This document shows, in pieces, positions 1 to 64,000 of a stretch of DNA of 64,000 nt. Positions within the stretch are counted from its first letter, which is position 1. Each line of letters starts with the position of its first letter. Source of the DNA: a virus; IMG/VR virus record IMGVR_UViG_3300032431_000004, positions 10,824 to 74,823 of that record; one strand, written 5' to 3'. The notes under the pieces are model-generated. The model was given only the letters and a program-made list of their open reading frames with translations. It did not search any database and had not been told where the DNA came from. The position numbers were made by a program, and so were the translations under genes.

Positions 1-70
1 AAGCTTCCGCATAGTTGCCAACGTTTCCAACGTTTAACGTTAGAATAACGACAGCTATAAGGAGAGAATT

Positions 71-268
71 ATGGAAGACACGGTAGATGGGGTAGTAATA
101 AGCGCGGCTGAAATGGCCGCGATCGCGCTGGTCATGCATCTGCGATGGAAGCAATCGCAAGCTTTACGCCTTGGCACTGTGGCAGATCGCCCGCCAATGG
201 AGTCGTTTGAGGATTGGCTGAAAGCGATCGCGGGTTCGGCAGTAATAAAGGAAGAGACTAATGGATAG
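71..268 (+). CDS. Hypothetical protein (resembles N-terminus of next gene)
   Basis: RBS AAGGAG; SFEDWLKAIA vs SFDDWLNVIA in 261..755. Confidence 0.6.
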   Translation: MEDTVDGVVISAAEMAAIALVMHLRWKQSQALRLGTVADRPPMESFEDWLKAIAGSAVIKEETNG

Positions 269-755
269 TTCCGAAACCAGTGAAGTATTGCTCAAGCTGG
301 TTGAGCAATGGAGATCTACCGGAGGTTTGACAAGCGACATTCCTGCTAGTTTATCGTTTGATGATTGGCTGAACGTGATTGCATTCTGTCAGGAAGTGCT
401 TGAGTTGGAATTCCCTGCGATCATCGTAGATGAAAAGCTTGAACCTTTTAGTGCCTGCCCATTTTGCGGGGGCAAAGACCAAGTTTTTTTAGACAATGAC
501 AAACGTGATACCGGGACTTCATACGGTTACTACGTCAAATGCTCCTGCGGTGCGGAAGGTGCGGTTGGTGTAGACAAGTCAGAAGCGGCGGCATTGTGGA
601 ATAAGCGATCAGAAACGCCCGCGATCGCGATAGGAGATGACAGGCGGCTTAGCGACAGTCAAAACAAAGCGATCGCTTTTCTAGGAACTTGCTCTGCTCA
701 GCAACAAGCTCAAATGATGGATGGCCACAAGTTTAGGATAGAAACCAATGAATAA
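261..755 (+). CDS. Lar-family restriction alleviation zinc-finger domain protein
   Basis: CPFCGG...YYVKCSCGA...AAALWNKR motif. Confidence 0.7.
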   Translation: MDSSETSEVLLKLVEQWRSTGGLTSDIPASLSFDDWLNVIAFCQEVLELEFPAIIVDEKLEPFSACPFCGGKDQVFLDNDKRDTGTSYGYYVKCSCGAEGAVGVDKSEAAALWNKRSETPAIAIGDDRRLSDSQNKAIAFLGTCSAQQQAQMMDGHKFRIETNE

Positions 756-1116
756 TTCCGAAGCAACCAAACTCAAAGCACCCTCATCCAATAGAGATCC
801 TTTACAAGAGCTGAGAGAAGCGGGGCTGCACATTTACCTATTTGGCGGGTTCTGCCCTGTGCAGTGTGAGGCTACGTTGCCATCTGGCAAGGCACTTTAC
901 TTCCGATCGCGTGGGGAATGTTGGGAGTTGACGATCGCGCCCACAAGATTAGGCGCTGTGAGTGGTGACAACGCATCCCTTAGCATCTCGTCAGAGTACG
1001 GGACTGAACAGTTTGAGGCTGGCTACATGCCACTAGAAACGGCAGCTGACATAATCCTCACCGCGATCGCACTTTATCGATTGTCGTCTGGCAAAGGAGT
1101 AGCTAGCCATGAGTAA
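748..1116 (+). CDS. Hypothetical protein, paralog of 1109..1444
   Basis: Shared PLQ.L..AGL, ATLP.GK, WEL.I, M.LETAAD, SSGKG. Confidence 0.75.
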   Translation: MNNSEATKLKAPSSNRDPLQELREAGLHIYLFGGFCPVQCEATLPSGKALYFRSRGECWELTIAPTRLGAVSGDNASLSISSEYGTEQFEAGYMPLETAADIILTAIALYRLSSGKGVASHE

Positions 1117-1444
1117 CCCTAAAGCCAGCGCGATCGCTAGAAGCCCTTTACAAAGGCTGCAAGACGCAGGGCTTGTAGTCGTTGGATTCGTTGGGTTTGA
1201 CCCTATCATTTGTGACGCCACTCTACCGGATGGCAAAAACATTTATTTTACAGCGTGGGAATATAGCTGGGAGCTAAAGATCACAGAATGGAACATGGCT
1301 TCTCTGGATTCCCTTTTTAACCTTGAGGTTTCATACCCAGAATATTCCGTAGAAAAGTTGATGTCGTTAGAAACTGCGGCAGATTTAATCCTTGCCTCAA
1401 TCGCCCTCTATCAACTGTCGTCCGGCAAAGGGGCGATCGCATGA
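1109..1444 (+). CDS. Hypothetical protein, paralog of 748..1116
   Basis: Tandem paralogy, overlapping start/stop. Confidence 0.75.
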   Translation: MSNPKASAIARSPLQRLQDAGLVVVGFVGFDPIICDATLPDGKNIYFTAWEYSWELKITEWNMASLDSLFNLEVSYPEYSVEKLMSLETAADLILASIALYQLSSGKGAIA

Positions 1445-1746
1445 GCTGGGCAACAAGATCAAGGAAAGTCCTGCTAGAGATTGCGGCCGCGAATCCTCAG
1501 CAGCAAGGGGAATCCCTAGAGGACTGGAGCAAGCGGATGAAGAGAGCGATCGTAGATGGCTACCCATTTATGCAGAGAGGCGGGTTTGCGTATCAGCATT
1601 GGTGCCGCGAGAGGTCGGTAGTCTTGCGCGAGCTGGGCATCGTAGCGGGATTGCCTAAAAAGGGAAGTAGGGCGATCGCAGAGCTGGCAGCCATGCCCCA
1701 CACTGGACAGCTGAATCTATTGGATGTAGGAGATAGAAATGAGTAG
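1441..1746 (+). CDS. Hypothetical protein
   Basis: ATGA coupling to the upstream gene. Confidence 0.65.
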   Translation: MSWATRSRKVLLEIAAANPQQQGESLEDWSKRMKRAIVDGYPFMQRGGFAYQHWCRERSVVLRELGIVAGLPKKGSRAIAELAAMPHTGQLNLLDVGDRNE

Positions 1747-3001
1747 GGAACTAGAGTCATGGTTCAGCGGCGGCGGGCTAGCTGACATAGGGTATGCGGA
1801 GGCTGGCCTTACCCCGACCTTTGCCGTAGAGCTTGACGACGCGATCGCCAGTGTGTACCGGGCAAACCTTAACGATCATTGCCTGACTGCTGACGTTCGC
1901 AATGTCGAATTGTACGGCACCACAAGGTTCTGGTTTCACGTTTCGCCGCCTTGCACTAATGCGTCGGTAGCGAAAACGAATGGTGGTGAAACTGAGCTAG
2001 ACATTCAGCTAGCGCGGGCGATAGTGCGGGGCATTGAACGGCGATCGCCCTGGTTCAGTCTGGAGAATGTATGGGGCTATCGAACGTTTGAAAGCTTCAG
2101 GCTGATCCTAGAAGCCTTGTCTAACAATGGATACAATCTGGCGTACTGGCATCTGAATAGTGCTAATTACGGAGTGCCACAGACTAGGAAGCGGCTAATC
2201 CTGTGCGCGAGCAGAGTAAAACGGGTTGTTCAGCCTCACCCTACCCATGCCAAAGCCCCTGACCTATTTGCACTGCCTTGGGTCGGTTGGTATGAAGCGA
2301 TCGCGGATTTGGTGCCCACACTACCAGAGACTCAATTTGCAAAATGGCAGCTTGAACGGTTGCCAGAAGAGCTGAGAGCAATCACGGCACTGGATCAAAA
2401 TCTAAAAACCTGTCTCGTTGAGACTAAGAATTCTAATCGGCAATGGGGCAAAGGATACCGTGTTGGCAATCTGCCACGGGAGTTACTGATTGGTGATCAG
2501 CGCAGCAATGGGGGGCGATCGCTTTCAATCCGTAATGAGGATCAGCCGTGCTACACAGTTGAGGCTTCTAAAAGCGGCGTTCATGCTGGCAGGGCGTTAC
2601 TAATTGAAGGGACTGAGCAGCGGCGCACAACGGTGTCGCATCGAGGGGAGCTAGAACCATCGTTCACTATCAAGGCATCGATCCACAAGTCTTCTACTCG
2701 GGCATACATCCCTGAACCTTTCATGGTTGATGGGCTTGCCAACAATCGCGGGGCTTCGGTAACGATTGTGACAGGCGATCGCCCTTCCTATACCGTTAAA
2801 GCCTCAGCCTATAAGCAGGCATCGCGGGCATACATCCCTAACGGTAGGGTCGTTACAATCACCCCTGAATGCCTCGCACGGTTTCAGTCAGTGCCCAGTT
2901 GGTATCGGCTATCTGGTAAGGCTTCGCTGGATTGCAAGGTACTGGGTAACGGATTCCCTTGCTTACTGGCTCAGGCATTAGTTGAGGCACAAAAGCTATG
3001 A
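1739..3001 (+). CDS. DNA (cytosine-5) methyltransferase with repeated TRD-like segments
   Basis: Motifs I FSGGG, IV SPPC, VI ENV, VIII QTRKR, IX ECLARFQ, X LGNG. Confidence 0.92.
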   Translation: MSRELESWFSGGGLADIGYAEAGLTPTFAVELDDAIASVYRANLNDHCLTADVRNVELYGTTRFWFHVSPPCTNASVAKTNGGETELDIQLARAIVRGIERRSPWFSLENVWGYRTFESFRLILEALSNNGYNLAYWHLNSANYGVPQTRKRLILCASRVKRVVQPHPTHAKAPDLFALPWVGWYEAIADLVPTLPETQFAKWQLERLPEELRAITALDQNLKTCLVETKNSNRQWGKGYRVGNLPRELLIGDQRSNGGRSLSIRNEDQPCYTVEASKSGVHAGRALLIEGTEQRRTTVSHRGELEPSFTIKASIHKSSTRAYIPEPFMVDGLANNRGASVTIVTGDRPSYTVKASAYKQASRAYIPNGRVVTITPECLARFQSVPSWYRLSGKASLDCKVLGNGFPCLLAQALVEAQKL

Positions 3002-3501
3002 AGGAAATTAGCGTCCTGTTTGTAGATCCCGCGCTGGCATCCCTTGGATGGGCTGTCATCAGCGGGAATTCTCACAGCTTCAAGATGATTGACTTTGGAG
3101 TAGTCGTAACCCCAGCAGGGATGCCACTGGGCGATCGCCTTTCCATAGTTCGGCAAGATGTACTAGAGCTGCTAGAGCTGCACAAGCCTACTGTCGTTGG
3201 CTATGAAAAGCCATTCTTTTCTGGCAAGAATACTAATGCCGCGATTGTGCAAAATGCGATCGGGGTAATGCTCTCTGCGATGGCCGACGCTGGTTATCCA
3301 AGTCCCGTAGAACTGAAGCCATCGCAAATCAAATTGGCGATCGCGGGTAGCGGGAAGGCTGAAAAAGTTGAAGTTAGGGCGGCAGTCCTTGAGCTGTTTG
3401 GATTGACCCACCAAAAAGGGACGAAGGATGACGCCTACGATGCAGCAGCGGGTGCGGCGGCGGTGATGCAAAACTATTTTTTATTTGAGGCAGCGACATG
3501 A
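2998..3501 (+). CDS. ruvC: Holliday junction resolvase RuvC
   Basis: VDP...GWAV, YEKPFF, P..IK.AIAGSGKAEK, DDAYDA. Confidence 0.9.
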   Translation: MKEISVLFVDPALASLGWAVISGNSHSFKMIDFGVVVTPAGMPLGDRLSIVRQDVLELLELHKPTVVGYEKPFFSGKNTNAAIVQNAIGVMLSAMADAGYPSPVELKPSQIKLAIAGSGKAEKVEVRAAVLELFGLTHQKGTKDDAYDAAAGAAAVMQNYFLFEAAT

Positions 3502-3737
3502 GTAAGTTTTTAGTTCAGTTTGCAGACGACGAAGGATTGGGAAGTGAGAACGAGGTTGAAGCCTCTGACCATCAAGGTGCCGCGATCGCATTTGTTGAAA
3601 AGAATTGTGATTCAGAAACCCATGAAGCACTGCTAGAAACTCCTGAGTACATACTCGTTTCTCGCGGCAGCGGCGAACCTGTGAGATTTCAAGTGACTTC
3701 CGAAGTCAGCTATCAGTTCTATGCAAACGAGGCTTGA
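3498..3737 (+). CDS. Hypothetical acidic protein
   Basis: ATGA coupling in operon. Confidence 0.6.
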   Translation: MSKFLVQFADDEGLGSENEVEASDHQGAAIAFVEKNCDSETHEALLETPEYILVSRGSGEPVRFQVTSEVSYQFYANEA

Positions 3738-3741
3738 AAAC

Positions 3742-3960
3742 ATGAATATTACTCTTGAGCAACTAGAAGCGGCGTTGGCAGTTCTAGCAAAAGACCATCG
3801 GTTCCAAGGTTCAGAAGTCAGGCTTCATAACACTAGGCTGTTGAGGATGCTGGGCAAACCACTAACGGCTGCTGAAGAACTGGCGATCGCTGAATCTCGC
3901 CGTCGCGCTGTAAACGCAATGGTGTCGCCATCCTTTGTAGTAGGGAGCGATCGCACATGA
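3742..3960 (+). CDS. Hypothetical protein
   Basis: In-operon ORF; ATG at 3742 preferred. Confidence 0.55.
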   Translation: MNITLEQLEAALAVLAKDHRFQGSEVRLHNTRLLRMLGKPLTAAEELAIAESRRRAVNAMVSPSFVVGSDRT

Positions 3961-4286
3961 TCTACACCATTACAAAATCAATTGCTGCTATCAAGGTAAG
4001 CCCAGCGGTGTCATCAGCAGTCCGACTAAAAATAGAGAATGGGTTTCGACTGGCAGAAGTTTACTTGGCAGATGTGGCTACCCATCATTTCATTGCTGGC
4101 TCCTACACTCCCGTTGAAACTTTCACCATGTTTCAAATGGTTGACGAAACTGCCACTGATGCTGACATAGAGATGGTTCGACAGATCTTGCAGAAGCATG
4201 AAGAAGAAGACGCAGCCAGTCAGCTTAGGATGGCACGGCACAGAGAGCAAATGAGTTTAGACATGGGCATGGGAGGTGACGTATGA
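3957..4286 (+). CDS. Hypothetical protein
   Basis: ATGA coupling. Confidence 0.6.
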   Translation: MIYTITKSIAAIKVSPAVSSAVRLKIENGFRLAEVYLADVATHHFIAGSYTPVETFTMFQMVDETATDADIEMVRQILQKHEEEDAASQLRMARHREQMSLDMGMGGDV

Positions 4287-4585
4287 CGGCAGCACATGAT
4301 GAATTGCGATCGCAGATAAACGCGATCGCACTGCGGACACAGAAGTTAGAGGATGCGATAGCGAAGCGCTGCTTGCAGATTGAGACTGACAAGTTTCTGC
4401 CAATTTCCGTTTGCTACAGGCGGTTAGGCTACCGAAATTCAACCCATTTCAGAAACGCTGTCTACGCAGATGAGCAGCGAATGTCAGAAGGGAAGACGCC
4501 CAATCATTTTCCGCAGGGCGCTATCCAGAAGCGGGGTGGTAGATGGTTCGTAGATGTCAAAGCAGTAATGGAGTCGAAAACATGA
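4283..4585 (+). CDS. Putative small DNA-binding (excisionase/winged-helix-like) protein
   Basis: CYRRLGY...GRWFVDVKAV; paralog of next ORF. Confidence 0.5.
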   Translation: MTAAHDELRSQINAIALRTQKLEDAIAKRCLQIETDKFLPISVCYRRLGYRNSTHFRNAVYADEQRMSEGKTPNHFPQGAIQKRGGRWFVDVKAVMESKT

Positions 4586-4752
4586 ACGAGCAGTTCAAAT
4601 CAGTGGCAGCCTGCTACCGCACATTAGGATACGCAAGACAGGAAGATTTGAGGCAGGATATCCGCTCAAAGCGACTGCCAGAAGGGAGCTATGCGATTGT
4701 AAACGATCGCTATTTCGTAGACGTTCAAGCGGTACAAGAGGCACAAGCATGA
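4582..4752 (+). CDS. Putative small DNA-binding protein, paralog of 4283..4585
   Basis: CYRTLGY...RYFVDVQAV; ATGA coupling. Confidence 0.55.
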   Translation: MNEQFKSVAACYRTLGYARQEDLRQDIRSKRLPEGSYAIVNDRYFVDVQAVQEAQA

Positions 4753-5390
4753 CACATTCAGCAACGACGGCAAAGAGCGATCGCCAGCCATTAGATCGCT
4801 ATGATTCTCCTGAGTGGATGCCAGATGTATTGTTCTATGAACTCCCAGGATTTCCTAGTGACACGGTATTTTTTGAGTGCTGCAAGGAGGGTGGGTCAAT
4901 CTCAAAAACAATTCTTGATCACGGATACCAGGTCATCACCGCAGACATTGACCCAAATACTGATCCTGACTTTGTTTTAGACATGACTAAGCCGGATTCC
5001 TGGGATGCGCTACCCCACTTTGATTACGTAATCACCAATCCACCTTTTTGTGATGCTGATGCCATCGTAGGCATGGCAATCCCTAGGGCTAAAGGAGTGA
5101 TGATGTTACTGCGTAAGACTTGGGATGAGCCAACAGTCATCCGCTACGAACTGCTAGAAAAACACCCTTGGACAAACAAGATTTGCTTGCCTCGCTATAA
5201 GTTCACGAGGTCTAAAGATCCGTCTACCGGGCTGAGAACTGGCAATTGGCAGACAGATTCAACGCCGATCGACTGGTTCATGTGGATGCCAAGCATGGGT
5301 ATCCCCACCATGAGCGTCTACTCCGAAGACAAGATAAACAAATTTTCTCGATACACTGCTAACCCCGACAGGGAGGGCGATCGCAAATGA
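4749..5390 (+). CDS. Amino (N6A/N4C) DNA methyltransferase
   Basis: D.Y.SP N-terminus, degenerate SAM motif FECCKEGG, VITNPPF catalytic motif. Confidence 0.75.
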   Translation: MTHSATTAKSDRQPLDRYDSPEWMPDVLFYELPGFPSDTVFFECCKEGGSISKTILDHGYQVITADIDPNTDPDFVLDMTKPDSWDALPHFDYVITNPPFCDADAIVGMAIPRAKGVMMLLRKTWDEPTVIRYELLEKHPWTNKICLPRYKFTRSKDPSTGLRTGNWQTDSTPIDWFMWMPSMGIPTMSVYSEDKINKFSRYTANPDREGDRK

Positions 5391-5809
5391 ACCCCGAAAC
5401 CCAAGCAAAGACAACATTGAACGTAGCCAACCTCAAGACGACCAAGATTGGGATCAGGTGCGATCGCGCTTCCTTCCTAGGCAACCCATTCGATATGGAA
5501 CGCGAGGCAGATAGAGCCAGTGTTTGTGACGGTTTCAGAAAGTATCTGTGGGCAGTCGTTGGGCATGGGCGATCGCCTGTAGACGCCGCCAACGCCATCG
5601 CAGCCAGTATGGGGTTACAGATGTCAGCAAAGTGGCGATCGCCCACTACAGGCCAATTCCTAGCGGCTCTAGAGCAAGTGGAGCTAGCACCGGACGGAAC
5701 TAAGCTACTTTGCTGGTGTAGCCCCCTGCGGTGCCACTGCGATGAGTACGTGAACTATCGGGCATGGGTTGAGCAAACTATTGAGGGCAACAGCGACCAT
5801 GAATCCTAA
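5387..5809 (+). CDS. DUF4326-like protein
   Basis: R.S.LGNPF and LLCWCSPLRCH motifs. Confidence 0.75.
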   Translation: MNPETQAKTTLNVANLKTTKIGIRCDRASFLGNPFDMEREADRASVCDGFRKYLWAVVGHGRSPVDAANAIAASMGLQMSAKWRSPTTGQFLAALEQVELAPDGTKLLCWCSPLRCHCDEYVNYRAWVEQTIEGNSDHES

Positions 5810-6347
5810 TCTTGACAATTCTTGGATACAAACCTATACAGGGAAGGCTTTTTTCCCGCTAAGCCCTGAAACCGAAGATATCGACATCATTGATATTGCT
5901 TGGGCGCTATCAATGCAGTGCAGGTATGCAGGGCATTGCAAACGGTTCTACAGCGTTGCCGAGCATTCAGTCCTAATTTCCCGCGCTGTCCCACTGGAAG
6001 ACAGGTTGATAGGCTTGCTGCATGACGCTTCTGAGGCTTATTTGGTTGACATCCCACGGCCTATCAAATGGGCAATGGGTGGGTACGCAGGATACGAAGC
6101 CACTCTGATGAATGCGATCGCTATCCGCTTTGGCTTGCGCGATGTCACAACCGAGGCTGTTAAGGATGCTGACGCTCGGATACTGCACAACGAACGAGCT
6201 GCACTAATGCCAGGGGGCGATCGGGACTGGACTATCCCTGGCGAGCCACTGCCCAATATCAAGGTGATAGGACGAAGCCCTCCCGGTGCTTTTGAATTGT
6301 TTATGGCAGAGTTTAGGCATCTTACTGAGGAGGGCGATCGCGCTTAA
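5799..6347 (+). CDS. HD-domain phosphohydrolase (YfdR/5'-deoxynucleotidase-like)
   Basis: DIA.ALS..CRYAGH, YSVAEHS, LLHDASEAY, VKDAD. Confidence 0.85.
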   Translation: MNPNLDNSWIQTYTGKAFFPLSPETEDIDIIDIAWALSMQCRYAGHCKRFYSVAEHSVLISRAVPLEDRLIGLLHDASEAYLVDIPRPIKWAMGGYAGYEATLMNAIAIRFGLRDVTTEAVKDADARILHNERAALMPGGDRDWTIPGEPLPNIKVIGRSPPGAFELFMAEFRHLTEEGDRA

Positions 6348-6368
6348 TCGTCTGACATTGCTTCCACC

Positions 6369-6404
6369 GCGCACAGCCGGGATTGGCGACCCGGCACCCA
6401 CTAC
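6369..6404 (+). promoter_or_regulatory. Repeated leader hairpin GCGCRCAGCCGGGA-N-CCCGGCA (copy 1)
   Basis: Related copies at 6661-6700, 6952-6989 and 50928-50966 (-), each just upstream of a start codon. Confidence 0.55.
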
Positions 6405-6416
6405 ACCCACTAAAAA

Positions 6417-6629
6417 ATGAACTCAACAACTCCTTTAATTCCCCAGATGATAGAGATAATCACGAGACTTCACTCCAGAGTCTCAGATAGAGACCTGCTA
6501 CGCCACCTGGCAGACGCCCTAGACGCCTTAGAATGCGCTGGCGATCGCCTCAACGAGATAGAAGCCGAAGAAGACGCCAGAGCGAGTGCTGACCCTCTAG
6601 ACGATGGCGATCGCGCATACGACGCCTAG
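6417..6629 (+). CDS. Hypothetical protein
   Basis: ORF after leader hairpin. Confidence 0.55.
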   Translation: MNSTTPLIPQMIEIITRLHSRVSDRDLLRHLADALDALECAGDRLNEIEAEEDARASADPLDDGDRAYDA

Positions 6630-6708
6630 GTAGACAACCTGCTAACGGGCTGAGATTCAGAGCGCGCAGCCGGGAGTAGCGCCCGATACACACCTACTAA
6701 GGAACGCC

Positions 6709-6951
6709 ATGACAACTGTTATTGATTTCATCGAAGCAACATTGGCTTTATGTGGAGAGTGGGAGAAGGGCGATCGCCTTCCACCCGATGACGAAATAGT
6801 TTCTAGGCTGCTTGGGGAGATCGGCGTTTTTGAGCAAGAGATTAGAAGCCTAGACTTGAGCGATCTGGTCGGCGCGAGGCTGGCGGTTCCAGATGCCTTA
6901 ATGCTGCTGGCGTCGCTCAAAAACAGGATACAAGCGATCGCACTAGGATGA
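6709..6951 (+). CDS. Hypothetical protein, paralog of 7001..7282
   Basis: MTTVIDFIEA vs MTTAIEFIEE; LASLK shared; same leader. Confidence 0.7.
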   Translation: MTTVIDFIEATLALCGEWEKGDRLPPDDEIVSRLLGEIGVFEQEIRSLDLSDLVGARLAVPDALMLLASLKNRIQAIALG

Positions 6952-7000
6952 AGCGCGCAGCCGGGAGTAGCGTCCCGGCATTCCACTACCAAGGAACTCC

Positions 7001-7282
7001 ATGACAACCGCTATTGAGTTTATTGAAGAAGCATTAGTTTTGTGTGACGGGTGGGAGGATGGCAATCCGCCTAGCGACAAAAGCATCTCTGAGCTACTTG
7101 GAAAGATTGACACCGTTCACAGAGGGCTGAAAAGGACAGATATGGAGAGCAGGAGCGCGATCGATCAGTATGTGACCCCAGGCGTCCTAAATCGGCTGGC
7201 ATCGCTGAAAATCAGGGTACGCTGCATCGCACCGCTAGAAGAGAGCGGCTGGCAAGAAAACGAACGGCAGGGTGAAGCCTAG
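7001..7282 (+). CDS. Hypothetical protein, paralog of 6709..6951
   Basis: Paralogy and shared leader. Confidence 0.7.
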   Translation: MTTAIEFIEEALVLCDGWEDGNPPSDKSISELLGKIDTVHRGLKRTDMESRSAIDQYVTPGVLNRLASLKIRVRCIAPLEESGWQENERQGEA

Positions 7283-7330
7283 ATCTGACGCACTCCCTAT
7301 CCGTTCCCAAAAAAAACTTTGCCCAGCCCC

Positions 7331-7359
7331 TTGACAACGCCCGTATCTTTTGGCATACT
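7331..7359 (+). promoter_or_regulatory. Sigma70-type promoter
   Basis: TTGACA-17 bp-CATACT with extended TG; upstream A-tract; RBS AAGGAG before 7390. Confidence 0.7.
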
Positions 7360-7389
7360 AAAGAAGACAGCCGAAGAAAGGAGATCCCG

Positions 7390-7617
7390 ATGACCAACTC
7401 AGCCGCCCAGACCGCCGCCCAGACCGATCGCCAGCCTCGCGCCGACCTGATCGGGAGGTACCTCGGCCTCGCACCTCAGCCCCAAGCGCAGAACAGCGAT
7501 CGCGCCGTAGCCCTAGCGATCCTGCTAGAGGAAATTCAGGACAGCGGAGACGCCGTTCTCCTGTTCCAGGTCGCCGAGATGGCGCTCGGGATGGGCAAGC
7601 GCCTCGCCGGCTGCTAG
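7390..7617 (+). CDS. Hypothetical protein
   Basis: Promoter + RBS. Confidence 0.65.
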   Translation: MTNSAAQTAAQTDRQPRADLIGRYLGLAPQPQAQNSDRAVALAILLEEIQDSGDAVLLFQVAEMALGMGKRLAGC

Positions 7618-7691
7618 AAGCCAGCCCCGGTGGTCATCGGACTGCTGGGGCGATCGCGCATCAGTCCAAACAGCTAGCGAAAAACAGAAAA

Positions 7692-8090
7692 ATGATCAAC
7701 CCTAAAATTACAAAGCCCTGCGCAGACTGCCCATTCAGGAGATCCGTAGCCTTCCCTATCGGAGTAGAAAGGCGATCGCAAATTGCTGAATCCCTCGGGA
7801 ACGATTGGCACACGTTCCCATGCCACAAAAGCACGTTCGATAAAGACGGCGAACCCCTACCAGACAGCGCACATCGCCATTGCACCGGGGCAATGATGGT
7901 GCTAGAGCAGTGCGATCGCCCTAACATTGCCATGAGGATTGCTCGGCTGGAGAAGCTGTATCATCCCGACAATCTAGAGGATTGGGGCGATATCTTTGAG
8001 AGCTTTGAAGACTTCATTGAAGCATCCCCGGATTTCGACTTTGAAGATCCTGACTTTGACGGTTTAGAGGTAGAAGAAGAAACATGGTAA
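7692..8090 (+). CDS. Cys/His metal-binding phage protein (DUF6283-like)
   Basis: KPCADCPFRR...FPCH...CTGA; acidic tail. Confidence 0.55.
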   Translation: MINPKITKPCADCPFRRSVAFPIGVERRSQIAESLGNDWHTFPCHKSTFDKDGEPLPDSAHRHCTGAMMVLEQCDRPNIAMRIARLEKLYHPDNLEDWGDIFESFEDFIEASPDFDFEDPDFDGLEVEEETW

Positions 8091-8133
8091 TCAACTGCCC
8101 ACACTGCAATCGAACAAGCAAAGGATAAATCTG

Positions 8134-8397
8134 ATGACTTTGGAAACTTCGACCAACTTAGAAGATGTTTTAGACATTCGACCTGCCGGAGGCGTTTCAA
8201 GCCTTGAGGGTGGATTCAGGATTGGATGGTTTAAAGACAAAGAGCTGCCAGGAATTTGCTTGGCAATAAATAGACGAGGCGAGGTTTTTGCTAGGTTCAT
8301 GAAAGACGAAACCGTTCATCATGCAAAAAACCTATCAAGAGCAGAGTCAGAAGCGATTTCTGGCATCAAACTATTGCATCTTGGGTGGGAGCTTTGA
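8134..8397 (+). CDS. Hypothetical protein
   Basis: In-operon ORF. Confidence 0.55.
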   Translation: MTLETSTNLEDVLDIRPAGGVSSLEGGFRIGWFKDKELPGICLAINRRGEVFARFMKDETVHHAKNLSRAESEAISGIKLLHLGWEL

Positions 8398-8618
8398 ACT
8401 GCCCACACTGCAAAAGCGATCGCATGACCAAGTACGGCTTCACCACATCAGGCCGTCAAATCTGGCGTTGCTCTGCCTGCGCCAAAGATACCAGCGGCAA
8501 CCCCACAGGCAGGCCGTTAAAGTCGGTGGGGAAGTGTCCCAACTGTGGGAGCGATCGCACTCGCAAAACATGCGGCAGGGGACGCTGCAAAGCCTGTGGG
8601 AAGACTTGGAAGCTCTAG
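8385..8618 (+). CDS. Double zinc-ribbon protein (InsA-like ribbon)
   Basis: CPHC..K.G..SGRQIWRCSAC plus CPNC...RCKAC; start may be TTG 8394. Confidence 0.6.
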   Translation: MGALNCPHCKSDRMTKYGFTTSGRQIWRCSACAKDTSGNPTGRPLKSVGKCPNCGSDRTRKTCGRGRCKACGKTWKL

Positions 8619-9436
8619 GGAACGTACCCGATCGCCGTGTTAAACGTATCCATTCGGCTTCTGAAACTGGCATTCTGGGCTGTTGATTGGGCGGCACCAA
8701 TATGAGCCATCGACAGTTGGTGATTACCTTGCCCGGTTAGTGCTCCGTTATTGCTACGGGCTAGGAGAAGAAACGTAACACTTGATCTTCCTGCCGAGCT
8801 AACTGTACTTTCTAGCTCAGTGGCACCTCTCCTAGACGTTATCCCCGCACTACTAGCCCTGCTAATAGAGCAATAGCTGTTATCAGTTGGCACTACTGTA
8901 GAAGACACTTGACTATCGGTTCCATTAGAGTTCAATCTATTGAGAGTAGTAGTGTTGTTTGTTGCGACTCCTATAGATGTATTTGTAACGTTTCCAGCAT
9001 TTACACATCCCATCAAAAACCTAAGAGACGTAGTAGCGGTGCTTATCCTTCTCACTAAGCAACCCATAGAAGCATTGTCTTGAGTAAAATTTATTCCATC
9101 TAAAGGTGCCCAATTTGTATTTATAAGTCCTGTGGTAGTATTCCCCTGCCATCCCTGCCTTCTGACGAATGTCGGCGGCGTTGCACCCTCACTAGCGGCG
9201 TTTTGCCGACTCACAACGCACCGCAAAGAATCTGGTGCATTGTCCCCAAAATGAAGTAGATAGAGCCTGTCAAAAGACAATATCCCATCAGCCGCAAAAC
9301 CCCCTAGCAGCGCGTCAAGAGCCTGCCTCTCAGCCGTGCTATAGTTGCCCGTTGCAACATCTAGCCAAGCCTGGGTATCAGCCCTGAAGCTGGCTATAGT
9401 GGGGTAATGGAAGATTGCGCGTACGGTTGGGAGCAT
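8615..9436 (-). CDS. Putative tail fiber/receptor-binding or other virion protein
   Basis: Thr/Ser/Asn/Gly-rich, lectin-like composition; at the end of a structural cluster. Confidence 0.55.
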   Translation of the reverse strand: MLPTVRAIFHYPTIASFRADTQAWLDVATGNYSTAERQALDALLGGFAADGILSFDRLYLLHFGDNAPDSLRCVVSRQNAASEGATPPTFVRRQGWQGNTTTGLINTNWAPLDGINFTQDNASMGCLVRRISTATTSLRFLMGCVNAGNVTNTSIGVATNNTTTLNRLNSNGTDSQVSSTVVPTDNSYCSISRASSAGITSRRGATELESTVSSAGRSSVTFLLLARSNNGALTGQGNHQLSMAHIGAAQSTAQNASFRSRMDTFNTAIGYVP

Positions 9437-9757
9437 TTAGAGTTTCACAATAGGCGCGATCGCCCCTGTCCAATCGTTCTGAGGATCTTTTGCAGTACTA
9501 GCGATCGCACCTATTGCCGCAACGAATGCGTGATACTTTGCCGCATTGAAGTGCAGGCCAGCAAGATCCTCGTTAGTGATAACGCGATCGCCATTCAGGA
9601 AATAGCCCTTTTTCAACCCCACCAAAAGATAGGCGTCAATCCTGCCCAGCAGCTCAGTAGCCGCCAGCCCGATCTCTGCTCCCTTCTGGCAATGCGATCG
9701 CTTGTCGTTTACGGTTGCCTGCGTGTTTTGGTCAAGTTGTTCTTGGTTCAGTGTCAT
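9437..9757 (-). CDS. Hypothetical protein
   Basis: ATG at 9757 (MTLNQEQ) follows stop of upstream small ORF. Confidence 0.6.
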   Translation of the reverse strand: MTLNQEQLDQNTQATVNDKRSHCQKGAEIGLAATELLGRIDAYLLVGLKKGYFLNGDRVITNEDLAGLHFNAAKYHAFVAAIGAIASTAKDPQNDWTGAIAPIVKL

Positions 9758-9759
9758 GG

Positions 9760-9924
9760 TTAGGCAAAAATAGTTGGGCGTGGTTTGCGGGAATTGGCTA
9801 GCTTGTCGAATCGCTTCAGAAACTCTTCGGCAGAGTCGGCCTTTGCAATGCACTCAGCTGGAATGCTGCCATCCGCGTCAAGAGGGCGATCGAATATATA
9901 GGCAACGAATTTGGGGTTTGACAT
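9760..9924 (-). CDS. Small 54-aa protein (not in ORF track)
   Basis: RBS GGAG, MSNPKFVAYIFDRPLD...PTIFA*, fills gap in operon. Confidence 0.55.
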   Translation of the reverse strand: MSNPKFVAYIFDRPLDADGSIPAECIAKADSAEEFLKRFDKLANSRKPRPTIFA

Positions 9925-9937
9925 TATTTCTCCAGTT

Positions 9938-10402
9938 TTAAGCGGCGGTGTCGCCAGTGATTCGATACAGATTTGCGGCCATCCCAGGGAGTATCGAGAT
10001 AGGGGAGTCCATTAACGCTGTCTTGAACTGGTTTCGGGCATTCCTAACCGTTGTACCAGCCCCTTGAACTATCGTGACTTGCCCGGTGGATGATGGAACA
10101 ATTATGCAATTAAATCCGGTAGGCAGCCCACTTGGGATTGTTACGCTGATTGCAGTTGAGGCACTAAACACCTTTTGCTTCCCCATGTCGGCGGCAACGA
10201 ATGTGTAGGTAGTCCCGGCAACCTCTTCTGAAACGATCGCATAATTTTGGATCCCTTGAGCGTTGAACCCTTGAGCGGCGGTGATTGCGGTTAGGATTTG
10301 CTGAGCTGCTAGCTGCGATCGCGCTGCCGCTGCATCAGCGGATTCCGCCAAAGCCTTCCCTAGCGCGGTTATTGCCCAGTCTGAAATCTGTTTGAATCTC
10401 AT
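9938..10402 (-). CDS. Tail fiber-related protein
   Basis: TTYTFVAAD.GK..VFSASTAISVTIP..LPTGF..GQVTI module typical of fiber proteins. Confidence 0.6.
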   Translation of the reverse strand: MRFKQISDWAITALGKALAESADAAAARSQLAAQQILTAITAAQGFNAQGIQNYAIVSEEVAGTTYTFVAADMGKQKVFSASTAISVTIPSGLPTGFNCIIVPSSTGQVTIVQGAGTTVRNARNQFKTALMDSPISILPGMAANLYRITGDTAA

Positions 10403-10413
10403 AGGTTAACGGC

Positions 10414-11124
10414 TCAAGAGAAGTAGCGGGCGGTGACGCGATCAGCAACCTCTAATGGAAATCCAGCATTTGCAGCCGACCAGGTGATAGTGAGGCCAGA
10501 GAGGGAGAATGCAGCGGCAGCACCGCCAAAGGTGTCGAACTGTTGCCCATTAACGTAAAGCCTCAAATTGGCTATATTCAGTGGGGTAAACCCAAGGTTG
10601 GCCACGGTGTTTAGCGCCGTAACTGTCAGCCGTTCGCCCCGTGGCGTTCCACTCCCACCCCCTGCTCCGGCAGGGTCGTTGGAGATATTGCGCGCACTGA
10701 CAGCGATCGCGGCATCCGCTGGAAACCTTGCGAAGTCAAACCTGTAACTAAACTCAATATCGATCGCCGCTGCTGGCATGGAGTGAGCCGTTTCGACACC
10801 AGCTATCAGAGAGAAGTAGGTCAGGGTGTAGACGCCGCCCGCCTCGGTGATTCGGCCAAATACCTCGTTCCCACTTGCATCAGTTAGTTTGAGCTTGCTT
10901 GTGCCGCCGTAAATCTCGGTGCGGTTGTTGGCTCCGGTTACAATCACTCCGATCGTATTGGAACCCCCTAGCGGCTGCACCGGAACCGACACCCCGCCTT
11001 CGCCAGCGGTAGACAGGGCAGTACCGATGGCAGTGGTGAGGACTCCGCTGGTGCCGCTGGCAGAAAATCCGTTCACTCGAACGGATGCACTCTGCGGCTT
11101 GATAATCTGTTTGGCTGGAATCAT
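10414..11124 (-). CDS. Virion structural protein (tail-associated)
   Basis: Gly/Ala/Thr-rich; C-terminal LYVNG domain related to 11134..12048 repeats. Confidence 0.6.
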   Translation of the reverse strand: MIPAKQIIKPQSASVRVNGFSASGTSGVLTTAIGTALSTAGEGGVSVPVQPLGGSNTIGVIVTGANNRTEIYGGTSKLKLTDASGNEVFGRITEAGGVYTLTYFSLIAGVETAHSMPAAAIDIEFSYRFDFARFPADAAIAVSARNISNDPAGAGGGSGTPRGERLTVTALNTVANLGFTPLNIANLRLYVNGQQFDTFGGAAAAFSLSGLTITWSAANAGFPLEVADRVTARYFS

Positions 11125-11133
11125 AGCTAGCTC

Positions 11134-12048
11134 CTATTGGTAAAAAACTTCAAACTCGTCTGACGTTTCAAGCTGCACTCGATTTTGCCAGTTAAGTATC
11201 GCCCCGTTGATGGTGTAATCGAGCGCGAACCTCGCCTTTACCCCATTCAAGAAAAGATAACTCAACTGCGGAGATGCGGGCACTGCCGCTAGCGTGAAAA
11301 CTGTCTGCCCATTTGAAGGCGTAAAAACTGTTCGATTCAGTACAACTACATTGACAGCCAGACTGGCATTGTACTGGTAGAAAACTTCAAATTCGTCCGT
11401 TACCTGAAGCTGTACTCGATTTTGCCAATTAACGTTAGCGCCATTGACTGTGTAATCGAGCGCGAACCTCATCTTTACCCCATTCAGGAAAAGATAGCTC
11501 AACTGTGGCGATACGGGCACCTCAGCTAAGGTGAAAACGGTTTGACCATTTGACAGCGTGAAAACTTCCCTAGTGGAACTAATGCCACCGCCACCGCCTC
11601 CGGTGATCAGTCCAGGATGAGCCGCTAGATTGGCATTATGGGTAGCGATCGCACCATCAACAACACCAGACAACCACGCAGGGATAGGGTCAGGCGGCGC
11701 ACCGGGGATGACAGGCGGCACTACACCCCACTGGGTAATCGTCCCGACAACCGTCACCTGCCCACTAAAAAACTTATCGCGATCGCCACCCGGCGACTCC
11801 AGCAGCACATCGTAGGCATGGCTACTGCTGGGCCTTATGTTGGTTAGCGATCGCCCTAGTTCAAGTCTGACATCTCCATCTGGCTGAACCGTGGCTAATG
11901 GTTCAGCCAGCAAGACGCCAGCCGCATCTCTAATTTGGCAGCGGGCACCCCAGCTTGCGTCAGGCAATGGCAAAACAGGGGGCGTTAGGGTTTGCTCCCA
12001 ATCCGTCCTTTGATGAATGATTAATTTTGCCGCTGTAGTTTTCGACAC
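11134..12048 (-). CDS. Tail-associated protein with two tandem ~70-aa domains
   Basis: VFT.SNGQTVFTLA.VP.SPQLSYLFLNGVK.RFALDYT duplicated; BppU-like N-terminus. Confidence 0.65.
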   Translation of the reverse strand: MSKTTAAKLIIHQRTDWEQTLTPPVLPLPDASWGARCQIRDAAGVLLAEPLATVQPDGDVRLELGRSLTNIRPSSSHAYDVLLESPGGDRDKFFSGQVTVVGTITQWGVVPPVIPGAPPDPIPAWLSGVVDGAIATHNANLAAHPGLITGGGGGGISSTREVFTLSNGQTVFTLAEVPVSPQLSYLFLNGVKMRFALDYTVNGANVNWQNRVQLQVTDEFEVFYQYNASLAVNVVVLNRTVFTPSNGQTVFTLAAVPASPQLSYLFLNGVKARFALDYTINGAILNWQNRVQLETSDEFEVFYQ

Positions 12049-12365
12049 TCGCTACAGATAGGTTAGGGGAGCGCGATCGCCCCTAGCAAAGCCCCCAAAA
12101 GCGATCGCATGTAGAGAATAACCGAAATCGTAGAGAGCGGCGAAAAATGGGCGATAGGATGGCGATAGCGATCGCATGTACGCGTTTGTAACCATTACTA
12201 GGCAACGGTTACAGCAGTCAAACAGCTTCCTGAGTACGCGTTACTAGAACCTGTTGCAAGGTCAAACACCTTGCAAGTAGAGAGCCTTTAGAATCGCTAG
12301 AATCCCTTGTAGCTCAACGCTTGCCCCTTGCAACCTAGAGAGAACAGGGCAGCCAGAAGGCAGGT

Positions 12366-12490
12366 AAAAACAGGCAGTGTCATGTTGACTGTCATACTTT
12401 TGGCAACACATTCTAAGCCTTGCTGAGCATGAGTTAGAAGCCTGCCGTCGCAGCGTCACTGACATCTAGTAGTTTTAGGTTTGCTGCCAA
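12366..12490 (+). repeat. Palindromic dispersed element, copy 1 (left arm only)
   Basis: aaaacaggcagtgtc-atgtt-gactgtcatacttttggcaacac...ctgccgtcgcagcgtcactgacatctagtagttttagg. Confidence 0.9.
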
Positions 12491-12764
12491 AGACTTAAGA
12501 TGGCAGCGATCGCCCATGTTAGGAAAAAAGGAATGCTTGCAGGCTTCTGGTTTTGCTTCAATAGCTATCTAGACTGGCATCGGTTAATGGTTCAGGCGTA
12601 CAACCAGTCGTTTAATCAGTTCAAATTTTTCAGATGCTTAGGGCAAACCGAATGGTTGACTTGAGGCAGCAATCGGCAGGCAGCGCTGCGCGATCGCCCA
12701 TAGCTTCATTTTCTTTAGCCGCCTGATTTGGGCGGCTTTCCTTTGGGCGATCGCGTTTTTCGCT

Positions 12765-13064
12765 AAAAGTAGGCAGTGTCATGTTGACTGTCATACTTTT
12801 GGCAACATACTCTAACCCATACTCAGTAAAGCTTAGACACCTGCCGTCGCACTGTCATTGGCATTAAGAGTTTTAGATTCTGAGATTAGGATTATCTCTA
12901 AGAAGATTAGATATTTAATTCAGTGAATTAATAACTCTGAATCCTCTCCTATTTTGAAATCAGAAAAATCAATGACAGTGCGACGGCAGGCATCTAAGCC
13001 ATATATACCAAGGCTTTAAGTGTGTTGCCAATTTGTTGACTGTCACGTAGACACTGCCTGTTTT
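12765..13064 (+). repeat. Palindromic dispersed element, copy 2 (full, ~300 bp)
   Basis: ~100-bp imperfect inverted arms around an AT-rich centre ttaattcagtgaattaa. Confidence 0.95.
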
Positions 13065-13094
13065 TTTGGGGATTCTAGCAGCTGAGACTACCCC

Positions 13095-13260
13095 TAAAAA
13101 GACTCAGGTATTTAATCCAATAGATTGAATACCTGAGTCTTCCCTTATTTTGAAATCGTAAAAGTCAATGACGCTGCGACGGGAGGTGTCTAACCCATAC
13201 TCAGCAATACTTTAACCCTGTTGCCAAAACAATGACAGTCACGTAGACACTGCCTGTTTT
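13095..13260 (+). repeat. Palindromic dispersed element, copy 3 (centre + right arm)
   Basis: Central hairpin aagactcaggtatttaatc/gattgaatacctgagtctt, then arm ending gacactgcctgtttt. Confidence 0.9.
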
Positions 13261-13281
13261 CCCAGAATGCCACCGGCTAAA

Positions 13282-13803
13282 TCAGCTATTCAAATAATCT
13301 GCCAAAAGCTGATTCAGTTCATCCCTGACGCCTGGGTACAGATCCCCATTAGCATCAACAGGCAGGAATGGCCGCGCCGGAACACTTGCCCTCGGTGCCC
13401 CAAAGTTATGAATAGCTCCTAGATCGTAGCGACCGACTTTTTGAGCAGTGCCCACTTCAGCAGCATTATTAGTGGCACGGGAGTACAGTGAATTGAAAAG
13501 CGCCCCAGACCATTGCAGCTTCAGTTTGCCGCCAGCTTTAGGCGCTCCCCTGGTGTTTGTACCTTTTCGCTTCTTACGGCTGCTGTAGCCCTCCTTATAG
13601 CGTCTGTACCGATCGCTTAATTCTGCCCACGGTTTTCCAGCGGCACCGGGAGCGCGTTGATTTTTGAATGCCCTGACAGCTTCAGCCTCAAGGTAATTCG
13701 CCCACGCTTTGTAAAGTGGCTGAGGTTTTCTGATTTTGGCGATCGTTTCCGATAGAATGCGATCGCCCGTGAGTTGGGATACATCAAATTCAAAGGTTGA
13801 CAT
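13282..13803 (-). CDS. Virion morphogenesis protein (Mu gpG / tail completion S family)
   Basis: W..LS..Y, L..SG.L..S, AIHNFG, VPARPFL. Confidence 0.85.
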   Translation of the reverse strand: MSTFEFDVSQLTGDRILSETIAKIRKPQPLYKAWANYLEAEAVRAFKNQRAPGAAGKPWAELSDRYRRYKEGYSSRKKRKGTNTRGAPKAGGKLKLQWSGALFNSLYSRATNNAAEVGTAQKVGRYDLGAIHNFGAPRASVPARPFLPVDANGDLYPGVRDELNQLLADYLNS

Positions 13804-13810
13804 GCTGACC

Positions 13811-14497
13811 TCAGAGTAGTGGTTCTGATTTTCCTTCCCAATCCCCACAGGTGCTACCGTCTACCCCGGTAGGGTGCATGGCACAGACAAGTTTGTTGCC
13901 GCCATAGGACTGCCCGTGGTAGTTGGTGCAGCCATCGCAGGCGATCGGCTTAGAAGGATTGAGGGACTGAACGGCTCGCGTCCACTCATCTCTACGTGCT
14001 TGGGGAAATCTTCTAGTACTAAACTCTTCTATTAAGTTCATCATTGATAGATCGTTTGATCTTAATTCGTCAATTGATAAAACTGTCAGGGAACGCCCAG
14101 CACTACGAGAGTCAGCTTCCCCGATACCTAGAGAAGCGCCAACGATGCCAACCCCATAGACATCGCTGCCCAGTGATTCCCCGGCTGCTAGTGCGATCGC
14201 CTGCTGCCTTGCGGCGTATTGACTAGACCTTCCAAAAAACCTATCTCTTGCCAGTTCAAACTCAGGGCGGTACTGCCTGTATATGCGAGGCACCAATCGG
14301 AACCCGTCTAGGAACCCGAACCACTCAACTGCCCCTGTGCAAAATAGATCAAAGAATTCGCGGTAGGAAGGCAGTTCAAGCCGATCGCACGAGATCTGTA
14401 TGTGACTGTCCACTCTCCTGTTATCCCTGACACCCTTCGATGAAAGCAGCTCAGCTACTATTTCCACAATCGCCATTTTTTCAACATCTAAGGACAT
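13811..14497 (-). CDS. Hypothetical protein with C-terminal cyanobacterial Cys-rich domain
   Basis: CDGCTNYHG...VCAMHP.G...CGDW; same motif in 20040..20618. Confidence 0.65.
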   Translation of the reverse strand: MSLDVEKMAIVEIVAELLSSKGVRDNRRVDSHIQISCDRLELPSYREFFDLFCTGAVEWFGFLDGFRLVPRIYRQYRPEFELARDRFFGRSSQYAARQQAIALAAGESLGSDVYGVGIVGASLGIGEADSRSAGRSLTVLSIDELRSNDLSMMNLIEEFSTRRFPQARRDEWTRAVQSLNPSKPIACDGCTNYHGQSYGGNKLVCAMHPTGVDGSTCGDWEGKSEPLL

Positions 14498-14543
14498 AGG
14501 ATTTCCTATAGGGTAGACTTCCCCCTATCCTACCAGCGCGCCA

Positions 14544-15293
14544 TCAGCTTGCAGGCAGGCTGCCATTGGCAAAACCAGCATTAACCCGATCGCGCTCTTG
14601 AGCTATCTGAGCGGCGATAGTAGGCGGCGATCGCGCAATGACTGCCTCAATAATCTCAGCCCGTTTTGCTGCTGATGTCGTTCCCGGCGCATAATCAAAC
14701 CCAGGATCAGGCTCGATCGACTGACCTGCTATCTGATCGCCCCGCTTCAGCACGCTCACTTCTAAGTTTTCAGATAAAAGCGATCGCACTGACAGGCTGA
14801 TATATCGGCATGAGCAGCCGTAGCCATTTGGCAATGACATGGGCACGTCTTGAGCCGGGAACACCGTACCGTCTAACGCTATGTGGGTAGGCCGTGGGTG
14901 CGTTGCGCCTCCGTGGATAAGCTGCCGATACGGTTGCAGCCGCACAACGTCAGGGTCAGTCTGCTGTTGCTCCCGGCCAGCCCCGTACGACATTTTTAGA
15001 TTGGTGTTGTAAATGACATTGGCTCTCCATGATTTGTTCCCAACCCAGTCGCCAGCTATCTTCTCAAACTCTGCGCGGAATTCGTCAGGCCGTTGCCCTA
15101 AAGCGATCGCCCTATCCAATGCTGCCCTGATGCCAGACAATAAATCGCCCTTGGCACCGGCAACAACAAAAAAGGCGTCATGCTGATCGTCCGTAATGTC
15201 TCGCCAGGTATCGGTGCCAAGGTTAATTTTGTCAAGAAGATAGGCGATCGCTTCAGGGTATGGCTTGGTAGCGTAGGCCGAATTACTCAGCAT
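14544..15293 (-). CDS. Minor head morphogenesis protein (Mu gpF/SPP1 gp7 family)
   Basis: AFFVVAG, IYNTN...Y.AGR, RPTH..LDG, PNGYGCSC, PDPGF. Confidence 0.9.
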   Translation of the reverse strand: MLSNSAYATKPYPEAIAYLLDKINLGTDTWRDITDDQHDAFFVVAGAKGDLLSGIRAALDRAIALGQRPDEFRAEFEKIAGDWVGNKSWRANVIYNTNLKMSYGAGREQQQTDPDVVRLQPYRQLIHGGATHPRPTHIALDGTVFPAQDVPMSLPNGYGCSCRYISLSVRSLLSENLEVSVLKRGDQIAGQSIEPDPGFDYAPGTTSAAKRAEIIEAVIARSPPTIAAQIAQERDRVNAGFANGSLPAS

Positions 15294-16944
15294 CTTCCTG
15301 TGCCTCAAAGATGCCGGCTAGCCGACTGCTAAACATTGCCTCAGCCATAATTTCGGTTAGCGCGTCGCCATCCAAGTCAGGGAACGCTTGGTCTAATGAG
15401 TCCCTGAATTCTCTCAGACTGCCCGCACTATCAAGGCGCGATCGCACTTCTTCTAGCATTCGCTCAAACTGTGGCTCCGCTTTTTGCCGTAGCCGTTCAG
15501 TAAACTTGTCGATGGTATTTGATGGTGCAGAAAATTGAGCTGTTGCCGGCGCGATTTCTGGGGCTGGCCTGTCAGGAGTAATGGCGATCGCGGTTTCTTC
15601 AGGCAACCCGAATACATTGATGAGTACCTGTATGGCATTATCCCTAGGCAACGTATTGTCAGTAAGGAAGTTCAGCAGCGATTGGGTTCCAATCTGGCCT
15701 AGCCCTTGGTAAAGCGGCGCTGGCTGGTCAACAATTGGGCTGCCATCAGCGGCGATCGCAGGGGCTTGGATATCGGTGAATCCGTCGCCATAAGTAGTTT
15801 TTACGTACTCTGCCTTCGGCCTGTATCCCCATGAAAGGATTTCAGTATCCCGTATGGCCTGCGCATTTAGGTCAGGACGATCGGTGATTTTTCTCCATAC
15901 TCTAGGCGGCGCTGCTGATGGATAATTTATCAGCGATAGATTCCTGATCCAACCACGGTTAGCGCTATGGCAAATTAAGTCAGAATCCGATTGGATAATA
16001 TCGGTTCTCACTTGGTGCAGCATCTCGCCTTTATCCACCCCGCCTGCACCTTCGAGCGTCATCGTTTGCCCTAAAATCAGCTTGGCGATCGCCCTATCCC
16101 AATAGCCTAAGAACGCCTGATAGTCGCCAGCGCCCGACCGTGTGGCTTCTAATAGTTCAATCATCATGCCTTCAGGAATAACGATTGCGCTGTCGGTATG
16201 ACATGCCCGTACAGCCTGCAAGAGCACTTGCTTTTCTGCGTCTGTGGCAGCTTTAGAGTGTTTCCCAATGGGCGTAGGCTGTCCAAACTTTTCAAGGTAT
16301 ACTGCCCAAAATTTGCCGCCGTTTTTCTTGAACCACACGCACCAGTAGATTACGGATGCCAGCCCCCTACCATAGGGATCGTCATCGTTATCCCCACCGG
16401 TGCGGAAGTACCACCATTTGCCTGGGTAAAGGGTTTCTACATCTTCACCTTCCCAGCTTTCCCAAGTGATCAAACGAAGGCGGCCATCTTTATCAAACCG
16501 GAAGCGGCGTTGTTTCCTGACTTTGATCTTGTCAGGGTAAACGAGATCGCCATCCTTTTCCAATAGAAGTTCAGATACCGCATAGCCATAGTGAACGGCA
16601 TACTGAATTTTTTTATTAACGTCATCCCATGCAATATGGTTCAGGACTTCTTTGAGCCAGTCAGCGGCAACATCATCTATATCGCTACTTCCCCCAGCTT
16701 CTACTTCCCACGGGTGCGCTATTAACGCATTCTGCCGCTGCTCATAGCCAGCTAGAACCTGATGGTCCTCTAGAAGCTTTTCATAAATTTCTAGACGGTA
16801 GCCATTCTCTGCAAGGACGCGATCGTCAGGAAAATCCAGTTCCCCGGCATAGCGGCGCGTCAGATCCTTGCTGCGTGGCGCTACCTCTACACCTAATGCT
16901 GGCGCTGCTGAGATTGATCCATTCGTAGTGGAGGAGGTGAACAT
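15283..16944 (-). CDS. Portal protein (Mu gp29/DUF935)
   Basis: YGYAVSE, PYGRGL, W..YLEKFG.P, IAKLILGQT. Confidence 0.92.
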   Translation of the reverse strand: MFTSSTTNGSISAAPALGVEVAPRSKDLTRRYAGELDFPDDRVLAENGYRLEIYEKLLEDHQVLAGYEQRQNALIAHPWEVEAGGSSDIDDVAADWLKEVLNHIAWDDVNKKIQYAVHYGYAVSELLLEKDGDLVYPDKIKVRKQRRFRFDKDGRLRLITWESWEGEDVETLYPGKWWYFRTGGDNDDDPYGRGLASVIYWCVWFKKNGGKFWAVYLEKFGQPTPIGKHSKAATDAEKQVLLQAVRACHTDSAIVIPEGMMIELLEATRSGAGDYQAFLGYWDRAIAKLILGQTMTLEGAGGVDKGEMLHQVRTDIIQSDSDLICHSANRGWIRNLSLINYPSAAPPRVWRKITDRPDLNAQAIRDTEILSWGYRPKAEYVKTTYGDGFTDIQAPAIAADGSPIVDQPAPLYQGLGQIGTQSLLNFLTDNTLPRDNAIQVLINVFGLPEETAIAITPDRPAPEIAPATAQFSAPSNTIDKFTERLRQKAEPQFERMLEEVRSRLDSAGSLREFRDSLDQAFPDLDGDALTEIMAEAMFSSRLAGIFEAQEDAE

Positions 16945-16987
16945 GGGCGATCGCGCTTAATTTGCCCCAAGAATAACCCAGATACAA

Positions 16988-17025
16988 AAAACCACTCCTT
17001 GCTTGCATGCGGTAGGAGTGGTTTT
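16988..17025. terminator. Rho-independent terminator
   Basis: aaaaccactcct / aggagtggtttt stem. Confidence 0.65.
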
Positions 17026-17100
17026 GAAATGTCGCAAACACAAAAAGGAGACCCTTGAAATCCCTTGCCAATAGTCTAGCGCAAGGGGAGGGGATTGCCT

Positions 17101-17364
17101 TTAGCAGGGCAGCGTTGCCTTAGCGCGGTTAGAGGCTGCGATCGCTACTGCGGCTACGAACCTGTGAGCAAAATATCTCTCGGTAATCCCTGGCAAATAA
17201 GCTGCCATCAAAAAAATATAGCTAGCGTCATACGGATTATCGTCTAGCCAGACTCGCAGTCTAAAGAGTGGTTCACCTTCGCGCTCTTCATAAATTACTC
17301 TGCAATCATCACCCCAATCAGGTTTGGAAGTTTTAATGTTGTGCAGAATCTTGTCAGCAATCAA
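17101..17364 (-). CDS. Hypothetical protein
   Basis: Coupled ORF. Confidence 0.5.
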   Translation of the reverse strand: MIADKILHNIKTSKPDWGDDCRVIYEEREGEPLFRLRVWLDDNPYDASYIFLMAAYLPGITERYFAHRFVAAVAIAASNRAKATLPC

Positions 17365-17714
17365 CTGGGCTTCAATCGTTTTGCCTCCTTTGGTTTTGCG
17401 ATCGCGTCAAGCCAAACAAGCCGTAAGTACGGTGCGCTTAGCGATTCTGGAATCTGTTTGTCAATTGAGTTAAACCATCTCTGGGCCAGTTCATCTGTAG
17501 AAACATATCGCCATTGGAGCGGCACGAAGTTCAAATGATTTGAATGGTTAAACTTCACCCACCCACGCATCCCGTGAATGCTGAAATCAATGAGGTAACG
17601 CGCCAATTCAGTATTGACACCGTGTCCTTTGACCTCAACCAAAGCCCCTGCGACAGGCAGCCGATCGGCAGTATTACGCCATTGCTCAACGTTCATTCTT
17701 TTCTCTCCGCTCAC
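17361..17714 (-). CDS. Hypothetical protein
   Basis: Coupled ORF. Confidence 0.55.
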   Translation of the reverse strand: MSGEKRMNVEQWRNTADRLPVAGALVEVKGHGVNTELARYLIDFSIHGMRGWVKFNHSNHLNFVPLQWRYVSTDELAQRWFNSIDKQIPESLSAPYLRLVWLDAIAKPKEAKRLKPS

Positions 17715-17886
17715 GCCTACTTTTCCTTTTCCGTTCTGCTGGCGTCATGGGCTGATCACCCACCATTGGCCGTCCCCTAGGGGAAGGGTTCTCATTGATT
17801 ACTCGATGGCAGGCAGGGCAGCGCCATCGCTGATACCCCGCCTTGTCTTTGCCCCAGCGATGACTGGGGCGATCGCAGTGTTCCAT
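17686..17886 (-). CDS. Zinc-ribbon protein (InsA-like) with basic MTPAER tail
   Basis: WGKDKAGYQRWRCPAC, GRP, PMTPAERKRKSR. Confidence 0.6.
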   Translation of the reverse strand: MEHCDRPSHRWGKDKAGYQRWRCPACHRVINENPSPRGRPMVGDQPMTPAERKRKSRRERREKNER

Positions 17887-17888
17887 TT

Positions 17889-18065
17889 TTACTCCGCTGA
17901 CATAGCGATCGCGCTTTTGATATCAGCATCGCTAAACCCCCGCTTCCGCCCTTCTGCAAATATTCTGGCTTGATATGCCGCATCGGTCTGGTCACTGAGG
18001 TCAACACCAGAGTCTAGGATTTTAGAGATAATTTCGTTCAGGATTTCAGTGGGATTAAGTTTCAT
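17889..18065 (-). CDS. Small hypothetical protein
   Basis: ATG 18065 (MKLNPTE); the longer track ORF starts inside the repeat element. Confidence 0.55.
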   Translation of the reverse strand: MKLNPTEILNEIISKILDSGVDLSDQTDAAYQARIFAEGRKRGFSDADIKSAIAMSAE

Positions 18066-18165
18066 CGTTTTTGCCTTTTGCTGCTTACTTTTATAGTATG
18101 TCACAAAAAGAGTGGGAATAGTGGGAAGTTTCATATTGACTGCGTGAAGATGTGCGATCGCGCTT

Positions 18166-18463
18166 AAAAGAGGCAGTGTCAACATGACTGTCATACTTTT
18201 GGCAACACACTCTAAGACTTACTGAGTATGGGCTAGACACCTGCCGTCGCACTGTCATTGGCATTAAGAGTTTTAGGTTTACTGCCAGAGTTCCCACTAA
18301 AAAGATTCAGGCATTTAATCTCAGCAGATTAAATGCCTGAATCTTCTCCTATTCTGAAATCACAAAAGTATGTGACGCTGTGACAGCAGCCTTCTAAGGT
18401 ATACGTATCAGGGCTTTAGGTATGTTGCCAAAACAATGACAGTCATGTTGACACAACGCTTTT
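18166..18463 (+). repeat. Palindromic dispersed element, copy 4 (full)
   Basis: Inverted arms; perfect 19-bp central hairpin aagattcaggcatttaatc/gattaaatgcctgaatctt. Confidence 0.95.
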
Positions 18464-18466
18464 ATC

Positions 18467-19294
18467 CTACCGAGATCCGGTCAAGCTCCACTGGTGCCGT
18501 TGTGCGCCAGTTCCCCTGCGCTCTACCTTGCCTTCCCGTTGCAAAACTTTCAGAACCCTGTAGACATAGGTGTGTGAAAGTTTTACCTCACCTACGATTT
18601 TGTCAGACTGGGACTGTCCTGAGCTGAGAGCGTTCAGCACTTTTCGCTTTGCATCTTCTCCTACGTAGCCAGATTCTCCAATCGTTCTGGACTTCTTGAC
18701 TGGCGAAGCGCTACTTGCCGATCGCATTCCCTGCGTTGGCTGAGCCACTGCCTGAGCCAGCATGAGCTTGGCCTTCTCAAGATCAATCTCTGCCAGTCTG
18801 ACGTCCAGTTCCTTCAGTCTGACCTGATTGTCAACCAATGGCGGCTGAGGACTGGCTGTGGGCATCCACCCGGTCTTTGAATGAATAAGAGTTCGCAAAC
18901 CAACCCCGCTGCTCAGTAAGAGCGATCGCTTTGCTTCCTTGGTTTGATCCTTTGGAGCGGCAAAGCAGGCGTAGTAGCTAATCATCGCTGAGCAGAAAAC
19001 GTCAGGCAAGATTTCTGACCCATAAGGATCGGAGCTGTTTACTACTGGCAAAGCAATACCAGCAAAGCTTTTTAGGCATTCTGGGAGGTCGTTGCTTATC
19101 GGGTCAGAAGATCGGATCTTTTGCACCCAGTAGCTAATCGAAGGCTGAGATTTACCTACAAAACGACCTAGGCCACGATGGCTCATACCAGAACGACCGC
19201 TCAGCCGCTCGGTATAGTATTCAATCCCATCTTCCACAAACTTGATGAAATCGCCGCTCTCAGGTGCATTAAGCAATTGGATTTGTGCAGACAT
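18467..19294 (-). CDS. Antirepressor-like DNA-binding protein (N-terminal HTH, C-terminal winged helix)
   Basis: DGIEYYT...GMS.RGL.R; paralog of 34527..35297; C-terminal LSHTYVYRVLKVLQREGKV. Confidence 0.65.
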   Translation of the reverse strand: MSAQIQLLNAPESGDFIKFVEDGIEYYTERLSGRSGMSHRGLGRFVGKSQPSISYWVQKIRSSDPISNDLPECLKSFAGIALPVVNSSDPYGSEILPDVFCSAMISYYACFAAPKDQTKEAKRSLLLSSGVGLRTLIHSKTGWMPTASPQPPLVDNQVRLKELDVRLAEIDLEKAKLMLAQAVAQPTQGMRSASSASPVKKSRTIGESGYVGEDAKRKVLNALSSGQSQSDKIVGEVKLSHTYVYRVLKVLQREGKVERRGTGAQRHQWSLTGSR

Positions 19295-19313
19295 AGCTAA
19301 AACTTGGTAAGTG

Positions 19314-19331
19314 ATGCTACTATCATAGCAT
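19314..19331. promoter_or_regulatory. Putative operator palindrome between divergent regulators
   Basis: atgcta-ctatca-tagcat. Confidence 0.4.
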
Positions 19332-19355
19332 GAAGTATTTACTTTGAGGTTACTC

Positions 19356-19496
19356 ATGACTACCAAAAAGCACGCGATCGCAGCCTATCTAGACGAAAAG
19401 GAAGTTGAGTTCTTATGTGCGATCGCATTGGAGTGGGGATGCAGCATGTCTGCCGCCATCAAAAGGCTAATTAGAGAGAAGGCGAAGGAGGGTTGA
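19356..19496 (+). CDS. CopG/ribbon-helix-helix small regulator (46 aa, not in track)
   Basis: RBS GAGG; MTTKKHAIAAYLDEKEVEFLCAIALEWGCSMSAAIKRLIREKAKEG. Confidence 0.7.
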   Translation: MTTKKHAIAAYLDEKEVEFLCAIALEWGCSMSAAIKRLIREKAKEG

Positions 19497-19517
19497 ATAG
19501 TCAGGCTGACTGACATC

Positions 19518-19632
19518 ATTTCAAAATCACAAAAGTCTGTGACGCTGTGACAACACAACTCTAGTGTATACATACCAATACTTTAGGTGTGTTGCCAAAC
19601 TAATGACAGTCATGTTGACACTGCCTGTTTTT
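19518..19632 (+). repeat. Palindromic dispersed element, copy 5 (right arm only)
   Basis: aaatcacaaaagtctgtgacgctgtgac...gttgccaaactaatgacagtcatgttgacactgcctgttttt. Confidence 0.9.
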
Positions 19633-19637
19633 CACCT

Positions 19638-19677
19638 AAAAACCCCCTCAGAGAAACTGTTCTCTGAGGGGGTTTTT
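19638..19677. terminator. Bidirectional terminator
   Basis: Perfect 18-bp stem aaaaaccccctcagagaa/ttctctgagggggttttt between convergent genes. Confidence 0.85.
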
Positions 19678-19693
19678 GCGATCGCCCTTGGCA

Positions 19694-20014
19694 TTAATCC
19701 AGTAATCGCGTTTCAGCAATTTCTACCCTTAGCCACTCTGATGGGTTCGGGTAGCTTGGGTGCTCAAGGTGCTTTGCTTTGCAGGCTCTCAGGTAGCTAG
19801 CGATCGCGCTTGTGGCACCTTCCTTCGTTTTGGCGATCGCTTGCCATGTTCCCCGATCAAGAGTGCTGCGCCCAAACTGACACTCAGCTGACCATACTGA
19901 TGTCTCTACCGGGCTAACCAAAGTCCAGTAGGCAAAGCTGTCAGACCAGCCTTCCTGAATCTCTACGGCTTCCTTGGAGAGCTTGCAGTCTTCCAATTTC
20001 GTGCTGACTTCCAT
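19694..20014 (-). CDS. Hypothetical protein
   Basis: ORF with upstream RBS-like sequence. Confidence 0.6.
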   Translation of the reverse strand: MEVSTKLEDCKLSKEAVEIQEGWSDSFAYWTLVSPVETSVWSAECQFGRSTLDRGTWQAIAKTKEGATSAIASYLRACKAKHLEHPSYPNPSEWLRVEIAETRLLD

Positions 20015-20039
20015 TTTTCAGTATCCTTTCTAAATTGTA

Positions 20040-20618
20040 TTAGGCATAGTCATTGCAAAATTCCCCATTCCCGCTGGGATGCACGGCACACACAGTCAGC
20101 ACATTTCCAATTTTTGCCCCAAAGAAGTAGTGGCAGTCATGGCAGATGGCAGGAATAGCAATGGAAGGAGGAGAAGAGGTAAAGGCAGCGGAAGGATTAT
20201 ATTTGACCGCACTTCCTCGAATTTTCTTATACGATACATAGCCGCGTGCCTGAATCGTCGTGTCCATGTAGGTCAAGATCCTTCTAGCAATTTCAGCGAT
20301 CACATATTTTGGCGATCCTTGAAGGTTCTCAAAAATGTCAAGATCTACGCAGTATTTAAATCCCACGGAACCATCTTCAGGATCTAGTCCAGGCTGGCGT
20401 GCCACGGCACTTAAGACAGCCGTTCTGGGACTCATTGAGTTGTAGACTTCTGACGAGCAGAAAGACCGAACTCTTATCTCCCACTCCGTCCGAAGTCTTT
20501 TCATTTCACTCTGCACTTCTGCCGCAAGCTGGCTGCTTGACATCAAAGCCATTTGAATTGCCCTCCTAAATGTGTCTGCACTTCCTAGCATAGATGCTAC
20601 CGCGATCGCACGTCCCAA
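20040..20618 (-). CDS. Hypothetical protein with C-terminal Cys-rich domain
   Basis: CHDCHYFFG...VCAVHPSG...CNDY; start uncertain. Confidence 0.6.
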   Translation of the reverse strand: MGRAIAVASMLGSADTFRRAIQMALMSSSQLAAEVQSEMKRLRTEWEIRVRSFCSSEVYNSMSPRTAVLSAVARQPGLDPEDGSVGFKYCVDLDIFENLQGSPKYVIAEIARRILTYMDTTIQARGYVSYKKIRGSAVKYNPSAAFTSSPPSIAIPAICHDCHYFFGAKIGNVLTVCAVHPSGNGEFCNDYA

Positions 20619-20649
20619 GCATTCATCTGCGAGTCAAGTGGAGCAAGCC

Positions 20650-20725
20650 TTTTGATTTCTGCGTTTTCAAAACGCAGAAATCAAAACCTAAAAGGTGGGC
20701 TTGTGTTACCACCTTTTAGGTTTTG
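20650..20725. repeat. Two overlapping long palindromes
   Basis: 18-bp arms with a 1-nt centre (20650-20686); 17-bp arms with a 10-nt loop (20682-20725). Confidence 0.8.
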
Positions 20726-20925
20726 GCGCTGAAACATAATCCCTGCAAAGGTTTGATTGCGATACCACACTGCCTAAACTGCGCTCTAGTCGGTAGCGAT
20801 CGCCATCTATAGCCCGCAATGCTATACACTTTACGCATATAGCCCTCCTTGGGGCTTGGAAGGGGCAAAACTCACCTAGCGGTTCAAGCATCGGGTGAGT
20901 TTTGTTTTGGCAACACAAATTTGTT

Positions 20926-22449
20926 TCAATACCCCCTCATGCCACTATCACCACCATAGCCGCCAGCGCCCACCCGCTTACCTGCACTCAGGAACTCTAT
21001 GGGCGCGCCTTCTTGCAGAGAGGCATACCAGGCGAGGCAACAAGCGATCGCACTATCTCCATGCCGCTGTCCGCCGTCATTGCCCTTACTCCTGCCATCC
21101 TTTACCCGAGGGATGCCGCCGATCATTTGAATGTCACGATGATCTTGTAGCCAGTCAGCAGACTGAGGGATTGTAATCTTCCTATCCTCTAGGGCAGCTT
21201 TATATTTTGGGAACCATTCCCCATAGAACTTTGCTGACAGGTGCAATTGGGCGATACGGCCTGTGCCATATTTCAGCATTGCTGCCTCTGCCAGAAATCC
21301 TCCGTTACCGCCTGCGTCAAACGCGCCAAACATGAACCGAGGCAACCGATCGCATAACCATACCAAAATCTGCTTCTGTTGCTCAAAGGGCACGTTGCGC
21401 AGCTCTAGGGCGAACGGGCAAACCCTCACCAGATTGTCAGCTAATTGCAGCGGCATGAGTACCGTGAGGTCACCCGATCGCCCAAAGTCTTCGCCTAAAT
21501 ACGATCGCCATTCAGGCTCCAGTCGGTGCAGGTATGGTGCTACTGAATCTTGTAGCCAGTCGTCTACATGCGCGATGCGATCGGCTTCACTCCATAGCGC
21601 AAAATCTGAATCCAGTGAAAGTTTCAAAACTGGGATGGCTTCATTCATGCACTGTTCAATCACTGCTCTGGGGATGTAGGTGCCTCCACTTCTAGCAGGG
21701 ATGCAATCCAGCTCTTGTGAGGCGCGATCGGCATAGTTAGCATAGATACGCTCAACAAAGCTAACCTCGCTCTCTGATGACCATGCGGTGCCACTGGAGA
21801 GGCAGATCCGTTGGTACAGGCCATCTGCGATCGCTTCCCTGAATGTGGTGAAATGCCTTGAGTATGGCAGCCTACCAGCTAGCACTTCTAGTTCCAACCG
21901 ATAATAGTCGTTGTCCACTCCGTTATAGGTAGTTATGAGTCTCAGATCGCCACCCCAGATCTGAAGGGCTAGTGACGCCTCAACGACTAACGGAAGGATC
22001 CCTTCATCTAAGAACGCTGCTTCATCCACAATGATTCTGCCTTTGCGCCCACGGAGTTTCCTGGGTGTGCCCGCGATCGCTTCTATTTCATGCCCGCTGT
22101 CAAAGTAAATGCGAAAAACTAGGATCGACTTTTCTTCATCACCCCGCCTGAACACTTCGTCCTTGGTTAGGAAAACTTCAGACTCAGAAATTTGCGACAC
22201 AACTAGGTCATAAGCCCGCGCCCACGCTGCACAGTCTTTAATGAACTGCCTGGTAATGTCTTTGTCGTAACAGATGTAGGTTACGTTCATTCCACCCGCT
22301 GACTTAGAGCAAGCAGCAGTGAGGGCGGCGTCGGCGGCTTCAGTCCAGCTGATTCCTATCCGGCGCGGCTTGGTAAACATTTTCACCTCAGAGCGATCGC
22401 TTAGCCAGCGATGCTGAGCAGGTAGGAATAGTGGTGGGCGACTAGCCAT
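20926..22449 (-). CDS. terL: Terminase large subunit (Mu gp28-like)
   Basis: KPRRIGISW Walker A variant, IIVDEAAF Walker B, GEDFGRSGDLT, HGDSAIA nuclease motifs. Confidence 0.93.
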   Translation of the reverse strand: MASRPPLFLPAQHRWLSDRSEVKMFTKPRRIGISWTEAADAALTAACSKSAGGMNVTYICYDKDITRQFIKDCAAWARAYDLVVSQISESEVFLTKDEVFRRGDEEKSILVFRIYFDSGHEIEAIAGTPRKLRGRKGRIIVDEAAFLDEGILPLVVEASLALQIWGGDLRLITTYNGVDNDYYRLELEVLAGRLPYSRHFTTFREAIADGLYQRICLSSGTAWSSESEVSFVERIYANYADRASQELDCIPARSGGTYIPRAVIEQCMNEAIPVLKLSLDSDFALWSEADRIAHVDDWLQDSVAPYLHRLEPEWRSYLGEDFGRSGDLTVLMPLQLADNLVRVCPFALELRNVPFEQQKQILVWLCDRLPRFMFGAFDAGGNGGFLAEAAMLKYGTGRIAQLHLSAKFYGEWFPKYKAALEDRKITIPQSADWLQDHRDIQMIGGIPRVKDGRSKGNDGGQRHGDSAIACCLAWYASLQEGAPIEFLSAGKRVGAGGYGGDSGMRGY

Positions 22450-22485
22450 ACTATAGAGATGTGTTGGAAGAGAGGGACATTTTCA

Positions 22486-22764
22486 ATGAGCAAGGCAATG
22501 AGATACCTGAAACAGATTGACAAAAAGCGATCTGCAAGCAGCGCTACGCTATCGCACCTAGGAAGGATGTCACCACCGACAGAACCCGTCCATGTGGCAC
22601 CTGTCCTAATATCTACAACTAGATGGGCGGATACTCGTACTGATCCAGCGCAAGATCTCAGGGACGTTTGGCAAACAATGAGAGAATATAATGCCGTCGC
22701 GGATTATCACAAGGCTCAAAAGATTCTTGAGTATATCGAAAAAAGATCTGCTCGCTCTAAGTAA
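22486..22764 (+). CDS. Hypothetical protein inserted antisense between terminase genes
   Basis: Fills the 300-bp gap; GAGGGA upstream of ATG 22486. Confidence 0.45.
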   Translation: MSKAMRYLKQIDKKRSASSATLSHLGRMSPPTEPVHVAPVLISTTRWADTRTDPAQDLRDVWQTMREYNAVADYHKAQKILEYIEKRSARSK

Positions 22765-23584
22765 CAATCTCCCAAACCCTCCTCATAGTTTCATCACGGC
22801 TCTCCTGCCCCAGCCCGCGTGAATCGTCGCCACCCTCAGCCGATCGCATTTCCGGCTTTTCATCTTTGTCTATCTGCTTTTGTTTGAGCGCGTACGCCTG
22901 AAGCGCTTGGAGTCTGCGAGATTCGGCACCGATCAGACTCATGCGCGTGCGGGTAACTTCTAGAATCTCACTCATCAGTTCAGATTCAGGGCACCCAAGC
23001 GCGATCGCTTTTAGTAGGTCATTCGTTTTCTTGGCTACAGTAGCCATGTCCTTTTCCCGATATGCCTCAGACATCTCCTTACTAATTTGCCTCAGCCGTC
23101 CCCAGTGTTTAGCGCTAGGTTCTCCATCGTTCATTCGTTTTAAGAGGCTGCGAGAAAACGTATTCATTAGGGCAATGTCTCTCCGCATCCCTAGCAGCTC
23201 ACCATCTGCGATCGCGTCTTCATACCCTGGCTGCATGGCACCGGGCAGAGCGTCGGTATAGTGCCCTTCATGAATCATTCCCGGTGGGCGGTGCAAATCT
23301 TGCGCGATCGCTTCTATCGCACCCATTGACAAACTTGGGATAGAATTTGCCAGCACTATAGGCGGAGGCGGCAGCGGTGGCGAAACATGTTTTACTGGTT
23401 TCGGCTCACGCGCTTTTAGTGTTTTAGATTGATCCTCTATCCATTTAGCTTTGCCAGCTACAACCCTAAGCCTAGAGTAGGATGGAGCGTTTTCGTCACC
23501 AGTTTCCTCACGGCTTAAATCTTTAAGCTCAACCTTATTATTGATGAAAAAACGGTACAAAGAAGCCCAGTCTATTTCAGCCAT
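22757..23584 (-). CDS. Putative terminase small subunit
   Basis: Upstream of terL; helical, N-terminal HTH-like; call is positional. Confidence 0.5.
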   Translation of the reverse strand: MAEIDWASLYRFFINNKVELKDLSREETGDENAPSYSRLRVVAGKAKWIEDQSKTLKAREPKPVKHVSPPLPPPPIVLANSIPSLSMGAIEAIAQDLHRPPGMIHEGHYTDALPGAMQPGYEDAIADGELLGMRRDIALMNTFSRSLLKRMNDGEPSAKHWGRLRQISKEMSEAYREKDMATVAKKTNDLLKAIALGCPESELMSEILEVTRTRMSLIGAESRRLQALQAYALKQKQIDKDEKPEMRSAEGGDDSRGLGQESRDETMRRVWEIVT

Positions 23585-23641
23585 GTTTCGCACTTAAAAC
23601 ACGAAACCAGAATAACCGAAACACGAAAAGATGCCTAAAAC

Positions 23642-23676
23642 ACGATCGCCGCCTTCAGTCCATAGGCGGCGATCGT
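23642..23676. terminator. Hairpin/terminator
   Basis: acgatcgccgcct/aggcggcgatcgt stem. Confidence 0.55.
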
Positions 23677-23698
23677 CAATTTATTCTATGGGCGATCG

Positions 23699-24100
23699 CT
23701 AGTCTTCCTTTTCAAAAGGTTCAACCTCCAAAATATATAGCGGATACTCTAGCCACCCAAAAGATAAGGACGGCTGCAATGTCACTATAAGAATTTTCAG
23801 TGCGTCCCATAGGGTAGCTGGCCTTACCTTGAACTGTGGCTCCGCGCAGACAATGTTGCAAGATTTATCACTTTTCACTTTTTCCAAAAGCTCTTCCATT
23901 TTTTCTTTTTCAAAGCTGGCGCGATCGCCTTCCCCGTTGCTATGTCTGCTGGCTAGGTATTCTAACTCGTGTTTTTCTTGGATGGCTCGTACATCCGCCT
24001 CGCTCCTCAGTAGTGATGCATAGCCTAGGAAAGTTTGCCTTATTGCTCTGTTAGCGTCCTTTGAGGTTACAAAACTGTCAGACCAATCAAAAGTACCCAT
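23699..24100 (-). CDS. Hypothetical protein
   Basis: ORF with GGAG upstream. Confidence 0.55.
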   Translation of the reverse strand: MGTFDWSDSFVTSKDANRAIRQTFLGYASLLRSEADVRAIQEKHELEYLASRHSNGEGDRASFEKEKMEELLEKVKSDKSCNIVCAEPQFKVRPATLWDALKILIVTLQPSLSFGWLEYPLYILEVEPFEKED

Positions 24101-24215
24101 AGGAAATCTCCGCTTTTTTCAATTGTCGCATGCAGCGCTCCGCTATCGCCTATAGGGGAGTAGCACATTTTTTTAGATTTGGGCTATTCTATGCGCAACT
24201 GTTTGATGAGAAACT

Positions 24216-25364
24216 GTGAAACCGATCCCCATCCTTGCCATTGGCACTCGATTTGCAAATAACGGCATCAGCTACAAATTCTCTCAGGAGGATTTGGAAG
24301 CGATCGCCGCATCGTTCAACGCGTCAAAGCCAAAGGTTCCGTTTGTCGCTGGTCATGCTAGCGATGAGCCGGGGTTTGGGCAGCCTGACGAGTTGGCGGT
24401 GAAGGATGGGGTTTTACATGCCACTCAGTATCAGGTGAACCCGGTCTTTAGGGCGATCGTCAATACTGGCGAATTGTCTGGGGTATCGGTGAAGGTTCGC
24501 ACCCCTAGCCACCCTGACAATAAAACGGGAACCTATGAGCTAAAACACATTGCCTTTTTAGGCCGGACTGAGGCGGCTGATCCTAGCTTGGTTGCTGCAT
24601 TTTCCCGTGAAGCGATCGACCTAGCGCAGCCTGAAGAGATTGAGTTCTCATCGTTTTTAGATTTGAATGATCGACCGATTTTAGAGGCACCTACAGAGGC
24701 AAGCATGACTACAGACATTAAGACTGAGTCGATCGCACCAGTAGCCACCCCGGCTGCCACTCCTACAGAGGCATCCCCTCAGATGAATGAATTATTGGAA
24801 AAGTTGCAGGCTTTAAGCGGGCGACTATCGGTAACTGAATTTGCACAGTTTATGGAAACTGTGAAACCTCCAGCTCCGGTTTCAGTTCCGGCCCCGATTC
24901 CAGAAACTCCTATCGTTGCCCCTGTCGATACGTCTGCCTTAGACGCGATGAGACTGGAATTAGACGCGGCAAATATCGCGTTATCAGATCTACGGACTAA
25001 GGATGCTGCCTTTAGCCGTGCGCAGGCAGTGAGGCCAACAATGGACAAGTTGGTAGAGCGGGGCTATGGCGGCGAGGTAGCTGGCCTTACTGCCATGTTC
25101 TCGGCGATGACAGACGATCAAGAGATTGCATTCTCTAGCCCCGCTGGCGAAGTGAAGGCGTCACAGACTGAGCTGCTAAAGGCTTTTCTTGAGCGATTGC
25201 CGTCGCGCATCACGCTTGGTGGTGAGGTGGCAGGTGGTGAGGTTGCTGAATTCTCCAAGATGAGTCCAGCAGATATCTCTAAGGCGATCGACAAATACCG
25301 TGAGAAGAATCCTACGGCCAGTCCAGGGGAAGCCCTTTCAGCTCTACGAAAAGGAGGCATGTAA
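24216..25364 (+). CDS. Prohead protease/scaffold (Mu gpI-like)
   Basis: P.VAGH, VSV, LKHIAFLG...A.P.L; Pro/Ala-rich scaffold C-terminus. Confidence 0.85.
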   Translation: MKPIPILAIGTRFANNGISYKFSQEDLEAIAASFNASKPKVPFVAGHASDEPGFGQPDELAVKDGVLHATQYQVNPVFRAIVNTGELSGVSVKVRTPSHPDNKTGTYELKHIAFLGRTEAADPSLVAAFSREAIDLAQPEEIEFSSFLDLNDRPILEAPTEASMTTDIKTESIAPVATPAATPTEASPQMNELLEKLQALSGRLSVTEFAQFMETVKPPAPVSVPAPIPETPIVAPVDTSALDAMRLELDAANIALSDLRTKDAAFSRAQAVRPTMDKLVERGYGGEVAGLTAMFSAMTDDQEIAFSSPAGEVKASQTELLKAFLERLPSRITLGGEVAGGEVAEFSKMSPADISKAIDKYREKNPTASPGEALSALRKGGM

Positions 25365-25730
25365 ATGTCAAAACGCAATTACGAATTGGTAAAAGCCTAC
25401 GCACCGGGCGCGGCTTTTGGCAGATATTTGATCATGAAATTTTCAGCACCAAATACTGTAGTCGTTGGGGCGGCTGCTACCGATATCCTGATCGGCGTCT
25501 CAACTGATATTGACACGGCAGCAACCGATGTTGTTGGCGATGTCGTTCGTGACGGCATTGCTCCCGTATTTTATGGCGGCACTGTTGCTGTGGGCGATCG
25601 CCTGACATCAAACGGAGTGGGAAGGGCGATCGCTACCGTTACAGCAGGTAATTTTTTCATTGGCATTGCTGAGGTGGCTGGTGTCACTGGCGATATTGGT
25701 TCTGTCAAGATCGCATCTGGCTACGTTTAA
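25365..25730 (+). CDS. Head decoration/cement protein (DUF2190-like)
   Basis: V.VGDRLTSNG.GRA; between protease and capsid. Confidence 0.75.
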   Translation: MSKRNYELVKAYAPGAAFGRYLIMKFSAPNTVVVGAAATDILIGVSTDIDTAATDVVGDVVRDGIAPVFYGGTVAVGDRLTSNGVGRAIATVTAGNFFIGIAEVAGVTGDIGSVKIASGYV

Positions 25731-25816
25731 GCACTGTTGGAACGCCCTAGGTTAGCCCCCAAGGTTTGTCCCAGACAGCTATTGCAGCTCATCTGTTCAA
25801 AACTAAGGGTTCCAAA

Positions 25817-26776
25817 ATGCCTCTCTCTGCCTATCCAATTGATCCGCAGCTCACTGGACTGTTGATCAGCCACATGAATATGCCGACTGATTACATTGCA
25901 AATACGATCGCGCCTTACCGCCCGGTGGCAGCGCGATTGTTTGAATGGGATCAGTTCAACATTGATGAAATGTTTACACCCCAGGGCGGCGCTGTTGGGC
26001 GGCTGTCTAAAACTGATGACGTAACTTTTGGAGCAACTCGACTCACGTCATCAACGGCAAATTACGCGCTTAGCTCTCCTGTACCGTTTGAAGATATCAA
26101 CAGTCAAGATGTTGGTGTCGGCTACGACGTTTTGAGCCGACACACTGAAGGACTGTCAGCATTGATCCAATTGGATCGAGAGGTTCGTGTAGCTGCAAGG
26201 GTTCAGAACCTCGCTACCTATCCAGCGTCACAGCGGGTCACTCTGTCGGGTACATCTCAGTGGAGTGACTACACTAACAGCGATCCACTGACCAGTATGC
26301 TGACAGCGCTTGACATCCCTCTGCTTCGGCCTAACACGATGATAATGTCACAGTCTACGTGGACAATCCTACGCAGACATCCAAGACTGGTACAAGCGTC
26401 TAAGCCAGCGTCGGTGTCGGGTCAGGGCACTATTTCTCTTGCTGAGCTAGCAGAGGTTCTTGAGATTGATCAAATACTTCTTGGCAAGGCACGGAGAAAC
26501 ACTGCTAAGCCTGGACAGCCCGCAGTGATGGGGCGTCTATGGGGTAAAGGTGTAGCTGCTGTCTACATCAACCCAGCGGCACAGCTGCAAGGTGTAGCTA
26601 CCGAACCGACATTCATGCTGACGCCTCGGTTTGGGACTCCAGTAACGAATCAAGAGCCTGTCGCTCCTGGGCAGATGGGCATGTACGGCGGCATTCGGGT
26701 AACGGCTGGCGAATCGGTTGCTGAGCTGGTTCAGTCCACTCAGGGCGCTTACTACTGGGAGGCAGCAGTCGCCTAA
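25817..26776 (+). CDS. Major capsid protein
   Basis: DPQLTGL, YIA..IAP..PV, REVRVAA, QWSDY.NSDP, PNTMIM; position. Confidence 0.9.
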   Translation: MPLSAYPIDPQLTGLLISHMNMPTDYIANTIAPYRPVAARLFEWDQFNIDEMFTPQGGAVGRLSKTDDVTFGATRLTSSTANYALSSPVPFEDINSQDVGVGYDVLSRHTEGLSALIQLDREVRVAARVQNLATYPASQRVTLSGTSQWSDYTNSDPLTSMLTALDIPLLRPNTMIMSQSTWTILRRHPRLVQASKPASVSGQGTISLAELAEVLEIDQILLGKARRNTAKPGQPAVMGRLWGKGVAAVYINPAAQLQGVATEPTFMLTPRFGTPVTNQEPVAPGQMGMYGGIRVTAGESVAELVQSTQGAYYWEAAVA

Positions 26777-26991
26777 TGAAATTCATTCTCGCTGACAGTC
26801 TGGAGCGCGATCAAATCCTTTACTCCCCTGGCGAGTTCATTGAACTAGATGAGGAGAAGGATAAAAGCGCGATCGCATCTTTCAAAGCGCTTGGGGTGAT
26901 TAAAGACCTTCCGCAGGCACCGGAGATCAAAACCGCCAAAAATGCCACCAAGCCGACTCCCGAAGTTCTGCCCAAGCCAGCAGCTAAATAA
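26776..26991 (+). CDS. Small head-associated protein
   Basis: YSPGEFIEL; coupled to capsid. Confidence 0.65.
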   Translation: MKFILADSLERDQILYSPGEFIELDEEKDKSAIASFKALGVIKDLPQAPEIKTAKNATKPTPEVLPKPAAK

Positions 26992-27416
26992 TGATTTACG
27001 CCACCGTAACCGACATGACAACAGCGTTTGGGTTCGACGAAATCCTCGAACTCAGCACCCTTGATGACGCGGCAGCTCAATCTATTGACGCTGCTGTAAT
27101 CGAAGGTGCGATCGCTGATGCTAGCGGGCTAATCAATGGCTACCTACAAGGGAGGTATACGTTGCCGCTGCTGGTTATTCCTGCCATGTTACGGCGCATC
27201 TGCTGTGATATTGCCCGGTACTATCTCCATCGGATTGCACCGTCTGAGGACGTTTTAGAACGGTATAAAAGCGCTCTAAAACTGCTGAGTGAAATCGGCA
27301 CCGGGCGGGTTGATCTAGGGCTAGCGGTTGCGGACTCACCAGCTGCGGTGGGTGGTCTGCCCATCTTTGTCGCTGGCGATCGCATTTTTACTGCTGCTAA
27401 TTTGCAGAGATATTGA
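26991..27416 (+). CDS. Head-tail connector (Mu gp36/DUF1320)
   Basis: YATV.D, AS..INGYL.GRY.LPL, CDIARYYL, RYK.AL. Confidence 0.9.
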   Translation: MIYATVTDMTTAFGFDEILELSTLDDAAAQSIDAAVIEGAIADASGLINGYLQGRYTLPLLVIPAMLRRICCDIARYYLHRIAPSEDVLERYKSALKLLSEIGTGRVDLGLAVADSPAAVGGLPIFVAGDRIFTAANLQRY

Positions 27417-27856
27417 TGACTGAGTTTGATCCGGTAGAACAACTAATCATTGAACGGTTGCTCAGTGAAATGGGCACCGATTTTAATGTGATGTCGTTCA
27501 CCTATGATCTTTCAGCTGTGGCTAAACCAGTTGCTCGGGCAACCATTTTGATTGGGCATAAAGGCGATCGGCTAGCGGCACCGAATCGGCTTGACCCGTT
27601 ACCACGGGCGATCGCGCAGCAACGGGTGGTGAGTTATGAAACCATCATTCGGTTTCAGGATTTACGCACTAATCTGCGCGTCAAGCCATTCGCCGATCGC
27701 ATCCAAAATGCACTGACAGGCTTCTCGCCTTCCCCACCGCCTGCAACATTCATGTATCAGGTGCAGGGCGGGTTTGTACCTGTTTCAGATGGGCTGCTAC
27801 TCTATGCCCAGATCTTTGAATTCTCGTCTCCCTATCAACAATTGAAGGCTATCTAA
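27413..27856 (+). CDS. Tail terminator/completion protein (Mu gp37-like)
   Basis: Position; I.NALTGF.P. Confidence 0.6.
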   Translation: MMTEFDPVEQLIIERLLSEMGTDFNVMSFTYDLSAVAKPVARATILIGHKGDRLAAPNRLDPLPRAIAQQRVVSYETIIRFQDLRTNLRVKPFADRIQNALTGFSPSPPPATFMYQVQGGFVPVSDGLLLYAQIFEFSSPYQQLKAI

Positions 27857-28596
27857 TGGCATTACTTTATGGGATTGGATCTTTCGACTTTCTCACTCTT
27901 GGCCTTACGCCAGAACGCTTGCTACCAGTTGAGCCGATGGAGTTTACGTTGGCGGGTGAAAGCACTAGCAAAACCTCCACTAAATTCAAAGATGGCATCT
28001 TGGTAACTGCGGGAACGGCTCAGGCTGGAGAGACTTTTACTCTGACGATTGGGATTGAGGCGGTGAACTGGCTATCGTTGCAATTTGCTTATGGTGAACT
28101 TGCAGGCACTACCGCTAGCATCGCACTGCCAACCCTCAAGTATGCTACGATTCCCGCCCTAACCCCGTTTGAGATTATTGATACGGATCTGACGTCCTTG
28201 ATTGTTTACGCAACGAACTTGGCAAGTGGAATCCCACTGACTCGTGTTGTTGGAGTACCTGCGGCGTCAGGAGAATTCCAAGTAGTGACGGGCACAACTA
28301 GATTAATCTTCCACTCTTCTGACGCTGGAAAAGCGATCGCGTATCGTACGTTCAAAGCGTATACGAATGTTTCAACCATCGGGGTTGAGGCAGTTGCTAC
28401 AACCCTGTCAAATTTCCAATTCAGCGGAGTTTGCTACAACGACGAAGAAAAATACGAGCTGGTCATCCCCAGAATGGGGAAAACGAACATCCCTTCGCTG
28501 GGCATTTCTGATGTTACGAAATTGGACGTTGAATTCCAGCTGGCGCTAACGGGTTCTAACCGTAAAGTATTCCAGCTGATCAAGCTACCTGCCTAA
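27856..28596 (+). CDS. Major tail tube protein
   Basis: Position, beta-rich Thr/Gly composition; no sheath gene, so siphovirus. Confidence 0.7.
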   Translation: MALLYGIGSFDFLTLGLTPERLLPVEPMEFTLAGESTSKTSTKFKDGILVTAGTAQAGETFTLTIGIEAVNWLSLQFAYGELAGTTASIALPTLKYATIPALTPFEIIDTDLTSLIVYATNLASGIPLTRVVGVPAASGEFQVVTGTTRLIFHSSDAGKAIAYRTFKAYTNVSTIGVEAVATTLSNFQFSGVCYNDEEKYELVIPRMGKTNIPSLGISDVTKLDVEFQLALTGSNRKVFQLIKLPA

Positions 28597-29237
28597 TGTA
28601 TCTGGAATTCTCGCCACGAGCTGAGTTTGTAGATCGACTTGGCATTACCCGTCGCGTTGCCCTGTGTTCCCTCATAGGGCAACAAGAGTTCTTTGAGCGC
28701 ATCACTGAAATAGCCAGCCTGTTAGGTGATGCTGATGCTGGCGAAAGCTGGCAGGAGCTATATGCGAAAAGCGATCGCTTTCAATTTCTGTCTAAACGAT
28801 GCCTTGAGCTAAATGGCATCGATCCTGAATGGCTAACTCTAAACGACCTAGAACCCCTACTAATTGGTCAGGGGGATGAGCCGGGGTGGCTAGTAACGCT
28901 CAACACCCCTAAGCCTGCCGAAGGCAAGGAGAGGGGGCAAAAGGATAGTGCATCACTAGCTGAGATTGTGGCCGCGATTGGTTCAATGACTGGCTCAATT
29001 GAAGAGGGTTTGAGGCTGGTAGCGACATTGCCAGCCCCGGTGCTATTGGAGATTCTAGAGGCACGGGTAGACCAAACGCGATCGCCAGAAGAGAAACAAA
29101 AGGCAGACTTTAAGAAACGCAAGCCCGACCTCCTGAAGGCGCTGAAGGAAGTTCAGGAGCGCCACAAAGCTGAATATCTAGCAGGAATGAACGATGGTAG
29201 CCAACACGACAGCGGTGATCCGGCTCAGCCTCAATAG
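28596..29237 (+). CDS. Tail assembly chaperone
   Basis: Between tube and tape measure. Confidence 0.55.
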   Translation: MYLEFSPRAEFVDRLGITRRVALCSLIGQQEFFERITEIASLLGDADAGESWQELYAKSDRFQFLSKRCLELNGIDPEWLTLNDLEPLLIGQGDEPGWLVTLNTPKPAEGKERGQKDSASLAEIVAAIGSMTGSIEEGLRLVATLPAPVLLEILEARVDQTRSPEEKQKADFKKRKPDLLKALKEVQERHKAEYLAGMNDGSQHDSGDPAQPQ

Positions 29238-32200
29238 CGATGCTGTCGATCGTGATGCAAAGGCATTAGCGGAGAGCCTGAAACGGACGCTTGGCAGTAT
29301 CAAAATAAACAGTAAGCTAATCGATCTGGGCAATGCACCGGATGAGATTACGCGGCTAACTGCCAGCATTAAACAGCTTCAGTCAGCATCGGCAGATCCA
29401 AAGGCAGCTGCTCAGCTTCAAAAAGAAGCGCAGATCTTGCAAGAGCAGCTGCGCTATAAAAAAGAACTGGCTGCCATTGAGGGGGCGGGTTTTGGGACTG
29501 AAGATGCTGCAAATGCGCGGGCACTGGCGGCTGAACTTAGTAAGTTAAACCTCCAAAAGATTGCCTCTGACTTTGACAAGCTAGGGAACGCAGCGGCTAC
29601 GGCGGCGGCAAAGGCGAAGGCGATTGAAAACAGTAGCCAGAATACATCTGCGCTGGCGACATCGCTAAACCGTAGCTTCACAGCAGCTCAGCAGTTTGCA
29701 GGCGGGTTAGGGCTGACAGCTCAGAAGGCCAATGAAGCGATCGCCAAACTGAGGGAATTGGATACGGTTGGCGCTACCAATGCCCAAAAATTTGCGGTAT
29801 TGAACAAAGAGCTTGGCATCACGCAACAGCAATTTGGATCACTCAATAGTGCAGCACTGCAAACCAGGGAAGGGTTGACGGCAGTTGCAGGTGGTGCGGC
29901 TGCGATCGCGGCTGGCATTGCCGGGGTATTCGTTAAAGGCACTCAAGAATTTTTAGCATTTGACAATGCAATCCGTCAGTCTGGCGTCATTAGTGGGAGT
30001 CTAGGGACACCTCAGTTTGAAGCGCTAAGGGCAGAAGTTGAGCGGTTAGGGATCGCAACGACAAAGACCCCGGCTCAAATTGCTGAAATGAGTATCAGCC
30101 TTAGCCGCGCTGGCTTCACTGCTGAAGAAACGTCTGTGGCGCTTGCGGGGATTGTTCAAGCTTCAGAAGCTACCGGGGAGAACCTTGAGGTCGTTGGCGA
30201 TATTATTTCAAGGACAGTACGGACGTTTAGCAAAGATATTGGGGAAACGCAAGATGTAGCCGACTTGCTAGTTCAAACGGCTAACTCTACAAATACCTCT
30301 GTCCGGAGTCTAGGGGAATCCCTCTCCTATGTGGGAACTTCTGCGGCAACCAGCAACCAGCCGTTAGACGATACGTTAATTCTTTTGGGTCTGCTAGGGG
30401 ATGTTGGACTAACCGGAAGTGCAGCCGGAACAACACTTGCAGAAACGATAGAAAGGCTTAAAATTGCTAGCGCCGGTGCGGAAACTGAGTTCAGCGGATT
30501 GGTGCGAGGAAGCGCAAAGGCGTCGCAGGCTTTTAACGTTATTGGAGCTTCAGCACGAAATACAGACGGCAGCATGAAGTCGGTGCTTGAAATCTTGCCT
30601 GAGATAAAAGCTAATTTAGCTGGCTTATCTCAGGTTGATCGGGATGTTGTCACAAAAGCGTTATTTGGGACTCAAGGGGCTAGAACTGTCAATGCGTTTC
30701 TTGCAGCCACTCCTGAACGCATCGCGGCTGTAACAGAAGAAGTCAAGAACTACAGCGGGGCATCCGCTAACGCCAGCGAAGAACTAAGACAGGGACTAGG
30801 AGGGGCAATCAATCTATTTACAGGCTCCCTCAGTGCAGCGGCTACAGAAGCGGGGCAATTTGTAGCAGTAGGTTTAGAGCCTGTAGTCAGGGCGGCAACT
30901 GGACTTCTAAATACGTTCCTTGGACTGCCAGCGCCCATCCAAGGATTTATCCTTGCCACTACCGCGCTGACAGGCGCGATCGCCGCTGCTGTTGCGGTTA
31001 TTGCCACCTATCAGCTGCTAAATATCCAGCTATTAGCAGTGCAGGCCGCAGAAACCTTAGCGATGATTGCAACTACAATTGCTACGAAAGGGGCGACGGC
31101 GGCGCAGCTGCTTTTTAATACTCAGATATCAATCACGCAGGCTAGGTTGATTGCTACTAGGGCAGCTTTGGCTGTAGGAGCGATCGCAAAATTAGCTTTT
31201 GCGGCAGCAACCGGTGGAGCTGCTGGGGCAATGGGAGCCTTTGCCGCTTCACTTGCTGCTGTAGCGCCTTTACTGATCGTGATAGCGGCTGGCATTGCTG
31301 GCATTAAGTTTGCTCAGTATGCCAATGAATTAAGAGAAGCTAACGACGCGATCGCCCAATCGTCAACATCAGTAGAATCTGCCAGCACAGAAGCATTCGC
31401 CGCAGCAAATCGCACTAAGGCAGCTACCGACAAATTAAATGAAGCAAGGTTGTCGGGGCAATCGGTTACCCAAAGCGAACTGGACGACGCAAAGAAGCTG
31501 ACTGAAGCCAATGACGCCAGACTAAAGGGACTGCAGGAACAGCTTAAGCAGGTTGAAGCGATCTCCGTAGCCGGTGGGAGTGACGAGCAAAAAGCCAGTC
31601 AAGACGCGCTGACACAAACCATTAAAACTAGTATTGGGGCGCTTGAAGGGCAAAACAAAAAGCTAAAAGAATCGATCGGGTTAAGGGAAGGAGTTACTGA
31701 TAGCATCGAAAGCCTGTCAGCAGGGTATGACGAACAACTTTCTGAACTTGAAAGGTTCAATCAGCAGAGAGAGCTTAGCGCTACCGAAGCCTTAGCCGCT
31801 GGCAATATCACAGAAGAGAAAGCCCGCGCTGACAACCTTATTGCTGAGCAGAATTATTTATCGCAGCGGATCGCGCTAAACGAATCAAAGCTTGCTGAGT
31901 TAGAAGCTGCTAGAGGCTCCGCAACTGACGCAGAATCACTCAAAAAAGCAGGTGAAGAAATTGTAAAAGTTGAAGCAACTATCGCGGGCGATCGCCTGAA
32001 GGTTGCTCAAAACTCATTGGCGGAAAGGCGGCGGCTGCAAGAGGAAGAGGTGAAGGAATTGGCGATCGCTGAAACCGAAGCTCAAACAGCGATCGCAACC
32101 GCACGAGCGTCTGGCAGCATCACCGATGGAGAAGCTAACATTCGTAGGCTAGCGGCAACACGCGATCGCATTGCTGGTGAGCTAGCCCTTGAAATAAAAG

Positions 32201-33807
32201 GCTCGGCAGATAAACAAAAGATTGCTCAACTTGAATTGCAATTAGTTGAGAACGCAGCGGCACAACAAGAGGCTGTTGAGGCTGAATCCCTGAACCGCAT
32301 TGCCAAAGCGACCCAGGAAGCTAACCGGCAGATTGAAGCATCGCAGAACGAACGGATTGCAGCCGTCAAGCAAGCTCAATTAGATGGCGTTGCTACTGAG
32401 GAGGAAGCTGCTAGGCAGATTGCTGACATCCAACGCAGCGGCACCGGGGAAAAGGTACAGGCAGTTGAGGATGAACTAGCAGCCCTAAGGGCGGCGCGGG
32501 CGGCGGGTACTGTTGATACTGAAACCGGAGCTGAAAAGGAAGCTGAGTTGATTCAGCAACTAGGCCAGCTCAGCCTACAGCGATTAGATGACGAACTGGC
32601 TGCCAGAAAGGCTGTGCAGGAAGAGGCGATCGCAGCCATCCAACGGGAACTAGCCGCAAGCGATCGCGCTGCTGGACGCAAGATAGCAGGGCTAGAGCGG
32701 CAGGTAGCGGCGCAACAGCAGGTAGAGGCATCGTTACAGCGTCAGTCTGATTTACTGTCGTCTCAGGCCAGCCTATCGCAAGCACTGAGCAATCTAGACC
32801 AGGTGCGATCGCAATCCTCAGTTGATAGATTCAGCCGTGCGCTTGAAATCCAGCAACGGCTCAATAGTGGAGAAGTAGAATCGGCACAGGTACAGCGGGC
32901 ATTGCAGCAAGAACTATCGGGGCTAGGGGTTAGCCGTGGAGCAAGTGAGCTGAGCATTATTCGCCAGCGTCAAGCTGAAGAGGATCGGCTTGCTGCAATC
33001 CAACGGGTTGCCCTTTCTGCTAGACAGACTCAGGAACGGGCATCACTTGAGCTTGAAACTAGACGCAATCAGCTGGTATCGCAACGTGCGGTTGTGGAGT
33101 CGCAGATCGCTGAAATTCAGGCACGGCAGAATCAAAATACTGCACAGGCATCGTTAAGGGAAGCACAGGTAACAGGCAATGCTGACCAGATAGCGGCGGC
33201 ACAAGCTGATGTCGAATTAGCGCAGCAGTCTACCGACCTAGCAGGTCAATCACGGCTGATTGCTCAAGAGAATGCTACAGCACAAGCCGCGATCGCTACC
33301 AATGCCAATGCTGCCTTACTCGCTCAACAAGCGGCTGAGTTGGTGCAAACTAGGGCAGCTGAGCAAGCAAGGCAATATGCTCAAGCATTGGCAGCGGCAG
33401 AGGCAAGTAGCGCAGGTATCGCTAGGAATCTAAGCGGCGGCACACCACAGGCACGGCGCGATGGTGGTGGCGTGAAAGCTGGCGCTCCTTACTTGGTTGG
33501 GGAAGCTGGCCCTGAGCTGATTACCCCTAGGCGTAGCGGATGGGTGTGGACGGCGCAACAAACTGCTGAAATGCTAAAGGCAAGTGTACCCAAAAGTTTT
33601 ACAGGCGGGGTAGCGATCGCGCCTGCGTCTAACCCAACATTGCCACTGCTCAAAGAAATTAGAGGGCTGCGAGCTGACCTAAAAGCGTTAGATCGCCCAC
33701 AACAAAACAATAACTTCACATTGGTAAACGAAGAAGACCCGTACGACAAAGTGGTCAAGACCGCCAGTGCATTGCTGAGGGGGCGGATTCAGAGCTTGGG
33801 GTTGTGA
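29194..33807 (+). CDS. Tail tape measure protein (TP901-type core)
   Basis: 1537 aa Ala/Gln-rich coiled coil, TTKTPAQIAE...L.RAG core, hydrophobic segment, C-terminal YLVGEAGPEL. Confidence 0.95.
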   Translation: MVANTTAVIRLSLNSDAVDRDAKALAESLKRTLGSIKINSKLIDLGNAPDEITRLTASIKQLQSASADPKAAAQLQKEAQILQEQLRYKKELAAIEGAGFGTEDAANARALAAELSKLNLQKIASDFDKLGNAAATAAAKAKAIENSSQNTSALATSLNRSFTAAQQFAGGLGLTAQKANEAIAKLRELDTVGATNAQKFAVLNKELGITQQQFGSLNSAALQTREGLTAVAGGAAAIAAGIAGVFVKGTQEFLAFDNAIRQSGVISGSLGTPQFEALRAEVERLGIATTKTPAQIAEMSISLSRAGFTAEETSVALAGIVQASEATGENLEVVGDIISRTVRTFSKDIGETQDVADLLVQTANSTNTSVRSLGESLSYVGTSAATSNQPLDDTLILLGLLGDVGLTGSAAGTTLAETIERLKIASAGAETEFSGLVRGSAKASQAFNVIGASARNTDGSMKSVLEILPEIKANLAGLSQVDRDVVTKALFGTQGARTVNAFLAATPERIAAVTEEVKNYSGASANASEELRQGLGGAINLFTGSLSAAATEAGQFVAVGLEPVVRAATGLLNTFLGLPAPIQGFILATTALTGAIAAAVAVIATYQLLNIQLLAVQAAETLAMIATTIATKGATAAQLLFNTQISITQARLIATRAALAVGAIAKLAFAAATGGAAGAMGAFAASLAAVAPLLIVIAAGIAGIKFAQYANELREANDAIAQSSTSVESASTEAFAAANRTKAATDKLNEARLSGQSVTQSELDDAKKLTEANDARLKGLQEQLKQVEAISVAGGSDEQKASQDALTQTIKTSIGALEGQNKKLKESIGLREGVTDSIESLSAGYDEQLSELERFNQQRELSATEALAAGNITEEKARADNLIAEQNYLSQRIALNESKLAELEAARGSATDAESLKKAGEEIVKVEATIAGDRLKVAQNSLAERRRLQEEEVKELAIAETEAQTAIATARASGSITDGEANIRRLAATRDRIAGELALEIKGSADKQKIAQLELQLVENAAAQQEAVEAESLNRIAKATQEANRQIEASQNERIAAVKQAQLDGVATEEEAARQIADIQRSGTGEKVQAVEDELAALRAARAAGTVDTETGAEKEAELIQQLGQLSLQRLDDELAARKAVQEEAIAAIQRELAASDRAAGRKIAGLERQVAAQQQVEASLQRQSDLLSSQASLSQALSNLDQVRSQSSVDRFSRALEIQQRLNSGEVESAQVQRALQQELSGLGVSRGASELSIIRQRQAEEDRLAAIQRVALSARQTQERASLELETRRNQLVSQRAVVESQIAEIQARQNQNTAQASLREAQVTGNADQIAAAQADVELAQQSTDLAGQSRLIAQENATAQAAIATNANAALLAQQAAELVQTRAAEQARQYAQALAAAEASSAGIARNLSGGTPQARRDGGGVKAGAPYLVGEAGPELITPRRSGWVWTAQQTAEMLKASVPKSFTGGVAIAPASNPTLPLLKEIRGLRADLKALDRPQQNNNFTLVNEEDPYDKVVKTASALLRGRIQSLGL

Positions 33808-33865
33808 AGGCGACGAAACTTGCGATCGTCCCTTTGCTACTTACTCGTAAACTAGTAGAATAAAT

Positions 33866-33933
33866 AAACACGATGGGTATCGAACAACCTCGCCAACGCG
33901 AGGCTACGGCGTAAGCCTAGACCCATCGTGTTT
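33866..33933 (+). ncRNA. Candidate small structured RNA/leader
   Basis: 13-bp closing stem aaacacgatgggt/acccatcgtgttt with internal hairpin cctcgc-caac-gcgagg; TTGCTA-16-TAGAAT upstream. Confidence 0.35.
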
Positions 33934-34088
33934 GTGTTTTTATAACTAATTGAACCAATCTTCAGTAAAAAACGGGTGTTCGATGGCCAGGGCTGAATCC
34001 TCATTGGTAAAGGGTTTTAGTGTTTTATTGGTCACGATTTTGGCTGTTCATTGGCCACGCACTTCCACCCATTTTGGTAGGCAAAGAA

Positions 34089-34293
34089 ATGGCCTCTTTT
34101 GACTCAACTTGTGGCAGCGCGGCGATCGCAATTAATATCGGCTAAATTGAGGCAACCCCTAGCCCCAAAAGATATGAAACTTGCGATCGCACGTCAGCTA
34201 GCACCGGGCGGCGTTACACAGATTGAGTGGCCTGTCGATATTCAGCCGCAAACCGGGACGGCGATCGCGCTTGATTCGGTTGAGGTCTGGTAG
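34089..34293 (+). CDS. Small tail-associated ORF (TTG start at 34099, or +1 frameshift after ATG 34089)
   Basis: ATG GCC TCT TTT GAC: one extra T separates MAS from LTQLVAARRS. Confidence 0.4.
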
Positions 34294-34300
34294 GGCGATG

Positions 34301-34510
34301 TTTAAAGTAGAAACCCCCTAACTTCACTGCTAGGGGGTTTCTTTGATGAGTTGAGTTGAAGAGAGTGGAGAAGAGCTGAGTCGGGCTGAGGCGCGTCGTT
34401 CCCTTAATATAGCAAAACCCCCAGCCGTTAAGCCAGGGGTTCTTTGATGAGACGAAACGTGATGAGCCGAGAGGAGTCGAGGAGAGTCGAGCAGAGAGGA
34501 GCCGTTCCCC
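34301..34510 (-). repeat. Two tandem units: pentamer (GAGNN)n array + terminator hairpin
   Basis: Hairpin-ctttgat-(gagNN)n-cgttccc at 34310-34403 and 34413-34509. Confidence 0.75.
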
Positions 34511-34526
34511 TATCCTACCTTAAACA

Positions 34527-35297
34527 TCAGGTCAGATCCATTTCCATCTGCCAGCCATCACCATAGAATTCATTGCACAATGCCCTGAAATTATCCTTTG
34601 ACCCTCTAGACAGCCCCATGAAGGTGTCTAGCCTGACCACGTGGGGAGCAAGCCTATCACGGATCTCTTCTGGTAGGAATTGGTGAATCTTGTGCCTGCG
34701 AATCCCATTCTGAGGAGGGTTTAGCTGGTTGATTTTTGCCTTTTCTTCAGCCGTCATCCAACTGTAGACAAACTTCCAATAGCCACTGCCGCCAAACCAG
34801 CCAAAAAACGGACGGCAAAATTTAGGATCAAAGAAGATCTCCCACGGCGCGGCTTCATCCAAGATGCGATCGATTGACCGATGCGATTCTGGGGCTGATA
34901 TGTACCGCTCTGGTAACCATCCCGTCTGAGTTTGGATGTAGGAGGTCAAGCCAATGTTGACAGTCGCAGGCAGAACGTCTTGAGCCTTTTCCCTTCCCTC
35001 AAACGCATAGTGTTGGATGACTGCCGCGCAAAAGTCTGACGGCCAAGCGCTGATTTTCCCACCATTCTTTGCGAACTTGGTACGCAGGTCTAAAGCTTTG
35101 CCTGTAAACGGTTCTAGAGATCTAGATACCTTTTTGGTACGCAGCGATTCTAGGAGTTTTCGGATGCTCCCTTCACTAACTCCACAGGCTCTAGCTATAC
35201 CCCGCTGGCTCATGAAGGAAGCCCCGGTAGCTACAACCGTAAAATACTCAACACCATTGATTTCTGATTTCAAAAACTCTAAGCTTGTTACAGCCAT
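34527..35297 (-). CDS. Antirepressor-like DNA-binding protein (P63C-like C-terminus)
   Basis: NGVEYFT..MSQRGIARACG HTH; W...F...F, R.HKIHQFL. Confidence 0.65.
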   Translation of the reverse strand: MAVTSLEFLKSEINGVEYFTVVATGASFMSQRGIARACGVSEGSIRKLLESLRTKKVSRSLEPFTGKALDLRTKFAKNGGKISAWPSDFCAAVIQHYAFEGREKAQDVLPATVNIGLTSYIQTQTGWLPERYISAPESHRSIDRILDEAAPWEIFFDPKFCRPFFGWFGGSGYWKFVYSWMTAEEKAKINQLNPPQNGIRRHKIHQFLPEEIRDRLAPHVVRLDTFMGLSRGSKDNFRALCNEFYGDGWQMEMDLT

Positions 35298-35437
35298 CGG
35301 TCTACCTCTACTAGATTGTGGTCAGCGATCGCACCAAGGTAACAACTCAGTGCGATCGCGCTTCTCTAATTATATGCTGAAATCTCCCTCTGGCATTACC
35401 GCTAGGGGGATTTCTACTTTAAAGCCAATTACCCTCT

Positions 35438-35739
35438 AAAAACAGGCAGTGTCTACATGACAGTCAACAAATTGGCAACACACTTAAAGCCTTGGTATAT
35501 ATAGGTTAGATGCCTGCCGTCGCACCGTCACAGACTTTTCTGATTTCAAAATAGAACAGGATTTAGAGTTATTAATTCAGTAAAATAAATATCTAATCCT
35601 CTTAGAGGTAATCCTTGGCAGCAAACCTAAAACTACTAGATGCCAGTGACGCTGCGACGGGAGGCATCAAGCCTGTGCTGAGTATGGGTTTAACCCTGTT
35701 GCCAAATCCATGACAGTCAACATGACACTGCCCCCTTTT
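35438..35739 (-). repeat. Palindromic dispersed element, copy 6 (full, inverted)
   Basis: Same arms; centre reversed (gatttcaaaatag...aaacctaaaactactaga). Confidence 0.95.
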
Positions 35740-35829
35740 AGCCAAAATGCGATCTGCAAACAGCGCTTCGCGATCGCCCATAGCCTCCAACTGGAATATA
35801 GTGGAAAGCGATCGCGCTTTTGAGGCAAC

Positions 35830-36336
35830 ATGGCACGCTGGCAAGTCAGGATTAGGCAACCCGCATCGGCCACCCCGGTCATCCCTGAACTGGTGTTGGA
35901 CACTTTTGGGGAAGATGGCTATAACCGATCGCAGATTCAGCAGGTGAACCTCAGAGACTTCACGGTTGGCGGATCAGCCATCATCAGCGGTGCCACGTAT
36001 CCCTATCGCTACACATGGGCGATCGCGTGTCAGGTTTCAGAAGATGACGCGCTGCAATTGGAGGCGCTGGTAATTTGGCAAGACAAGCGATATGCCGCAG
36101 GGTTAGACGGGCGACTGAGGTTGATAGATGAGGTAGAGCTTTTGCCACCAGAAGCCGCGCCACATTCCAAAACGCTCATTGCTCCTGAAACGAATTCCTA
36201 TGGGTTTCTCCGTGGGTTTGGCAGCTTCAATGTGAAAATAAGCCTACCTGATAGCCACAAGACTCATGTGGGGAGAAGTGCTGAGGATGGCCTACCAGTG
36301 AAGCTGCTTCAGTTCAGTGCGGTAGAGTTGCCCTGA
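35830..36336 (+). CDS. Distal tail (Dit)-like protein
   Basis: Position after TMP, size, beta-rich. Confidence 0.5.
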   Translation: MARWQVRIRQPASATPVIPELVLDTFGEDGYNRSQIQQVNLRDFTVGGSAIISGATYPYRYTWAIACQVSEDDALQLEALVIWQDKRYAAGLDGRLRLIDEVELLPPEAAPHSKTLIAPETNSYGFLRGFGSFNVKISLPDSHKTHVGRSAEDGLPVKLLQFSAVELP

Positions 36337-36376
36337 TGGGCTATTGTGAATAGGAATTTAATGAGGTTTTCTATAT

Positions 36377-37003
36377 ATGCTGAGTAGTCCTGAAAATATT
36401 CAAACGACTGAGGAATGGATCGCTCAACTCTCAGAGGCTACCGGGAAGAGCTTTGAGATAGTGGGAGATATTCTCTTAAGGACGATGCGGACGTTTTACA
36501 AAGAAATTGGAGAAACCTATTTACTAGCTGATCAGCTAGTTGCGGTGATCAGCTCAACCAATACCTCAATCTTAGGATTGGGTGAGTCCTTAGCTTTCGT
36601 AGGGCCGATTGCTGCCCTTATGAACCAGCCACTAGATGACGTTCTAATCCTGCTAGGTCTGCTGGGAGATGCTGGCATTGAGGGGAGTATGGCGGGCATA
36701 GGCTTGATGGCTGTCTTAAATCGACTTCAAGTTACGTCGGCAGCGGCAGAACCAGAATCCATTAAGAGAACTTTTGATATCGTCAGCGCTTCTGCCAAGA
36801 ATAGCGACGGATCAATGAGATCCGTTTTAGAAATACTTCCAGAGCTTCGGGGAAGCATTGGCAAGCTATGGCAAGCTGAGCAAGGCATTTTGATGGAGGC
36901 ATTGTTTGGGGTAGAAGGCGCACCAGTTTTTCAGGCATTGTTCAATACAACTCCAGAACATGTCGCGATCGTTACCAGTCGAGTCAAGAGCGCTGGCAGG
37001 TAG
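36377..37003 (+). CDS. Stand-alone paralog of the tape measure core domain
   Basis: SEATG..E.VGDI..RT.RTF, STNTS...LGESL, NQPLDD.LILLGLLGD, DGSM.SVLEILPE, ALFG match TMP 30163-30747. Confidence 0.85.
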   Translation: MLSSPENIQTTEEWIAQLSEATGKSFEIVGDILLRTMRTFYKEIGETYLLADQLVAVISSTNTSILGLGESLAFVGPIAALMNQPLDDVLILLGLLGDAGIEGSMAGIGLMAVLNRLQVTSAAAEPESIKRTFDIVSASAKNSDGSMRSVLEILPELRGSIGKLWQAEQGILMEALFGVEGAPVFQALFNTTPEHVAIVTSRVKSAGR

Positions 37004-37070
37004 CCGCACCTGAACACCGAAGGAGAGTAGTGGGTTATTCTGAATGGAAATTTAACGAGGTTTCTTACGT

Positions 37071-37466
37071 ATGCTGAGCAGTTCTGGAGAGAATTTAGAC
37101 GCCGCTGAAATGGTCGTTGCCAGTCAGATCAGGATAGTAGATGAGCTACAGCAAAAAGCGATCGCAGATCCGCTGAATATTAATATTGCCACAGCTTTGA
37201 GCGCCCATTCTGCTACGCTCTCTTCGCTGTGGAGCATGATTTTTGTTAGGGGGGAGGAACTGGCGATGGAGCTGAGTAATGAGGGTTATCCCTTGGCAGA
37301 AGCCCCGAGACTAAATGGCGAGGTTCTACAATCACGGAGCGATGGCGGTTCAATACCTGCGGACTTCCCTCTCAGGCTAGGAGAGTCTGGCCCCGAGTTA
37401 TTCTATCCTTGGGAGCGCTTATCTACTGGTGAAATTGGCATTGTCAAAAATATTTCATGGGGCTAA
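37071..37466 (+). CDS. Protein with TMP C-terminal motif; leader shared with 36377
   Basis: RSDGGSI...LGESGPELFYP vs TMP RRDGGGV...VGEAGPELITP. Confidence 0.65.
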   Translation: MLSSSGENLDAAEMVVASQIRIVDELQQKAIADPLNINIATALSAHSATLSSLWSMIFVRGEELAMELSNEGYPLAEAPRLNGEVLQSRSDGGSIPADFPLRLGESGPELFYPWERLSTGEIGIVKNISWG

Positions 37467-37710
37467 ACCGATGGGTATCGAAAACACAAGCAAGCCGACA
37501 GGTGAAAACGATCGCATTTGGAGAGGCCACATCGTTAGCCTAGGCAAGGAATATCAGCGCTGTGAGTCTTCAGGCGCAAGGGATATTTGGTATTGGCGGT
37601 TCGTTTTAGACGTTGCCACTTGGGCACTTGACCAATGCAATAAGCGATTGAGCGCACCGGTACTCAGAACATGGCATTATCAAAAAGAATTGAAACGCGA
37701 TCGCACATGA
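37451..37710 (+). CDS. Hypothetical protein
   Basis: In-operon ORF, ATGA coupling downstream; start uncertain. Confidence 0.45.
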
Positions 37711-38246
37711 AATATTTTCTTGACACCGAATTTATTGAAGACGGCACCACTATTGACTTGATCAGCATTGGTCTGGTGTGTGAGGACGGGCGGGAATTCT
37801 ACGCCGAAAACTCTAGCGCCGACCTTTCAAAGGCTGGGGAATGGGTGGAAGCGAATGTGTTGCCGTTGCTTTGGTCTAGAAGCGCAGACAAGGAAAAAGC
37901 AAGCCTGTGGAGCCGTGATGGCGTGGCTGGCGGATTGCTGACCCACAAAGAGATAGGCTCGGCAATTCGGCTGTTCATACCGGAAGATGACAAGCCTGAG
38001 TTTTGGGCTTATTACGCAGACTATGACTGGGTAGCCTTTTGCCAGCTATTCGGAACAATGATGGATTTGCCAGATGGATTTCCTATGTACTGTCGCGATA
38101 TCAAGCAATGGTGCGACCAGCTTGGCAGCCCTGATCTGCCTAAGCAGGATGGGACAGAACACAATGCTCTTGAGGATGCCCAGTGGACATTAGAGGCTTG
38201 GGAATTCTTGAACGCAATTGACCTAACCCCTAATGTCACTCCTTAA
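37707..38246 (+). CDS. DEDDh 3'-5' exonuclease (DUF5051/Rv2179c-like)
   Basis: FLDTEF, DLISIGLV, YADYDWV, HNALEDA. Confidence 0.88.
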   Translation: MKYFLDTEFIEDGTTIDLISIGLVCEDGREFYAENSSADLSKAGEWVEANVLPLLWSRSADKEKASLWSRDGVAGGLLTHKEIGSAIRLFIPEDDKPEFWAYYADYDWVAFCQLFGTMMDLPDGFPMYCRDIKQWCDQLGSPDLPKQDGTEHNALEDAQWTLEAWEFLNAIDLTPNVTP

Positions 38247-40290
38247 CCAGCTTGCCCGTAACTGCACAGTATCGATCGCCTATGCCAACGGCACGGGTAG
38301 CCTCAGTGTGACTGCTCAGCTAATCGATCTGGTGGTTAGCAACTCCCACTTAGATGAGAGCGGGCTGATAAAGGTCACGGGGAAGCTGACGCTAGCAGGC
38401 CGGAGGGTGGTCGGATTCAGTGAAGAGCTAGACCCACGCATAAACCGTAGTCGGTGGCTGCGCGGCAATCGAATCACTGTGCAGATAGCTGATAGTACCG
38501 GGGCGCTCGTTCCACATCCTAGAGGGGCGCTGCGTATCCTCAAGACACCGCCGCCGCCATCGCTTGACGGTGGCAACTTAGAAATCGAAGTAGGTTGCGA
38601 TCTTACCTACTTTGATAGCCCTGGGTTGCCAGAGAGCAATATTGACGCATCGCCAACCTTCCCTGCTGTCTTGACACGGGCGATCGCAATCAATTACCTA
38701 GCTGACAAGATTGGCGCGCCATTACTGATTGATAGCATCCCTGAATATCCGCTGGCTTATCTACCGTCTGACCTTGACGGCAGCCGCATCGCTCAAATGG
38801 GCGGGCTAGCATTTGTAGCCGGTTATGTGCTGTGGATGGATGGCGATCGCGCCTTGAGGGCAACGCGGATAGATGTAGAGCGATCGCCTGACTATACCTA
38901 CTCAGCAATATTAGACGCCAGCAGTTTTGAATTTCGGCCTGCCGACGAAACCACGGCAGAAAACGTAACGGTAGTTGCCCCGATGGCAACGCGAACAATA
39001 TTTGAGGTAGATCCCCCTCGCACCGACACAACCGAAGAGGGCAACTATAAAGAAACTGTCACGACTTCGATCAATGGCGACGTCTATTTTGTGGAAAGCA
39101 GGAAACAGCTAAAAGATTTATTCCCTACTATTTACCCGAATAATCGGGCAATGGCGATCGCCTCTACCACAACCAGGTCAGAATCGTATTCAACTGAGAT
39201 GAGGTTAGACAGTGAAGAGGAGATGACGCGATCGCCCCAGGGCGTAGTACTGCCAACATTATTTCCCGGCAGCACTACGCTGATTGATTCTGAACGAACT
39301 GTTACAAATTACGAATATCAGAACGGGGCAACCTACAAAATCTCAGTGTTGAGCTATCGCCCTGCTGGGGTAGCATTCCCATTTGATCCGCTCTACCCGG
39401 TGCCGACTGCATTGGTGTTGGTAGAAACGGATGTAAAACGATGGGATGTTTTCCGAGATGGGTATCAGCTGACGCAAACTAAATTAGATTTGACTACTCG
39501 CAAATCAGAAGCCACTACCGATTACAGCTCAACCGAATACACGCCGCCAGCGCCAAAGTACAAAAAGGCAGATTATGACCAAGAAGAAACTCCTACTGCG
39601 GGCGGCGCTGAATTTGAGCAGGATGGCGGCACGGATAGCGGGCTAGGGCGATCGCGTGTCTACAGCGTGACAGGCTCCATCAGCAGCCCTCAGCAGGCCG
39701 TAGAGCTAGCCAAAACGTTAGGACAAATCCTCTATGCCAGAGGATACCCCGTGAGTTGGTCAACTGCCATCCCTGACACGATGCTCTCCAGCTATAGCCC
39801 TCTGAGGGTGTGGAAGTGGATAGATCCTAACTGCACATCGCGGTATATGGCAGATGGTGACGCATTTGCGATCGCGCCTGATGAGGCTACATTTGCCGCT
39901 GATGGCTTGTTCCTAGGCACTGAGAATACACCGGGGGTTGTTGATCCACCCTATCGGTTCAAGCTAAAAGGGACGCTGGCGATCGGCTCGTCTTCAGTAT
40001 TTGACCTGTCAGTGGTAGAGGATGCGTTGCTACTGGGCACCGTGGCGATCGGCTCGTCTTCAGTATTTGATCTGTCGGTTGTAACAGCTGCCGGGATGTC
40101 TGGCGTATTGGCGATCGGCAGCTCTAGCACGTTTGACCTGTCGGTTACGGAACCATCTGTACTGATTGGGTCAATGGCTTCTGAGACGACAGCAACCTTT
40201 GATTTATCTGCTACGCAACCACCTCCGCTACTTGGAGTGATGGCTTCTGAAACGACAGCGACGTTTGACCTGTCTGCTACGCAACCTTAA
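38233..40290 (+). CDS. Tail tip/baseplate hub protein with C-terminal repeats
   Basis: Position; five ~21-aa repeats G.LAIGSSS.FDLSV / G.MASETTATFDLSA. Confidence 0.65.
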   Translation: MSLLNQLARNCTVSIAYANGTGSLSVTAQLIDLVVSNSHLDESGLIKVTGKLTLAGRRVVGFSEELDPRINRSRWLRGNRITVQIADSTGALVPHPRGALRILKTPPPPSLDGGNLEIEVGCDLTYFDSPGLPESNIDASPTFPAVLTRAIAINYLADKIGAPLLIDSIPEYPLAYLPSDLDGSRIAQMGGLAFVAGYVLWMDGDRALRATRIDVERSPDYTYSAILDASSFEFRPADETTAENVTVVAPMATRTIFEVDPPRTDTTEEGNYKETVTTSINGDVYFVESRKQLKDLFPTIYPNNRAMAIASTTTRSESYSTEMRLDSEEEMTRSPQGVVLPTLFPGSTTLIDSERTVTNYEYQNGATYKISVLSYRPAGVAFPFDPLYPVPTALVLVETDVKRWDVFRDGYQLTQTKLDLTTRKSEATTDYSSTEYTPPAPKYKKADYDQEETPTAGGAEFEQDGGTDSGLGRSRVYSVTGSISSPQQAVELAKTLGQILYARGYPVSWSTAIPDTMLSSYSPLRVWKWIDPNCTSRYMADGDAFAIAPDEATFAADGLFLGTENTPGVVDPPYRFKLKGTLAIGSSSVFDLSVVEDALLLGTVAIGSSSVFDLSVVTAAGMSGVLAIGSSSTFDLSVTEPSVLIGSMASETTATFDLSATQPPPLLGVMASETTATFDLSATQP

Positions 40291-40307
40291 AGAGGAGTAT
40301 TGACACA

Positions 40308-41162
40308 ATGCCTAGCTCGATTTCTGGATTTCTCGCAGGTGAATTATTACGTCTAGTTTTCAACAATTTTGGTGGGCACGAACCTCTTCCAACTATTTAT
40401 ATTGAGCTTCTGACAGCAGCCCCCAACAACTATTTTTATGGTGGAGGTAGCATACAAGGTTCAAGCCTTAGCAGGCTAGCGATCGCCAACAATTCAACTA
40501 ATTTCCCATCAGCCTCAACAATTGGATTGGTAACGCAAAAAGTTAATGGAACCACACTAAGTTTTGGCACGGCTGGCAGCGCCCTGTCTTTTGTAGGCTT
40601 TGGCTTTTATGATTCTGCTACAGGTGGCACATGGCTTGGAGGTGGAAGCTTCACGGTGCCATTAGATTTTGCGTCAGGAGTAGCTGTGACGATCGCCCCT
40701 GGAGGCGTTGCTATTGGCATCAACACCGCTAGCGCAGGGGGCTGCTCAGGCTATGTATGCCGTAGAATGCTAGACCTAGCTTTTGGAGCTGTAGCCTATA
40801 CTAAACCGAGTAATTTTGGCGCATATTTCACAACCGCGCCAAACTACGCTACTGGTGCGGGTGGTGTTGAGGCGGCAGGCGGCGGATATTCCCGTGTCGA
40901 AACTACTGGGGCAGGCGGCATCAATGACGGTAATGAACAGATTTTTGCATCTTCATCACTTCCGATTGACTCTAATATCATTTTTGCAAATCCCACAGCT
41001 GACCAAGGCACAGCAGTAGCGGGTGGAATATTCGATGCTGCTAGCGGAGGGAATCTGTTATGCGGTGGAGATCTTGCAGTGCCAAGAAACCTAGTTTCAG
41101 GATCTACTGGCGTTTTCTTTGAAGTGTATTCAATCCAAGTAAGAATCTTGTCTGTAGATTAA
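40308..41162 (+). CDS. Tail protein with two tandem domains
   Basis: YDSATGGTWL / FDAASGGNLL; paralog of 41172..42026. Confidence 0.75.
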   Translation: MPSSISGFLAGELLRLVFNNFGGHEPLPTIYIELLTAAPNNYFYGGGSIQGSSLSRLAIANNSTNFPSASTIGLVTQKVNGTTLSFGTAGSALSFVGFGFYDSATGGTWLGGGSFTVPLDFASGVAVTIAPGGVAIGINTASAGGCSGYVCRRMLDLAFGAVAYTKPSNFGAYFTTAPNYATGAGGVEAAGGGYSRVETTGAGGINDGNEQIFASSSLPIDSNIIFANPTADQGTAVAGGIFDAASGGNLLCGGDLAVPRNLVSGSTGVFFEVYSIQVRILSVD

Positions 41163-41171
41163 CCGGAGATA

Positions 41172-42026
41172 TTGACCATGCCAAGCGCGATCGCACGTAC
41201 ACTGTCGGGATCTCTTCTAAATCATGTATTTGGGAATACTGCCTACACCCCGCTGGGCACCATTCATGTAGCGGTGCTGACAACCAGCGCATCCGACTGG
41301 ACAGTGGGCACCGGGGCAGTGCAGGCAGCTGGCGTTGCTAGAGTTGCGCTCGTCAATAATTTGACCAACTTCCCGGCAGCGGTAACGGCTGGCACCCTGA
41401 CCAGCAAAGGTAACGGAATAGCGATCGCATTCGGGAACGCCCCGGCGAACCTAAGCCTAGTTGGATTTGCCCTGTACAGCGCGGCTAGTGCAGGGGTATG
41501 GCTAGGGGGTGGGACGCTAAATGCACCGCTAGCAGTATCTAGCGGCAGCCCGATTAGGTTTGATGCTGGCACCATGACGATCCGAGGGAGTTCAAGTGCG
41601 GGCGAACCGAGCGGGTTCCTTTTCCGCAGGCTATTAGATCTTGCTTTTGGTTCTGCCGCTTATGCAGCGCCGGCTAATATATTTGGAGCGTATTACACTA
41701 CCGCACCAAGCAACGCTACAGGCACAGGTGGTATTGAGCCAGGTGTAGGAGCATATGCCAGAGTGAGCAGAGCAAATAACACAACCAACTTCCCTAGCGC
41801 TACTGGCGGCACTGTGGCCACCAAAACTTGTGCTACTGACATTGCGTTCCCAAATCCAACGGCTCCACAGGGCACCGCAGTAGCAGGCGGACTGATTGAT
41901 GCTGCTACTGCGGGGAATCTATTATGGTCAGGAGCTTTGGTTAGCAATCGGGTAGTTAGCACCACCACCACTGAGGTCAAATTTACTGCAAATACGATCG
42001 CACTTAATATCACCCCGGTATCGTAA
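41172..42026 (+). CDS. Tail protein with two tandem domains
   Basis: Paralog of 40308..41162; NNTTNFP, DAATAGNLL. Confidence 0.75.
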   Translation: MTMPSAIARTLSGSLLNHVFGNTAYTPLGTIHVAVLTTSASDWTVGTGAVQAAGVARVALVNNLTNFPAAVTAGTLTSKGNGIAIAFGNAPANLSLVGFALYSAASAGVWLGGGTLNAPLAVSSGSPIRFDAGTMTIRGSSSAGEPSGFLFRRLLDLAFGSAAYAAPANIFGAYYTTAPSNATGTGGIEPGVGAYARVSRANNTTNFPSATGGTVATKTCATDIAFPNPTAPQGTAVAGGLIDAATAGNLLWSGALVSNRVVSTTTTEVKFTANTIALNITPVS

Positions 42027-42289
42027 TGACTGACTTAGCGCGACAACGATTAGAGCAAAGCCGCGCCAATTACTTGGCAGCTTTCCAGACCAGAGAAGAG
42101 CAGCGATTGACTCAACGACAAATCGCGATCGCCTATCAGGGGTTCGATAGGGGTAGTCATAAGGCCAAAACTTTCGATGGCGGCACAGTGGAGATTGAAC
42201 CACTGTTTAACGGCAGCGCTCAAGTCGGTGAACTACTGGCAGGGGTGCGATCGGGTAACAAAATATTAGCCATTGGGAAGAGTCAATGA
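42026..42289 (+). CDS. Small tail-associated protein
   Basis: MTDLARQRLEQ shared with 42524. Confidence 0.65.
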   Translation: MTDLARQRLEQSRANYLAAFQTREEQRLTQRQIAIAYQGFDRGSHKAKTFDGGTVEIEPLFNGSAQVGELLAGVRSGNKILAIGKSQ

Positions 42290-42531
42290 ACGATTTCAGC
42301 GGATTAAAGCAAAAACTAATTGACGAGGGGAAGCTGGAAGAGTTTGCAGAAGCTTGCATCCGCTTTTGCTATGCAACTCCAGATGGGGAGCCAGTTGCTC
42401 ACTTGTCCCTTACAGCTATAGATCTAGACCCCCAAGGCAGCATCGAAGCTGCCGAACTGATAACAGCAATCGTATTCCTGACAAAAGAACAAGTTATTTT
42501 GATTGGGCTGAAGGTGCTAGCGCATGACTGA
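42286..42531 (+). CDS. Hypothetical protein
   Basis: Coupled ORF. Confidence 0.55.
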   Translation: MNDFSGLKQKLIDEGKLEEFAEACIRFCYATPDGEPVAHLSLTAIDLDPQGSIEAAELITAIVFLTKEQVILIGLKVLAHD

Positions 42532-43654
42532 TCTCGCACGGCGCAAACTTGACCAAGGGCGCGATCGCTATCTCCAGCGCCTAGCCAGACAGTCAGCATC
42601 TCCGCAGCCGCCATCCTACCTAGGCGCTGGCAATGAGGAGGGCAACCCCCTACTGGCAACACCGGGCGGCACTCCTACTCAGTACGGGCGACAGCTATCA
42701 TCGGGCAGCATTAGGAATGGGGAAGAGGTTGCGGTATTCAGGGGCGATCGCATTAGCCGGACTGTTGGGCGCAATCGCATTGTGAGGGATGAAGATGAAG
42801 ACGCCGCGATCGTGCCTACTGAGCTGGCATGGGTGATGTTCTATGAGAATGGGATACCAAGCCCAGCAGGTGTCAGATATATCTATGAATTTTATGTAGG
42901 AGGCATCTGCCCTACCTTACTAGCATTTGAGATTAACGAATTCCCTCCATTCAGTAGAGAGTTTACCCGTGAACGCTACATGGAGTATGCCCTAGCGCTA
43001 GAAGATAGGGGGGCAGTTCTAGAGATCCGGCTTGGGCGTTTATACCCGTTTGGATTGCAGCCTGGGGCTAGCCCTCCTGATCCCGTCCCTAGCGATGCCC
43101 TGCCAGAACTTGGTGTTTTTTCAGCCCAAGTGCTTGATCCTAATTCTGATTACTATCGATACGTGAGTAGGAGAGCCTTTCTGATCACTCGCGATGGGAT
43201 TGTTACTGAAATCCCTCCAGGCACTAGCGAAGCTATTGGGGCTTGGGAATATGAACGCCGTGAGTATCTTATTAATTGGCAACCATTAGATCCTACGCCT
43301 GTCGCGCTAACTGACTTTTGTGCCCAAAATCTTTTGCAGCCCGGTAGTGAAAACAACTATTACAAAGGGAAGCTGACTGTACCAAGGTTTAACCCCCCTG
43401 CTCTTGGCGAACAAATAATCTTATCTAGAAGATTCACCAGTAATGCGGTAGAGACTGCGCTTATCACGAATCTCAATCCACCGCCTGAGGTCACCATTTA
43501 CTTATGCGCTGCGAATCTCGAAACCTCTCCAACAGAATGCCAAGCCACGGTTACTCAGGTAAAACCGTTCGTCATTACTCGGCCTGACTTCATTCTGAGT
43601 TTCTTCGCCGGTGGTCAGTACAGGTTTCTAATATCAGGCAATTTAGCAAGCTGA
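42524..43654 (+). CDS. Putative tail spike/receptor-binding protein
   Basis: N-terminus MTDLARRKLDQ paralogous to 42026; last gene of tail operon. Confidence 0.5.
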   Translation: MTDLARRKLDQGRDRYLQRLARQSASPQPPSYLGAGNEEGNPLLATPGGTPTQYGRQLSSGSIRNGEEVAVFRGDRISRTVGRNRIVRDEDEDAAIVPTELAWVMFYENGIPSPAGVRYIYEFYVGGICPTLLAFEINEFPPFSREFTRERYMEYALALEDRGAVLEIRLGRLYPFGLQPGASPPDPVPSDALPELGVFSAQVLDPNSDYYRYVSRRAFLITRDGIVTEIPPGTSEAIGAWEYERREYLINWQPLDPTPVALTDFCAQNLLQPGSENNYYKGKLTVPRFNPPALGEQIILSRRFTSNAVETALITNLNPPPEVTIYLCAANLETSPTECQATVTQVKPFVITRPDFILSFFAGGQYRFLISGNLAS

Positions 43655-43663
43655 GAAATCGCC

Positions 43664-44008
43664 CTATCCGCTGGCTTGACATGCGATCGCACTTGGCATT
43701 CCGGCATCGCTAATACCCACTTTCAGCCGATACTCTTCAATTTGCGCTGGCGTGGCTTCACCCAATATGTCTAGTCGGTTCATGCCGGGGCTGGCAACAA
43801 TTCCAAATGGGTTGCCGCCTTTGGTGAACTTTGGCGATCGTGCTAGCACGTATACAGAGCAATGGTAGACGGTGCCTCTCTTGAGCGGTTCAGGGCTTAA
43901 TGTGATTGCCCGATAGTCATAGTTGTTCCGATCTACCACATATAGCCATTGCCGATAATTGGCAATCTTTAACTTTTGACCCGACCCGGCAACTGTCAGT
44001 AAGGGCAT
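43664..44008 (-). CDS. Hypothetical protein
   Basis: ORF with GGCTATTCT motif upstream. Confidence 0.55.
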   Translation of the reverse strand: MPLLTVAGSGQKLKIANYRQWLYVVDRNNYDYRAITLSPEPLKRGTVYHCSVYVLARSPKFTKGGNPFGIVASPGMNRLDILGEATPAQIEEYRLKVGISDAGMPSAIACQASG

Positions 44009-44094
44009 ATTGCTTTTGATCGATAGCTACTCCGGCTCAAGAATAGCCTAGGTTGGGGCTGGTAGCGATATTGGGCGCTGATGGGCGATCGCTT

Positions 44095-45471
44095 TTAGAC
44101 GTGCCCGACTAGCACTGCATTGACACCTGTAAGCGCTTCCCACCTTTCCAGGATCACGGTGCAATAGAGGTCGCTCAGCTCAAAGCCGTAGACGGTGCGA
44201 TCGCCTTCCATCTGTTGAGCTGCGATTAAGCTCATGCCGCTGCCTAGGAATGGGTCAAAGATTAGATCGTCGGGCTTGCCATATTTCTCAAAGCACCATT
44301 CAGCAAGCGCGATCGGCTTTTGGGTTGGGTGAACTCTTTTTTGTCCATGCTCTGAAGCCTTTAAGCAGCCATTCCACATGTGACGAAAGATGCGTACAGA
44401 CGTGGGCTGGTTTGTCCATGCTAATTCAGCATCGGCAAAGTCCCCAGAGTTTTCTTTGTCCCAAATTAGCCAGCAACTAGAGTCTGGCAGTGCGCTTGAA
44501 AAGTGATTAGCTCCCCACCAAAACTGGTTAGGCATTGAGCGAAGGAGGTTGAAGGCGGCGATCGCGGTTTTGGTTGAATCGTCACCAATGACAGCTGGAC
44601 GAGGGATGCTTTGGATCGGCTTCTTCGAGAGAGAAGAAGCCGATCCAAAGGGCTTTGCTCTGTCCTTCATTGGGTCAAACTTCATTCCGTACGGAGGATC
44701 AGCCCACACCATCCCCACCGCCCGATCGCCCAGCAACTTCTTAACATTCCCCTCATCAGTCGAATCACCGCAGCAGATCCGGTGCCGCCCCAATTGCCAG
44801 ATCTCACCCAACTTTACGCGACTGGCGATCGCGCCTTCGTCTGCTGCATCTAGCAGGTCTGCGATCGCCTCCTCATCCTCTTCCTGTGGGATGCCTTCCC
44901 CCTCTGCCTCTAACTCTTCATACCTCAGCAGGGCATCTAAGTAATCGCCATCAAAACCAATCGGCAAAGAATCCTCATCAGCCAGCCCTTCTAATTGCTT
45001 AGAGAAGCCAGAGTCAAACATCTTGGCGATATCGTGGGCGCTGAAATCGCTACCCGCCATGGTCAGAATGTTGTGAGAAAAGCCAAACGCTTCAGCTTGC
45101 TTCTCTGACAATGCATCAACTCCAAACTTCACAGGTACAACCCATTCGCCATCAGCCTTGAGTGTGCCGATCCCTTTGGGTGGATCTTCACCCTGCTGTC
45201 TCATCAACGCTAGTCGGAATAGGAGAGCCTTAGTTCGTCCGTTACCGTAGACAAACCCACCTTCACCGCCATTTAGGTTGCTATCCCACTTAGCACAATC
45301 GGCATACCCATAGGACGCGATTGCTTCATCCAACATCTGAAGGTCATGCAACTTTGCATTATCCTTCCAAAGCTGCAAGTCGAGATCGAACGCTGGCAAG
45401 GGCACGTAGCGGATGTGTAGAACATCGCCATCAACGGCTGAGTGGTTAACTGAAGATTCTAGTATCGACAT
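44095..45471 (-). CDS. N6A/N4C DNA methyltransferase (beta class) with ParB-like N-terminus
   Basis: LGRHRICCGDST, DPPY, HPTQKP, DPFLGSG; NAK.H and GNGR in N-terminus. Confidence 0.9.
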   Translation of the reverse strand: MSILESSVNHSAVDGDVLHIRYVPLPAFDLDLQLWKDNAKLHDLQMLDEAIASYGYADCAKWDSNLNGGEGGFVYGNGRTKALLFRLALMRQQGEDPPKGIGTLKADGEWVVPVKFGVDALSEKQAEAFGFSHNILTMAGSDFSAHDIAKMFDSGFSKQLEGLADEDSLPIGFDGDYLDALLRYEELEAEGEGIPQEEDEEAIADLLDAADEGAIASRVKLGEIWQLGRHRICCGDSTDEGNVKKLLGDRAVGMVWADPPYGMKFDPMKDRAKPFGSASSLSKKPIQSIPRPAVIGDDSTKTAIAAFNLLRSMPNQFWWGANHFSSALPDSSCWLIWDKENSGDFADAELAWTNQPTSVRIFRHMWNGCLKASEHGQKRVHPTQKPIALAEWCFEKYGKPDDLIFDPFLGSGMSLIAAQQMEGDRTVYGFELSDLYCTVILERWEALTGVNAVLVGHV

Positions 45472-45550
45472 CTTGGGGAAATATTTTAGCTAAAGTTTAG
45501 CGCGGTTGCCTATACGTTTGGGCTAAACTTTATGCAAACCCTACAACCAT

Positions 45551-45967
45551 ATGGAACCTACTGATATTGACTCAATCGCGCTTCGAGTTGATGCTCTAGA
45601 AAAATCGCAAGATGCGGCAGCCCAAATCGACACACAGCAGCAGGCACTAATTCAAAGTCTCTCTGAGGTGATTGGTCAGCTAGCTGCTGAAAAGCAGGCC
45701 GCAAAAGCGGAAGCTAGTCTTGGTCAGAAGCTAATGGGATCTTTGATTTTTACCATTATATTACTGGGATTTAGCATAGATCCCAGTACCACACGCATCA
45801 AAAGTGAAGGGGCTGAAGTTGGGCTGCGAGAAGTCCCTTGGGGCGTTTCAGCAGGCTGCTTACTAGCGATCGCAGTAGTAGTTTTGAACCAAGAACAAAC
45901 GGATAGAGGGATTGCGGTACTGGCAAGCATCAGAGGTCTAGCGGTCATCCACAAAGGCAACGGCTGA
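45551..45967 (+). CDS. Membrane protein, putative holin
   Basis: Two hydrophobic helices; directly upstream of endolysin. Confidence 0.5.
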   Translation: MEPTDIDSIALRVDALEKSQDAAAQIDTQQQALIQSLSEVIGQLAAEKQAAKAEASLGQKLMGSLIFTIILLGFSIDPSTTRIKSEGAEVGLREVPWGVSAGCLLAIAVVVLNQEQTDRGIAVLASIRGLAVIHKGNG

Positions 45968-45983
45968 TTCAGGAAAAAGGCAA

Positions 45984-46730
45984 ATGGCAACACTCCACAT
46001 CATAAAGTCAACCTGGTTAAAACAGGCCGCTGTTCAGTCATCAGGGCTGTCAGACGGCAATAAATACGCCGCTAGCGCAGGTCAGACCTTTGAGCTGGCC
46101 AGCTTTGAGTCAATTGAGGATCTGTCAAAAAATGATGGGGACAGCCATGTCAAAATTTTCTTAGCTGAGCCAGTTAAAGAAAAAAGGACATGGTATGTTT
46201 TCCAGCGTGACGTTGCCATCATGGATGGCGATCGCGTTTTGTTCCCGTCGCCTGAAGACGATGAACGTACCGCCAACCGTAAGCTGGCGATCGCGCATGA
46301 CTATTCAGGAATTGTCTTGTGGCTACCCGGTGGGCGAAAGGTTCACTCTGACGAGCCGATTATTAAGTCTGGCAATTTCTCATGGGGTGAAGCTAGCCAC
46401 GGCGGCGAGCGCATCCCTAAAGACAAGCAGACGGTAGAACGTATAGTCAAGCTGGCGATCGCGCTTCAGGACGCTAGGGCGGCTATCGGTAGACCGTTCC
46501 GAATTACCTCATGGTATAGACCAGAGCCGTTCAACTCACGGGTGGGCGGGGCATCGCGATCGCAGCATCTAAATGGCGGTGCCGTAGACATTGTGGTTGA
46601 GGGCTACAGTGGCGCTCAACTGGCAAGGAAGATCAAACCATTCTGGCCTGGTGGCGTTGGGATCTATCCCGGTAACCGTAAACATATTCTGCACTTGGAT
46701 ATCGGAACTAAACGATCTTGGGGAGTCTAA
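45984..46730 (+). CDS. Endolysin, peptidase M15 family
   Basis: ITSWYR..N..VGGA..SQHL.G.AVD...LHLD zinc-peptidase motifs. Confidence 0.88.
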   Translation: MATLHIIKSTWLKQAAVQSSGLSDGNKYAASAGQTFELASFESIEDLSKNDGDSHVKIFLAEPVKEKRTWYVFQRDVAIMDGDRVLFPSPEDDERTANRKLAIAHDYSGIVLWLPGGRKVHSDEPIIKSGNFSWGEASHGGERIPKDKQTVERIVKLAIALQDARAAIGRPFRITSWYRPEPFNSRVGGASRSQHLNGGAVDIVVEGYSGAQLARKIKPFWPGGVGIYPGNRKHILHLDIGTKRSWGV

Positions 46731-47028
46731 AAACAGGCAGTGTCTACGTGACTGACATGCTTTTGGCAACACACTTAAAGCCTTGGTATATATGGACTAG
46801 ACACCTGCCGTCGCACTGTCATTGGTTTTTCTGATTTCAAAATAGGAGAGGATTCAGACTTATTAATTCACTGAATTAAATATTCAGATCTCTTAAGGGT
46901 GATCCTAGGCAGCAAACCTAAAACTACTAGATGCCAATGACGGTGCGACGACAGGTGTCTAACGCATACTCAGTACAGGTTTGAGTATGTTGCCAAAAGT
47001 ATGTCAGTCAACATGACACTGCACTAAT
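46729..47028 (-). repeat. Palindromic dispersed element, copy 7 (full, inverted)
   Basis: Begins within the endolysin stop codon; same arms and centre. Confidence 0.95.
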
Positions 47029-47043
47029 TCAGGGGGTTTCTAA

Positions 47044-47379
47044 GTGGATCAACTACTTTGCCATTTTTGGGGCGACTTCATGACCCAGACATCTTGGATG
47101 GCGCTGACAAAATACGAGCGAGGGCTTAGGGGTTGGTTACCAGCGATCGCCCACGGCATTATTTACACCTGTTGGTTCCTACTTTTAACTCAGGACGTGC
47201 GATCGCTTTTAATCATCGGGGTGACTCATATCGTGATTGATCACTACCGGGTTGCTGGATGGTGGGCGCGGCTGATCAACTGGGAATGGGTCAGCCCTCA
47301 GCCCGTCATCCCCCTTTGGTGCATGGTCGTAATTGACCAAACGATGCATTTAACGATCAACTATCTGGCGCTGAGATAA
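47044..47379 (+). CDS. DUF3307-like membrane protein
   Basis: HFWGDF..Q..WMA..K, HG..Y, H..ID, DQTMH. Confidence 0.75.
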   Translation: MDQLLCHFWGDFMTQTSWMALTKYERGLRGWLPAIAHGIIYTCWFLLLTQDVRSLLIIGVTHIVIDHYRVAGWWARLINWEWVSPQPVIPLWCMVVIDQTMHLTINYLALR

Positions 47380-47922
47380 ATGTTCTCAAGAAAAAAGAAG
47401 GAGCAACCGAAAAGGGATGACTCAAATTACATTTATTTTGAATCAGATCTGGCGTTCCCTGCGGCGGCGGGTAAGTCGCGCCATGCATTGGCGGCATACC
47501 GAATCAGCGATCGCACCCGATATTTACTACCAACTAAATCAGAAAATCAGGGCATCATTGCGGCAGCACTGTCGGCTGAGCGTCGGGCTGAAAGGCGATC
47601 GCTTATAGAAGAGCTGTTTTACGGCACGCCAACCCACGGTGTCAGCTTCACCGCTGCCTTCAGCTTCCCAGTCAGAAGCACCACCATTTTTGCTTATGGG
47701 CTGAGGCTAGCAACTCCCGGCTATGATTCCAATGCGATCGCCCGTGGAGTTTGCAAGTTTTTGCAATGGCAGGCGGGCGAACTGAGGATAGATCGGTTGC
47801 TTTTCCAAGGTGAGTTGAGCATCCCTGAAGCGGATTTACTTCGAGCAAACCACGCAATAGTGAAGATATTTTGGCTAAGCGCGATCGCTTCAAAATATGC
47901 GTCAATCATTGGCAGCCGCTAG
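47380..47922 (+). CDS. Hypothetical protein
   Basis: Abuts upstream stop. Confidence 0.55.
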   Translation: MFSRKKKEQPKRDDSNYIYFESDLAFPAAAGKSRHALAAYRISDRTRYLLPTKSENQGIIAAALSAERRAERRSLIEELFYGTPTHGVSFTAAFSFPVRSTTIFAYGLRLATPGYDSNAIARGVCKFLQWQAGELRIDRLLFQGELSIPEADLLRANHAIVKIFWLSAIASKYASIIGSR

Positions 47923-48377
47923 GGTTTACGCTAATAGAGCAACTGGCCGCGATCCTGATAGTTGCGGTGTTGAGCGCGATCGCATTGCCTTCCTACCTGA
48001 ATCAGAAGGATAAGGCGGAAGTTGCCCACGCTACCTTAATTGCTCAGTCGTTCGTTGTCCCTTTGCTGGAATATCGCCTGATGCATGGCAATTTCCCTCC
48101 TGACGTTAATGCCAATGTTGCCCCTGTGGGGTTAGAGGATGTCTGGGTCAATGGGTCAGCAGCTCCATTGCGATCGCCGTTCGACTATGAACACCACGGA
48201 CTAGGGAACGGCGGTGGGGATGGCATGGGGCAATGCCTCATAATGATTACCTGGTTTGGCAAAAACCAGATTAGAGATCCCGCAACATCGGTTTACAGCG
48301 CGATCGCCAGTGGGGATGATGTGATTATCAGGGTGGCTACTTACGATTGCGACCAACCACGTAGGAGTATTCGCTAA
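47871..48377 (+). CDS. Type IV pilin/pseudopilin-like protein
   Basis: Prepilin motif G|FTLIE, hydrophobic helix ...IALPSY, Y...HGNFP, C-terminal Cys pair. Confidence 0.85.
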   Translation: MAKRDRFKICVNHWQPLGFTLIEQLAAILIVAVLSAIALPSYLNQKDKAEVAHATLIAQSFVVPLLEYRLMHGNFPPDVNANVAPVGLEDVWVNGSAAPLRSPFDYEHHGLGNGGGDGMGQCLIMITWFGKNQIRDPATSVYSAIASGDDVIIRVATYDCDQPRRSIR

Positions 48378-49103
48378 ATGCTGTTAGACGATATTGAGGC
48401 TGCCATCTCCACCGATAACGGTAGCTTATTGCTGCACTACCAGCCGCTCAAAAAGTTGCCAGATCTGGACAAGCCACCGCTCTTTTTTGAAGCACTCGTT
48501 AGAATGAAGAACGGCAAAAAGATTGCCCCTGCCAGCAATTTCATTACTGCGGTGCTACACAATCCATCGCTGGCGATGCGACTAGATGAATGGGTGCTGA
48601 GGTCTGTAGCGGCGCAAATGCGGACGGACGACTTTAGATATGCCGTGAACGTTACCCCGGCGTCCCTACACCAGCCTGGGTTTCTTCACCTGGTAAAGGA
48701 CATATTTGAGGACATTCCGAAGCATAGGCTGGTGATTGAGGTGATTGAAACCAGCCAGCTACACGAGGAAGCGATCGCATGTGTCAAGGATCTGAATGAA
48801 CGGTTTTGCACCTACCTTGACGACGTAGGTGAGGGGTGGTCAAATCTGAGGGCGATCGCTAATCTGTCTGTTTCCGGCTTAAAAATCCACGGGCGCTACA
48901 TTTCTAATATGTCTGCCTACAAAAAACATCGGGCAATCGTAGGCGGCGTCTTTGACATCTGCCAGAGCCTTCAGCTGGAATGTGTGTGTGAATGGGTAGA
49001 GACTCCGTTAGAAGTTACATCCGTAGCGCTAAGGGCGGCAGACTACCCATTCCTGAAGCTGTACCTACAGGGCTATGAGATTGGGAGGCCAGAGGCTAAG
49101 TAG
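48378..49103 (+). CDS. EAL-domain c-di-GMP phosphodiesterase
   Basis: HYQP, EALVR, AVNV, IEV.E, LDDVG.G.S, LKI, E.VE, LQGY. Confidence 0.9.
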   Translation: MLLDDIEAAISTDNGSLLLHYQPLKKLPDLDKPPLFFEALVRMKNGKKIAPASNFITAVLHNPSLAMRLDEWVLRSVAAQMRTDDFRYAVNVTPASLHQPGFLHLVKDIFEDIPKHRLVIEVIETSQLHEEAIACVKDLNERFCTYLDDVGEGWSNLRAIANLSVSGLKIHGRYISNMSAYKKHRAIVGGVFDICQSLQLECVCEWVETPLEVTSVALRAADYPFLKLYLQGYEIGRPEAK

Positions 49104-49128
49104 TGGCGCATTCAGCCTAAGCAAAAAG

Positions 49129-49154
49129 AAGCCCCGCCAATACGATGCGGGGCT
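49129..49154. terminator. Terminator between convergent operons
   Basis: agccccgc/gcggggct stem with A-tract on the left. Confidence 0.6.
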
Positions 49155-49189
49155 GTCTGTGTGCGTGTCGCTAGTATTCTAGCGTTGAT

Positions 49190-49516
49190 TTAGTCTGTCA
49201 GGACTCTGACAATTCCATCGAGAGAGTGCTTTTTAGCAAGTTTAATCAGGTCTTTAGTAAGGTCTGAACTCCTCTTCAGACCTTTTACTTTCATAGCAAT
49301 TACTTCTTTACTTGCTATGACATCGGAGGGATGGTTCAGAACGCAAAAATCGGGATGGACTTCCTGGACTGACTGCGCGGTCATCAGCTTCACTGGATGA
49401 ATTGATTGCAGCAACGCTTGGGCTAAGGCTGCGTTTTCATTTTCTGCGCGGTGAAACGATGGGTTAACCGTGACCCCGTTAACGCTGAAACCTAAGATTA
49501 CAAGGTAGTCTTTCAT
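49190..49516 (-). CDS. Hypothetical protein
   Basis: Coupled operon. Confidence 0.6.
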   Translation of the reverse strand: MKDYLVILGFSVNGVTVNPSFHRAENENAALAQALLQSIHPVKLMTAQSVQEVHPDFCVLNHPSDVIASKEVIAMKVKGLKRSSDLTKDLIKLAKKHSLDGIVRVLTD

Positions 49517-49980
49517 GTGCGATCGCCTTTCAATTCTTTAATCAATTGCTCCGCTACGATTAACCGCGCTGAACAGTCTGCGAACTTGTAGCCACGGTTC
49601 CACCAAAGATGTTCATCAAACCAATGATAGTCGTCATCGTAAGGGCATTGTCTGTCATTTCCCTCCTTCGATGCTGCGTTGCAGCCTTCGTCAAACCACG
49701 TTTCAATTTTTGTGCTTTCACTGACAAGCGCGATTGGCTTAAACCCTTCAGCCATGACCCCCGACCAGTCAGACTGACCCTGACCCCACCGCACAATTAG
49801 GCAGCTAATGTTGTCATGCCCAACTATATAGGCAGACTCTACCGTTACCACGAAGCTTGGCTCCCACCCTCTTGAAATAAGGTGGGTTAGGGTTTGCGCG
49901 TCTATCGGACTGAGCTTCCCCTTGGTGCCGACAGGGTACTTTAGCTGCAACGCTTGTTCTTGGGTGAATTGATTAGTCAC
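49513..49980 (-). CDS. Hypothetical protein
   Basis: Coupled operon; C-terminal CPY...WW..G. Confidence 0.6.
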   Translation of the reverse strand: MTNQFTQEQALQLKYPVGTKGKLSPIDAQTLTHLISRGWEPSFVVTVESAYIVGHDNISCLIVRWGQGQSDWSGVMAEGFKPIALVSESTKIETWFDEGCNAASKEGNDRQCPYDDDYHWFDEHLWWNRGYKFADCSARLIVAEQLIKELKGDRT

Positions 49981-50195
49981 GTGTGATCACCTCTCGTGAT
50001 TCTTTCAAAAAGGCTCGAAATGTAAAGCAGGAATAGCGGCACGAATGGCATACAAAGGATTGTGACTGCCCACCAAGGAACCAGGACTCCAAACGCTAAC
50101 AGCGCGGAGCTGGTAATTTTCCCGATAAAATACGCATTTGCGATCACAACGAACCCGGCTGCAACGACAATAGCTAAAAGCTTAGGTGTTCTCAT
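49977..50195 (-). CDS. Small membrane protein
   Basis: Two hydrophobic helices. Confidence 0.6.
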   Translation of the reverse strand: MRTPKLLAIVVAAGFVVIANAYFIGKITSSALLAFGVLVPWWAVTILCMPFVPLFLLYISSLFERITRGDHT

Positions 50196-50572
50196 GGGTG
50201 ATCGCCTTCCAAGTTTTCCACTAATTCAAATCTTCCACCAATACCGACTCTCAACCAATCGACCTCAGATGAGATTGCACATGACCTACCACGGCCATGA
50301 GGATTAGAATCGGCAACTAATCCCTGAGAAAAGATCTCATCCCTCAGCCCACCGTGTGACGGGCATTCCCAGCCCATTACTTCTAAATGGTTCCACAGGT
50401 TTTGACACTCTGGACAGGTAGAAAACGCGCTCCATTCGCCTTCCCATAACCCCTTTGCCCGCCAGTAATGTTCACCGGGCGCGATCGCCTTTTGACATTC
50501 GCAGCACCGATGGTATTTTCTGGCCTTTACAGGCTTCGATTCGTATACGTCTGGCCCTTGCTGATCACACAT
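50192..50572 (-). CDS. Cys-rich phage protein
   Basis: KARK.H.C.EC...I.PGE.Y, TCPEC. Confidence 0.7.
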   Translation of the reverse strand: MCDQQGPDVYESKPVKARKYHRCCECQKAIAPGEHYWRAKGLWEGEWSAFSTCPECQNLWNHLEVMGWECPSHGGLRDEIFSQGLVADSNPHGRGRSCAISSEVDWLRVGIGGRFELVENLEGDHP

Positions 50573-50915
50573 TGCGATCGCCCTCCTGCGTTGGTTGGGT
50601 AAACGAACTGACCTCCTCCCGATCCGCCATGCCAACCTGTCTTTTTACCTTCATGCCATGGCCTTCAAGCATCTGGGCAGTTGCTTCCGCCACCTCTGCT
50701 AGGGAATAATTTGAATCCACAACGACATCAAACACCTTTTGACTGGAGTACATGGAGAGAGACCTTACAAATGGGTGAACCTTTAACCCCTGCATATCTT
50801 TCAGGACGTCTTGATCTAGAACTCGGGCAAACGCAACTTTTACTAAGCCATTGTTTTGTGAGGTTGTGACAGTAGCAGAAGAGACGGGCTGAATCGAATC
50901 AAAATTGATAGTCAT
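50565..50915 (-). CDS. Hypothetical protein
   Basis: Preceded by GCCGGG leader hairpin. Confidence 0.6.
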   Translation of the reverse strand: MTINFDSIQPVSSATVTTSQNNGLVKVAFARVLDQDVLKDMQGLKVHPFVRSLSMYSSQKVFDVVVDSNYSLAEVAEATAQMLEGHGMKVKRQVGMADREEVSSFTQPTQEGDRNV

Positions 50916-50990
50916 AGGGAAATCTCAGTAGGTAGAATGCCGGGGCGCTCCTCCCGGCTGTGCGCTGTGGAGCTGGCAATTATGGGAGTT

Positions 50991-51323
50991 CTACTTTGGG
51001 CGATCGCCCTCTACAGTTTCATCCCAATCTGGTTGCCCGCCATGCCATCGTTTCATCCAAGCCCGTTTCAGCGAGTTCAGATCTAAATGTGACTTTTCTA
51101 CGGCACCTGCCTTGACAGCCTTAGCCCGCTTGGATGGAGTCAGATCGTAATGGGGCACAACTGAACGCTGGAAATATTCGCGCTTCAGCCCGATTGACTT
51201 TGCAAATGCGTGTAGCTCGTCTAGGTTTTCGTCACATAAAAGGTGGCACCATTGATTGCCATGCCGCCGCGCTTGATCGTTTCTTGGGGTAGCCGTAAAC
51301 TGAACATCAACGTATATAGCCAT
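50991..51323 (-). CDS. DUF4031 protein
   Basis: MAIYVD, WCHL, ELHAFA..IGL.R.YFQ, HYDLT. Confidence 0.85.
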   Translation of the reverse strand: MAIYVDVQFTATPRNDQARRHGNQWCHLLCDENLDELHAFAKSIGLKREYFQRSVVPHYDLTPSKRAKAVKAGAVEKSHLDLNSLKRAWMKRWHGGQPDWDETVEGDRPK

Positions 51324-51359
51324 TTTCTCTGCCCTCTACCTGCTCAATTTCAGCCAACC

Positions 51360-51782
51360 TCACACGCGATCGCCTTCCAGTAACAGGTAAAGCCCAGCCA
51401 GCGTGATTGCATCTCCAACATCAAAATAAGCTTTGTCGTTTGACTTAGACATTTCCACAAGCCGATCGCCGTCTAGGTCATAAAGGAAAGCAACGAGGCG
51501 AACCCACAAGCCTTTGAACGGAGTCACTACTAGCTTGTACTTACTTGTCTTGGTTACGCTGTTGCAATACTCTTCCGCAAATACCATGAAATCATCAATC
51601 GAAACTTTTTCGACATAGCCAGAATGCACAACGGAAGGATTGATCTTTTTAGCAATTCCCATAGCTGACGCGATCGCCATTTTCTTGGTAGCCGAAGACT
51701 CAGAGGTGGCGATGCTTGAAAATACCTCTTTCGTTATGGAACTGGACAAGTCAATGTGCTGCAAAATTTCTTTAGTGTTCAT
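51360..51782 (-). CDS. Hypothetical protein
   Basis: Coupled operon. Confidence 0.55.
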   Translation of the reverse strand: MNTKEILQHIDLSSSITKEVFSSIATSESSATKKMAIASAMGIAKKINPSVVHSGYVEKVSIDDFMVFAEEYCNSVTKTSKYKLVVTPFKGLWVRLVAFLYDLDGDRLVEMSKSNDKAYFDVGDAITLAGLYLLLEGDRV

Positions 51783-52012
51783 TCCAAATTTTCCTTCTGG
51801 TTGGTTAATTCAATCTCAGCCACAATTAATTCAGCGCGGCTGGCCATCCCCAGCAGGGCTAGCCAGATTACATCAGCTTGGGTGATGCCCCGTTGTAGCG
51901 CGATCGCCCTGCACAACCCCCTAGCCTGTGGAGTTACCACAGTTAGCCGCACTCCTGCGTTATGGAGGGAGTTAGGATCGCGGCTATTGTATCCGCCCTT
52001 GTTAGCTGTCAA
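51779..52012 (-). CDS. Small RHH-like DNA-binding protein
   Basis: RLTVVT...IALQRGITQADVI. Confidence 0.5.
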   Translation of the reverse strand: MTANKGGYNSRDPNSLHNAGVRLTVVTPQARGLCRAIALQRGITQADVIWLALLGMASRAELIVAEIELTNQKENLE

Positions 52013-52254
52013 TTGGCTCCTTGCAGGCTTTCGTATGCCTTCGTCACTAACTGAGCTGAGATGGCGATCGCTGTTCCTTGGTGAGAGTGGTGACCGTCTT
52101 GCGGCTTCAGCGAGAGCTTGATGGATGCGGTAATCGCGTCCTCAATCGCTGCTTCCATAGAATGAGAAAACGCAGCCATAGATGTAGTGACAGAGCCTAC
52201 CTCTGTTGGGCTAAAGCGTTTTGTAGCTGTCACTGATACTGCGTAAAGTTGCAT
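52009..52254 (-). CDS. Hypothetical protein
   Basis: First gene of small-ORF operon. Confidence 0.55.
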   Translation of the reverse strand: MQLYAVSVTATKRFSPTEVGSVTTSMAAFSHSMEAAIEDAITASIKLSLKPQDGHHSHQGTAIAISAQLVTKAYESLQGAN

Positions 52255-52326
52255 GTTTTCTTTTCCTGTGCGGGCTATACAAACTAATGTACCGCAAAGG
52301 ATGAACCGTTGTCAACAGTTTATTTC

Positions 52327-52692
52327 CTACAAGCTCAGCAGTCTATAGCCCATCGCCAAAATCTCTACAGTTTCACTCTTCTGATGGTTGCCCAGTACCG
52401 GGCTGTCAAGGTCTTTGACCCAATGCTGATTAGAGTGCAAGTCTCCGTGGCAATCTTGACAAACTGGGAATACGTCAAGCCCTGGCAATTCACGGCCTGC
52501 GATCGCGCCGTAGCTATCTTGATAGCGAATATGATGAACCTCCACCGATGGTCGGCAGAGGCAGTAACAGCAGGTTCCTTTTGTGGAACGATGGGCGATC
52601 GCGCATATCTGTTTCCAGTAGCGATCATCATAGCGATCATCGAAGGTAACTTTTTTTAGTTTGAGATTAAGCGATCGTTTTTTATACCCCAT
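52327..52692 (-). CDS. HNH endonuclease
   Basis: CCYC...VHH..Y...VCQDCH..LH. Confidence 0.75.
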   Translation of the reverse strand: MGYKKRSLNLKLKKVTFDDRYDDRYWKQICAIAHRSTKGTCCYCLCRPSVEVHHIRYQDSYGAIAGRELPGLDVFPVCQDCHGDLHSNQHWVKDLDSPVLGNHQKSETVEILAMGYRLLSL

Positions 52693-54382
52693 TACTTTTC
52701 TTCTTATCGATCAATGCCCTCAGCAAATTAGCGGCTTCATCGGTGAGCGGCTGTTTGGTGTACTTCTGCCAAAACTTTTTTAGTTCTGATGTGGTGAGCT
52801 GACGCCCTGCCTTTTTTTCAGCATCAGCAATGCCAGCATAGAGATCGCCTTGCTTTAGGTCTACGTCTGGAGTAGTCAGGGAAGGTTTGGGGATGGCAGT
52901 AAAAGTAGGCTCGGGGATAGTTGGTTCTGGAGCTTCTGGCTCATCCATTCCATAGACAATCTCTTCATTGCTTTGGTTGAGTGTCCCACGATCAATTTCA
53001 GGTTGTGAATCGGGATACTGAGGAAGGAAGACTAGCCGCCAGCCGCTTGCTAAATTAGTCAAGGCAATTACCCGGTTAGGGTCAAACGTGTTGCCATTCA
53101 GGTAATCATTGAACTGAGTCGCCAGCCGATCTCTGGCCTGCACGTTATCAACGATGCTGCGTGCCCCTGACAGTGCTTTAATCATGGCGTCTGTACGATT
53201 GCCTCGTGATAGCACAATCATGTCCATGCTGCCCTGGATAGCCCTATTCTGGCCTATGTCTTCTACGTATGGAGAATGGCTGGTAACAATGTTCAGTAGT
53301 AGCTTATCGCGTCCCTTTGTTACCTGCTGATAGACCAGCATATTCATTTCTTCACGGTGCTTCGTTTTGTTGGCAGTGTCGTACATTTTCGCTGCCAACA
53401 ATGAGTTGTTCCACTCGTCAGAAATAATAACGGTAGGGAACCCAGGATAGTCAGAAAGCCGATCGCTATTAATGGCCTTCATCCGGCTCAACGTTTCACC
53501 AATCGTATCGACATCGACATAGATATAGTCTTCAGCTGACTTTTCCAGTCCACAGAAGTTTTTGCCCTTAGCCAACTGCTTACCGTTGAAAACGCAAAAG
53601 TCTACATTTCCTTGGTTGAGGTTATTCGTTGCAGCGATCGCGGCATTCAATAGATTACTTTTGCCGGTACCCTTTGGACATGCGATCAAGATTGAGCCAC
53701 AGATATTAGCATCGACTGACATTTGTGCCATCAGTGACGCTAGATCTTCGGTTGGGAACGGATCTTTTGAGTTGCTGCGTCCTTTCCTAAATGAGCTGGT
53801 AGCACGGGCAACGGGGCTGGGAGTTGGCGCAGAAATGTGTGAGATCGCGCCTTCTTTGGGCACTGGCTGGGCAGTAGTATCAACAGTTTGGATATCATCG
53901 CCACCGATGTACTCATAAGTTTCAGGATCAATGCCTAGCTTCAGCAAGAATGACTCTTCACCCATCCCTAACGCAATGCCCCATTCTTCGGCATAAGCGA
54001 CGGCCTGATGAGCTGGCATAGCTTCTAAGACTTCCAATAGCTCAGCATCACGGCACATCAGATCAACCAATGCTTGTCGCTCAGATTCTCGCTCTAACGC
54101 ATTCCTGAACTGTAGCTGTTGCTGAGTCTCAATATATTCCCATTCCTTTTGGTTGCTACTGGATTTTGTTGCTACACAGCTTAGTGCGACGGATGACGCA
54201 AATGCAGTGGCAAGGCTGAACCCTTTCATCGCACGGGGCATGTTGACGGCTATTGGTGCCAATGTTGCGATCGCTGCCAATCCTAACAGCGGCCACATCT
54301 GGCTATTTGCCGCCTGCCGTGCGGTAGCGATTGTTTTCTTTTCAGCATCAAATAGAAGCACTTCAAATTCCCCACAAAGCAA
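52682..54382 (-). CDS. Membrane-anchored FtsK/HerA-superfamily P-loop ATPase
   Basis: Two N-terminal TMs, PKGTGKS Walker A, IISDEW Walker B, KGR, TSHS. Confidence 0.7.
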   Translation of the reverse strand: MLCGEFEVLLFDAEKKTIATARQAANSQMWPLLGLAAIATLAPIAVNMPRAMKGFSLATAFASSVALSCVATKSSSNQKEWEYIETQQQLQFRNALERESERQALVDLMCRDAELLEVLEAMPAHQAVAYAEEWGIALGMGEESFLLKLGIDPETYEYIGGDDIQTVDTTAQPVPKEGAISHISAPTPSPVARATSSFRKGRSNSKDPFPTEDLASLMAQMSVDANICGSILIACPKGTGKSNLLNAAIAATNNLNQGNVDFCVFNGKQLAKGKNFCGLEKSAEDYIYVDVDTIGETLSRMKAINSDRLSDYPGFPTVIISDEWNNSLLAAKMYDTANKTKHREEMNMLVYQQVTKGRDKLLLNIVTSHSPYVEDIGQNRAIQGSMDMIVLSRGNRTDAMIKALSGARSIVDNVQARDRLATQFNDYLNGNTFDPNRVIALTNLASGWRLVFLPQYPDSQPEIDRGTLNQSNEEIVYGMDEPEAPEPTIPEPTFTAIPKPSLTTPDVDLKQGDLYAGIADAEKKAGRQLTTSELKKFWQKYTKQPLTDEAANLLRALIDKKKSNGV

Positions 54383-54623
54383 ATACTAGAACCAAAAAGC
54401 CGATTACAACCCCAGGCGCGACAGCTATCAACCAATCTTTAGGCTCCATCCGCCCACCCGTTACTGACATGGCATGAAGGATGCGGTAGATGGTGAAAAG
54501 GAAAACTACAATCGCGGCTATATAAATCAATCCAGTCAACCGAAGGAATGATGCCAGCATGATTCCACTCATGGTCGCTAACGTCATTCCTGCGTAAAGG
54601 AAATCTTTAGGTGACATTACCAA
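54363..54623 (-). CDS. Small multi-TM membrane protein
   Basis: Three hydrophobic segments. Confidence 0.65.
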   Translation of the reverse strand: MVMSPKDFLYAGMTLATMSGIMLASFLRLTGLIYIAAIVVFLFTIYRILHAMSVTGGRMEPKDWLIAVAPGVVIGFLVLVFALWGI

Positions 54624-55075
54624 ACACCCCGACGGCCTTCAAGGGCAGATTTGACACCAACCAGTTCAGCCTTCATTGCCTGCCGTTCGTAGCCGTTAAT
54701 CATGTAGTCTTTGGCGTACTTTCTATTGCGGGCTGCAATCTTTTGAAATTTCGTCATCGCGTGACTTTGTAAGTCGCCAGCGTGGCCATGCATTTGCTCC
54801 AATTTATCCATTTGAACCTTTGTCGCCTTCACGTAGTCCTTTGCCAAAACTTCCTGAATTGTTAGGGCTTCAGCTTGCTCAATGGCACCGCAGGCTGTAG
54901 CCTGGTTGATAGATTTTGGCAGTATTGCTTTGGCTTGAATCTGCTGTGGCGCATCCGACTGAATGTGATTCCCAACATTGGGGGCTAGGTGCCCGAAGTC
55001 TACACCGGGCTTGGAAACCGCTCCATAGCTACCAACGGTAAGAGCGCTTGAAATTGTTGATAGTAGTCCAGTCAT
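54617..55075 (-). CDS. Hypothetical protein
   Basis: Operon ORF. Confidence 0.6.
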   Translation of the reverse strand: MTGLLSTISSALTVGSYGAVSKPGVDFGHLAPNVGNHIQSDAPQQIQAKAILPKSINQATACGAIEQAEALTIQEVLAKDYVKATKVQMDKLEQMHGHAGDLQSHAMTKFQKIAARNRKYAKDYMINGYERQAMKAELVGVKSALEGRRGVW

Positions 55076-55085
55076 GTTTTTAAAA

Positions 55086-55805
55086 TTATTGTGGGACGGA
55101 AGCTGCTGAGATTTGCCCTAGTGGGCTTCGGAAATCGGCTTTGACATTGACTGAGGCTAGTCCGTTGTTACCCCGAATTACATCACTGAACGCTTGGCAC
55201 TTAGCGAAATCGGCTGAGCAGTTTGAAGGATTGTCCCTAAAAAATGCTTGCCATGTTGCACCATTCCCTGCCGCCCATTGCTGCTGAAAATAAGCTACCC
55301 AGTAGTCGTACCCTTGCGTTGGCGCAACTTGCAGAGCTGGCGCGATCGCCCTTTCAATTGCTGGTGCGGCTGCATAGGTGGGCTGCGGCTGTGCGGGCTG
55401 CTGGGCTTCACCGCTGGGGCAACCGATCGCTAGGACGCAAATTACAGAAGGCCGCGACTGTGCCAAGATCTTGTTGTTCTGAGCAAGTTGAGCGATAACG
55501 GATGCTTCCATTTGTCGCGGTTGATTGCCTGACCAGATTGCCATTACCCCAATCATTCCAGCGATCGCCATATAAGCGATTGGGGCAACCATTGGCAACC
55601 ATTCAGCAACAGAGGTACTGACCCGTGGCATTGCGGTAGGTAGATGGAGTCGCCCTTGCTGAGCTTGGGCAACTGCTAGGGCGCTTAGCTGTTGCTGGCG
55701 ATCGCGCAGCCGTGCGATCATTAATTCCTTGGGACTAGGCTCAACACTAGAGTCACCATCCCAAACGTCTTGCTGTCCCTCTAGTTGCTGTTGCTGAGTG
55801 TCCAT
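55086..55805 (-). CDS. Membrane-anchored Gln/Pro-rich protein
   Basis: One TM, Cys pairs. Confidence 0.6.
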   Translation of the reverse strand: MDTQQQQLEGQQDVWDGDSSVEPSPKELMIARLRDRQQQLSALAVAQAQQGRLHLPTAMPRVSTSVAEWLPMVAPIAYMAIAGMIGVMAIWSGNQPRQMEASVIAQLAQNNKILAQSRPSVICVLAIGCPSGEAQQPAQPQPTYAAAPAIERAIAPALQVAPTQGYDYWVAYFQQQWAAGNGATWQAFFRDNPSNCSADFAKCQAFSDVIRGNNGLASVNVKADFRSPLGQISAASVPQ

Positions 55806-55813
55806 CTTGCTGC

Positions 55814-55999
55814 CTACTGTTGCTCAACTTGCGGATACGGATTTGAAAAGAACGTTGGGATTACGGTAGTGGCGACGGTGCCAATTATGAAAAGCGCGAT
55901 CGCCATTACCGCTAGCGGATTCCTAGGCTGAGGCTGCGTCTGCTGTATCAGTCTCTCCGAAAGAAGCAGACGCAGCTGCAAACTGTTCCGACCAATCAA
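55814..55999 (-). CDS. Small membrane protein
   Basis: Single TM; overlaps upstream gene. Confidence 0.4.
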   Translation of the reverse strand: MIGRNSLQLRLLLSERLIQQTQPQPRNPLAVMAIALFIIGTVATTVIPTFFSNPYPQVEQQ

Positions 56000-56465
56000 A
56001 GGGTCGAAAGAGGTCTGAGCCGCTAGCGATCACCTCCAAAGTTTGGCCGATTACTTCAGTTGGCATCGCTAGAATTGCACTGGCATTCCGAACCGCGATC
56101 GCCGCCGTTAGCTCCTGAGTTCCCTTAATAAGGGAATCGCTTTCAGTAACTAGACTCTGAGTGATGGAAGCGATCGCGTCACGCTGGTCAGACTGTGACT
56201 TCGCTTGTTCGGTGCGGATTTGCTCTACAGGGACAGCGATCGCACCTTTTCCTTTGCGCTTTTTGGCAGAGACTCCAACAGCCCCGCCTTTTGAAGTTGC
56301 CAGTGTAGAGCTTTTGGCTGCTAGCATTTCAGTTAGCGCCTCTAAAGTTTCCCCAGATACTTCGTTGATAGCGATCCGACTTTTTACCAGTTCAGACTCA
56401 ACTTCAGACTGAGGCAGGTTGACGCCCTTGCTTGCCAGATGCTTCATTAATTCTTGGATTGACAT
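55923..56465 (-). CDS. Hypothetical helical protein
   Basis: ATG 56465 with AGGA upstream. Confidence 0.6.
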   Translation of the reverse strand: MSIQELMKHLASKGVNLPQSEVESELVKSRIAINEVSGETLEALTEMLAAKSSTLATSKGGAVGVSAKKRKGKGAIAVPVEQIRTEQAKSQSDQRDAIASITQSLVTESDSLIKGTQELTAAIAVRNASAILAMPTEVIGQTLEVIASGSDLFRPFDWSEQFAAASASFGETDTADAASA

Positions 56466-56946
56466 GACACTTTTCCTGTTTGTTAATTGATTTGATTGCT
56501 CGACTGACCCATTTAGCCACCTGACTTGCTGTGTAATCATGCAGGCGGCTGTACCTGACCATCCCAACTTCTCTGCCCCATTCGTAGAGCGTAGGCTCTG
56601 CGATCTTCCGTCCCGTCAAACTCCTGATTGTTTCTGTCAGCTCGTGCCCTTTACATGGGGCGATGAGGGTTTCAGGCGGAAGACCTGCCATCGTTACGAG
56701 CCATTCATTCCAGTCCCTCGTTTTTCGCTCTATATAAATGTCTAGGAGCGTCAGCCTCCGAAGCGGCTGTTCTTTTTTCAGAAGAGCAATCGCAAATAGG
56801 TTTGCCACCTGCTCTTCTGTTAACCACCGCTCATGCTTTGGCACCTCAGCTATCTGCCGCCATGCGTACCATGTACGGGGTGAGAAGTCCCGTGTATATA
56901 GCTCATAGCACTTCTCCCTTACTTCCTTGTCTCTGTTTAGTTGCAT
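56404..56946 (-). CDS. DNA-binding protein with two MerR/excisionase-like HTH modules
   Basis: FSPRTWYAW..IA and IAEPTLYEWG; YT..QV. Confidence 0.6.
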   Translation of the reverse strand: MQLNRDKEVREKCYELYTRDFSPRTWYAWRQIAEVPKHERWLTEEQVANLFAIALLKKEQPLRRLTLLDIYIERKTRDWNEWLVTMAGLPPETLIAPCKGHELTETIRSLTGRKIAEPTLYEWGREVGMVRYSRLHDYTASQVAKWVSRAIKSINKQEKCHVNPRINEASGKQGRQPASV

Positions 56947-57555
56947 CCTTCCGACTTGCCTTCCCCCTTGTTATGTACGATTTCGTAACGACTGCCTATG
57001 AACAAACATTAGCACTAAAGCTTTCGGCGCGCTACCCCTAAACGACAAAAGTCGGCAAAGTTGCTGACTCCATAAGGACTTTATGCGCAGCAATATCAAC
57101 CTCAAACGAATACAGGAAAAGCGATCACGCTATTTTATGGGCACTTCCGAAAAGTTTTTAGTGTTTAGAACATTCGGAAAGTTTGCAGAGTTTTGAAAGA
57201 ACGAAATCTTTAGAATTGTCTGAAGGTTTCGAACGTTCAGTAATTGCTGAACACAATGAATAGCAATTGAAAGCGCGATCTGCCTTTTTTGGTGACGGTA
57301 CCGCGCTGAGCTCTCAGGAATTATGGGACGCCCATAATCGGATCGTTATATTGGCGCTGGATTATACGCATTTTGTCAGCAGGGTAGGCGCGATCGCGCT
57401 TAGACGGGATTGGTGGCGCGGTTCTGGCGTCGGCAATGTAAAGAAGGCTTTAAGAATGCTGCTTAATTGGCATTTTTGTTTTGGGGCGATTTCGTACGTT
57501 TTGACGGTGCATGCCGATAAGCTTTATAGACAAGTTGTGATTAGGCGCAAAACCA

Positions 57556-57921
57556 GTGGCAAACGGCGAAAGGCGGAAAGAGCTAAGAGTGAACCTGACG
57601 CTCCCCAGCACATATTTTCAGCATCTACGGCGGTGGGCGTCAGAAGTAAGAGAGCAACCCACTAGCCTTGCTGCCAGACTGACGATGGAGGGAATAGACT
57701 CCGCGCTAAAGGAAGGGCGCATACCCGTGGGCATTTCTCCATATCAATCGCTGGCTCATCTAGTGCTAGAAAACTGGGATTTACTTATAGAAGAGAGTGA
57801 AGTAGATCCCGGCCGCCTCAGCTCAATTAGGGACGGCGCAACCCCAGACGAAATGGATCTATTAAAAATTGCCTGCACACTGAAGCTATCGATCAAGGAA
57901 GTGCGATCGCTTTTGCGGTAG
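57556..57921 (+). CDS. Putative repressor (RHH-like N-terminus + XRE-like HTH)
   Basis: RVNLTLP...SLAA; RLSSI.DG..P...LLKIA..L; divergent from 56946. Confidence 0.6.
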   Translation: MANGERRKELRVNLTLPSTYFQHLRRWASEVREQPTSLAARLTMEGIDSALKEGRIPVGISPYQSLAHLVLENWDLLIEESEVDPGRLSSIRDGATPDEMDLLKIACTLKLSIKEVRSLLR

Positions 57922-57960
57922 GAAGTGCTGGCTGCCGTGACAGCAAAAGTAGAGCGACCT

Positions 57961-57998
57961 AAAAGCAGGCATACCTTTTGGATATGCCTGCTTTTTTT
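57961..57998 (+). terminator. Repeated terminator, copy A
   Basis: gcaggcata/tatgcctgc + T7 + ggctaaat. Confidence 0.85.
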
Positions 57999-58012
57999 GG
58001 CTAAATGCTGCT

Positions 58013-58313
58013 AAAAAGGGGCCGTGTCAACGTGACTGACATACTTCTGGCAACACCCTCTAGCTCTTACTGAGTATGGGTTAGATGCCTGTCGTCGCAG
58101 CGTCACCGGCATTAAGGGTTTTAGATCCTGAAACTAGGATTGCCCTTAAGAGATCTGAATATTTAATTCAGTGAATTAATAACTCTAAATCCTGTTCTAT
58201 TTTGAAATCACAAAAGTCTGTGACGGTGGGACAACACACTCCTAACCATTGGTATATATAGCTTAGAGGGTGTTGCCAAAACTATGGCAGTCACGTTGAC
58301 ACGGCGCTATTTT
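58013..58313 (+). repeat. Palindromic dispersed element, copy 8 (full)
   Basis: Inverted arms and conserved centre. Confidence 0.95.
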
Positions 58314-58356
58314 GGAAGGTGCTATAGCGCTTTTCAGGAATACTTTGGACAATCGC

Positions 58357-58385
58357 TTGACTATCCCGATACGCTGCACTATATT
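58357..58385 (+). promoter_or_regulatory. Sigma70 promoter (duplicated at 60348)
   Basis: TTGACT-17-TATATT followed by gggagataagaaacga. Confidence 0.8.
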
Positions 58386-58435
58386 GGGAGATAAGAAACG
58401 AACACCAACACAGCTCAGTAAAAACGGAAAACTTC

Positions 58436-59095
58436 ATGACTACTAAATTCGCTTTTGCTTACACCGACTCTGGACTACTCCCTAGATTTCGTGACAATCA
58501 CTTTCATTATCATCATTTCTTTCCATCAAAAGGAGAATACGCAATCATTGAACCATTAATCTCGGGAAGCGAGATGTCAGGAGGTTTTGATCTTGCTGTT
58601 AAATTCTTAGCTACCAGGGATGACCGACTGCATGAAGAAGCCAGCGAAAATGATGGCGAATTACCCTTTGGCTGCTGTTCATCCTATGTAGAACCAGAGC
58701 TGCTGTGCATCTATGAAACCACCTCGGGCACGGTTCTATGTGTGGACGTACATGGCGATCGTCAAATCTCGATACCAATTGTTAGAGCTGGAGGTTTCCA
58801 CCACAAAATCATCTTGCTAGTGCTAGCCGGGATTACAGCAGCTCAGCTGAGCCGATACGAAAACCTTCATACGGTCGGTGCAGATGAATTTGAGTCAGCA
58901 CATAAAGAGCGCAAAGCTCTCTATGATTCAATCCTCTGCCAGCACGGGTACGAGCCTTATGAGTCTTGGGAGCAACACGTTCAAGCTGAATGCGATCGCA
59001 AAGATCGCCTCGCTTCTGGAGTTGGCGAATGGTCGATTGATGATACCGATTATGAGGATTACGAGGGCGCAGATTTACAAGATGACGGCAATTGA
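58436..59095 (+). CDS. Hypothetical acidic protein (cassette 1)
   Basis: Downstream of promoter. Confidence 0.65.
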   Translation: MTTKFAFAYTDSGLLPRFRDNHFHYHHFFPSKGEYAIIEPLISGSEMSGGFDLAVKFLATRDDRLHEEASENDGELPFGCCSSYVEPELLCIYETTSGTVLCVDVHGDRQISIPIVRAGGFHHKIILLVLAGITAAQLSRYENLHTVGADEFESAHKERKALYDSILCQHGYEPYESWEQHVQAECDRKDRLASGVGEWSIDDTDYEDYEGADLQDDGN

Positions 59096-59100
59096 TTCTC

Positions 59101-59427
59101 ATGCCTAGAAGAAATCCTCAAGAGGGCGATCGCGTTCGCCCTCACGACAAGACCAGTAATCTGCGCGGAATAATCACGATAGCCTCACCGCAGCCGGGAG
59201 GCGAAGTGACAATCAGAGTTGGCGTAGATGGCAGCCTAACCATCCAAGGCACATGGAAGGAGCTAAGTAAGTCATGGAGCATCACAAAGCCCATTAACAC
59301 CCAAAGGAGGGTTCTGACGATGCCCCTGGAGATAGATAAAGAATTGGTGATGATTGGGGATGAGCAAGGGCTATCGCCTGAGGCAGTCGCCATTGAGCTG
59401 CTGAGGGATGCGATCGCATCTAGGTAA
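59101..59427 (+). CDS. Protein with C-terminal RHH/Arc-like domain; paralog of 61471..61797
   Basis: MPR.NP, GTWKEL, NTQRRVLT.P..ID.EL...EQG.SPE.VAIELLR. Confidence 0.75.
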   Translation: MPRRNPQEGDRVRPHDKTSNLRGIITIASPQPGGEVTIRVGVDGSLTIQGTWKELSKSWSITKPINTQRRVLTMPLEIDKELVMIGDEQGLSPEAVAIELLRDAIASR

Positions 59428-59502
59428 AAAGTAGATCAGCCTGATAGCATTTCTAGCCAGTCATTTTCGTAGAAAACTAAATCAAAAAGAGTAGAGAATC
59501 TA

Positions 59503-59916
59503 ATGCCAAATTACCTAGTGTTTCGCTCCCCTACTGGAATTCGTGCTGTTGTACTGGGCGCACCCGGTACAGGAGTGCCAAAAGACCAAGTTATGAGAGA
59601 AGATGAACGATTTGCGGTGGTCATTGATGACGTTCCTAGTCCAGAGGCGGCGATTTGGAAGGCTGCGCTGGAATACCACGAAGATGCGATCGCCGGAATG
59701 ATGAAGGTATTGGTTTTTTATCTGGACGAAATCGACTGGGATCGTGATAGCACTTTCAACGCAGAAGTCGTAGACGAAGTTTTTAAGAGCCTCCATCGAC
59801 TCCACAAAGAAGGGCTTTCCTGCACTCAGGAGCTTGAAGATCTGACCCCGCATTGGATCGTCCCTGGAAAAGAGGTTGAGCCAGAAGAGAGTCTTGAGCA
59901 GCTAACCCTGATCTGA
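59503..59916 (+). CDS. Hypothetical protein flanked by 22-bp direct repeat
   Basis: aaaagtagaYcaRcctgatagc at 59427-59448 and 59936-59957. Confidence 0.65.
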   Translation: MPNYLVFRSPTGIRAVVLGAPGTGVPKDQVMREDERFAVVIDDVPSPEAAIWKAALEYHEDAIAGMMKVLVFYLDEIDWDRDSTFNAEVVDEVFKSLHRLHKEGLSCTQELEDLTPHWIVPGKEVEPEESLEQLTLI

Positions 59917-59955
59917 TCGGGTTGCACTTAAGTCTAAAAGTAGACCAACCTGATA

Positions 59956-59990
59956 GCGGGCATACCCAAAAAGTATGCCCGCCTTTTTTT
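59956..59990 (+). terminator. Repeated terminator, copy B
   Basis: gcgggcatac/gtatgcccgc + T7. Confidence 0.85.
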
Positions 59991-60005
59991 GGCTAAATGC
60001 CACTG

Positions 60006-60305
60006 AAACAGCGCAGTGTCTACGTGACTGACATACTTTTGGCAACACACTCAAACCCTTACTTAGCACGGCTTAGATGCCTCCCGTCGCAGCGTCACTG
60101 ACATTAAGGGTTTTAGATTCTGAGATTAGGATTAGTCCTAAGAGATCTGAATATTTAATTCAGTGAATCAATAACTCTAAATCCTGTTCTATTTTGAGAT
60201 CGTAAAAGTCAATGACGGTGGGACAACACACCTCTAAGCATTGATATATATAGTTCAGAGGGTGTTGCCAAAAGTATGTCAGTCAACATGACACTGCCTT
60301 GCTTT
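60006..60305 (+). repeat. Palindromic dispersed element, copy 9 (full)
   Basis: Inverted arms and conserved centre. Confidence 0.95.
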
Positions 60306-60347
60306 GGAGGGTGCATGGCACTTCTCAGAAATACTTTAGCTAATCGC

Positions 60348-60376
60348 TTGATTATCCCGATACACTGTACTATATT
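60348..60376 (+). promoter_or_regulatory. Sigma70 promoter (paralog of 58357)
   Basis: TTGATT-17-TATATT followed by gggagataagaaacga. Confidence 0.8.
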
Positions 60377-60425
60377 GGGAGATAAGAAACGAGTCCAGCA
60401 CGCCAAACACAAAAGAGAAATTAAA

Positions 60426-61220
60426 ATGTTTACCTTGAATGTTGCCCCTCAATTGACTCATTCCTTTGGCTGGCAAGAGCTAGAAAAGATTGAAGCTTTC
60501 AAGGCTTCTGTCATGTCGCTATCTGGCGACGTGCGGATGCCAAGCGATATCTGCATTGATATCACTTCGGAAGAGAGCGAGAAATTCAACACTACTATTT
60601 ACGAAATGGTTGCAAAGGTAAGGGGCGAGGATGTCTATAGTCAAAACTTTAGGCAGACCACGGTTGACGACTTCCGGCTGTCAAACTACTCTTTCCGTGA
60701 ACTCTTGGGAAAGGTTATATCAACTCAAGTCATCGACGGACTCCTGCCCCTTGAATGGGTGGAATTGCTTGAGGTAAGTGGCTTGCCTTGCCCTAGGAAT
60801 ATAAGCCATAAGCTACTCCCAGGAGTTAAAGCCTGGTCTGATGGTGCGATCCAAAAAGCAACCTGGAGTGGAGAGTGTGAAGATATATTCTTGACTAAAG
60901 CTGGCAGTCAAAACTGGAAAGTCTGCTTCGTTAACGGGGATACGTTCTACCTCCCACCTAGCGGGTGGACGGCAAAGGTTGAGAGCCTAGAAAAGGTTGA
61001 AGCTAGGCTGGCAGCGGTAGAGTCTCAGAGAGCAGATGAGTCGCTAGCTGCGGCACAGAGATACATTGGCTGGGCGGTGTCAGCAGTCGTTGGGAGCGAG
61101 ATCACCCTTACGTCTCCTACTGGGGAAACGGTAGCAATCAAAGCGTCCCACGAAGTCTGGGACTGTGGAAATAAGAGTCAATCATGGCTGGTCATCGGTG
61201 GCGATTGCTTCTTGAGTTAA
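60426..61220 (+). CDS. Hypothetical protein (cassette 2)
   Basis: ATG 60426 after promoter; track start lies inside the repeat. Confidence 0.65.
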   Translation: MFTLNVAPQLTHSFGWQELEKIEAFKASVMSLSGDVRMPSDICIDITSEESEKFNTTIYEMVAKVRGEDVYSQNFRQTTVDDFRLSNYSFRELLGKVISTQVIDGLLPLEWVELLEVSGLPCPRNISHKLLPGVKAWSDGAIQKATWSGECEDIFLTKAGSQNWKVCFVNGDTFYLPPSGWTAKVESLEKVEARLAAVESQRADESLAAAQRYIGWAVSAVVGSEITLTSPTGETVAIKASHEVWDCGNKSQSWLVIGGDCFLS

Positions 61221-61274
61221 TCTTGCGACCCTGACACGATCGCATTCCAGCCAACCCAGGAGAGAAAACAGAAA

Positions 61275-61478
61275 ATGAGTCAGTTCACCCCCGCTCAAAA
61301 CGATTCTGCTAAAGCCTACCAAGCCTACGTTGATGGCGGATGGGCTAAGAACGAGTTTTATAGCTATGCCTCAAACAACGATCCCTATGGATGGAAAGAT
61401 TCTTGGATAGGAGAATCCTTTTCTCAGTGGCTAGCTACTGAGCTAGTGGGAAGAGAGCACAAGAGCAATTATGCCTAG
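61275..61478 (+). CDS. Small hypothetical protein
   Basis: RBS AGGAG. Confidence 0.6.
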   Translation: MSQFTPAQNDSAKAYQAYVDGGWAKNEFYSYASNNDPYGWKDSWIGESFSQWLATELVGREHKSNYA

Positions 61479-61797
61479 AGGAAATCCCAAACCAGGCGGC
61501 TCTGTTCGCCCTCGCGACACGACCAGCCAGCTCCGAGGATACATCGATCCAACCTCGTCCATCGATCAGGGGCGCGTTATCATCAGGGACGCAGTAGACG
61601 GTGCCCTGATCGGCTGTGGCACATGGAAGGAGCTGCGCAAGGTCTGGCTCCTCATGAAATGCGTTAACACCCAAAGGCGGGTTCTGACAGTGCCACGGGA
61701 TATCGACAGCGAATTGATAAGGCTGGGGGTGGAGCAAGGGCGATCGCCTGAGTCTGTAGCCATTGAGCTGCTGAGAGGGGCGATCGCGCTTAAGTAA
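61471..61797 (+). CDS. Protein with C-terminal RHH/Arc-like domain; paralog of 59101..59427
   Basis: High similarity at protein and DNA level. Confidence 0.75.
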   Translation: MPRGNPKPGGSVRPRDTTSQLRGYIDPTSSIDQGRVIIRDAVDGALIGCGTWKELRKVWLLMKCVNTQRRVLTVPRDIDSELIRLGVEQGRSPESVAIELLRGAIALK

Positions 61798-61816
61798 AAA
61801 GTAGATCAGCCTGATA

Positions 61817-61850
61817 GCGGGCATACCCAAAAAGTATGCCCGCCTTTTTT
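61817..61850 (+). terminator. Repeated terminator, copy C
   Basis: Stem identical to copy B. Confidence 0.85.
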
Positions 61851-61864
61851 GGCTAAATACTTTC

Positions 61865-62166
61865 AAAACAGGCAGTGTCATGTTGACTGACATACTTTTG
61901 GCAGCATACTCAAACCCTTACTGGGTATGGATTAGGTGCCTCCCGTCGCAGCGTCACTGACATCTAGTAGTTTTAGATCCTGAGATTAAGATTAGCCCTA
62001 AGAGATCTGAATATTTAATTCAGTGAATTAATAACCCTGAATCCTGTTCTATTTTGAAATCAGGAAAATCAATGACAGTGCGACGGCAGGCATCTAAGCC
62101 ATATATACCAACGCTTTAACCCTGTTGCCAAAAGTATGTCAGTCACGTTGACACGGCGCTATTTTT
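61865..62166 (+). repeat. Palindromic dispersed element, copy 10 (full)
   Basis: Inverted arms and conserved centre. Confidence 0.95.
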
Positions 62167-62261
62167 GGGAATTTTAGCGGCTGAGGCTATCCTAGTCAGA
62201 TTTCCCAGCCGTAATATTCCAGAGTTCTGGAATATCCAACATATTGATTCAGATTTAGCTG

Positions 62262-62291
62262 TTGACAGGCGATCGCATTTCTCTGTATTGT
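62262..62291 (+). promoter_or_regulatory. Sigma70-type promoter
   Basis: TTGACA-18-TATTGT. Confidence 0.55.
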
Positions 62292-62315
62292 CGGAAAACT
62301 GATTGGAGTAAAACG

Positions 62316-63152
62316 TTGGACACAAAGACCTGGAAGAAATTTGAATGCCAGTCATTTGAAAAAGCGATCGCACTTTTCAAGAAACAGCATCCTGACTGGC
62401 TCACTAAATTTGCCAGTCAAATCGGAATAATTGAGGCTACCTACAGCTCATTGCCAGAAGAGGAGCGACCTAGGGTTCTTTTCATCATGCGGGTGCTACT
62501 GACAGATTTAGGGTATTCATGGCCGCTGGCAGATGAGCGAGAGCGCAGGTCAGAGCGCAGTCAGGAAAGATTTGCCGACATCCTTCGTGGGAGAACCCTC
62601 ACCATGAGCCAAGTTAGGGCAATTTCCAACTTGAAAACCCACTCAGTAGAGCGAACGCTGATGGAGATGCTAGAAGAAGGGCTTGTAACGAGGGTGCGGC
62701 AGCCAGACGGGCATTTTCTCTACAGCCTGACAAACGACGCTGAGGGAAGCACACGGCTGTCACTCACCAAAGCCCAGCGCAACGAGGCAGAAAACAGGAG
62801 GCGGGTGATCGAAGCGCTCGTTGGTGACATGCTCAGCCTGACCGCCATCCGTGCGATCGCACATATGAGCAGGCTAAAGGTGAACGAAGTCGTAAAAGCA
62901 CTGGTGTCAGAAGGGCTAGTAGTCTCCGCAGCTTGTCCAAGGGGCGATCATGTGTATGGGCTACCCGGTGGCAGGTCGTTGGAACAAACGATGCTCAGTC
63001 GCATTGCAGCCACCGCAGAGAAGATAAAACGATCGGATACCTACGATCCCAAGTCGCTTCGCAGGGAACTCGCTAGAAGGGCATATGTACCGGGCAAGCT
63101 CTTGGATCAGCACAGAGACTTGTGGGCTGATGATCAGGAGGCAGCAGCATGA
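62316..63152 (+). CDS. DNA-binding protein with tandem winged-helix domains
   Basis: GGAG + TTG start; VERTLMEMLEEGLV and VNEVVKALVSEGLV. Confidence 0.7.
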   Translation: MDTKTWKKFECQSFEKAIALFKKQHPDWLTKFASQIGIIEATYSSLPEEERPRVLFIMRVLLTDLGYSWPLADERERRSERSQERFADILRGRTLTMSQVRAISNLKTHSVERTLMEMLEEGLVTRVRQPDGHFLYSLTNDAEGSTRLSLTKAQRNEAENRRRVIEALVGDMLSLTAIRAIAHMSRLKVNEVVKALVSEGLVVSAACPRGDHVYGLPGGRSLEQTMLSRIAATAEKIKRSDTYDPKSLRRELARRAYVPGKLLDQHRDLWADDQEAAA

Positions 63153-63784
63153 CTGTGTTTCTCAGTAGTTACGCATTTGAGATGATCATTCGCCACGCTG
63201 ATCGATGTTGGGGTGGAGTCTACATGGAAAAGTTCAACTACGTAGAAGTTTCCATCGTCGTCCTCTGCCAAACAAGACGTGGCAAGTTCTTGGTAGGAAT
63301 TGAAAGTGTTTACCCTGAAGGTGTCTGGGAGTTCATAAACGAAGAAGACTACGACCAAGATTTTATTGATTTTAATTCGACTTTTCACTGTGAAGTCTGG
63401 GATGCAAATCAGGTATTGAAAGAGTTTGAAGGCTGCAAGTGTCCCATTCATCCTTTTAGCAATCTACCTTGTCGTCGCTTCGGTGATGAGGACAGCAGAT
63501 TTATCTCACAAGGCACTATCCCCATCAAGAAGCCAGACAGCGTAGTTGAGCCTGAAGGATACGATTGGTGGTACACATGGGCGACTGCTTCAGGACACCC
63601 AGAAGGAAAAATTAAATACGGGCTGCACTGCTTCTATCCACAGAACCAACGAGAACGCAAAGCGATAGAAATAAAATTCTCCAACGGCATGAGCTTTCCT
63701 TGGATGCACGGGGATAGAGGCTTGACAGCGAAGCTAGAGGCATTTCTTCCCTTGTGGGCTGGCGATCAGGAGGCAGCAGCATGA
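63149..63784 (+). CDS. Hypothetical protein flanked by 33-bp direct repeat
   Basis: Both this and the upstream gene end LWA.DQEAAA*. Confidence 0.65.
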   Translation: MTVFLSSYAFEMIIRHADRCWGGVYMEKFNYVEVSIVVLCQTRRGKFLVGIESVYPEGVWEFINEEDYDQDFIDFNSTFHCEVWDANQVLKEFEGCKCPIHPFSNLPCRRFGDEDSRFISQGTIPIKKPDSVVEPEGYDWWYTWATASGHPEGKIKYGLHCFYPQNQRERKAIEIKFSNGMSFPWMHGDRGLTAKLEAFLPLWAGDQEAAA

Positions 63785-63804
63785 ACGATTTCTTTAAGTT
63801 CTGG

Positions 63805-63920
63805 AGAAAAGCGCTATTGAAAACCTAGACAAAGTTGGATAAACCCATTCTTCCCCGTCCCTCGGTTTAGCGGCAAAGAAAAGCGCTATTGAAAACCTAG
63901 GCAAAGTTGGGTAAATCCAT
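63805..63920. repeat. 44-bp direct repeat x2 (72-bp period)
   Basis: agaaaagcgctattgaaaacctagRcaaagttggRtaaaYccat at 63805 and 63877. Confidence 0.8.
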
Positions 63921-64000
63921 GTATGCCGACAGTCCGTGAGCAAAGCGCACTAGGCTCACTGAGGATTACTGAAGTGCCTTGCGGCTTGCCAATCGTCTTC

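Follow-up and report, generated by a model that had tools for sequence, protein, structure and literature searches.

A pilin-like gene linked to a predicted c-di-GMP phosphodiesterase gene in two cyanophage lineages: a candidate device acting on host type IV pili

A type IV pilin-like gene and a gene for a stand-alone EAL protein form the conserved core of an accessory gene block in a freshwater cyanophage, as judged by comparison with related and unrelated phage sequences. Because the combination recurs in an otherwise unrelated cyanophage, the pairing is not accidental, and the two products probably act together on host type IV pili. The reading that we favour, with chances that we put at about even, is that they constitute a two-gene host-takeover pair of freshwater and mat cyanophages that would target these pili. 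The new element is a conserved genetic link between a phage pilin and an enzyme predicted to destroy c-di-GMP. It extends the idea of receptor replacement by phage pilins from Pseudomonas to environmental cyanophages.

The block is carried by the IMG/VR viral record IMGVR_UViG_3300032431_000004, a contig of 74.8 kb and of freshwater metagenomic origin, in which portal, terminase, protease, capsid and tape-measure genes are present. The stretch analysed here, referred to as the window, covers 64 kb of this HIP1-rich siphovirus and contains tail-tip genes at 40308-43654. HIP1 (GCGATCGC) occurs 184 times in the window, a frequency that indicates a cyanobacterial host. Positions 47044-49103 hold four tightly packed genes on the + strand, which encode a DUF3307 protein, the product of gene 2, a prepilin-like protein and an EAL protein; all four open reading frames lie at exactly the coordinates given in a preliminary description of this DNA. 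Stop and start codons abut as TAA-ATG between genes 1 and 2 and again between the pilin and EAL genes. Upstream, the neighbours are lysis genes followed by a copy of a dispersed hairpin element, which marks the boundary of the block on that side. On the downstream side, the block converges with leftward genes. Its composition is that of the phage itself, with HIP1 sites denser inside the block (5.3 vs 2.8 per kb). No DNA match to the sequence was found among INPHARED phages.

The EAL gene (48378..49103, + strand) begins with an ATG immediately behind the TAA of the pilin gene, has a GGAG 12 nt upstream and encodes a protein of 241 aa. EAL is its lone domain, scoring 122 bits against Pfam PF00563 (cutoff 31.3). 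Alignment with the active phosphodiesterases of PDB entries 5m1t, 4q6j and 2r6o places Q22, E38 and R42 (EALxR), N91, E121 and E124 (EVIE), D148, D149, K169, E205 and E208 (EWVE) and Q231 at matching positions. The preliminary claim that the catalytic E, N, E, DD, K, E and Q are retained is thus borne out. The catalytic and metal-binding residues (11-12 canonical positions) are invariant in an eight-member subfamily that spans 36-91% identity, and the protein is apparently an active c-di-GMP phosphodiesterase by prediction. Two motifs depart from the consensus, so that activity could be reduced or regulated. The KID motif reads KIH, with D, H or N at its third position among relatives, which indicates that this position is not constrained. 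Loop 6 reads DDVGEGWSN against a consensus of DDFG(T/A)GYSS; its substitutions (F to V/I, Y to F/W/Y, S to N) are of a conservative kind and recur throughout the subfamily.

In a collection of 185,579 species-representative genomes, the EAL profile returned matches of at most 30% identity, mainly in proteobacterial MAGs, and neither a close copy nor any cyanobacterial copy was found there. Among INPHARED phages, EAL matches reach at most 27% identity and fall mostly in host-like records.

An EAL enzyme in a phage genome could also be read as counter-defence, with the enzyme destroying the c-di-GMP (or cGAMP) alarm of a CBASS/STING-type system and the pilin being unrelated cargo. Some bacterial STING systems do use c-di-GMP, and phages degrade defence nucleotides with other enzyme families; both facts speak for the idea. 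EAL domains are, however, specific for c-di-GMP, and c-di-GMP is a general housekeeping messenger in cyanobacteria, which is incompatible with its use as an infection alarm. The domain found here is an ordinary EAL, and the known anti-CBASS proteins and nucleases all have, to our knowledge, folds unrelated to it. PADLOC returned zero matches for the block, no defence context surrounds it, and counter-defence would leave the conserved linkage to a pilin unexplained. This suggestion of the preliminary description is therefore unsupported, and we consider it very improbable.

The pilin-like gene (47871..48377, + strand) starts at a TTG that overlaps gene 2 and encodes a prepilin-like protein of 168 aa with the signature LG/FTLIE. 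Its N-terminus follows the class III signal peptide pattern of a short basic leader, MAKRDRFKICVNHWQPLG/FTLIE, with predicted cleavage between G18 and F19 and a Glu at position +5 (E23). The leader itself (MAKRDRFKICVNHWQPLG, residues 1-18; 47871..47924, + strand) ends in the Gly(-1) of the predicted PilD site and is kept in relatives whose gene calls start at the same codon. It is followed by the alpha1-N helix, a conserved assembly scaffold (residues 19-52; 47925..48026, + strand), in which F1, T2, I4 and E5 of the mature numbering are invariant; correspondingly, G18, F19, T20, I22 and E23 are the same in five relatives. A hypervariable head (residues 53-157; 48027..48341, + strand) contains a Gly-rich loop and C122. 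The conserved C-terminal tail (…Y-x-C-DQPRRSIR; 48342..48377, + strand, stop codon included) contains C160. Both cysteines are invariant in all relatives, as is R168, and the cysteines would suit the disulfide-bonded C-terminal region of type IV pilins.

The assignment draws on profile and structure comparisons. The NCBIfam model TIGR02532 scores 23.3 bits against a cutoff of 16.3, with 23.3-26.2 bits across all three phage records that carry the gene, and the GFTLIE prepilin motif named in the preliminary description is present as G18/F19TLIE23. The Pfam N_methyl model PF07963 stays under its cutoff for this protein (16 vs 21.2) and is recorded for the relatives P0002 and P0004. In the profile alignment, F19 falls on residue 1 of mature PilE, PilA and PAK pilins, and the N-termini of major pilins and of GspG are what the profile matches best. 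The GspH model reaches no better than E 0.009, well short of its cutoff; the phage pilin is thus not a FimU homologue and, although it may work like P-FimU, falls outside that family. The AF2 model, of moderate confidence (pLDDT 67), comprises helices at 21-59 and 62-72 and strands at 104-112, 120-128 and 151-160. With this model, the 11 best PDB matches in Foldseek are all pilins, the top ones being type IV pilins at probability 0.95-0.99, at weak E values of at least 0.015 and TM scores of 0.35-0.44. INPHARED phages gave no pilin match, and a metagenome scan with the pilin profile yielded generic pilin N-termini and no close relatives among the matches listed. One candidate relative, locus L060, was rejected as an unrelated bacterial pilA-pilT locus.

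Natural variants allow the four genes to be followed across populations. Relatives at about 90% identity, from two other freshwater studies, span the whole block. All four frames are open in them; indels are, without exception, either in frame or compensated. Relatives are recorded on contigs of 12-38 kb, among them P0013 and P0034 (17,965 nt each, perhaps a single contig given the equal length), P0015 (27,597 nt), P0040 (37,922 nt) and P0038 (15,545 nt). Within the EAL gene of these relatives, a +1/-1 indel pair restores the frame within 6 nt. The Gly-rich loop of the pilin head carries in-frame insertions of 6 and 12 nt at 48213/48214, corresponding to two or four extra codons. Codon changes in the block number 15 synonymous against 14 nonsynonymous, drawn from 35 of the 358 differences listed, and give a weak hint of purifying selection. 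On these grounds, pilin and EAL appear intact and are under selection.

Variation in the pilin gene is distributed very unevenly. Compared with the P0003/P0034 allele group, the ends of the protein are 83-91% identical (N-terminal helix 85-91%, C-terminal tail 91%), whereas the head drops to 39% for residues 53-96 and 54% for residues 97-157. Metagenome contigs likewise align on both flanks of the head and skip 129 and 150 nt inside it. Conserved ends around a hypervariable head are a putative arms-race signature.

The remaining two genes of the block lie outside the conserved core. The first encodes a DUF3307 membrane protein of 111 aa (47044..47379, + strand) from a GTG start with AGGGGG 8 nt upstream, and matches Pfam PF11750 (40.4 bits vs a cutoff of 23, E 3.5e-10) as well as phrog_6676 and phrog_2470. 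Relatives at 34-44% identity occur in 13 unrelated phage contigs of about 130 kb, and by these matches DUF3307 is a common phage gene that merely stands first in the operon. Gene 2 (47380..47922, + strand) encodes a conserved protein of 180 aa with no predicted membrane segment and has no match in Pfam, PHROG, NCBIfam, PADLOC or PDB. Its family is small, with 17 representatives among 1.84 billion proteins and relatives at 91% and 55% identity; the gene is lineage-specific. A gene 2 profile, built from a shallower alignment, retrieved nothing from IMG/VR, and a deeper alignment contained no segment of sufficient conservation for a scan; the AF2 model is unusable (pLDDT 38), and an Atlas search gave no usable match. 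Gene 2 overlaps the pilin gene by 52 nt, so that its last 17 codons cover the pilin leader.

The pairing of pilin and EAL is found again in a second cyanophage, represented by two contigs (G001 and G002). Here a J tail fibre, EAL, orf201, orf220 and pilin follow one another on one strand. The pilin and EAL genes thus lie 1.4 kb apart in a tail-tip operon, in a different order from the window and with two genes between them. Only seven proteins common to the two phages are detectable; among these, conservation is highest for the pilin (47%). The EAL proteins share 36% identity (E 2e-47). Across this distance of 36-48% identity, the catalytic and assembly motifs are invariant. The second phage also encodes, among its phage genes, a degenerate GGDEF membrane protein (GGDAF, RxxD intact).

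This comparison trims the unit proposed in the preliminary description. The four genes do stand together in the first phage, yet the conserved unit consists of two, pilin and EAL: in the second phage, 23 kb separate DUF3307 from the pair, next to which gene 2 is missing. DUF3307 and gene 2 would be co-transcribed passengers in the lineage of the window. Among 2.9 million IMG/VR contigs, the pilin/EAL pair occurs only in the three records named (this contig, G001 and G002). Other EAL-bearing provirus records (L005-L008) contain no prepilin gene, which indicates that the pairing is not general for phage EAL proteins. Independent phage lineages carrying the pair number only two. Part of the linkage could stem from one ancestral co-transfer.

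The same evidence bears on whether the block is a functionless passenger, a captured host fragment or random accessory patch under no selection in the phage. Its position at a junction of convergent transcription beside a mobile-looking repeat is typical of an insertion site, and DUF3307 and gene 2 are unlinked to the pair elsewhere; both observations would suit such an origin. Among the 185,579 species-representative genomes, however, no close copy was found; composition equals that of the phage, and HIP1 is even denser. The preservation of every frame among natural variants and the motif invariance between unrelated phages also argue against it. An unselected host fragment is largely refuted by these observations, and we regard the passenger explanation as most unlikely.

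A copy of a dispersed, inverted-arm element of about 300 nt (46726..47043, no strand assigned; repeat families D3, D4 and D5) lies between the endolysin stop and the DUF3307 start codon. It belongs to a repeat family of about nine copies and folds as one giant hairpin (dG -137.5 kcal/mol, z -13.9). The placement of the block directly after element copy 7, as first described, is correct. No sigma-70-like promoter on the + strand was found between the element and 47044, the gap from element to start being 14-22 nt, in a scan that covers cyanobacterial promoter types poorly. The term moron, applied in the preliminary description, accordingly holds insofar as the block is accessory and phage-borne, but a promoter of its own is unproven. 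The three phage records, all incomplete, yielded neither an integrase nor a serine recombinase, and a prophage state is unsupported.

Type IV pili serve cyanobacteria in motility, aggregation, buoyancy and DNA uptake. Cyanophages bind the type IV pili of Synechococcus (bioRxiv 10.1101/2025.09.20.677514), and c-di-GMP governs motility, aggregation and the expression of minor pilins in Synechocystis (bioRxiv 10.64898/2026.03.27.713163). Against this background, we infer a course of events that extends from prepilin processing, pilus incorporation and enzyme activity to expression timing and an exclusion phenotype. The prepilin would be made by the phage and cut at G18/F19 by host PilD, which would be needed because the phage encodes no prepilin peptidase (none is present in any of the three records). 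Through its conserved N-terminal helix, the phage pilin could join the inner-membrane pilin pool and from there be built into host type IV pili, cap them or poison them. A head domain chosen by the phage would subsequently be shown on, or lost from, the pilus surface. In parallel, the EAL protein would hydrolyse c-di-GMP, and the pili of the infected cell would be driven to a defined state. Receptor masking would be the most likely pay-off: an infected or lysogenic cell would be closed to productive adsorption by pilus-binding phages, be they competitors or progeny of the phage itself. Motility or dispersal may change as a secondary effect.

The preliminary description had offered superinfection exclusion and a rewiring of host behaviour side by side. 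Action on pili and c-di-GMP is still the reading to prefer, and a pilin head that is hypervariable while its flanks are conserved favours exclusion over behaviour. Timing fits less well. The pair sits in late transcription units, tail or lysis, in both phages, and with no separate promoter found, this is a poor fit to classical early or lysogenic exclusion unless a promoter has gone unrecognised.

Rewiring of host behaviour instead of exclusion would mean that the EAL protein lowers c-di-GMP and yields a motile, non-aggregating cell, or one of altered buoyancy or competence, while the phage pilin builds or modifies pili. The virocell or lysogen would then be carried to new hosts or light. Motility in Synechocystis is indeed favoured by low c-di-GMP and aggregation by high c-di-GMP, the EAL protein looks catalytically competent from its residues, and the N-terminal half of the phage pilin is like major, not minor, pilins. 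SNJ2 pilins, moreover, become the dominant filaments of their host and promote motility and biofilm (PMC12426801). A role in behaviour only would nonetheless predict neither the hypervariable head nor the tail-tip placement in the second phage, and in a purely lytic cycle, genes of a late operon would come into play with hardly any time left for behaviour to matter. We consider this explanation unlikely, albeit the strongest competitor of receptor masking.

A third possibility concerns a physical association, in which the membrane-bound pilin or prepilin recruits or regulates the soluble EAL protein at the pilus machine. Such a pair could deplete c-di-GMP locally or report on the condition of the pilin pool, much as PilA feeds into PleC/PleD in Caulobacter. 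Abutment of the pilin stop and EAL start (TAA-ATG) suggests coupled translation, and proximity is kept in two unrelated phages despite a different gene order. Caulobacter PilA is reported to signal to c-di-GMP circuitry (PMC7196804). The phage EAL, however, has neither a membrane nor a sensor domain, and the short leader is the only part of the prepilin that faces the cytoplasm. Dual coding with gene 2 accounts for the conservation of that leader, and two genes separate pilin and EAL in the second phage. Direct contact between the two products is, on balance, improbable.

Returning to receptor masking, a more specific version treats the genes as a single device. The diversifying pilin would be swapped into the pilus as the receptor mask, in an arms race of phage against phage, and the EAL protein would at the same time reset c-di-GMP and thereby match pilus dynamics and the set of host pilins to that mask; in the second phage, the degenerate GGDEF protein, a putative c-di-GMP-binding membrane protein, would be a third part. 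We put this version forward tentatively, as possible and no further. If true, it would be the first example both of viral manipulation of cyanobacterial c-di-GMP signalling and of a phage pilin system that is coupled to a second-messenger enzyme. Should the pair work as proposed, viruses would reprogramme a major surface organelle of cyanobacteria in its structure as well as in its regulation. Competition among phages, the behaviour of blooms and mats, and horizontal gene transfer would all be affected. An arms-race prediction that is directly testable follows from the conserved ends around the hypervariable head.

The closest known case to the cyanophage pilin is the prophage pilin P-FimU. 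P-FimU proteins of Pseudomonas and Xylella phages are encoded in the tail cluster and expressed from prophages; they are incorporated into the pilus, where they block phages that bind its tip, and their sequences are highly diverse (Sztanko et al., Cell Rep 2026, PMC12952977). That study also noted PilA-like genes in non-temperate phages and left P-PilA proteins untested (PMC12952977). By analogy, both are phage-encoded type IV pilin-like proteins that would depend on the host pilus machinery. Both lie in or beside the tail or late region, the cyanophage gene being in the tail-tip operon of the second phage and after the lysis genes here, and both show strong sequence diversity among related phages (head 39-54%, ends 83-91% for the cyanophage protein). 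The differences are equally clear. P-FimU is homologous to the minor pilin FimU, whereas the cyanophage pilin is major-like in its N-terminal half and has a head without a detectable host homologue. P-FimU has no c-di-GMP enzyme as a partner, and the cyanophage protein comes from phages in which no integrase was found.

Other virus-encoded pilins and pilus-directed proteins are more distant. The SNJ2 provirus pilins of Natrinema offer an analogy: these type IV pilins, encoded by a virus, exploit the secretion and assembly machinery of the host and alter the surface filaments of the cell (Xiang et al., Cell Rep 2025, PMC12426801). Unlike the cyanophage gene, they are archaeal, occur as two tandem pilins, create a receptor for another virus instead of masking one, and lack a second-messenger enzyme (PMC12426801). 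Tip, Aqs1, PfsE and the PlzR pathway of Pseudomonas are likewise phage accessory functions aimed at type IV pili, a common receptor, but they achieve superinfection exclusion by cytoplasmic inhibition of PilB, PilC or PilZ (PMC11436027, PMC11656802). The cyanophage, in contrast, would supply a pilus subunit together with an enzyme acting on an upstream signal.

For the enzyme, the counterparts are E. coli PdeH (YhjH), MucR (5m1t), Lmo0131 (4q6j) and TBD1265 (2r6o). Each comprises, like the phage protein, one EAL domain about 240 aa long and has the full metal-binding, substrate-binding and catalytic set. The phage EAL is only 24-30% identical to any of them, phage-borne and linked to a pilin. 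Its subfamily also differs in loop 6, D-D-[VI]-G-x-G-[FWY]-S-N, and in the variable third position of K-I-D.

Two hairpins close the block downstream of the EAL gene (49127..49184, no strand assigned; fold z -2.8 on the + strand and -4.0 on the - strand). The first is a GC-rich stem (GCCCCGC…GCGGGGC) with the better U-tract on the - strand. The second stem, at 49169-49184, has a T-rich tail on the + strand and constitutes a terminator-like site.

The pilin-like and EAL genes of the window's phage recur close together in a second cyanophage, and this two-gene conserved unit, as defined by sequence comparison, is the main new result of the analysis. In the window's phage, the pair belongs to a block of four plus-strand genes that the preliminary description had placed at 47044-49103, and the genes are present at exactly these coordinates, directly 3' of a copy of a dispersed element. 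The block comprises a DUF3307 membrane protein (47044-47379), a 180-aa protein (gene 2, 47380-47922), the pilin-like gene (47871-48377, with a TTG start and a 52-nt overlap with gene 2), and a lone EAL domain (48378-49103, 122 bits). Gene 2 matches no family in Pfam, PHROGs, NCBIfam, PADLOC or PDB. Despite this, relatives at 91% and 55% identity, with 17 representatives among 1.84 billion proteins, mark it as a real conserved gene. A scan that covers only some promoter types detected no sigma-70-like promoter in the gap that separates the first start codon from the upstream element.

In IMG/VR, the second phage is represented by two records sharing 16.4 kb at 100% identity. Here, a 904-aa homologue of the central tail fibre protein J is followed by the EAL gene, a 201-aa unknown protein, a 220-aa minor-tail-like protein, and the pilin-like gene. 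The EAL ATG overlaps the stop codon of J, and all five genes share one strand, converging on a 1036-aa tail protein and the tape-measure gene. The two EAL proteins are 36% identical (E 2e-47), and the two pilins 47-48%. An all-against-all comparison returned only seven common proteins (a primase/helicase-like protein, a 167-aa protein, a tape-measure fragment, an endolysin domain, DUF3307, the pilin and the EAL) and no common capsid, portal or terminase; the backbones of the two phages are therefore unrelated. Pilin and EAL nevertheless lie no more than 1.4 kb apart in both phages, although their order differs, and both pairs are located in late units. In the second phage, DUF3307 is encoded 23 kb from the pair and no gene 2 counterpart was found, while DUF3307 relatives occur in 13 unrelated phage contigs of ~130 kb with neither pilin nor EAL nearby. 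Hence, the conserved unit consists of two genes rather than four: the pairing in the original proposal recurs in an unrelated backbone, and DUF3307 and gene 2 drop out of it.

The distribution of the pair appears narrow. Scans of 2.9 million viral contigs with a widened EAL profile and a pilin-head-only profile located it nowhere else, leaving only two independent lineages. Deposited phage genomes yielded no pilin relative and only distant, doubtful EAL matches, four proviruses with distant EAL genes carried no prepilin gene, and a search of species-representative genomes turned up no close copy of the EAL. One relative at 42% identity comes from a Microcoleus MAG, where it is annotated on a contig of 3.3 kb. 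As a separate observation, the second-phage J homologue carries ~165 additional N-terminal residues before the J match starts (3055-3550 of L002, a locus cut from the second-phage records). By eye, this extension looks Hint/intein-like, with a Cys near the start and a His-Asn before a Gly run.

Alignment with active phosphodiesterases bears out the earlier reading that the EAL retains its catalytic residues. Q22, E38, R42, N91, E121, E124, D148, D149, K169, E205, E208 and Q231 are all in place, and all 12 are invariant across an eight-member subfamily. The KID motif reads KIH, at a position occupied by D, H or N in relatives, and loop 6 (DDVGEGWSN) is a conservative variant. We consider an active enzyme the likely outcome of these features. 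The gene 3 product, a predicted type IV pilin, begins MAKRDRFKICVNHWQPLG/FTLIE… and passes the NCBIfam prepilin cleavage/methylation model. Its family profile aligns F19 with residue 1 of the mature Neisseria PilE, Geobacter PilA and Pseudomonas PAK pilins, and two cysteines are invariant among its relatives. An AlphaFold model (pLDDT 67) displays the long helix and three-stranded sheet expected of a type IV pilin, and its best structural matches, though weak in E-value, are nearly all type IV pilins.

The block appears to have been maintained under selection. Relatives ~90% identical over its whole length are present on contigs of two other freshwater studies, and every indel in them is frame-preserving. 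These indels comprise a 3-nt deletion in gene 2, insertions of 6 and 12 nt in the pilin's glycine-rich loop and, in the EAL, a +1/−1 pair separated by six bases. Block composition matches that of the phage (GC 0.51 vs 0.50) and HIP1 density is higher (5.3 vs 2.8 per kb); the block was therefore not captured recently. Alongside these data, a passenger without function is very improbable. In one of the ~90% relatives, the start region of DUF3307 (47044-47090) displays nonsynonymous changes in five of the seven changed codons among its first 15, whereas changes further downstream are mostly silent; these start-region differences lie close to the contig end. The gene might instead begin with the ATG at 47080; homologues nevertheless align from residue 4.

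Variation within the pilin is concentrated in its head. In some contigs, the alignment covers both flanks of the head and skips 129 and 150 nt within it (residues 53-96 and 107-157). Compared as protein, a divergent allele group (P0003/P0034) shares 83% identity with the window's pilin in the leader, 85% in the N-terminal helix, 39% in residues 53-96, 54% in residues 97-157, and 91% in the last 11 residues. A 91%-identity gene 2 relative and a divergent-group pilin each come, by their records, from a JGI contig 17,965 nt in length; these matching records hint at near-identical phages that may differ chiefly in the pilin head. Such a conserved scaffold with a fast-changing, putatively exposed head is expected for a surface-displayed subunit under diversifying pressure. 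The stretch 47871-47922 is dual coding, as the first 17 pilin codons (the leader peptide) are also the last 17 codons of gene 2 in another frame. This overlap is probably part of the reason why the leader is conserved between alleles with strongly different heads.

None of the three phage records encodes a prepilin peptidase, so cleavage at G18/F19 would need host PilD. Following this step, the conserved helix would let the phage pilin mix with the other pilins in the membrane and become part of host type IV pili or disturb them. The EAL would lower c-di-GMP. In Synechocystis, c-di-GMP controls motility and aggregation and also, by way of CdgR and CRP-type factors, expression of minor-pilin sets (bioRxiv 10.64898/2026.03.27.713163; bioRxiv 10.1101/2020.12.15.422378). 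Cyanophages have been seen bound along Synechococcus type IV pili, with piliated cells preferentially infected (bioRxiv 10.1101/2025.09.20.677514). We favour, at roughly even odds, a remodelling of the pilus that masks the receptor or brings about exclusion, aided by a c-di-GMP reset. The broader claim, that the two genes are a selected phage accessory pair directed at the type IV pilus and c-di-GMP system, is much safer and is held with good confidence. A role in host behaviour or dispersal is possible but clearly less probable than pilus remodelling, and a physical signalling pair formed by pilin and EAL is unlikely. Counter-defence, also raised in the preliminary description, is very improbable, and roles beyond these readings take up the remaining probability. 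The earlier observation thus stands, and its interpretation is supported in part, once restricted to the gene pair and to pilus masking.

The closest experimental precedent is P-FimU, a group of prophage-encoded FimU-like pilins whose genes lie inside the tail gene cluster. [quoted passage not shown] A phage-encoded pilin is therefore already known; here it is coupled to a predicted c-di-GMP phosphodiesterase and found in cyanophages. No integrase or serine recombinase was found in the three records, all of which are incomplete, so that "prophage" and "moron" in the strict sense stay unproven.

The window (bases 10824-74823) covers most of a 74.8-kb linear IMG/VR viral contig from a freshwater metagenome, with an estimated completeness of 78% (CheckV). 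Its portal, large terminase, head protease, major capsid protein and 1537-aa tape-measure protein indicate a siphovirus-type phage, and 184 copies of the HIP1 octamer GCGATCGC in 64 kb, against one or two expected by chance, carry the signature of a cyanobacterial host. This HIP1-rich phage encodes two DNA methyltransferases matching phrog_116 and phrog_498, at 1739-3001 (+) and, 3' of the tail genes, at 44095-45471 (−). Since the HIP1 core includes GATC and CGATCG, protection or marking of HIP1 sites is a possible role for these enzymes. Downstream follow a membrane protein that is a possible holin (45551-45967) and an M15 peptidase endolysin (45984-46730). A 300-nt copy of the inverted-arm element (46726-47043) lies between these genes for lysis and the accessory block, and forms a single hairpin when folded (dG −137.5 kcal/mol, z −13.9). 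Further copies of this ~300-nt intergenic element, with long inverted arms, lie near 12766, 18166, 35439, 58014, 60006 and 61865, and the element may mark cassette junctions. Two hairpins (49127-49184) close the block at the junction with convergent leftward genes.

Outside the pair, GGDEF, PilZ and ComFB genes are absent from the window's phage. The second phage has a gene for a GGDEF-domain membrane protein of 284 aa (2939-3793 of locus L110, − strand; 22939-23793 of record G002), located between the ThyX gene and the BstA-like and capsid genes. Its signature reads GGDAF, with Ala for the catalytic Glu, and is preceded at a distance of five residues by an intact RxxD I-site; the protein is thus probably a non-catalytic c-di-GMP binder rather than a cyclase. 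With three genes tied to c-di-GMP or pili in this phage, the case for this signalling axis as a viral target becomes stronger. The capsid gene is also adjoined by a weak homologue of the BstA abortive-infection protein (L110:4793-5590, − strand; phrog_6287, E 1.3e-7), which may represent a further phage-versus-phage competition gene.

What the first reader, a model, noticed from the sequence alone, without database searches (positions are those of the whole stretch)
57961..63784. Tandem cassette array: terminator - palindromic element - promoter - variable genes - conserved RHH gene
Seen: three successive units start with the same terminator (57961, 59956, 61817), then a full element, then a sigma70 promoter (near-identical at 58357 and 60348). 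Unrelated cargo ORFs follow, and units 1 and 2 both carry paralogous RHH/Arc-like genes (59101, 61471) after the first cargo. Inference: an integron-like or accordion expression platform in which cargo is swapped between conserved scaffolds. Strong host-type promoters suggest early host-takeover or anti-defence genes, and the RHH paralogs are candidate binders of the scaffold.
Basis: partly seen in the sequence, partly recalled or inferred. Interest (0 to 1): 0.82.

Follow-up and report, generated by a model that had tools for sequence, protein, structure and literature searches.

The report
Swappable accessory-gene cassettes in a cyanophage
A virus of cyanobacteria carries a row of self-contained gene cassettes whose conserved frame (terminator, 300-base palindromic spacer, strong promoter, small DNA-binding regulator gene) is kept while the genes inside are exchanged between related viruses, a layout phages typically use for counter-defence genes.

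Summary
The window is most of a 74.8-kb cyanophage record, and the array lies at its right end. Three units each begin with a junction motif plus intrinsic terminator and a 303/304-nt palindromic element. Units 1 and 2 continue with a near-consensus sigma70 promoter, acidic orphan genes and a conserved 108-aa protein (R1, R2) with a ribbon-helix-helix-like C-terminus. Unit 3 has another promoter and encodes a double winged-helix regulator.

About 20 related metagenome contigs keep the frame and R (77-88% identical to R2). Between the promoter's 5'UTR and R's start codon they carry about eight unrelated gene sets, one an AcrIII-1/DUF1874 ring-nuclease homologue. Unit number varies, and two extra genes sit between 22-nt and 34-nt direct repeats.

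Best reading: a hyperplastic accessory locus built of acr-aca-like, probably self-repressed operons, shuffled by homologous recombination in the conserved frame (PeSL-like). It is not an integron:
- no recombinase gene was found;
- each unit has its own promoter;
- breakpoints avoid the element;
- the element's arms do not covary.

Anti-defence function and repression by R are inferred, not shown.

This scan has noted RHH-regulated acr-aca-like cassettes in at least 21 other genomes, but no look-alike of this R protein.

The parts
57556..57921 (+). 121-aa gene upstream of unit 1. Its last 108 nt (57814-57921) belong to the conserved scaffold.
   Evidence: Weak RHH_5 match at the N-terminus (E 0.023). 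Homology in L009, L017 and L039 starts exactly at 57814.
57945..57998 (+). T1: 22-nt junction motif plus intrinsic terminator
   Evidence: Repeat family D5/D8. Folds at -22.6 kcal/mol, z -7.3. Motif listing.
58010..58313 (.). E1: 303-nt palindromic boundary element, carrying the right-arm allele shared by the aligned copies that precede a P promoter
58324..58401 (+). P1 module: -35 at 58357-58362, -10 at 58380-58385, inverted repeat at 58364-58389, and a conserved 5'UTR
58436..59095 (+). Cargo c58: 219 aa, pI 4.7, orphan family
   Evidence: No family hit. Homologues at 44-91% identity only in this phage lineage. Excess of third-position changes.
59101..59427 (+). R1: 108-aa paralogue with an RHH-like C-terminus
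   Evidence: 60% identical to R2
59427..59448 (+). Orphan copy of the 22-nt junction motif, with no terminator behind it
59503..59916 (+). Cargo c595: 137 aa, pI 4.5, in the slot after R, lying between two copies of the junction motif
   Evidence: Its homologue in L005 sits in a different gene context.
59936..59989 (+). T2: junction motif plus terminator (hairpin 59956-59982)
60002..60305 (.). E2: palindromic element
60315..60392 (+). P2 module: -35 at 60348-60353, -10 at 60371-60376, inverted repeat at 60355-60380
60426..61220 (+). Cargo c604: 264 aa, pI 4.8, orphan family
61275..61478 (+). Cargo c612: 67 aa
   Evidence: Homologues in L036 and L049
61471..61797 (+). R2: the conserved 108-aa regulator candidate, with an RHH-like C-terminus (residues about 66-108)
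61797..61850 (+). T3: junction motif plus terminator (hairpin 61817-61843)
61861..62165 (.). E3: palindromic element with a different right-arm allele
62214..62291 (+). Unit 3 control region: 22-nt palindrome at 62214-62235 and promoter TTGACA-18-TATTGT at 62262-62291
   Evidence: Conserved in five relatives.
62316..63152 (+). Double winged-helix (MarR-like) protein with a TTG start; a fixed gene in relatives
   Evidence: Sub-threshold Pfam MarR_2 9.2e-6 (26.2 bits, cutoff 27) and TrmB. PHROG transcriptional regulator and Ren-like families. 78-83% identical in L009, L015 and L024.
63149..63784 (+). Optional gene c631 (211 aa), lying between 34-nt direct repeats at 63119-63152 and 63751-63784
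   Evidence: Repeat D13. The gene is absent in L009, L015 and L024, where the winged-helix gene runs straight into the sequence that follows 63784.

Best explanation
The stretch is a hypervariable accessory-gene locus of a roughly 75-kb cyanophage. On the circular map it lies just upstream of the regulatory and replication genes.

Anatomy:
- It consists of self-contained transcription units separated by a conserved frame.
- The frame is a 22-nt junction motif plus intrinsic terminator, then one copy of the phage's dispersed 303/304-nt palindromic boundary element.
- In units 1 and 2 the frame ends with a near-consensus sigma70 promoter whose -10 box is overlapped by an 8-bp inverted repeat.

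Units 1 and 2 are built like acr-aca operons. The promoter drives fast-evolving acidic orphan genes, followed by a conserved basic 108-aa protein (R) with a ribbon-helix-helix-like C-terminus, then a terminator. R most likely binds the inverted repeat and shuts the promoter off after an early burst.

Unit 3 is a fixed regulator unit: its own promoter and palindrome, a double winged-helix protein and an optional extra gene.

Cargo is exchanged between co-infecting relatives by homologous recombination in the conserved frame. The frame's exchange sites are the promoter/5'UTR on one side, the R gene and terminator on the other, and the short 22-nt and 34-nt linkers. This matches PeSL-mediated modular shuffling in T4-type phages.

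Shown:
- the anatomy;
- conservation of the frame and turnover of cargo;
- absence of a recognisable recombinase gene in the record;
- the lack of arm covariation in the element.

Inferred:
- early timing;
- repression by R;
- a counter-defence role for the cargo;
- recombination as the exchange mechanism;
- the role of the element, probably a DNA-level protein-docking or boundary site.
For: What the record is:
- It is a phage: portal, large terminase, protease and major head protein are present, and the terminase is 43-48% identical to BcepMu-type phages.
- It carries 213 HIP1 octamers against 1.15 expected, which fits a cyanobacterial host.
- An ORF closes across the record's ends, and L009 runs from the array into the record's left end.
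- Downstream lie helicases, a primase-helicase and methyltransferases.

Frame and R:
- Twelve promoter modules from relatives are nearly invariant from -35 through the 5'UTR.
- The inverted repeat TCCCGATA-N10-TATTGGGA occurs only at 58364 and 60355, against 0.07 expected. It is the only 8-bp inverted repeat close to the promoter core.
- R is 77-88% identical to R2 across cassettes that carry unrelated cargo.
- R is confined to this lineage: 25 clusters and 5 hits in the exhaustive profile search.
- R is basic, while the cargo proteins have pI 4.4-5.1.

RHH support:
- Predicted helices at residues 76-89 and 93-107 follow the RRVLT strand motif.
- A FitA-like RHH match has E 0.033.
- All the best language-model hits are RHH families, at 0.88-0.90.

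Cargo turnover:
- About eight unrelated cargo sets occur between promoter and R.
- They include DUF1874 (Pfam 2.9e-28; PDB 2j6b 1.6e-15).
- The DUF1874 protein has a histidine that, by alignment offset, corresponds to the catalytic His-47.
- A pentapeptide-repeat protein is another cargo.
- 5'UTR variants are shared by cassettes with different cargo.
- L009 has one promoter cassette where the window has two.
- The genes at 59503 and 63149 lie between 22-nt and 34-nt direct repeats.
- Contigs of the same sample break at the frame, and one runs into other sequence after P1.

Published precedents:
- Aca14, an RHH-type Aca that represses its own and a neighbouring operon through an inverted repeat over the -10 box (bioRxiv 10.64898/2026.07.27.740549).
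- PeSL cassettes (PMC2839356).
Against: - No cargo gene of this window matches any known anti-defence, defence or other family.
- The c58 model is poor (pLDDT 58) and has no fold match.
- This phage itself has no DUF1874 gene.
- The role of AcrIII-1 in native systems is debated (bioRxiv 10.1101/2023.01.10.523387).
- R has no family hit above threshold, and its monomer model is poor (pLDDT 49).
- The spacing between the repeat's half-sites, 18 bp centre to centre, is wide for an RHH operator.
- The inverted repeat shows no covariation: L042 and L050 change one arm only.
- There are no expression data.
- The host and its defence systems are unknown.
- What the 300-nt element does in the frame is unexplained.
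Confidence: 0.55

Rival explanations
1. An array of morons, host-takeover genes or superinfection-exclusion genes. On this reading the units are ordinary promoter-gene-terminator insertions. Their products act on the host or on competing phages, not against host immunity, and R is a general early-gene regulator.
For: - Each unit has its own sigma70 promoter and intrinsic terminator, which is the defining layout of a moron.
- The winged-helix protein weakly matches a 'Ren-like exclusion protein' PHROG (1.5e-5).
- Cargo in relatives includes a T5orf172/MUG113 nuclease-like protein and a pentapeptide-repeat protein.
Against: - A DUF1874/AcrIII-1 homologue is the first cargo gene in three relatives.
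- A conserved regulator gene at the 3' end, together with an operator over the -10 box, is the acr-aca design rather than the moron design.
- No integrase was found, so expression from a prophage is doubtful.
Confidence: 0.25
2. An integron-like platform. On this reading the palindromic element acts as an attC-like folded recombination site, and a site-specific recombinase excises and inserts units of 1.9-2.0 kb.
For: - A long imperfect palindrome of strictly constant length (303/304 nt in 26 distinct copies) sits at every unit boundary.
- Unit number differs between relatives.
- The GTC-N5-GAC cores in the element vary and are sometimes reverse-complemented.
Against: - There is no Phage_integrase, Resolvase or rve match in the record.
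- Every unit has its own promoter, unlike integron cassettes.
- Cargo breakpoints lie at the start codon and at R's start, not at the element.
- Only 4 of 52 predicted pairs show a compensatory change, and the covariation term is -0.59 kcal/mol.
- The copies next to P have a right inner arm that no longer pairs with the left.
- Four other full copies in the phage are not attached to such cassettes.
Confidence: 0.07
3. Reverse-order toxin-antitoxin modules, in which the cargo is a toxin and R is an antitoxin with a C-terminal RHH DNA-binding domain, as in HicB.
For: The gene order (effector first, then a small protein with a C-terminal RHH-like domain) resembles hicAB-type loci. One of the phage's other small RHH proteins weakly matches HicB and CopG antitoxin families.
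Against: - R stays 77-88% identical to R2 while the upstream genes are unrelated to each other. A specific antitoxin could not neutralise them all.
- Several cassettes carry two or three cargo genes.
- One cargo is a ring nuclease.
- There are no PADLOC hits.
Confidence: 0.03
4. One ancient tandem duplication with no continuing exchange.
For: Within this genome the frames are not homogenised: the terminator modules are 74-96% identical, the elements 79-86%, the promoters 87%, and R1 and R2 60%.
Against: - Relatives at 83-93% DNA identity have other cargo, other unit numbers and mosaic frames.
- Frame pieces of unit 2 are closer to those of other phages (90-93%) than to unit 1 (86-87%).
Confidence: 0.02

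Closest known systems
acr-aca (anti-CRISPR / anti-defence) operons, especially those with the ribbon-helix-helix regulator Aca14 (bioRxiv 10.64898/2026.07.27.740549)
   Same: - A strong promoter drives small, variable and mostly unannotated genes.
- A conserved small DNA-binding regulator gene sits at the 3' end.
- An inverted repeat overlaps the -10 box.
- The same motif stands in front of two neighbouring operons.
- A ring nuclease is among the regulated genes: csx20 for Aca14, DUF1874 here in relatives.
   Different: - R has no detectable sequence relative outside its own phage lineage.
- R carries an extra N-terminal part of about 65 residues.
- No validated Acr is in this window.
- The operons are tandem and each is preceded by a 300-nt palindromic element.
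- The virus is a cyanophage.
- Repression is untested.
PeSL (promoter-early stem-loop) cassettes of T4-type phages (Arbiol et al. 2010, PMC2839356)
   Same: - Repeated regulatory motifs made of a sigma70-like promoter and a terminator hairpin flank orphan genes in a hyperplastic region.
- Differences between close relatives map to these motifs.
- Recombination between the motifs is the proposed shuffling mechanism.
   Different: - Here terminator and promoter are separated by a 303/304-nt element instead of forming one compact motif.
- The conserved 3' flank includes a whole regulator gene.
- Mini-circles were not looked for, because only contigs were available.
Integron gene cassettes (attC plus IntI)
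   Same: Tandem units, each associated with an imperfect palindrome, with variable cargo and variable unit number.
   Different: - There is no integrase.
- Each unit has its own promoter and terminator.
- Breakpoints are not at the palindrome.
- The palindrome's arms do not covary.
- The palindrome also occurs elsewhere in the genome without cassettes.
Phage morons (promoter-gene-terminator insertions of lambdoid phages)
   Same: Autonomous transcription units inserted between phage genes.
   Different: Units 1 and 2 carry a dedicated conserved regulator and a shared, conserved promoter/operator module, and the units are arrayed in tandem.

Membership tests
acr-aca operon | Strong promoter directly upstream of the operon | tested here: met
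   TTGACT-17-TATATT and TTGATT-17-TATATT, nearly invariant in 12 cassettes. Promoter strength was not measured.
acr-aca operon | A validated anti-CRISPR or anti-defence gene in the operon | tested here: inconclusive
   None in the window. A DUF1874/AcrIII-1 homologue occupies the same slot in L009, L049 and L050.
acr-aca operon | Conserved DNA-binding regulator gene co-transcribed at the 3' end | tested here: met
   R follows the cargo in every complete cassette except L042. The RHH fold is supported only weakly.
acr-aca operon | Inverted-repeat operator within the promoter | tested here: met
   TCCCGATA-N10-TATTGGGA overlaps the -10 box and is unique to P1 and P2. Binding was not tested.
acr-aca operon | Regulator belongs to a named Aca family (Aca1-14) | tested here: inconclusive
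   No Pfam or PDB-sequence hit to R (NCBIfam was not run on R), and no relatives outside the lineage in the exhaustive profile search. The Aca14 sequence itself was not available for a direct comparison.
acr-aca operon | Autorepression and inhibition of a defence system shown by experiment | not testable with these tools
   This needs reporter, EMSA and infection assays.
PeSL cassettes | Repeated sigma70-like promoter plus terminator stem-loop flanking orphan genes in a hyperplastic region | tested here: met
   Here the two parts are split by the 303/304-nt element.
PeSL cassettes | Insertions, deletions and replacements between close relatives map to the motifs | tested here: met
PeSL cassettes | Mini-circles formed by exchange between neighbouring motifs | not testable with these tools
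   The only run that holds the locus is kept as contigs. The two R1/R2 joints have short sides (33 nt) and were laid at 85% likeness.
Integron | IntI-type tyrosine recombinase gene at the platform | tested here: not met
   PF00589 is absent from the record, as are PF00239 and PF00665. CheckV estimates the record as 78% complete, but it closes on itself.
Integron | Promoterless cassettes read from one common promoter | tested here: not met
   Each unit has its own promoter and terminator.
Integron | Cassette boundaries at a folded attC site kept by compensatory changes | tested here: not met
   Breakpoints lie at the start codons. Only 4 of 52 pairs show compensatory change.
MITE | Terminal inverted repeats with target-site duplications, copies in the host genome, and empty sites in relatives | tested here: not met
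   No duplication is visible at the ends. No exact terminal pattern occurs in 185,579 prokaryote species genomes. Syntenic copies are kept in relatives. All distinct copies are 303/304 nt long and built from allelic boxes.
Type II toxin-antitoxin | Cognate toxin and antitoxin pair that co-vary | tested here: not met
   R is conserved next to unrelated upstream genes.

The most novel reading that the evidence does not exclude
The 303/304-nt palindromic element, with its invariant anchors and its variable, sometimes flipped GTC-N5-GAC cores, may be the recognition site of an unidentified phage or host recombinase or docking protein. That protein would move or copy whole terminator-element-promoter-cargo-R units. 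This would make the locus a phage-borne, integron-like cassette exchange system with self-regulated cassettes.
Probability: 0.07. Interest if true: 0.9.

Novelty: new variant of a known kind. Interest (0 to 1): 0.52.

Why it matters
Very few counter-defence genes of cyanophages are known, and their hosts are rich in CRISPR and other defence systems.

If units 1 and 2 are Aca-type self-repressed operons, two things follow:
- R and its promoter/operator module become a guilt-by-association marker. It already picks out about eight unrelated candidate gene sets in this phage lineage, including an AcrIII-1-type ring nuclease.
- The locus offers a clean natural example of how conserved regulatory frames and short linkers at gene ends channel recombination, so that whole genes are swapped.

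The unexplained 300-nt element at each unit boundary is the unusual ingredient. It deserves a binding-protein search.

Tried and rejected
Searches that found nothing:
- Rfam at gathering thresholds and tRNA scans of the window gave no hit.
- DNA searches of the locus against phage and plasmid collections gave no match.
- A search of viral contigs with R1 gave no relative.
- A profile of R against PDB sequences gave only chance hits.
- NCBIfam and PADLOC searches of the cargo proteins found nothing, apart from weak winged-helix hits.
- This scan's notes hold no look-alike of R.

Structure prediction:
- The AlphaFold2 model of R2 was poor (pLDDT 49), as expected for a monomer model of a probable obligate dimer built from a shallow alignment.
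- The AlphaFold2 model of c58 reached pLDDT 58. Foldseek against PDB and BFVD gave no match at E <= 0.001.

Expression and read data:
- No RNA holder is listed for the locus, so expression is untested.
- Laying the one DNA run gave only contigs. Its 'joints' between R1 and R2 have 33-nt sides at 85% likeness, and I read them as mosaic alleles of relatives, not as evidence of deletion or circles.

Tools and ideas set aside:
- A small hairpin between the element and P1 (GCGCTAT/ATAGCGC) covaries between units 1 and 2, but it is not kept in relatives. I dropped it.
- I looked for the promoter half-sites in the element as possible R sites and found none.
- The toxin-antitoxin, MITE, RNA-hairpin and static-duplication readings are rejected for the reasons given under the rival explanations and the membership tests.

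Full report
**What the DNA is**

The window is bases 10824-74823 of a single 74,823-bp virus record. It encodes a portal protein, large terminase, head protease and major head protein. The terminase is 43-48% identical to those of BcepMu-type phages and of a Microcystis phage.

The octamer GCGATCGC (HIP1) occurs 213 times against 1.15 expected from base composition. From general knowledge this is a signature of cyanobacteria and their phages.

The record probably closes on itself. A roughly 100-aa minus-strand ORF spans the junction of its two ends. The related contig L009 also runs from the array straight into sequence homologous to the record's left end.

On the circular map, small HTH and RHH regulator genes follow the array. 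After them come a Dda-like helicase, a primase-helicase, a second helicase and methyltransferases.

**Check of the observation**

Three units start with a 54-nt module at 57945, 59936 and 61797 (74%, 100% and 96% identity).
- The module is a 22-nt junction motif followed by a hairpin and a T run.
- Two of the hairpins are picked up by the terminator scan.
- The first has a bulge and was missed by the scan.
- All three fold far better than shuffled sequence (-22.6, -18.6 and -18.5 kcal/mol; z -7.3, -3.9 and -3.6).

Each module is followed by a full copy of a palindromic element: 58010-58313, 60002-60305 and 61861-62165.

In units 1 and 2 a 78-nt module, 87% identical between them, follows about ten bases later. 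It holds TTGACT/TTGATT-17-TATATT. Unit 3 has a different promoter, TTGACA-18-TATTGT at 62262.

The paralogues at 59101 and 61471 encode 108-aa proteins that are 60% identical.

**The element is not special to the array**

The phage holds seven full and three half copies, all in gaps between long ORFs. Exact matches to its terminal pattern are absent from 185,579 prokaryote species genomes.

The 26 distinct full copies collected from the window and from metagenome contigs are all 303 or 304 nt long. They align almost without gaps, as invariant anchors separated by boxes that each take a few discrete alleles.

RNAalifold finds 52 pairs, nearly all between invariant columns. Only 4 pairs show a compensatory change, and the covariation term is -0.59 kcal/mol.

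In the aligned copies that precede the cassette promoter (the two in the window, plus L007, L009, L017, L039 and L049), the right inner arm carries an allele that no longer pairs with the left inner arm.

In the array the element lies between a terminator and a promoter, so outside the predicted transcripts. I conclude that it acts at the DNA level. It is most likely a platform of paired protein-binding sites or a boundary element, and it is neither an RNA hairpin nor a MITE. What the element actually does remains open.

**Relatives**

A scan of metagenome contigs with the element's terminal pattern returned 50 loci. About twenty of them overlap the array. Mapping the modules onto them gives a consistent cassette plan: terminator, element, promoter module, variable ORFs, R gene, terminator.

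The promoter module is nearly invariant from -35 to the first 17 nt of the 5'UTR in twelve cassettes. R is 77-88% identical to R2 throughout.

| Position | Gene(s) | Where seen |
|---|---|---|
| Promoter to R | c58 family (44-91% identical) | window, L007, L020, L043 |
| Promoter to R | c604 plus c612 | window |
| Promoter to R | DUF1874 protein | L009, L049, L050 |
| Promoter to R | 150/215-aa family | L009, L037 |
| Promoter to R | pentapeptide-repeat protein | L045 |
| Promoter to R | orphan genes | L039, L050, L052 |
| After promoter, no R found | orphan genes | L042 |
| After R | c595 | window |
| After R | T5orf172/MUG113-SH3 protein | L035 |

Further points from the comparison:
- L009 has a single promoter cassette followed by unit 3, where the window has two.
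- 5'UTR variants are shared by cassettes with different cargo, and homology ends within a few bases of the cargo start codon.
- On the other side, homology resumes at R's ATG.
- The frame of unit 2 is closer to frames in other phages (90-93%) than to unit 1 (86-87%).
- c595 lies between two copies of the 22-nt junction motif.
- c631 lies between two copies of a 34-nt repeat that encodes the last ten residues of the preceding protein, a Shine-Dalgarno sequence and the overlapping start codon. It is absent in L009, L015 and L024.
- A recurrent breakpoint at 57814 lies inside the upstream 121-aa gene.
- Contigs of the one public run that holds the locus break at the frame, and one continues after P1 into other sequence.

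**Mechanism of exchange**

No tyrosine recombinase, serine recombinase or rve-type domain is found anywhere in the record. Breakpoints lie in or at the ends of the conserved promoter module, the R gene and the short linkers, not at the element's edges. This is the pattern expected from homologous or short-homology recombination between co-infecting relatives, filtered by selection for intact genes. It is the mechanism proposed for PeSL cassettes in T4-type phages (PMC2839356). An integron-type mechanism is not supported.

**What the cassettes are for**

The architecture is that of acr-aca operons:
- a strong promoter;
- variable, small to medium, acidic proteins (pI 4.4-5.1 for all four cargo proteins of units 1 and 2, and for most cargo in relatives);
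- a conserved basic DNA-binding protein encoded last;
- an inverted repeat over the -10 box.

The repeat TCCCGATA-N10-TATTGGGA occurs only at P1 and P2 in the window, against 0.07 expected. It is the only 8-bp repeat close to the promoter core.

In three relatives the first cargo gene is a DUF1874 protein:
- Pfam STIV_B116-like, E 2.9e-28.
- PDB AFV3-109, E 1.6e-15, and STIV B116.
- SIRV1 protein 114 and Crn2-like CRISPR-associated chains also match.
- By alignment offset, its AIGH histidine corresponds to His-47 of SIRV1 gp29, the catalytic residue of the AcrIII-1 ring nuclease (bioRxiv 10.1101/778746).

A 2026 preprint describes Aca14, a ribbon-helix-helix Aca. It represses its own operon and a neighbouring one through an inverted repeat over the -10 box, in one case in an operon with a ring nuclease. 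That is the closest described design.

Codon-position patterns show that the cargo ORFs and R are coding, with many amino-acid changes.

**Limits**

- None of the window's own cargo genes has any family or fold match.
- This phage has no DUF1874 gene.
- Whether AcrIII-1 acts as an anti-CRISPR in native systems is debated.
- R's RHH fold rests on four weak lines: a strand-helix-helix pattern, two predicted C-terminal helices, one sub-threshold Pfam hit, and language-model neighbours that are all RHH families at 0.88-0.90.
- R has no relatives outside this lineage in two large searches.
- No RNA data exist for this DNA.

**Unit 3**

Unit 3 is conserved in five relatives with its promoter, a TTG start codon and a 22-nt palindrome upstream of the -35 box. 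The central bases of that palindrome are reverse-complemented between the window and the relatives. It encodes a protein with two MarR-like winged-helix domains. I read it as a fixed regulator unit, not a cargo cassette.

**Verdict**

The array is real and variable. It is best read as a PeSL-like, recombination-shuffled accessory locus whose two promoter cassettes follow the acr-aca design with a new RHH-like regulator family.

This scan has already noted RHH-regulated acr-aca-like cassettes in at least 21 other genomes, though nothing resembling this R protein. The kind is therefore known. What is new here:
- the cyanophage setting;
- the tandem arrangement;
- the extra N-terminal part of R;
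- the 303/304-nt boundary element built into the frame.

Noticed in passing
window 63805-63920: Two copies of a 44-nt repeat, 72 nt apart, duplicate the start of the small ORF that begins at 63781. In L009, L015 and L024 that sequence continues differently, without the window's early stop, whereas in the window the ORF stops after 15 codons.
   Followed up: partly
record junction: window about 63967-64000 joined to L001 1-274, minus strand: A roughly 100-aa ORF closes only if the two ends of the record are joined, so the record is probably a complete circularly permuted genome even though IMG/VR labels it linear and CheckV puts completeness at 78%. Relative to L009, the window has about 650 nt of extra sequence here.
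   Followed up: partly
window 62214-62235: A 22-nt palindrome lies upstream of the unit 3 promoter and is conserved in five relatives. Its central bases are the reverse complement of those in the window. It is a candidate operator of the double winged-helix protein.
   Followed up: partly
L046 1-1922: In one relative, an IS607-like pair sits directly next to a terminator-plus-element module. The pair is a MerR-type HTH / serine-recombinase-like ORF and a long TnpB-like ORF. The identification rests on sequence motifs only.
   Followed up: no
window 19356-19496 (+): A 46-aa RHH gene (RHH_1, E 0.007) lies between an antirepressor-like gene and a lone right half of the element, followed by a strong bidirectional terminator.
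   Followed up: partly
L014/L016 (IMGVR_UViG_3300027850_000025), contig positions 12.9-16.5 kb; window 18060-18463: Next to the element copy at 18.1 kb, the relative repeats the element's half plus the 100-nt promoter-bearing flank three times. About 3 kb of genes absent from the window lie between them, including a 62-aa RHH-like gene. This is a second cassette-like variable locus built on the same element.
   Followed up: partly
window 12357-13260: A left half, a full copy and a right half of the element lie in one 1.2-kb gap. Relatives differ here by insertions of several hundred bases.
   Followed up: no
element copies, alignment A4: The 5-nt core of GTC-N5-GAC at each end of the element takes a few alleles, some of them reverse complements of each other (ATGTT/AACAT, ACGTT/AACGT, TACGT/ACGTA). 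The left and right cores of one copy are often not complementary.
   Followed up: partly
L005 1-660: The homologue of c595 (87% aa identity) sits next to homologues of the window's 49.5-50.3 kb genes in another phage, so this gene moves between loci.
   Followed up: partly
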